Source of the DNA: Saccostrea cucullata
Lineage: Eukaryota
Reading direction: 5' to 3'
Length of the DNA: 64,000 bases
NCBI RefSeq assembly: GCF_032062105.1
Contig: NW_026939883.1
Span: 1-64,000, forward strand
In this document: positions 1 through 64,000 of the stretch, in pieces
Layout of the letters: each line of letters begins with the position of its first letter
How positions within the stretch are numbered: the first letter of the stretch is position 1
The notes under the pieces: model-generated
Database searches by the model: none
What the model was told of the DNA's origin: nothing
What the model saw: the letters and a program-made list of their open reading frames with translations, nothing else
Position numbers and translations under genes: made by a program

Positions 1-109
1 TCAGTTGTAATATACTGTAACATTGTTTCCATGATGTCAAACAGAATTTGATTGTCATCTCATTTTCTATTCAATTAGTTTGTTGAAATTTATAATTTAA
101 TTAATTCAG

Positions 110-3100
110 CATTGGTGCCAAAACTCAGCCAGAGTCTAAATGTCCTGAACTTTTGGCCAACTACTGTGATATGTTATTAAGAAAGACCCCACTCAGCAAA
201 AAACTAACATCAGAGGAGGTGGAAAAGAAATTAAGAGATGTGGTATGTGACAAAAATAGCTGATTAAAAAAGATAAACCGTATCATTAAATAGAAGTTAG
301 ACTTTGAAATAAAGATATGTGTATTTGCAGCAAATGTCATGATTTGCCTCACTTATTGTTTTCTCAACAACGGGAAATTTGAATAACTGGAAATTTCAGC
401 TGTGTAAAAGTATGTTAATGTAAAGAATGTTGGTGTATTTCAGCTTTTGGTGTTAAAATATGTACAGAATAAGGATGTGTTTATGCGGTATCACAAGGCT
501 CACTTAACAAGGAGACTGATATTAGACACCTCAGCTGACAATGAGAAAGAGGAAAACATGGTGGAATGGTTAAGGGTAATTAGAGAGATTTGAATGGCTA
601 TTCTTAGTACATGTATATTCTTTGAAAGTATTTCATGACCTAGAATGGTTTTTAGTTTGCCAATATACATACATGACGACATGTAATGTTATGGTCCAAT
701 ATTTGGGCTAAAAAATTAAGGTACATGTGTATCACTTATATAACCAGTATGCATTTTGTGTGTGATGGTTTCTTATTTCTGTTCTTATCAGGAAGTTGGT
801 ATGCCAGCTGATTATGTAAACAAACTGGCCAGGATGTTCCAGGATATCAAAGTCAGTGATGATCTCAACCAAGAATTTAAAGACGCCCATCGGAACAATA
901 ATGAGGGTATAGCAGGTAAATTACAAGTACTGGCTGTATTTACAAGTTAGTCACTTAGAGAAAGTATGCAGGACCTTTATTTGAGGATATATTCATATTT
1001 ATTGGAAATTTTGGGGGGATGAATATGATTAATCAGTATTAATATTTGGACATTGTCACATTAGCATTAGTCCTGCAAATACATGCAGATATTATCTACA
1101 GAGTTATACAATTTTGGAATCTCCGTAATCTTGAATTAATTAATGCATTACACATGTAGAATCTGAAATATTACAAGGAAATGTATGTTAATTGAGATTC
1201 TTACATTGATTTTGCTCGTATGTGTGTTTTAGATTCAATTAATATAAAGATACTGAACGCTGGAGCTTGGGCGCGGTCGAGTGACCGGGTAACTGTGTCC
1301 CTGCCGATGGAACTGGAGGACTATATACCACAGGTGGAGGAGTTCTATCGACAAAAACACAGCGGCCGCAAGTTACAGTGGCACCACCTCATGTCTAATG
1401 GAATTGTAAGTAGATACATGGCACCACCTTATGTCTAACGGAATCGTAAGTAACAAATTACTGTAGCACTAGCTCATGTCTAATGGAATCTTAAATTCTT
1501 CATACATCAAAACTATGGGCTAACGTATATGTATCTTTTTCTTGTTTTGTTTCTCATTGCTCAAGTTTGAAGATGTGTGTATGTGATACCTATACAATTT
1601 TAAATTTAAGTTAAAAGAAGTAAAAATGTTTATAGCATGTATTAGATACATTGAAAATTTACATTTCTTTATAAGTGACCTTGCTTGCTTATGTTGTGAT
1701 TGTACAAGTTTATAATTTTTAAATTTAGATTACATTTGGCAATGATATAGGTCGATTTGACCTAGAAGTAACAACTTTTCAAATGGCGGTGTTGTTTGCG
1801 TGGAACCAGAGGCCTAAGGACAGGATATCTTACGAGAGTCTGAAGTTAGCCACCGAGCTCCCAGACACAGAACTCAGGAGAACTCTCTGGGTTTGTTCAC
1901 ATTTATAAACTTTATTTCATACTCAATATTCAATCTGAAAAATTTTGAATAAGGCCATCTTTATAAAATTGTTTGTTTGCCCTCTCTGGAATGGCTTGCT
2001 AAAAATGACCTGATTCAAATTTTTTAAACCTCGTTATATTTATAATAATGTACAGTACATTTTAATTAATAAATACATGTATTTCTTGTTTGCCTTTTAT
2101 AGTCACTTATAGCTTTTCCAAAGATCAAACGTCAGCTTTTATTATGTGAACCTGATGCCAAGTCCGCCAAAGACTTCAATGATGCCACTCAGTTCTGGGT
2201 GAACCAAGAATTCGCACTCATGTGAGTTATTCTGTTGTAAAGGATCTGATAGAAAGCTACTACTGTTAAAATCACATTTTTTTTTTGTGGGGTCAATTTT
2301 TCATGGTTTGAGGAAAAAAATATGGGTTCAAGGGGATTTAATTTCGTGGATAAAGAATTGTTGAGCAATAATCTTTGTGAAAATTTACATTTTATGGTGG
2401 ACATAAATTCATGGGTCTTTTCATTCCTGAAAACCACAAAAATTAAACTCCCATGAAATTTAATGATTTCACAGTATATCAACTTAAATCAGTATACTAG
2501 CTCATTATTGTATGTCCTCAAACACACTCCTGTTACATGTAATTTTAATATAGAATGATCGTAGAGGCCATCAGAGGCAAAAAATTAGTTAAGCATTTTA
2601 AACTACTTGTTTTACATAATTGTGCCTAAATTTTTCAGTAAAAATGGAAAGGTCCAGAAGAGAGGGAAGATAAACCTAGTGGGTCGGTTACAGCTGTCTA
2701 CAGAGAAAAGCAAAGAGGAGGATAATGAAGGAATAATGCAGTTGAGGATCCTTCGTGTTCAGGTAACTGAAGCATACAGACACTTTTTCCTTTTAGTAAC
2801 TTGAATAGTTTCGGATCTCAGAAGAGTGTGTACATATTGTCCTTCAGTATGAATCACAATGTAAAGGTCACAAGAGGTCATGAATTGATCCAAAACCTAA
2901 TTTGTTATATAGAGATCATTTGTATACAGTAAAAATTCCTGGAAAGAGGATTATTAAAAGCTACTAGTATTTTTCTTTTTATGCCAAGATTGTTATTAAC
3001 GAATTATCTTGTCAGTCAGAGGAACAGTTTTTGATTGAAATTTATTAGTGCAGTTTAGGTGATCAGTTACACCTCTTACAAAAGTATTATAGATTTAGTT

Positions 3101-3337
3101 TGTGGGAATACTGTGGTTAATAGTTAACATTTCTGTTTGTAGGAGGCCATCGTAAAAATCATGAAGATGAGGAAGAGGATCACGAATGCAGCTTTGCAGA
3201 CAGAACTCGTAGAAATATTGCGCAATATGTTCCTTCCATCTAAAAAACTAATCAAAGAGCAAATAGAGTGGCTCATAGAACACAAATATATGAAGAGGGA
3301 CGAGGAAAACATTAACATGTTCATTTACATGGCTTAA
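110..3337 (+). CDS. CUL5: Cullin-5, 3' part (5' exons lie upstream of the window)
   Basis: GT-AG exons 110-242, 444-575, 792-915, 1233-1405, 1729-1890, 2103-2221, 2639-2762, 3143-3337 splice in frame to ...KTQPESKCPELLANYCDMLLRKTPLSKKLTSEEVEKKLRDVLLVLKYVQNKDVFMRYHKAHLTRRLILD...EVGMPADYVNKLARMFQDIKVS...EAIVKIMKMRKR...INMFIYMA*. This closely matches the CUL5 C-terminal cullin and neddylation domains. Confidence 0.97.
2263..2474. mobile_element. Tc1/mariner-type MITE in a CUL5 intron
   Basis: TA|CTGTTAAAATCA...TGATTTCACAG|TA: imperfect TIRs, TA flanks. Confidence 0.6.
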
Positions 3338-5345
3338 TTGTGATACACGTGTAGGAATTCCAGAGAAGTGCAAAATAGATTTTACTCCGGAGCATGACAG
3401 TTCAGGTGTATGCTGTTGATATACTGCTGTCGTGGAAGCTTTTAGAACAGGCATTGGTCCATTTCCTGAAGGCACGACAGGAGTTTTCAGCATTTAACAG
3501 TGAATTTTATCACTCACAGTTTTTTCTTCTTCCTTTAAATATTTAAAGATCTGACACTTAACAATTATTAGTTTGTGGAAAAATTTACTATTAATGAGTA
3601 CATTTTTTTTTTTACATCTTTAATTAAATATTTTGTAACAAATTTGTACACTCCATCAAATTTAGTTATAAGCATTTCTTGAAATATCTGGAAAATTTCT
3701 ATCGGAATGTTGATTATAGAAAAAAAAATCTCTTACCTAGCAAGACATTTTAAGTGTGTATGTGAATACATGTATGGGAGAATGAGCAATACGTCATTAG
3801 TGTAATATGTGTAAACAATCTGAACTCAATTATTTTATAAGATTGATGACCAGTGTGCTATATCCTTAGGGCTTTCATCAGTACACTGATGGCATGTTTT
3901 TTCATCAAGCTTTTATTATTTGAAATGTTTCACAATATCAGTGTGTGTAAATCTTCTCAATGTTAGCAAGTCTTCTGGTCACTGAACCTGTATTTGTTTG
4001 ATAATTATCAAATGTTAACAACTACATGTCCATTTTGTTTGTTATGAATATTTAACAAAATTCAGATACACTAGCTTTGGAATGGATTATAAATAGTGGA
4101 AATTTTTTCTTCCTTAGCCAAGTAATGACCTTATTGAAATTGTTCACATAAATAACACGATTGATTCTTTACCTAATATTTATTATTACATGTACATGTA
4201 CATGTATGTGAACCATGATAAAAAAATCACAGATCATAAATAACCCACTTTATAGTTAGGTGTTGTTGGTGATCTGTTTATTCCTTTAAGTGATATAGAA
4301 ATTAATCTTATGCTTTAAAGCTGGTCCATTATCAAGGATTATTGTGACTAAACTTGAATTGATTACCGGTATACCTGTTACTAGGGATGCACACTACCAG
4401 ATGTGCTTTGAAATCTGGATCTGGTCCTCGTTTACTGGGTCATTGTAAATGAGTTAAAATGTTTGGGGCAGATCTGTAGATCCGTCCTGGACCAATCTTG
4501 TATAGATGTTGTATCTGAGGATGCACATTACCAGCACAATTAATTGATGGATGAGGTTCAGTCTAACTTATAGATAACATTTGTTGATGTGAGATTTATA
4601 ATCTTTAATTATCTATGCTTTCATGTAAACATTAAAATCAATGAAAAAATACATAAATATATGATAGTAAACCCCAGTACACAACTATTAATGTGTCATC
4701 GTCCATTTTACTACACTTGTTTTCTACCTCTGGACATAATGGTTTTAGATGAAAACGTAGGACCCTGCTGCAGGATTCTACCTTATACAGTGGCTTTTTG
4801 TTTGTATTAAAAGTTAAAGGGGATTATACTGCACATAATATCATAAAATTTATATTTGCCCAGAAGAAGGATTTTTTAAACACACATTCAAGTTCGTTTT
4901 GTCCCTTTTGAATATAGATGGTTTGCTTAAATAGCTCTGCTTTAAATTACCTAAATGCAAAAAAAAAAATAATAAATAAACAGTATTACATGAATATTTG
5001 AACAAATGTACGGTTCCATTATGGTTTAGCAGGATCTGTGTTTTAATGTACACATAAGTTGCACATGTGCATCAATATGAAAATAGACCATTTCTTTTTC
5101 TGACATAAAGAGTGGTAATTTCGTAAGTCCCCCCCCCCCCCCATCATTTAATATATATGTAAACATTAATAGAAAAGTTCTGGAAATTTTGTGCACTTCA
5201 ATTTAAATTATTTGTGCTTGAGTTTAATTTCTGGCAGGGGTAATGAGTGATGAGTTATATATATGTGGTGTATACAAGATTATATGTGTATGTAAATGAA
5301 TGAGCTGTTTCAAAATATGTGAAGTATTAAAAACAAATTTTGTGT

Positions 5346-5351
5346 AATAAA
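5346..5351 (+). terminator. Candidate polyadenylation signal of CUL5
   Basis: AATAAA followed by a T/GT-rich tract about 2 kb after the stop codon. Not confirmed by transcript data. Confidence 0.4.
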
Positions 5352-5771
5352 CCCCAAAATTAAGACATTGTTTTGTTTCATTTGACATCTAAAAATGGTT
5401 TTGTATGAAGCTGAAAATTCACTTTTATTACAGACTCAGAAACCAGTTTCTCAATTATTGCTATGTGTAATATCATAGCTCTTTTTTTTTTTTAACTGTA
5501 GTAATGTATTAAAAGTTACATTTGCCATTGATCAATCAATATCACACCAGGTAATATAGTGGGTTCTACTCTCATGACTACATTGTATATATATGACCTC
5601 TGATTTCTCGTTATACATGTACATGTATATAATTTAGGCTCACCTGACCTGAGAGCTCCTGAACTTTTTCATCTAAATTAAATTAGATGCTACGAATTTG
5701 CTACTATTTCTCAAAACAGTAGCTTATTATTGTTGAGTGTTACATATACCACCAATGAGAAATATTTATTG

Positions 5772-6190
5772 TAGGGCTGGGCAATAATATCGATATTTCA
5801 ATATATTGCAATACAAAGACAAAAAATATCGTATCGCAATACGATTTTGTAATATCGATATATTGGCAATATACTTAGATTAAGGAATTTTGTCATCAAA
5901 ATGATTAAATATAAAAAAGGAATTATGAAAGTTTGTTATTAAGACAAACAGTAAGACAGAAGTTGTTTTGTGGGAACTTTTAAGAGCATAACTTAAATGA
6001 AATCAACAAGATTTTTTTCTTCATGTTGGTTACTTATCACAGTTTTGTAAATTATGCATGTAAATTAAAGTAAATATAGTAAGAAAATGCCATTTTTATT
6101 ACATTGAAAATATTGCAATACATTTCGCAATACAATTAAAAATATCGCAATATATCGCAATACGAAATCTCTGGCCAATACCCAGCCCTA
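5772..6190. mobile_element. hAT-type MITE between the convergent CUL5 and POLR2F 3' ends
   Basis: TIRs TAGGGCTGGG...CCCAGCCCTA; 8-bp TSD ATTTATTG at 5764-5771 and 6191-6198; subterminal ATCGCAATA/ATTGCAATA repeats. Confidence 0.85.
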
Positions 6191-6427
6191 ATTTATTGTA
6201 TCCATGTGAATCATTCAATCTAAATATCCCACAATTCACTGTGACCCACAAGTTCTGTACATACATAAATGTACCTTTCACTTCAACAATAACTACACTG
6301 AAACAAGAATGATTTTTCTTTTATTAAATGAAATGATGAAATGATAAAAAAAAAATGCTTTCATACATCCATCCACTCTTTCAGAAACAAACAATAAACA
6401 GTCAATCTCCATACTACACGGCCACAA

Positions 6428-13882
<7,455 letters not shown>

Positions 13883-14234
13883 ATTGCACAACAATGTTTT
13901 TGTAAAAGTAAAGCGGTCACGGAAAAAAATCCGGATAAAGATTACAGGGGCTCATTGAGCAATTTTTTCATTAAAGCAACAATCTAAATTATTACTTTCA
14001 TTATGTTGATTAGGTTCTACAATTGAGATTTTAATAAAGAATATCGCAAACTAAACAACAAGATTTGTGGGTGTTAAGCTGAATTTCTTTTTAAACACTA
14101 AAAAATATTATGGTCGGTTTGAGGAAGGGGGGAAGGGGGGATTGAGAATAGAGAAGTCGGTCCCATCACAAAGGGACAAAAATTAATCTGACTCTCAATT
14201 TTTAATACCATCCGCACAATCTCTTACTAAAGGA

Positions 14235-14745
14235 GACCAAGTCTTCCAACAATCGATTGGAATTCCCATGGGAACCAATTGCGCCCCGTTTTAAAGCAGA
14301 CTTAATTTTGTATTTTATTTGAGGCAGAATTTGTTCAAAATCTTATACGTGGAGAGAATATTTAAGAGAACAATTGCTGTGGCCTTCAACTCAACAAGTA
14401 GATATATCGACAACGTATTATTATTTCCACTCTTATGTCGATACAATGTATCCCGATGAGCTTGAAATAAGATATATCACAGAGTCTGACACATCTCATG
14501 GGCAGATACAGGATTTTTGATTTGGGTGGTTGGTGGGGGTAGAGAACCTCGTTTAGGCAAGGGATGGGGGAGGGGCTTTAAGGCTATAAGGGCAGGTTTA
14601 TCAAATTACTTTGTAATTGTTAGACCATTATTTACACAATGGATTGTCGACATATTTCCCCGCTATTTCACGATCCTGACAAGGAGCACACGGCAGGTGT
14701 GACTGGGCAAGGGATGCTCACTCCTCCGTGGCACCTGATCCCATG
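14235..14745 (+). pseudogene. Degenerate Penelope-like retroelement reverse-transcriptase fragment
   Basis: Broken frames read VFQQSIGIPMGTNCAPF...EAEFVQNL...AVAFNSTSRYIDNVL...YVDTMYPDELEI (GxPMG and YxDD-like motifs), with stops and frameshifts. Confidence 0.75.
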
Positions 14746-15453
14746 ATCATAAACTGAGAACAGACTTCAGTCAAAATTTCAAATCGATAAACTTTCGAAA
14801 TAATTTTGATTATAAAACAATTTTTTTATATGTTTTAACAGAAATGGTATTCAAAATTGCAAAGAAGATGGATGAACATGACGAGCAAAAATCCTGTAGC
14901 GTGACAAAATGAAGGTTAAAATTAAATCTAAAATTATATCAAATTTTCCTTTAATATTTCATCTGAAAGTACACTTTATGAAGAATCTCTACAGTTTGCA
15001 GAAATCTCACAAAGATTGAAAAGTTTTACCTTTGAACTTGTACACACACACGAAATAGGTTAAAAGGGACAATTTTCTCACACTTTAACACTATTTTTCG
15101 ATATGAGTGGGTCTTCTTTTTTTTTTTGAATAAATCCGCAAATTTTGCATAAAAAATATACATTTTGGTTACCAATATTATGGAGCAAACCCCCACTATA
15201 CCTTAAAAATATACTTTAATGACATAACATTCGCATCTTTTCGAGAAATACTTAGTCAAGGGCCATATCACAAACATGATTTTGAATGCAGCTAGTATAG
15301 TGTAGTGGTTAGTGTGCTAGCCTCAAAGAAAATCATACTCAGCTATTATAAATTGCCGATAAAAATTTCCTCGGTTTTGTTTAGCATACTTTTACAAACA
15401 ATAATAATGAGAGTTTTACTCTAAATACTAAATTCACATTAATTTAAATATGA

Positions 15454-16400
15454 TTTTTGTCCCCCGCTTTCGCGAAAGCGAGGGGACATTAAATCTCATT
15501 CGTCTGTCCGTCAGTCTGTCTAGCTGTCCGTCCGTCTGTCAGTCCGTCACAAAAACTTTAACCTTGCCCATAACTTTTAATTTAGTAGAGCTATGACTTT
15601 CATATTGCACATGTGTATTCCTTGTGATAAGACCTTTCTTTGGGTACCACCAAATTTGGCCTTTTGACCTTGACCTCGGAGTTTGACTCACTTTTACACA
15701 AAAATTCCAAACTTTTACTTTGGCTATAACTTCTGATTGGTAGATATTAGGACTTTCATATTTAAAATACACATATATATTTTTTGTGACAAGACCTTTT
15801 ATTGGATACCAACAACTTTGACCTTTTGACCTTGGAGATTTACGTACTTATGAAAAAACTTTAACTTTGACCATAACTTTTGAACGGTAAGGGCTAGGGC
15901 TTTCATACTTCATATATGTAATTCTTGTGAGAAGACCTTCCATTGGATACCAAAAATTTTGACCTTGACCTTGGAATTTAACCTACTTTTCAAAAACTTT
16001 GACCTTGGCCACAACTTTTGAACAGTAGACACTAGGACTTTCATATTTCACATATGTATTCTTTGTGGCTAGTCCTTTCATTTGATATCAACAACTTTGA
16101 CCTTTTGACCTTGACCTTGGGGATTTTTTGTACTTATGAAAAAACTTTAATCTTGACCATGACTTTTGAACGGTAAGGGCTAGGGCTTTCATACTTCACA
16201 TTTGTAATCCTTGTGAGAAAACTTTTCATTGGATACCAAGAACTTTAACCCTTTGACCTTGACCTTGGAGTTCAGTGATGATTTCTAAATAAATGACATA
16301 TGATAGGGTGTTCATATTACACACAATATGTCATAAAAATGACATCTCACCCAAAAAGACACCGAAAGCGGGGGACGACAGTTCCTTGAATTTGCTTGTT
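15454..16400 (+). mobile_element. Helentron/HINE-like non-autonomous element with internal ~145-bp tandem repeats
   Basis: Starts in a T-run; subterminal IR GTCCCCCGCTTTC / GAAAGCGGGGGAC; 5' hairpin; (GTCC/GTCT)n microsatellite; about 5 internal AAAAACTTTAACCTTG...TGACCTT units; ends CTTGTT. Confidence 0.8.
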
Positions 16401-17356
16401 TTATGTACAGGTATGTATTTTCCAGATAATGTTTTCAAGTTTAGGTATGGATAAACTAAAAAATATTACGGCTTTAAATTCATAAAGGCACATATTAATT
16501 ACAAATACGTTGAAAACATATGCAATTTTACAGAAATCATGCTTATGTTCAATTGCAGGAAACCTTCTATAGTTGAATTATTAACATTTTTCTGCTAAGG
16601 ACGAAAAATAATAGTTAGACCAAGAACTTCCCGATACATGTAAAACAATTTCACTATGGCTAATTGTGACGTTTTGGATGGGGGGCGCTTACGTTTATTT
16701 GTTTGTCTACGTCACAATTTAATTGACTTCACAACCTAACAAAAGGAAAAAGTAAGTATAGCAATTTTTTCTCTCTTGTATCTCTTTAAGACTTGATCGT
16801 TTTTTTTTCTTCAAATGTAAGAGTTCAGTGTTTGAAATCGGCACCAATAGATACGTATTTTTTTTTATCCAACATTCGACACTTTAAAAATTTTGTAAGT
16901 TTTAATTAAAGAAAATAAATTTAAATCTTATGTTTTTTACCTGGGATAATTCAAAAAAAAATTCTCAACTCAATTACTGGCAGAAATATCAATCACCCCC
17001 ACCCACTCCCTAATCCCACAACAATAAGTTACAGTGCCGTGTAAAGGCTATATAAAAAAAAATAAAAAATAAGTCTAGACCTAAAGAAAAAAATCTTTTT
17101 ATTCTTTGTGAAGATTTTCTGCTATTCTTACGTCATAATTACATTATCACGTGATCAAACGTCACAAACAGTGTGACGTAACAATCATCACTAAACAAAA
17201 CAAAACAGTATTGAGCTTGGAAGTAGAAGGTAAATTTAATCCAGAGCTTTGTTATAATTCTTCTTGTCAGAATTTTTTTTAGATAAATATATTTCATGGT
17301 ATTTTTCAAATTTCTGAGAAATATTATTGTTTCTTCATGTAGCAAGGCAAGCAACT

Positions 17357-20300
17357 ATGGAAATCGATTGGAATGAGATTTTAGATTTCGGCGACAGTGC
17401 TGTCACAGATGTTGTGAGTTTAACTTTCTTATACAAATGATTTTTTTATTAAAAGAAAAATAAGTTACGTCAGGTACCTGTGACAAATACATGCATGCAG
17501 TAGCTAGATTGTCAGATTTTATAATATCTTTTTCGTATTTTTTTAAAAATGGTTGTCGAATGCATATAATCATTAATATGATTTCAAAACTAAAATGATC
17601 AACATTGGCAACAAATGTACATCTACAAGCAATTTAAAGAGGGATGGGGTGGGGATACTTTTAATATACTGCTTTTCATGATATTTAATCTTTTTTTATC
17701 AATTATATCACCCATTGTTTTTTAGGACTCTAAGCTAAAGATCTTGAAATTTAGTTATAGTTGGGCAGATGCCGTTGAAGAGCAGGAGAGACTTGTGGAG
17801 GTGAATAATATAATATAAGGAGTAAAGTACATATACATGTTGTAGCTTTGTAACAAAAGAATGAGGCGTATTCTGAGAAAAGACATTTTTAATCAATTAT
17901 ATCACCCCCTCTGCGTTTTAATATTTTTTAATTTATTTTTCAATTTGATATGTGAAAACAAAAAAGAAAAAGCTTCATGTAGTATTTGTTTATCCTAACC
18001 ACTATCAGTATTGCATTATTTTAGTGATTCAAAGCTAAAGATTTCTTGAAATTTATTTTTATAGTTGGGCAGATGCATTTACGTTTCTATCATTTGAAGA
18101 GCAGGAGAGACTTGTGGAGGTGAATAATAGAATATAGGGAGTAAAGTGCATATACATGTTGTAGCTTTGTAACAAAATTTATGATTAAAATAGGGAAGAA
18201 AATTTATTTTGAAATTCAAATGATTTCTCTAGTGGCATACTTATTATACAATTATAAAACAAAGTTTGTAATTGCCACTCTCACTTTTAAACAATAGAAA
18301 AAAAGGTTATCTGTAAAAGTGTGCATGGTCATTTTATTTTCTTTGATATTTTAGGCCCAAAAGCAAGAAGACATGGAAAGAGTGCTGAATAAAGAGATAA
18401 CAGGAGAACAGACAAAGAGCAAACACATTGACAATGCCAGGTATGATTGTCAAATACAAATCTAATATCAGCACATCATATAGTTTTGACATATTTCAAT
18501 CCTTTATAATTATATGTACTCTAAGAGTTTTAAAATATTGAGATTACCAATAACATAAACATTGTATTTCTCTACACAGAGAGGAAACAGATTTTGGCGA
18601 TGAACCTGTTAAAGACTGGGTAAGTGATATTGGAGTTACATATTATTCTCGATTTAAATTTAATAAAACCCTGAACATAATTATATATCAGCCTTTACAT
18701 GACATAAGTTTCACATTCTGTTCCCTTTTATTTATTAATCCCATGTAGATGTACCAGTATTTATTCTTTACTTACAGAGAACAAAGCTTCAGATTTTAAA
18801 GTTTGACTATTCATGGGCAGAGAGGGTTGAGGAAGAGGAAAGAAGAACTGAGGTATTTTAGTCCATTCAAATTTACTCAATGGGGATTCCAATGATAAAT
18901 ACCACTGTTTGCCTTTGACTAATTTTGTTTTTGTTTTATTTACAGTTAGCTAATACTGTGGGACAGAGAACTGGAGTGGAGAGAAGCAGACTTGAGTCAA
19001 CTCATAGAAGAAAGCAGACAGACAACTTCAGGTACTGATTCAATTTTATTGTTACAGTTTTTTACTTTCAGTTACATTAGAATATTTTTTATTTTGTACT
19101 GTAAATAATTTATAGCTCTGTACTTGGATTAAACAAAATCTGACTGAAGATAATTAATTAAATTTAAAATAAACAATTTTAATAAAAATCTTTTCTTTTT
19201 AATTTGAATTTTTGCCACCACAATTTGTTTATAATATATTGCATAAATCTATGGACTTGAAAATATAATAATAAAAACATCATTGCAAAAAATGTTTACA
19301 ATATTGATCGTATCAACACTTTCCTTCATTAGATATGCGGATGTCAAAATGAGTTCGCTATATCCGTAAATTCGCTATATCCGTGTTCGTACTAAACGAG
19401 TTTTACTGTAATAAAAACATCATTGCAAAAAATGTTTACAATATTGATCATATCAACACTTTCCTTCATTAAATACGCAGATGTCAGTTAAGTTTCAGTG
19501 TCTAGTGCAGTACAAAAACCCCTTTTCATTTTTTAGGGAAAAGATATATGTTGCAAAGAAGCTTCCAAACAACTCAGTAAAAAGACAAAACTATTCTCGA
19601 AGAATAAAACAAGAGGTAAAGTGTTCATTCTTACATACAGATATGAGTATATGCATAAATGTACGTTATACATGTTTATATTAATTTATCAGGAACATTT
19701 TTTTCCTTCTTGAATTTCTTTTAACTGATTATTTTCTTGCATTCAGTAAAACAAGGCAATAAAATTACATTTATTTACCTATTTTTTAGATCTTCAAACC
19801 ACCAACAGAACAAAGAAAGAATGTGAACATATATAACAAGAGAGATTTTCCTAAAGAGGGCCAACAAATTACAAACACTAGTCTAACAGAAAAACAGTCT
19901 ACCACTGAAAGGATAAAGATAGCAGAGCTGAGAAAAGCAGATAAACAAGTTATCCCAGCAGAAAAGAAGTCAGCCCGGCTTATCACAGAGAAAAAGTCTG
20001 CTGAACTTATCACAGAGGAAAAGTCAGTTGAGCTTATCACTGAAGAAAAATCAGCCCAGCTTATCCCAGAGGAAAAGTCAGCCAAGCTTATGACAGAGGA
20101 AAAGTTGGCTGAGCTTATCACAGAGAATAAGTCAGCAGAGCTTATCACAGAGGAAAAGTCAGCCGAGCTTATCACTGAAGAAAAGTCAGCCCAGCTTATC
20201 CCAGAAGAAAAGTCAGCTGAGCTTGTCACAAAGGAAAAGTCAGCCCAGGTTATCACAAGAGAAAAAGTCAGAATGTGAACATTAAAAAATGAGGAAAAGA

Positions 20301-22111
20301 GAGCTTATCCACTGACAAAAGTCAGCCCAGGTTAACACAGAGGAAAAGTCTCCCACTGAAAGGATAAAGATATCACAGAGGAAAAGTCAGCCAAGATTAT
20401 CACTGAGGAAAAGTCAGCCGAGCTTATCACTGAGGAAAAGTTAGCTGAGCTTATCCCAGAGGAAAAGTCAGCCAAGCTTATCACTGAAGAAAAGTCAGTC
20501 CATGTTAACACAAAGGAAAAGTCAGCCAAGCTTATCACAGAGGAAAAGGCAGCTGAGCTTATCACAGAAGAAAAGTCAGCTGAGCTTGTCACTGAGGAAA
20601 AGTCAGCCAAGCTTAACAAAGAGGAAAAGTCAGCCAAGCTCATCACAGAGGAAAAGTCAGCCAAGCTTATCATTGAGGAAAAGTCAGCCCAGGTTAACAA
20701 AGAGGGAAAGTCAGCCAAGCTTATCACAGAGGAAAAGTCAGCTGAGCTTATCACAGAGGAAAAGTTAGCTGAGATTTTCTCAGAGGAAAAGTCAGCCAAG
20801 CTTATCAATGAGGAAAAGTCAGTCCAAGTTAACACAGAGGAAAAGTCAGCCAAGCTTATCACAGAGGAAAAGTCAGCTCAGCTTATCACAGAGAAAAAGT
20901 CAGCTAAGCTTATCACAGAGGAAAAGTCAGCCAAGCTTATCACAGAGGAAAAGTCAGCTGAGCTTATCACAGAGGAAAAGTCAGCCAGCTTATCACAGAG
21001 GAAAAGTCAACCGAGCTTATCTCAGAGGAAAAATCAGCCCAGGTTAGCACAGAGGAAAAGTCAGCCAAGCTTATCAATGAGGAAATGTCAGCCATGCTTA
21101 TCACTGAGAAAAAGTCAGCTGAGCTAGTCACAGAGGAAAAGTCAGCCAAGCTTCTCACTAAGGAAAAGTCAGCCCAGCTTATCCCAGAGGAAAAGTCAGC
21201 AAAGCTTATCACAGAGGAAAAATCAGCCCAGGTTAACAAAAAGGAAAAATCAGGCAAGCTTATGACAGATGAAAAGTCAGCTGAGCTTATCACAGAGAAA
21301 AATTCAGCCAAGCTTATCAATGAGGAAAAGTCAGCCAAAGTTAACACAGAGGAAAAGTCAGCCAAGCTTATCACAGAGGAAAAGTCAGCTGAGCTTATCA
21401 CAGAGGAAAAGTCAGCCAAGCTTATCACAGAGGAAAAATCAGCCCAGGTTAACACAAAGGAAAAGTCAGCCAAGCTTATGACAGAGGAAAAGTCAGCTGA
21501 GCTTATCACAGAGAAAAAGTCAGCCAAGCTTATCAAAGAGGAAAAGTCAGCCAAGCTTATCACAGAGGAAAAGTCAGCCAAGCTTATCACAGAGGAAAAG
21601 TCAGCCCAGGTTATCACAGAGGTAAAGTCAGCCGAGCTTATCACAGAGGAAAAGTCAGCTGAGCTTATCACAGAGGAAAAGTCAGCCCAGCTTATCACAG
21701 AGAACAAGTCAGTCCAGCTTATCACAGAGAAAATGAAGTCACCAAACCTTGGATTATCAACAGATCCAGAATGTCTAGTGGTGTCAAGGAATCAAGATAC
21801 TCCAATCAATACAGAGAAATCATTTTTACATGAGGTATTACATAAAATTTTCAAAATTTATATAATTATTTATTTAATCTATAAATTGAAGCAGAAGGAA
21901 ATTTTAAGATGTGCCTGTCTAAATTGAATATTTCTTTGCTATCTTTTCCCAATTTTTTTTTATACTAGTATATTTGTTGTATGAAATCCTTACACTATAT
22001 GTACATGTGTATGTAATAACAATGTGACAATTCTACATTTCCCAGCTTCTGAAGGAAGACATTGCTGATGAATACATTAACAATGATAATGAACGTGAAG
22101 ATGATGATTAC

Positions 22112-22142
<31 letters not shown>

Positions 22143-22341
22143 GCCTGTTTGGCCCTAGAAGGCTCTTCTTCTTTGGTGTTGACTATTTTAAGGTAAAATT
22201 TATGCTTAATGACCTTAAAACCAAATTTTATTTTTATTTTGCTTGTGGATAAAATTATTTAATCTTTATGGGTTATTTTTTATCTTAACTTAGTGTACAT
22301 GTATTAAATTTTTTTAGGGTGCTAAAAAATCCATTTGTTGA
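17357..22341 (+). CDS. Unnamed 10-exon gene, putative highly derived SLBP-like protein with a 9-aa repeat array (array frameshifted in this sequence)
   Basis: Phase-consistent GT-AG exons 17357-17413, 17726-17800, 18355-18440, 18580-18619, 18778-18852, 18946-19031, 19537-19615, 19790-21834 (disrupted), 22046-22192, 22318-22341; AATAAA at 22424. Protein starts MEIDWNEILDFGDSAVTDVDSKLKILKFSYSWADAVEEQERLVEAQKQEDMERVLNKEI... The gene structure is well supported; the SLBP relationship and last-exon frame are inference. Confidence 0.7.
18022..18119 (+). pseudogene. Degenerate duplicate of exon 2 of the unnamed gene
   Basis: Near-copy of 17726-17800 plus downstream intron (…GAAGAGCAGGAGAGACTTGTGGAG|GTGAATAATA…) with insertions. 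Confidence 0.8.
19955..21730 (+). repeat. 27-bp coding minisatellite, about 60 units, consensus ATCACAGAGGAAAAGTCAGCCAAGCTT = ITEEKSAKL
   Basis: Tandem units directly visible; interrupted around 20258-20370 and by a 1-nt loss near 20987. Confidence 0.97.
22101..22141 (+). repeat. (GAT)n microsatellite encoding poly-Asp
   Basis: GATGATGATTAC(GAT)10 within exon 22046-22192. Confidence 0.9.
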
Positions 22342-22991
22342 AAACAAACAAAAGCTTGATGGAAGGACAGAAGAATAGCTACTAGTTTGGAGGAAAACTG
22401 AAAAAAAATTGTCATATAAATGTAATAAATGTCAGTTATTTACACAATCAAGTGTTAATTATTTATGATTTCATATAATCAAAATAAGGTACAGAGGTGT
22501 ATTTAGTATGCAGTTCAGTAACAATTACATGTGTATATGTAGAAAAACTCGGAATGTACATGACCATATACATGTTTGAAAAGAGATACAATTAAGAATT
22601 TGCCTGATGAATGAAGTGACAAAGCCTTGGAAATCAGGGATTACTTTTTTTGTTCTTGTCAAGGAATTTTTGCTTGTTGGTAGTTCACCTGTAAATGTTT
22701 GGTTGGGCAAAAAGAAAAATACTATAGTAAACTAAATATGTTTCCTGCTGGTCTGTCAGCTTAAAAGAAATCATTCAAAAGTGAGTTAACTTTAAACTTG
22801 AAACAAATTTGAATCTAAATTAGCCAAGGATGCTTTTATTTACTAGTATTTATTTATATGAATGCAAAACGAATGATCATCTTAGCAGAACAAACGTATA
22901 TACATGAAAACACTTCAAAAGAACAAACTTAACAAACGGGCAAGGGGTAAATCTAGTCTTTATGACACCATTAGGGTGTGATTTGCAAGTC

Positions 22992-24270
22992 CTTTCTTGT
23001 CCTCCGTTTCGTGAAAGTGAGAGGACATTAAATCTCATTCATCTGTCAGTCTGTAAGTCTGCCAGGTCTATCCGTCTGTCACAAAAACTTTAACTTTGGT
23101 CATATCTTTTGAATGGGACTTTCATATTACACATGTGTCTTTTACTCGTGACATTAAGACCTTTCTAAATACACTACAATTTTTTATCCCCTTACCTTGA
23201 TCTTGACGTTTGACCTATTACCCAGGGGCGGATCCAGCAATTTTTGAGGGGGAGGGGGGTTCGAGGTTGTGCCCCCAGCACTCATGCATAGAATCACAGC
23301 ACGGCCACTTCAAGTCCGTAGCTACATCTTATAAGAAGGGGTGACCTCCAAACACAGTTGACAAGCAAAAACCAAAAAACCCCTATGCAACACACTCTAA
23401 AATCTTTTTTTGAGAGGGGGCTTTCTGTAACTTTTTTGTTCGGTACATTTATAACATTCAAATGCTTGAATCTGCGTATTTTCTTGCGACAAAAAATGTG
23501 GAGAGAGCTTCCAAATCAAAATATTTATGAAAACTACAGCAAAAGATTATTCTCAGAAAAAAATGACCCCCCCCCCCATCTGCATACTACGGGAACATTT
23601 CAAATCTTTCTCTTCATTGATTATGTATACTTCTAAAAGTTAGTTACTGCTGAAGATGGTCCAAAAATGGTATATCTAAAGTTCGCGGGAATCTTCCTTG
23701 CATGTTACTTGTGGATGTTCGGAGCCCTTAGCCGGGGTTGTGAAGGTACACGGAGGAAAGCATAAACATGTACACGAAAATCTACAGATTTAGCCAGTAG
23801 AAAGGACAGAGATTTTTGTATTTTTTTTCAAATTATTATTTAATATATATATCTATATTACAGAAAAAACACAATCTCTCTCTCCCTCCCTCTTTATCTC
23901 TCTCTGTGTGTACAAAAATAAAAGGGGGGTGTTTCCAACCCCCGGAATCCCCCCTCTGGATCCGCCAATGTTATCAATGAAAGTCCTTTCTTAACTATGA
24001 ATTTTGACCTCTTGACCTCGAAGTTTAACCTACTTTTCAGAAATGCTCCTTATGACTTTTGATTTAGAAGAGATAGGGCTTTCATATTTGACAGGTGCAT
24101 TACCTGTGGCAAAATATTTCCGAGCATGCTATGATTTCTGACTTCTTGACCTTCATGTTTGACCTATTCTTTTCCAAAACACCTCCAAAAACTTTGATGA
24201 TAACTCTTGAATGACATATGAAAGGGCGTTCATCATATTTGACACAACAATAAATAATGACATATTACCC
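22992..24270 (+). mobile_element. Older, degenerate copy of the same HINE-like family as 15454-16400
   Basis: Shares GGACATTAAATCTCATTC, the GTCT microsatellite, AAAAACTTTAAC and AATGACATATGA...GGGCGTTCAT blocks. Ends approximate. Confidence 0.7.
23223..23970. mobile_element. hAT-like MITE nested in the HINE-like copy
   Basis: CAGGGGCGGATCCAG...CTGGATCCGCCAATG TIRs; possible 5-bp TSD TTACC/TTATC with one mismatch. Confidence 0.7.
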
Positions 24271-24411
24271 ACAAAGGCTGTAAAACTTAGGATATTAAAA
24301 ATCAAAATGTTTACTGTTTTAATATAGTGTTGGGTCCTGATCCCAGCTATGATGTTTATAAGAGGTCTGCACGTGTGTTTGCTCTGCTCTCAAGTTTGTA
24401 TTGTTCAGTGG

Positions 24412-24945
24412 ACTTCTGAGCCGTCCGTCTGTCCGTCCGTTAGTCTTTGTGATACCCTTCTCTTATCCACAACTCCTTTTATACCACTGAATGAGATTTG
24501 ATGATACTTTCAAAGAATCTTTATTACATGGTGTCATTGTGACCTCCTATTTTACTTTTTGATCCGACATTTCTTTCGGGTCTCCCAGAGCAAAAATGGA
24601 CTTTGCCATTATAACGATATAGGAGGCGGGGGTATCATTTAATGAGCTCTGTGGTCACAGTACCTCTAGTTTTTAAAAAATATTTTTAATTCATTATTTT
24701 TTATCAATATGTGCAACCACTGCAAAGAAAATGGGGGAAGCTGCCAATTATTGGAATTTTTCTAAGTCCAAGGGGCATTACTCTGTCCAAAATAGCCCGA
24801 TCCTACTCCGAACAGAACTTGACCTAGATATTGACCTATGTGCAACCTCTGCCAAAAAAAAATGAACAGAAGCTGATGGTGGACTGACAGACCGACCAAC
24901 AGACAGCAGCAAAGCAATATTCCCCCTCTTCTTCAAAGGAAGGTA
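24412..24945. mobile_element. Two truncated HINE-like fragments
   Basis: CCGTCCGTCTGTCCGTCC microsatellite and GGCGGGGGTATC...CTAGTT end (to about 24670), then an oppositely oriented remnant (CAGACCGACC...AAAGCAATATTCCCC). Confidence 0.5.
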
Positions 24946-26540
24946 CAAAAATTGATGGACTCAATTTCAGGCTCTGATTGGGTATTAACTACCGATTTTG
25001 GAAACATTTCATGGTGGAAGTAGTAGAATATAATTATTCGAAACACACTGTTGATAACATTTTGAGATGGCATCTTAATAAATATATAGAACAAATATAT
25101 CCAGAAACAGTGTATTTCTAACAATGCAATAAACAAATAAATTTTTCAATAGGTGCCACTGTAAGTCTCCATTCATTCATCCCAATACAGGTTTTTTTTC
25201 AGACCAGCAAGGTACAGATCTGCAGCTTATTCTTTGCATACTGGTAACAAGCAATTCTTAAAATCCACGTTCATGTCCTTGAAAATACAACCAAGAAAGA
25301 AGCATTAAAGATTTTGTTTGTTTTAATATATTTTTGTTTTATGTACATGTTACTGCATTGGAAATCTATGATCTGCACAAAATATTTGATTTGACAATGA
25401 CATAAAACTGTTTTCCCCTGGTATAAAAAACACTACTGCCTAGAGTTGCATATGATATATCCTACCTGTAATATTAAAACAGTAGCTGACTGACCCCCAG
25501 AGCTGGGCGTGAACCATTAAAAGTCAAATAAATAAACCCCCCTCTGAGGCCACTAACACTCAGCATGACATACAAAAATATCTATATACACTAAAAAGAA
25601 ATTTGATTGTTATGTACAGTACTATTACAAAGGATACCAACTCAACCATTTAACAGAGTAACATTCTAGTGTGAATGCAAGAACATCTTGTTCAATTGAG
25701 GTATCCTTTCATAGTTGACAATTCATCTAGCATTTTACAAACACCATAGTGTGTGCAATTCATGTGAATAACAAGTGCAGGAGGATAAAAATATCAATTT
25801 CTGAAAAATGACATGGATGCAAATAAAAATTCTTCAAACTTAAAATTCAGATTCTTCCTTTCCTTTCATTACTTTACAAATCTTTTTCAACAAAATCAAG
25901 TGCAGAGCCTCTTGAACACAAAATTTCAATGCACTACAAAAAACAAAAGACCATAGCTATGGCACATTCTATTTGGTCCATACATGTAGTTTGAAATTCC
26001 GGGATAACAAATGTGGATCAATGTCCTAGCATTGGAAATGCATGTGGCACAGTTTAAATTATGTCTCTGAATTGCAACCATTTAGCAAGTTTAATCTCTT
26101 ATACCATGTAATAAAGCATGAACATGTCTAATTCTCTACTTCTCTCTTGAACACACAGGTTAATACATTTTTATCTCTCTGAAGAACCTCCATGTATCAT
26201 ACAATTGCTTTTTGAAATGATGTCAATAATCAATAACATGCCAAGAAAATTGTCTCTTCATTTATTATTTCTTTGTATACCTTTAAATAACCTATAAGTG
26301 AAGTACAGGTACTGCAAGTAAGCATTACAGGGTGAAAAACTATGAATGCAAAACCTTAATACAATACTTGAATGAAATTATTTCAAATAGTCAAACTAAA
26401 TGTACAATAATGAAGCATTTATGATACGATTCAAGCCAGAAAATGTAGCATGTCTTTCAATTTGATATGCAGAAAATTACTGTGAATATATCAAGCACCA
26501 ACCTGTAGAATATAGCAATGTTGAGTGGTAGTGGCGGAGC

Positions 26541-26802
26541 GGGGTCCAGTTAGTGAAAGCAGGGCTGCATCCCCCTAAACCCCTCCCCCTTGCACAAAAC
26601 CACACTTTTTCATAAATAATTGAACTGAGAACAATGATTAGGCCACCCTTTCATCTGTTTCAGTACCCGTACATTAATAAATAAAATGTAATATGGTAAA
26701 ATTAAATTGTACTTTTAAACCTTCCAAAAATTCTTCACATAAAGTAAGTTTCATCAAGAAGATGCACGTGGGTAGGAGGAGTGCAGTTACTAACTGGACC
26801 CC
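26541..26802. mobile_element. Short inverted-repeat element downstream of the PPP6R stop codon
   Basis: GGGGTCCAGTTAGT ... ACTAACTGGACCCC perfect 14-bp IR. TSD not resolved. Confidence 0.5.
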
Positions 26803-27328
26803 ACAATCAGAGACCAGGCATAGGTATCACAGAAGACAAAGTACGGGACCAGTAGCTTGATACATCACAGAATATTATAGAAGTCCACGGCAGACTTTTG
26901 GCTGAGACTATCTACACAGGGAATATATCTTTACAAAAACTTTTATTTACAACCAGTATTGTCTGCTGCAACACTGTAAAATAATTCATTTGATTTCTCT
27001 TATTACATCTATACATCTTAAACAAAAAAAATAGTTGGCCTCAAAATTCTCTTGATAAAATAAAGTTGACAAAGAATAACTTCTCATCAGCAAAAATACT
27101 GTTTGTGTCCCATAGAATGAATTGTAAAATGCTTCACTTGTTTTCCCCACATGCTCTATAAAAGTTTTCTGCCACAAGCATTCACATCCAATCAGAGGGC
27201 ATGTAAGATATCATTCACATCCAATCACAGGCCGTGTTGTATAAGGCTGTACGCTGCCAGACAGACTTGATCACACCATATACATTATATTATATTATAT
27301 AAAACCAACTCTAACAGACACCTACAGA

Positions 27329-30300
27329 TCAAACGGGCCCATTCTGTAGTGTTGGTGATGTTGAACTTAAAACAGTGTCACTTTTTTCTGGTGAGTCTTT
27401 GGCTTGAGCTCTACAATAAAAGAAATAAATTCACATAAAATATGCTTCAGTTTAAAAAAATAAAGGAGCAGTCAAAAAGATTTGTAAAAATAATTTTTAA
27501 AAGAAACCTCATAATAAACTTGACCACACAGCCTTTACAAAATAACATTATCCACTGAACAGTAAACCTTTTAAACATTTAATTGTCCAACAGTTTAGTA
27601 CTTTGTTCAAGCTGACCTACTTACAATGTTTCGGAGGATGGATTCTCTTTGATGTTGGAGGACTCAGGGAGGGGGCCATTAGCCTCCACGGCTTTGTCCC
27701 CAGATCCCTGAAGATTAACTGGTGATTTCATCAGTCCAGCATTTGTCAGGAAACTGCAATAGTAAAGAATTCAAATGGTCATGCTGTATTATAAAGGGCA
27801 TTATAAAATTCATTATGTGTATATTTATCAAGAAACCAGAGCTCCAGATAAGGTGCGTATTTGCGTAAATACGCATTAAATTTTACATAATACGCATTGA
27901 AAATTAAAATAGAGCGTACAATTACGCATTAGCAATCATAGATACGCATCACATCACGAAAGTACTGCGTACAACAATTTTAAGAATACAGGTACGACTT
28001 ACTTAACGATACGAAATGAGGTTAACCGCGTTTAATTTTTCTCAAAACGAAGTACAGATTTAAAAGCCTTTTAGTGACCAGGAATATTCTAGTAATGACG
28101 ACGACGATCTCCATTTCGGGAGATTTAGATAAAATCCATTTCTATGTAGAAAGACTATACACTTGGCATAATGTTTTTATTCTTATCATAGCCAATTTTT
28201 CATCTCTCTCAACTTGCCATATTAACGAAGATTCTTTTCTCTCAGTTTACTCTTTATACGATATAAACGAAGGAAAAAATGGTACCTTGACCTACTGTAC
28301 ATGTATAGCAAAAAGTCTTGTTGGTGTTTGCAAAATTTATTTAAATAAATACAGTAACCGAATTTTAACGTTTTTTCCTTCTTCAAAACTCTTACTTCGA
28401 TTACAAGCTCAAAATCAAAATAAACGTCAAACATTTATATATAAATAAAATAATCTTTAATCATTTTAATGAAAATCAAAATCTGCATTGATTTGAAAAT
28501 CAGGGAGTAAATACACTTTAGGGTAAAAAATTATCTGGAGCTCTGAGAAACATGTATAAATTCTGAAAGATTGGTAATATATAAATATAATACATTTCAG
28601 TGAGATCCCTTGTGGTCTAGGTATACATTGTACAGTATATAAATTAGCTACATGTGTAAATATTGAAGTAGCAATGTATAATGTTTAATTGTAATGCATG
28701 TCCTTATGTATCAGGTGTTTGGTCAACAGCTATAACAACAAATAAGGAAATGATATTATACTTTTCTAAAATCACATCAATCTCTACAATACACTGGGAA
28801 AGTGGAAAAAATGCCTTGTTTAACAGTTGATGTAGAGCAATAAGAAGCTTTTTCAAATACTTTTTTTTCCAACAATCTAAAAGAATGTTACTTTTAAATC
28901 TGAAATCAAATAATGCACAAGTCTTAGCAATGGCTATGCATTTAATTGACAAAGTATTCTAAACAGAAGATATGCCAGAAAAAAAAGCATCATCTGTTAA
29001 GCTTGGCATAGCTAATACAGCTATGAAATGAAAATGTATACACGATAAAATGCCCCAGAACTCAGCACATTTTCAAAATATGAAACACAAATTATTCATA
29101 ATATAAGTAGCATAAAATATCATATAATGAGGGCCTCTCAGACATTAAACATTGCAGTTTACATTACAAGTCGTTCACTGCTCTTTAACTTAATGTTTTG
29201 AAGATTCCATAAAAATTAGTCTTAGGTGCAATTTAGCTCATGTTAAGTTCTAGAACAGTATGGGAAATCTTGAAAATTAAAAAAAAATTATGTGCTTGTA
29301 TTACACATAAGGAGGAATAACACATTGTTAGATATTTTCAGTTGTCAGTACAATATTAATGTATTTCTGCTATTAAAATGTCCTGTTTACTTCATTTTTC
29401 TTTCCAGTTCTATCTACTCGGGTGGCTGAGATTGGACTTGTAAAATTTGGCCTGATGCCTTCATTAAATCAAAGGAAAGTTCTTCATAATACTTAAATGG
29501 GACCTTCAATCGGTTTTAGCTGTTATTGTGCACCTAGGAGATTGCTGTTTGCTGCAGAAACATGCCTTTAATTGTTAATATACTGTAGAAGTACTCTTTT
29601 TTTTTTCCGCGTGGTATTTATTTACACTATGTACGCAGTCACAAATTTTATCCAAGCCTTAATATAAATGTATATTGTTAATATACCTCTAATATCCTCA
29701 ATACATCATTGCTTACAGGTTAGAAAAATATGTATGTACAGTGTAACCCCCCCCCCCCCCCAAAAAAAAGCACTTATTTCATGTCAAATAATAGGCTTCC
29801 ATGACATGTTTTTTTTTTATCTCCTGATTTTGAAGGCTTATAGATGTGTGTAATTCATACAGTGAAGTCTATATATAGCAAAGAATTTACTTGAAAACAG
29901 ATCTCTCCTCAGATTAAGAGATTAAGTGAAGATTTAAGTTTCATATTCAGACAAGCAGAATCTGTGCTGACAAATGTCTTGGTAGATAGACTATTACTGT
30001 CAAAAATTTGATTATACTAGTGAAAGTATCATACTTTCTGCAATTTTATTTTAAATGTGTTATAACTCCATTGATAATATACCAATCCCTCTGTTTTCAA
30101 GAATTCCAGCAATCAAAAAAATGCCAGCATATAGATATAGCAAGGTACCACACGGCCCATTGCACAACACTGTAACTCACTCAAAGTTATCACTGAGGGA
30201 GTCTTCAATCCTAATTAATACAAATCAGAACAATAAACAATTCACTCAAAGAAAATGCACTTCAATTAATCTAACAAATCTACTTTTCAGATGTGTTAGT

Positions 30301-33300
30301 AAAACATATGAACTGAACAAATAAAACATCTGTAAAATGATAACAGAATCACTATTTTCACTTGCTAAACAAAGAAACCTTGTCCTGCAATAAAAAAGTT
30401 TGAAGCAATACAAAGAAAAACACAAAACTAAAATCCCCAAGCTGTAATATAATTGTTTACCTGTCTTGCTGTCCGTCCACAGAGCTGTCTGAGGAGGAAC
30501 AGGAGACCTCGGGCGCCGCAGCAGGTGCCCTGTCCACAGAGGAGGAGGGGGCGGCGTCCACTGAACTCCCCTCGTCTTCTGATCCTGAGGGCCTCACTGG
30601 AGGAGTGTGCTGAGGGGAGGGCGAGGCAACAACTGGAGGAGGGGTGGCAGGAATTGTGGGGGTGGAAGATGAAGGTTCTTCAGGCTCCTCTGAACTGTAA
30701 AAGTGAAACAGAGATTATTACACTGATAGTTTATTTTGTAATACAATGTTTTAATAATTTTATTGTGAAAAACCTTCTAAAATTCATTAACTGTAAGAGT
30801 TTGCAGATTTTAGGTCATTTCCAGTTATGAGCCAACAGGATTGTGCAATATTTGTCAATATCGACTTAGTGTTCACAGTATACTAGCTTTAAAAGGAGAA
30901 GCTTATACTTCATATTTGATAATCATAAACCTCATCGCATATGAGCCAGACACATAAAAACTAACAGACAGATGGACAGAGACATACATGTTCACAATAC
31001 ACTAATGTGTATATAATTATACTTTTTTATGAACAATTGACAAATAAACAAAATAAACTAAGTAACAGTGTTGTCAAAGATTTGAAAGTGATATTTAGAC
31101 TATCTAAATTTCAATTCTAGCCTGTTGTTCTCAGGCTAATTTTCTTCAAAACAGATGTGGGAGGGAGGCATTTTATTTATCATTTTATTGGCAATAAAGT
31201 AGATGAGGGAGGCATTTTTCAATTTTAATTTTCAAACTTTCTTTAAAATAAAGATAATTTTTTTTAATCACAGATATACCTTCCACGTCTATTCAAAAGG
31301 TTTGCTTTATCCATTGCTTATCAGAGTATGAACATCATAGGCAATGTCTTTGAATGTATTTTGATACTAACCTAGCCAAAATGTTTGGGTGAGGAGTTAG
31401 ATAACCTCGGAGTCTGTGGGGGTGAGGTGACATCATCTGATACTAACCTAGCCTGTTGTTTGGGTGAGGTGACATCATCTGATACTAACCTAGCCTGTTG
31501 TTTGGGTGAGGAGTTAGATAACCTAGGAGTCTGTGGGGGTGAGGTGGCGTCGTCTGATGTTGAGGACACCTCCTCCTCCTGGACCATGCTGTCCTTCTCC
31601 TCGGTCAGGTCCTCTGTCCTCAGCTCCTCACTGTTCAACTCCACTGCCAGGTCTGCTGAGACTTAAACAACGTTTACCTGAAGTGTACCAAATTCATAAA
31701 ACCTTTAACATTGCACGCGTGCGCATTTGTGAATGCATATGCGTAATAGACCATATCAGTATATGTTACAAATGCTATATACTTTTATGGGCCTTTTAAA
31801 TATAAAGTATTTAATGCACATATTTTAGAAAAATTACGTTTATTCAAAGTGTATTTTTTTTTACATATTTCACGTGCACGCATTTTTCCCTATTTACGAA
31901 AATAAAAATAATGTGTCTTGTAGAGGTCAATTTACATCGACCAAATGACTGTTTTTATAATTTACGACACATCTTAATCATTAACCCAACCCAGGGGACT
32001 CGTGCTGTTTCTATACTAATGACCAATATGCATCGAATACTCCGTTGGAACGCCTCTAGATTTTACACTTCCGGGTATGAAAAAGTCTGTCGTTACCAAG
32101 TTAAACACAACAAGACGCAAAATAGCTGGACAGCTATTGATGTCATGCCAAAGATATTGGAGAAGATTTTAGATATTTTTATTGTCAAATAATTAATTCA
32201 TGCTGTGAATACGGACATATTTTTTACTGATAAATTGTTATATACCATGTTGAAGTTACACATAATGCATAAACATAATGTTCAATAAGCATTGTGCATC
32301 AAAACTTTTATCAAAAAAAAGAATTTTATATTGAAAACAAGTTTGAAGAGAATTTAACAAAAATATGACCATGCCAAAAGCCTGAACATTTAGGCCATAT
32401 AAAATTGAAATCTTGGTTCTCAGGCCCGCACGCATCCGTTTTGAGGTAGCCGCATTGCCGATTTTATTGTATTTTTAATAAAATAAAAAGTTGGTTTTGC
32501 AATTATATTGGGAAAAAAATTTCCGTGTTGCATATGTTTCGCTTTAGTATTCAAATATCACTTCCGGTAGCCATTTACAATGAGATTTTGGCTACTTCAT
32601 TTGAAAATACATTTGAGGACATCACCTACGATGTTTACACGCTGTTAAGCAATGGATAAAGCAGAAATGGAAAGTATATCTGTGATTAAAAAAATAATAA
32701 TAATAATAAAAATAAGAAATTAAAATAAAAAAAAATACCTCCCTCATCTACTTTATTGCCAATAAAATGAAAAATAAATCGCCGCCCTCCCGCATCTGTT
32801 TTGGAGAAAATTGGCCTGAGAACCAGGGAATTAAATTTAGATAGCCTTAATGAGAAGAATAATTTTAGATGTTTAAGATTGTGCAACCATGTAAGAAATA
32901 AAAAAAAAAATGTTTGATAAACAATTGATTCTGACAATAAGAAACTTTTACATTTTGATAGTAGTAGTAGTAAATTTCATTTAATGTCGATGTTGTTTTT
33001 TTTTTCTAAATATTTAATTTTATATATTTTGTAATTGGGGGAAATATCTTTTAAGATTCTTTTTCTCTTTTTTAATCATTTTTTTTTAATGCAATGTTTA
33101 TACAGAAAAATTATTGAAATGTATGTAAGTTATGGACAATAAACAATGAAATAGTTTTATAACGATTATTGCGCGCCACGTACATGACGTATGCACGCCA
33201 AGAAGTCTCCCTAAATTTCAAGACTTCTTAAATTTCTTTGAGGGAGAAGTGAAGTCTCCTTAATGGGTTTAAGTTGGTCCCTGGACACACATATCTTAAG

Positions 33301-59835: not shown

Positions 59836-61682
59836 GGGTGTTGCTAAAACGCGGAACGGAAAACGGAACGGAAAACGGAACGGAACGGAAAACGGAAAAT
59901 ATTTCTCAAGCAAATAACAAAGATTCGATATAAATCAGATAACGAGCAATATTCTTGTTGTAAAAGTCACTCCTAATAAAAATTTATTGTAAACTATCAT
60001 ATATTTATGAGTCATACACACATACAAAATGGTACTGAAATTTGACCCCCCCCCCCTCACTTACACACACAAACCATTGGCGTCGGAAGAAAATTGAAAA
60101 AATATACCTTCAAAAAAATTTTGGCATCCAAAAAAAAAACAAAGGAAATGTCTATTTCCCGAACTCGAAAATCCTATTTCGTGGCGGGGGGGGGGGGGGG
60201 GGGGGGGGGAGTTCGAACTTCAATACCAATTTTTTTTTCCAAACACAACCACTTTCCCCATTCTTAACCTATACTGCAGCGTGTCTGTGGAAAGTGGGAG
60301 GGGGGGGGGGGGCTGAACCTACGAAACAATGTTCAATGTTTATACTAAGCATTAGTTAGAATAATCTAACTGTGTCTCGGTACAAGCCCTCACCACATCC
60401 GTAGGACAATATCATTTTAACGATAGAACATTCTATCTAACTAAGTATATATTTGGAAAAAAGAGGGCGCTAAGACCCCCCCCCCCCCCCCCCCCCCCGG
60501 TTCCGAGGCCTATGCAAACACACACACAAAATTGGATTTTCGTGTTTGGGCAAAGGACATTTCCTCCATTTTTGCTTGTCAAATTTGTTGTATGTTTGTA
60601 ATTTTTTTTTCTGACCCCCACCCCCACCCCCTCTTTCAATTTGTTTCCAATGTCAATGTCTGTAAAGACAAAAATAACTAGTTATGATATTCAGATTATG
60701 CACGCAGTGTCGAATTCGCGAATGATGAAAGAGGGAGTGGCAGTTTCGGGTCTGTGTAGGGACCCACAGCCACTTAAAAAATTGATTTATTAAACCTTAT
60801 GTATATTTTGGAGTCAAAAAAGAGGGGGGGGGGGGGTCAGACCTATCACAGCTTATAGGACTTTTCTGATGAGTGGGATTTTTTACGGGGTCATTCATAA
60901 ACAACAACCCCCCCCCCCGCACAACATACAAACATATGTACCTCAAACAAAAAACAAACAAAATTTAAGTTTAAATTGAAAGATTCTGCATTATATCTTC
61001 CACATGAAAGATTTCCAACTTTGTCTACCCAGAAAACGACTCTATTTTGAATAAAATTTAACAACCAGTGAGTATGAGAGATGTTTATTCGAGCTTGCCG
61101 TTAAGATTTGCACTAAACGTGATCTTAATATTTCTTTTACATTTTATTTCTCTTTCCGTGGTTCAATAAGATATCAAATATTGCCCCCCCCCCCCCCCCC
61201 CCAGTCATAACCTTTTTACTACGGAAATGTTCATTCAAGTTCACATCCTCACTTTTTGAGAATGTTATTAATTTAGTAAGTTAGTGTAAAAAAAAAATAG
61301 TACTGAAAGATGTTGAAGTTGAAACTTATTCCCCCGCCCGAATCAAACAATTGTTTTCTTTTTGTGTTTTATGCCCCTCCTGAATCAAACAACCGTCTTC
61401 TTTTTGTGTTTTTGCTTGTCAAATACTTTTCAAGTTCGTTTACTCCCCTCCCCCTTTTCAAATTCGATTCTAGGTGACTGCTATGCTAGCGATTTTCGTA
61501 AATAAGAGATGAGCATGACAAATTCAACTTTTATTTAATAGTGTGGGATTGAATGTGTACAAGATATATCGTTTATGATAAAATTTGTGCATTTTAAATG
61601 ATTTAATCCAAAATAATATATTCCGTTTTCCGTTCCGTTCCGTTTTCCGTTCCGTTTTCCGTTCCGCGTTTTAGCAACACCC
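59836..61682. mobile_element. Mutator(MuDR)-type non-autonomous element
   Basis: ~65-bp near-perfect TIR GGGTGTTGCTAAAACGCGGAACGGAAAACGGAACGG...; 9-bp TSD TTTACGAAA at 59827-59835 and 61683-61691. Confidence 0.92.
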
Positions 61683-64000
61683 TTTACGAAAGGAACAGTA
61701 TGAATTGGTTTGAACACGCAATGCGGACCTTTTTCCAGACACACTTACGCAATGGTAGGAAGTTTGACGCGTTAGGACATCACGTGATTAAGGATGCTGC
61801 AATGGGATGTCTTTTACCAGTTCATGTTTTAAATAACTTAAAGATATGTATGCCGTATTTTTGCACAGCTGAAACCAAACAAAAATTTCTGAAGTATGAT
61901 AAGCTATCAAAAATAAAGCATTCTCTCAAATTCGACGAAATATTATTCGGTATTAACAAAGTACTGGTCGGGAAAAGAACACGATATTCTCATGCATATT
62001 TATAAAGGACTGACGTTTATGTTGGATCTGCGCATGTGCGCGGGAAAAGCATCACGAGAATCATCAGGTCGAGGAAACTATTTTTTGTGACGTCTGTTCA
62101 GCGAGGAACCAACAAGACTGACAAATCGACCAATCAGCTCAATGAGTTGTATTTAATGCATTTATGGGTTACTACTCAGTACATAAATACTTCATGTGTT
62201 TTTCGAACAGGCTAGCTTTTTTTTTTAAAAATAGCTCTCAGAAAGACGTGGTACATTTCCCAAGCATTTACACGCTAAATGCATTATGTACATTATCATC
62301 TACAAATCCCATGCTAACATTTGCATACAAATGAACAATGATAAAAATAAGAGTTTCCCCACTCTATTGTACAGGTCCGTTTGTTTACAATTTCCCCGTG
62401 CTCTACTGACAGTGAAAAGACAATTTCACGTGACTATATATTCCTCGGTACAAAAAGCAAATAACTCTGAGGTGTGCTCACGTATTGACAATGTTTACAA
62501 TGTGTACAACTTCGAAACATACAGTATGCTAACATGAAAAACTGCATTTGTTTGTTTATGTGAGCATGGGAATTCTCAATTAGTAACTATTCTACCTATT
62601 TTTCTAAAACAGGTTTTTTAAGAAATGTAAATTGGCTTTCCAGCCGTCAATTGAACTCGCACCGTACAATTCCCTAACCCACGTGTTTGTAGTGAAAACG
62701 TAGTAGACCATCATGCTTTTCGGTTCATTCACGAGATTGGACCATTGTTTGCTGTGAGCATGCGAGACCACGTGTTCATGAATATTTCAATAAGAGGCGG
62801 TTTAATATCCGATTCGGAGAGAAAATAATTTTTACAAAATAATATTTCATAACTTTTGAAAGTGATGGAGTGGAATTGTCTTAATTGCAGAAATTACCTA
62901 ACTTATGTAACTTGATGAGACACCACATATATTTATTTCTTTAGCAATAAAACACTAATACGGCATATATATCTTTAATGATTGGTTCAAGCGTGCTCCT
63001 ATAGATTCATAGAACCACTTCGCATAAATCTTTCTTTGTACTGGACCGTGAGAACCCCCGTACAATCACGATAGAGAACTTAAGTATATTTTTTAAAAAA
63101 CGATCTTGTAAAGAAATGGGCTTGTCTTTCTGGGGCTCTGGGTTAAGGTCGCCCTATGAGACTGGGCATGTTTAACATTCTTTAAATAGCTTGCCTTTTG
63201 CGAGTGATTAGACAAGAATGTCGGCCTACCACACCGCAACCTGCATACTGTGTTACATATATTATATTTATCTTACTTTATACTTAATATATTGACTCGG
63301 AGGGTTACGGTAAACACACTGCTCTGACGCAATCCCCCAAAGATCAAAACGCCTACGAATCAAAACACAAGATCAATAGACGTCTACACAAGTACGCTCA
63401 TTGAAGGTTATTTTCCACAAAAACTTATTTTTAAAGGAGTGCTCCGCGCATGGACGGCTATATAGGCCACTCGACACACGCAGTCAATGAATGAACTGTG
63501 AATCTGCACTATTTCACTCTGCAGGCACTTAGTATTTGATATGAACGCATATTTCCTTTCTCTCAAAAGACAGATCATCAGATCCATGTGCCTTTAAAGT
63601 GCACACAAAGTACACTTGTCTCTAAGAGTTTAACGAGAGGGTTAATCAGGTACGATACTAGAAATAACATCTGAAAATGGCTAGAATAACTGTGGTCAAA
63701 TTAAAATTAAGATTTAAATTTTAGAAGAAATCAAAGTTCGGTTGTGTTATAATGTACCCATATGAAAGGACAATTAACCAGGCATTTCGTTGATATACAT
63801 GTATTCAAAATGACCTACGAGATAACCGACTTTGGTCGACGATAAAAATTCGATCAGTTACATCAGCTTTTATGGTAATTACGGCAACTTATGTAATGAG
63901 AGAGACTACAGGTGAACGAGTCAACCGTATTTTTAAAAAAAAGGAAAAGGAAACAAAAGGTCGGGGGACTGATTAATGCAACAGTGCCAGCATGGCACCA

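What the first reader, a model, noticed from the sequence alone, without database searches (positions are those of the whole stretch)
17357..19830. Unnamed gene may be a derived SLBP paralog with two SLIP1-binding motifs and a collapsed RNA-binding domain
Seen: exons 2 and 5 encode SWADAVEEQE and SWAERVEEEE. Established: the SLIP1/MIF4GD-binding motif occurs in SLBP (DWASAVEEDE), eIF3g (SWADQVEEE) and DDX19/DBP5 (SWALAVDEQE). Other blocks follow in SLBP order (human SLBP recalled from memory): EDMERVLNKEI ~ EDEMRTRVNKEM; DFG ~ INDFG; ESTHRRKQTDN ~ ETDESVLMRRQKQINY; PNNSVKRQNYSRRIKQ ~ PNKFKKYSRRSWDQQIK; FKPPTE ~ WDPPAE. The conserved YGKNT/Tyr and Trp residues of the RNA-binding domain are missing. 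Inference: a protein that kept and doubled the translation-activation motif but lost histone stem-loop binding. It could be a bivalent adaptor or decoy for the SLIP1 dimer, i.e. an undescribed regulator of histone-mRNA translation, perhaps in the germline.
Basis: partly seen in the sequence, partly recalled or inferred. Interest (0 to 1): 0.85.

Follow-up and report, generated by a model that had tools for sequence, protein, structure and literature searches.

The report
Oyster family with repeated translation-docking motif
This gene is not a broken copy of the histone-mRNA protein SLBP; it is one of dozens of unnamed oyster-only genes that repeat, and strongly conserve, a short motif matching the one SLBP and eIF3g use to dock on the translation adaptors SLIP1, CTIF and PAIP1.

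Summary
Both motifs are real and lie in open GT-AG exons, which are spliced in RNA of this gene or its close copies. The SLBP-paralog reading fails. The claimed RNA-binding-domain blocks score at chance level against this genome's own intact SLBP, are absent from distant relatives, and no relative hits PF15247. The doubling is an exon duplication (exons 1-2 and 4-5). The gene belongs to an undescribed family found only in oysters: at least 147 motif exons in this genome (Saccostrea cucullata, by inference), with members in S. echinata and Crassostrea/Magallana. Members carry 1-4 modules LDFG..KLxILKFxY[SN]WxDxVExxE, a low-complexity middle, a C-terminal FxPRxLFxF motif and a shared CRE-like promoter cassette. 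The motif reading got stronger. The near-invariant residues (W, V+4, E+5, E+8) are the SLIP1-contact positions, synonymous sites are saturated, and a blind PDB search returned only the SLBP and eIF3g motifs (weak E-values). Best model: multivalent disordered ligands or decoys of SLIP1, CTIF or PAIP1. Binding is untested. This copy has frameshifts in its repeat exon and may be decaying. The scan had not noted the family before.

The parts
17128..17229 (+). Conserved upstream cassette with tandem CRE-like sites (TTACGTCA 17128-17135, TGACGTAA 17174-17181) ending at a putative splice donor (gt at 17230): probable promoter plus non-coding first exon
   Evidence: Same cassette upstream of exon A in nearly all family loci and in S. 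echinata and C. virginica members; about 6% of 200-nt windows carry TGACGT by chance; function inferred
17357..17413 (+). Exon 1 coding part, module 1 part A (ILDFG..VTDV)
   Evidence: RNA joint 17413-17726 GT..AG
17726..17800 (+). Exon 2, module 1 part B: KLKILKFSY followed by the SBM-like SWADAVEEQE (75 nt, phase 0/0)
18025..18120 (+). Degenerate intronic duplicate of exon 2; an insertion interrupts the motif
18355..18440 (+). Exon 3, charged linker (86 nt, ends in phase 2)
18580..18619 (+). Exon 4, module 2 part A (DFGDEPVKDW), duplicate of exon 1; skipped in some RNA contigs
   Evidence: exon 1 vs exon 4 p=0.002
18778..18852 (+). Exon 5, module 2 part B: KLQILKFDY followed by the SBM-like SWAERVEEEE (75 nt, phase 0/0)
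18946..19031 (+). Exon 6, basic and polar linker, same length and phase as exon 3; not an RNA-binding-domain remnant
19537..19615 (+). Exon 7, basic segment specific to the young subfamily
19790..21834 (+). Exon 8, with a 27-nt tandem array (19967-21733, about 65 units, EEKSAKLIT-type); three frame switches, first stop at 20276
   Evidence: the same exon is open in the C9462 and C102 copies
22046..22192 (+). Exon 9, acidic tract plus the family C-terminal motif FGPRRLFFFGVDYFK
   Evidence: motif present in all loci compared
22318..22341 (+). Exon 10, coding end and stop (GAKKSIC*); AATAAA at 22424
   Evidence: P0003 has a similar end

Best explanation
The gene is a young dispersed copy of an undescribed, oyster-restricted, much expanded family of largely disordered proteins. 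Shown: each member has 1-4 tandem modules of about 43 residues (LDFG..KLxILKFxY[SN]W[ASV][DE]xVExxE), usually 65-76 residues apart, then a variable low-complexity middle. Most have an acidic tract ending in FxPR[KRT]LF[LF]F, and many end in a basic amphipathic segment. The modules are under strong purifying selection, and their second half has the residue pattern of the SLIP1-binding motif (SBM). Inferred: each SBM-like helix docks in the SBM groove of a MIF4G adaptor (SLIP1/MIF4GD, CTIF or PAIP1). With two or more modules a member could occupy both sites of a dimer or cluster several adaptors. It would then compete with SLBP, eIF3g and DDX19, or tether the adaptor to whatever the KLxILKFxY segment and the C-terminal motif bind. 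This makes the family a multivalent decoy or scaffold acting on mRNA export and translation initiation, not an RNA-binding protein. The SBM arose by convergence or capture of a short motif, not by decay of an SLBP gene. This copy is either truncated after about 330 residues by frameshifts or carries assembly indels.
For: At least 147 motif exons at E<=0.001, 323 candidates, only one scored copy with a stop. Of 67 distinct modules picked by the upstream half only: W 66, V+4 66, E+5 65, E+8 65, D/E at +2 58, S/N at -1 61, while +3 and +6 vary (same pattern). The published SLIP1 contacts are N93, W94, G95, D96, V98, E99, E102, i.e. -1, 0, +1, +2, +4, +5, +8 (PMC3763545). Synonymous sites are saturated (pS about 0.87, pN 0.23) and invariant residues use mixed codons. 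The exon-B profile against 177,635 PDB sequences returned two hits at E<=10, both known SBMs: 4jhk_C (E 0.065) and eIF3g (E 2.7). A family matrix ranks the oyster eIF3g motif first (26.6 bits, inside the family range 22-42) and the oyster SLBP motif third among about 4000 other W-centred 10-mers. AlphaFold puts a helix starting at the W with no compact fold, as expected for an SBM. SLIP1 is a dimer with two sites about 65 A apart. CTIF and PAIP1 bind the same motif class (preprint 10.64898/2026.07.31.742013).
Against: No binding test or complex model was possible. The PDB hits are not significant by E-value. The invariant KLxILKFxY and LDFG halves are not part of any known SBM and may point to another partner. 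Positions 0/+4/+8 are generic for one helix face. Loci were first collected with a query that held the motif, so absolute conservation is inflated. The M. gigas members have Q at +5. SLIP1, CTIF and PAIP1 genes were not located in this genome (one search found eIF4G-like and UPF2-like exons only); their presence is inferred from the retained motifs in oyster SLBP and eIF3g and from the literature. RNA depth is low, and several spliced contigs carry paralog-type letters.
Confidence: 0.55

Rival explanations
1. The whole 43-residue module (LDFG + KLxILKFxY + W helix) binds a different, unknown partner or self-associates, for instance in a structural or sperm protein family; the SBM match is a convergent acidic W-helix.
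For: The upstream half is as invariant as the SBM half (pN 0.14) and has no counterpart in SLBP, eIF3g or DDX19. Middles are coiled-coil-like or repetitive. PDB hits are weak.
Against: All seven published contact positions fit, and the non-contact positions +3 and +6 vary. Two blind searches put known SBMs on top. No compact fold is predicted for single or triple modules.
Confidence: 0.3
2. One reading: a derived SLBP paralog that kept and doubled the SBM and lost stem-loop binding, acting on histone mRNA.
For: An SBM-like motif is followed by blocks that can be lined up by eye with human SLBP recalled from memory. The module profile aligns to the oyster SLBP motif (hhalign E 0.008, probability 5%, 11 columns).
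Against: Family profile vs oyster SLBP RBD exons: probability 0.1%. No PF15247 hit among those listed for any exon or member. Exon-level p-values 0.25-0.8. Intron phases differ. RRKQ, FKPP and similar strings are in none of the 63 database proteins scanned. DFG is part of the repeated module. The motif is closer to eIF3g (p about 0.001) than to SLBP (p about 0.05).
Confidence: 0.05
3. This copy is a decaying duplicate and makes no full-length protein (compatible with either reading of the family).
For: Three frame switches in exon 8 and a stop at 20276, far upstream of the last junctions. The sister copy on C1569 has a stop in exon 2 and a frameshift. Letters at several RNA joints match the sister copies, not this one.
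Against: Exons 1-7 and all splice sites are intact. The indels lie in an A-rich tandem array where long-read errors are common. The C9462 and C102 copies are open throughout exon 8.
Confidence: 0.4
4. The modules are passengers of a mobile or selfish DNA repeat and are not selected as protein.
For: Copies are dispersed among unrelated neighbours, carry their own promoter cassette and share a unit of about 7.9 kb.
Against: Saturated synonymous sites with invariant amino acids, conserved 75-nt length and splice sites, retention across Saccostrea and Crassostrea/Magallana, annotated and spliced transcripts. No transposase was seen in the unit.
Confidence: 0.05

Closest known systems
SLIP1-binding motif (SBM) of eIF3g, SLBP and DDX19/DBP5 (PMC3763545; PDB 4JHK)
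   Same: [SN]-W-small-acidic-x-V-E-x-x-E in a disordered N-terminal region, predicted helix starting at the W; best PDB and in-genome matches are the eIF3g and SLBP motifs
   Different: Occurs in 1-4 tandem copies, fused to an invariant LDFG..KLxILKFxY extension, in proteins with no RRM, helicase or RNA-binding domain; family restricted to oysters and massively expanded
SLBP / histone hairpin-binding protein (PF15247)
   Same: SBM-like motif only
   Different: No RNA-binding domain or remnant, different intron phases, many copies; the genome has its own intact SLBP on contig C9382
PAIP1, CTIF and MIF4GD ligands, and viral groove occupation by coronavirus NSP3 (as described in preprint 10.64898/2026.07.31.742013)
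   Same: Precedent that the SBM groove is a shared, competable site on three metazoan adaptors
   Different: Here the putative competitor is a host-encoded multigene family; no sequence relationship to NSP3 was tested or is claimed
RefSeq 'uncharacterized' oyster proteins (e.g. XP_062598850.1, XP_061184917.1, XP_034332392.1, XP_022319640.2)
   Same: True homologs: same modules, most with the same C-terminal motif
   Different: Unnamed or labelled by composition (trichohyalin-like, golgin-like, titin homolog); no Pfam family, and no paper found for the six identifiers searched

Membership tests
SLBP family | SLBP RNA-binding domain (PF15247), intact or as a detectable remnant | tested here: not met
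   no hit listed; hhalign 0.1%; shuffle p 0.25-0.8
SLBP family | Shared exon-intron structure with the genome's SLBP | tested here: not met
   SLBP motif exon and RBD exons are phase 2/2; family motif exon is phase 0/0 and 75 nt
SLBP family | N-terminal SLIP1-binding motif | tested here: met
   sequence pattern present twice
SLBP family | Binds the histone mRNA stem-loop | not testable with these tools
   needs an EMSA
SBM-containing proteins | W0, V+4, E/D+5, E+8, small +1, acidic +2, polar -1 | tested here: met
   63 of 67 modules match W..[VM][ED]..[ED] fully; both window motifs score 37-39 bits on the family matrix; contacts from PMC3763545. +1 is V or I in 16 of 67 modules
SBM-containing proteins | Conserved island in a disordered region, helix on binding | tested here: met
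   AlphaFold helix from the W, pTM 0.39 and 0.22; Atlas model pLDDT 0.43; predictions only
SBM-containing proteins | W-dependent binding to SLIP1, CTIF or PAIP1 | not testable with these tools
   no complex prediction or assay available
SBM-containing proteins | Receptor genes present in the organism | tested here: inconclusive
   MIF4G search found other MIF4G genes only; oyster SLBP and eIF3g keep their motifs
eIF3g | eIF3g domain (PF12353) and RRM | tested here: not met
   no hit in exons or members; the true eIF3g is on C8047, its motif exon is phase 2/1

The most novel reading that the evidence does not exclude
Oysters have evolved and amplified into dozens of genes a family of multivalent SBM proteins, under a shared CRE-type promoter, that titrate or relocate SLIP1, CTIF and PAIP1 and so switch mRNA export or translation modes in a tissue or stress state. 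The module would be an extended MIF4G-binding element with a second, unknown contact (KLxILKFxY).
Probability: 0.3. Interest if true: 0.8.

Novelty: new variant of a known kind. Interest (0 to 1): 0.55.

Why it matters
The papers I found describe the SBM in three host proteins, one copy each. A family that repeats it up to four times, keeps it under strong selection and has expanded in one animal lineage would be a dedicated multivalent competitor or scaffold for the SLIP1, CTIF and PAIP1 groove; my limited literature search found none described. It gives dozens of natural variants for mapping the motif and tests the two-site SLIP1 dimer model directly. Even if the partner differs, the analysis defines an unnamed oyster protein family with two conserved motifs and a shared promoter cassette, now mislabelled by composition in RefSeq.

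Tried and rejected
Pfam scans of single exons and of about 25 full-length members: nothing over cut-off, no SLBP domain. Profile and pairwise comparison with oyster SLBP RBD exons: chance level. ESM Atlas: no usable hit. AlphaFold of one and of three modules: no compact domain, so no fold search was run. MIF4G family search for SLIP1, CTIF and PAIP1 in the genome: not found, method insensitive exon by exon. Literature search for six member identifiers and for an oyster family description: nothing; MIF4GD with oyster gave one review on nanoparticle exposure, not read. The idea that the near-identical copies are mere haplotypes was rejected because the flanking RPB6 gene and the gene at 25-45 kb are single-copy. 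P0024, P0025 and APOBEC2 or OspC hits were judged chance. A cyclin-docking (RxLF) reading of the C-terminal motif and a membrane-binding reading of the terminal basic segment are resemblances from memory, not tested. As the operators asked, the joined spliced model was not sent to any search tool; searches and SLBP comparisons were done exon by exon by reference or with database proteins by id (the joined frame was only translated in a script, to check that it is open).

Full report
Observation. The window has no N. The gene model holds: exons at 17357-17413, 17726-17800, 18355-18440, 18580-18619, 18778-18852, 18946-19031, 19537-19615 and from 19790 have AG/GT ends and join in one open frame. 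Both motifs sit in 75-nt phase-0/0 exons at the same position. Exons 1-2 and 4-5 are an internal duplication (exon 2 vs 5 p=0.0003, exon 1 vs 4 p=0.002). Exons 3 and 6 share length and phase but are no longer alike in sequence (p=0.54). RNA contigs and a few raw reads show joints for exons 1-2, 2-3, 3-5, 5-6, 6-7 and 7-8 at low depth. Several carry letters of the sister copies (compare), so expression is shown for the subfamily, not for this copy.

Organism. A hit annotated Saccostrea cucullata lies on a contig of 185,793 bases, the length of contig C3684 of this genome. I infer that the window is from the S. cucullata assembly. Neighbours are a cullin, RPB6 and FAM60A, and a gene I read from memory as PPP6R3/SAPS.

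It is not an SLBP. The genome has an intact SLBP on C9382 with both RNA-binding-domain exons over the Pfam cut-off and its own motif DWAEEMEIRD. Against these exons, the window's exons 6, 7 and 8 score at chance level (p 0.80, 0.25, 0.63). The family profile gives 0.1% probability. No exon or member lists PF15247. The SLBP exons are phase 2/2, unlike the family's. DFG is part A of the repeated module and also precedes the first motif.

It is a member of a large oyster family. Exon 5 has 150 matches in the genome. A 24-sequence profile finds 323 candidates, 147 of the 150 scored at E<=0.001, one with a stop. The loci compared share one plan: LDFG exon, motif exon and charged exon repeated two to four times, a locus-specific low-complexity exon, an acidic exon ending FxPR[KRT]LF[LF]F, and often a basic last exon. 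HMMER over 1.84 billion representatives returns 33 proteins. All named true hits there and in two further searches are from S. cucullata, S. echinata, Magallana gigas, Crassostrea angulata and C. virginica, unnamed or named by composition. Modules are 65-76 residues apart in 19 of 25 intervals, and 67 here. A cassette of two or three CRE-like sites precedes exon A in nearly all loci, also in S. echinata and C. virginica, and recurs before each module at three loci. Three or four near-identical copies (C102, C9462, C1569, C9137) share about 16411-24276 with the window, while the neighbouring genes are single-copy. The window's gene is therefore a young dispersed duplicate. Its exon 8 switches frame between 20237-20319, 20319-20384 and 20978-21031, with a first stop at 20276. 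The exon is open in C9462 and C102; C1569 is broken.

The motif. The SLIP1-SLBP structure names N93, W94, G95, D96, V98, E99 and E102 as contacts (PMC3763545). In 67 distinct modules picked by the upstream half, the matching positions read S/N 61, W 66, A/S/V 63, D/E 58, V 66, E 65, E 65, while +3 and +6 vary. Synonymous sites are saturated and invariant residues use mixed codons, so selection acts on protein. Ascertainment inflates the absolute numbers but not the contrast between positions. The exon-B profile, searched blind against all PDB sequences, returns only the zebrafish SLBP peptide of 4JHK (E 0.065) and the human eIF3g motif (E 2.7). A family matrix ranks the oyster eIF3g motif first and the oyster SLBP motif third among about 4000 other W-centred 10-mers from the DNA I held. 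AlphaFold predicts a helix from the W and no compact fold. These results are mutually consistent but none shows binding, and the equally invariant LDFG and KLxILKFxY segments remain unexplained.

Mechanism. Shown: family, modules, selection, splicing, absence of an RNA-binding domain. From the literature: SLIP1 is a dimer with two sites about 65 A apart; CTIF and PAIP1 bind the same motif class and are metazoan-wide (preprint); the human eIF3g motif is functional. Inferred: family members dock on one or more of these adaptors with several modules, and either compete with SLBP, eIF3g and DDX19 or tether the adaptor through their C-terminal motif (0.55). The main rival is a different partner for the whole module (0.3). 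Histone-specific or germline roles are untested.

Limits. SLIP1, CTIF and PAIP1 genes were not located here. No complex could be modelled.

Verdict. Interest 0.55.

Noticed in passing
window 17128-17229 and family loci (L018, L020, L026-L031, L047, L048): Tandem CRE-like cassette (TGACGTCA/TGACGTAA) with a downstream splice donor conserved across the family and across oyster genera; repeated in front of each module at C14497, C13287 and C12298, which suggests that modules multiply together with their promoter.
   Followed up: partly
window 9276-9941 and 10733-11396: 666-nt direct repeat, 99.7% identical; an earlier scan note calls it a young transposon with long direct repeats.
   Followed up: no
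window 18025-18120: Degenerate intronic copy of exon 2 with an insertion inside the motif.
   Followed up: partly
window 17440-17490 and 19345-19410: Short intronic repeats with very high RNA depth and loose read ends, probably MITE-like elements present in many other transcripts.
   Followed up: no
window 15551-16268: Tandem array of a 138-148 nt unit, a common interspersed repeat just upstream of the gene.
   Followed up: no
P0001, P0002, P0010, P0012, P0031, P0048 C-termini: Many members end in a basic amphipathic segment (RxxKKFFG-like) that recalls membrane-targeting helices; the window's subfamily lacks it. One subfamily (P0012, P0022, P0034, P0044) has a Cys-rich variant in place of the FxPRxLF motif.
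   Followed up: no
L045 (C8047:530625) and L013 (C9382:115960): Oyster eIF3g keeps SWAEQVEQVE and oyster SLBP keeps DWAEEMEIRD, indirect evidence that an SBM receptor operates in oysters.
   Followed up: yes
window 1196-1435, 7753-7965, about 25000-45004, 48212-55100: Neighbouring housekeeping genes: cullin, RPB6, a PPP6R3/SAPS-like gene (named from memory) and FAM60A/SINHCAF.
   Followed up: partly
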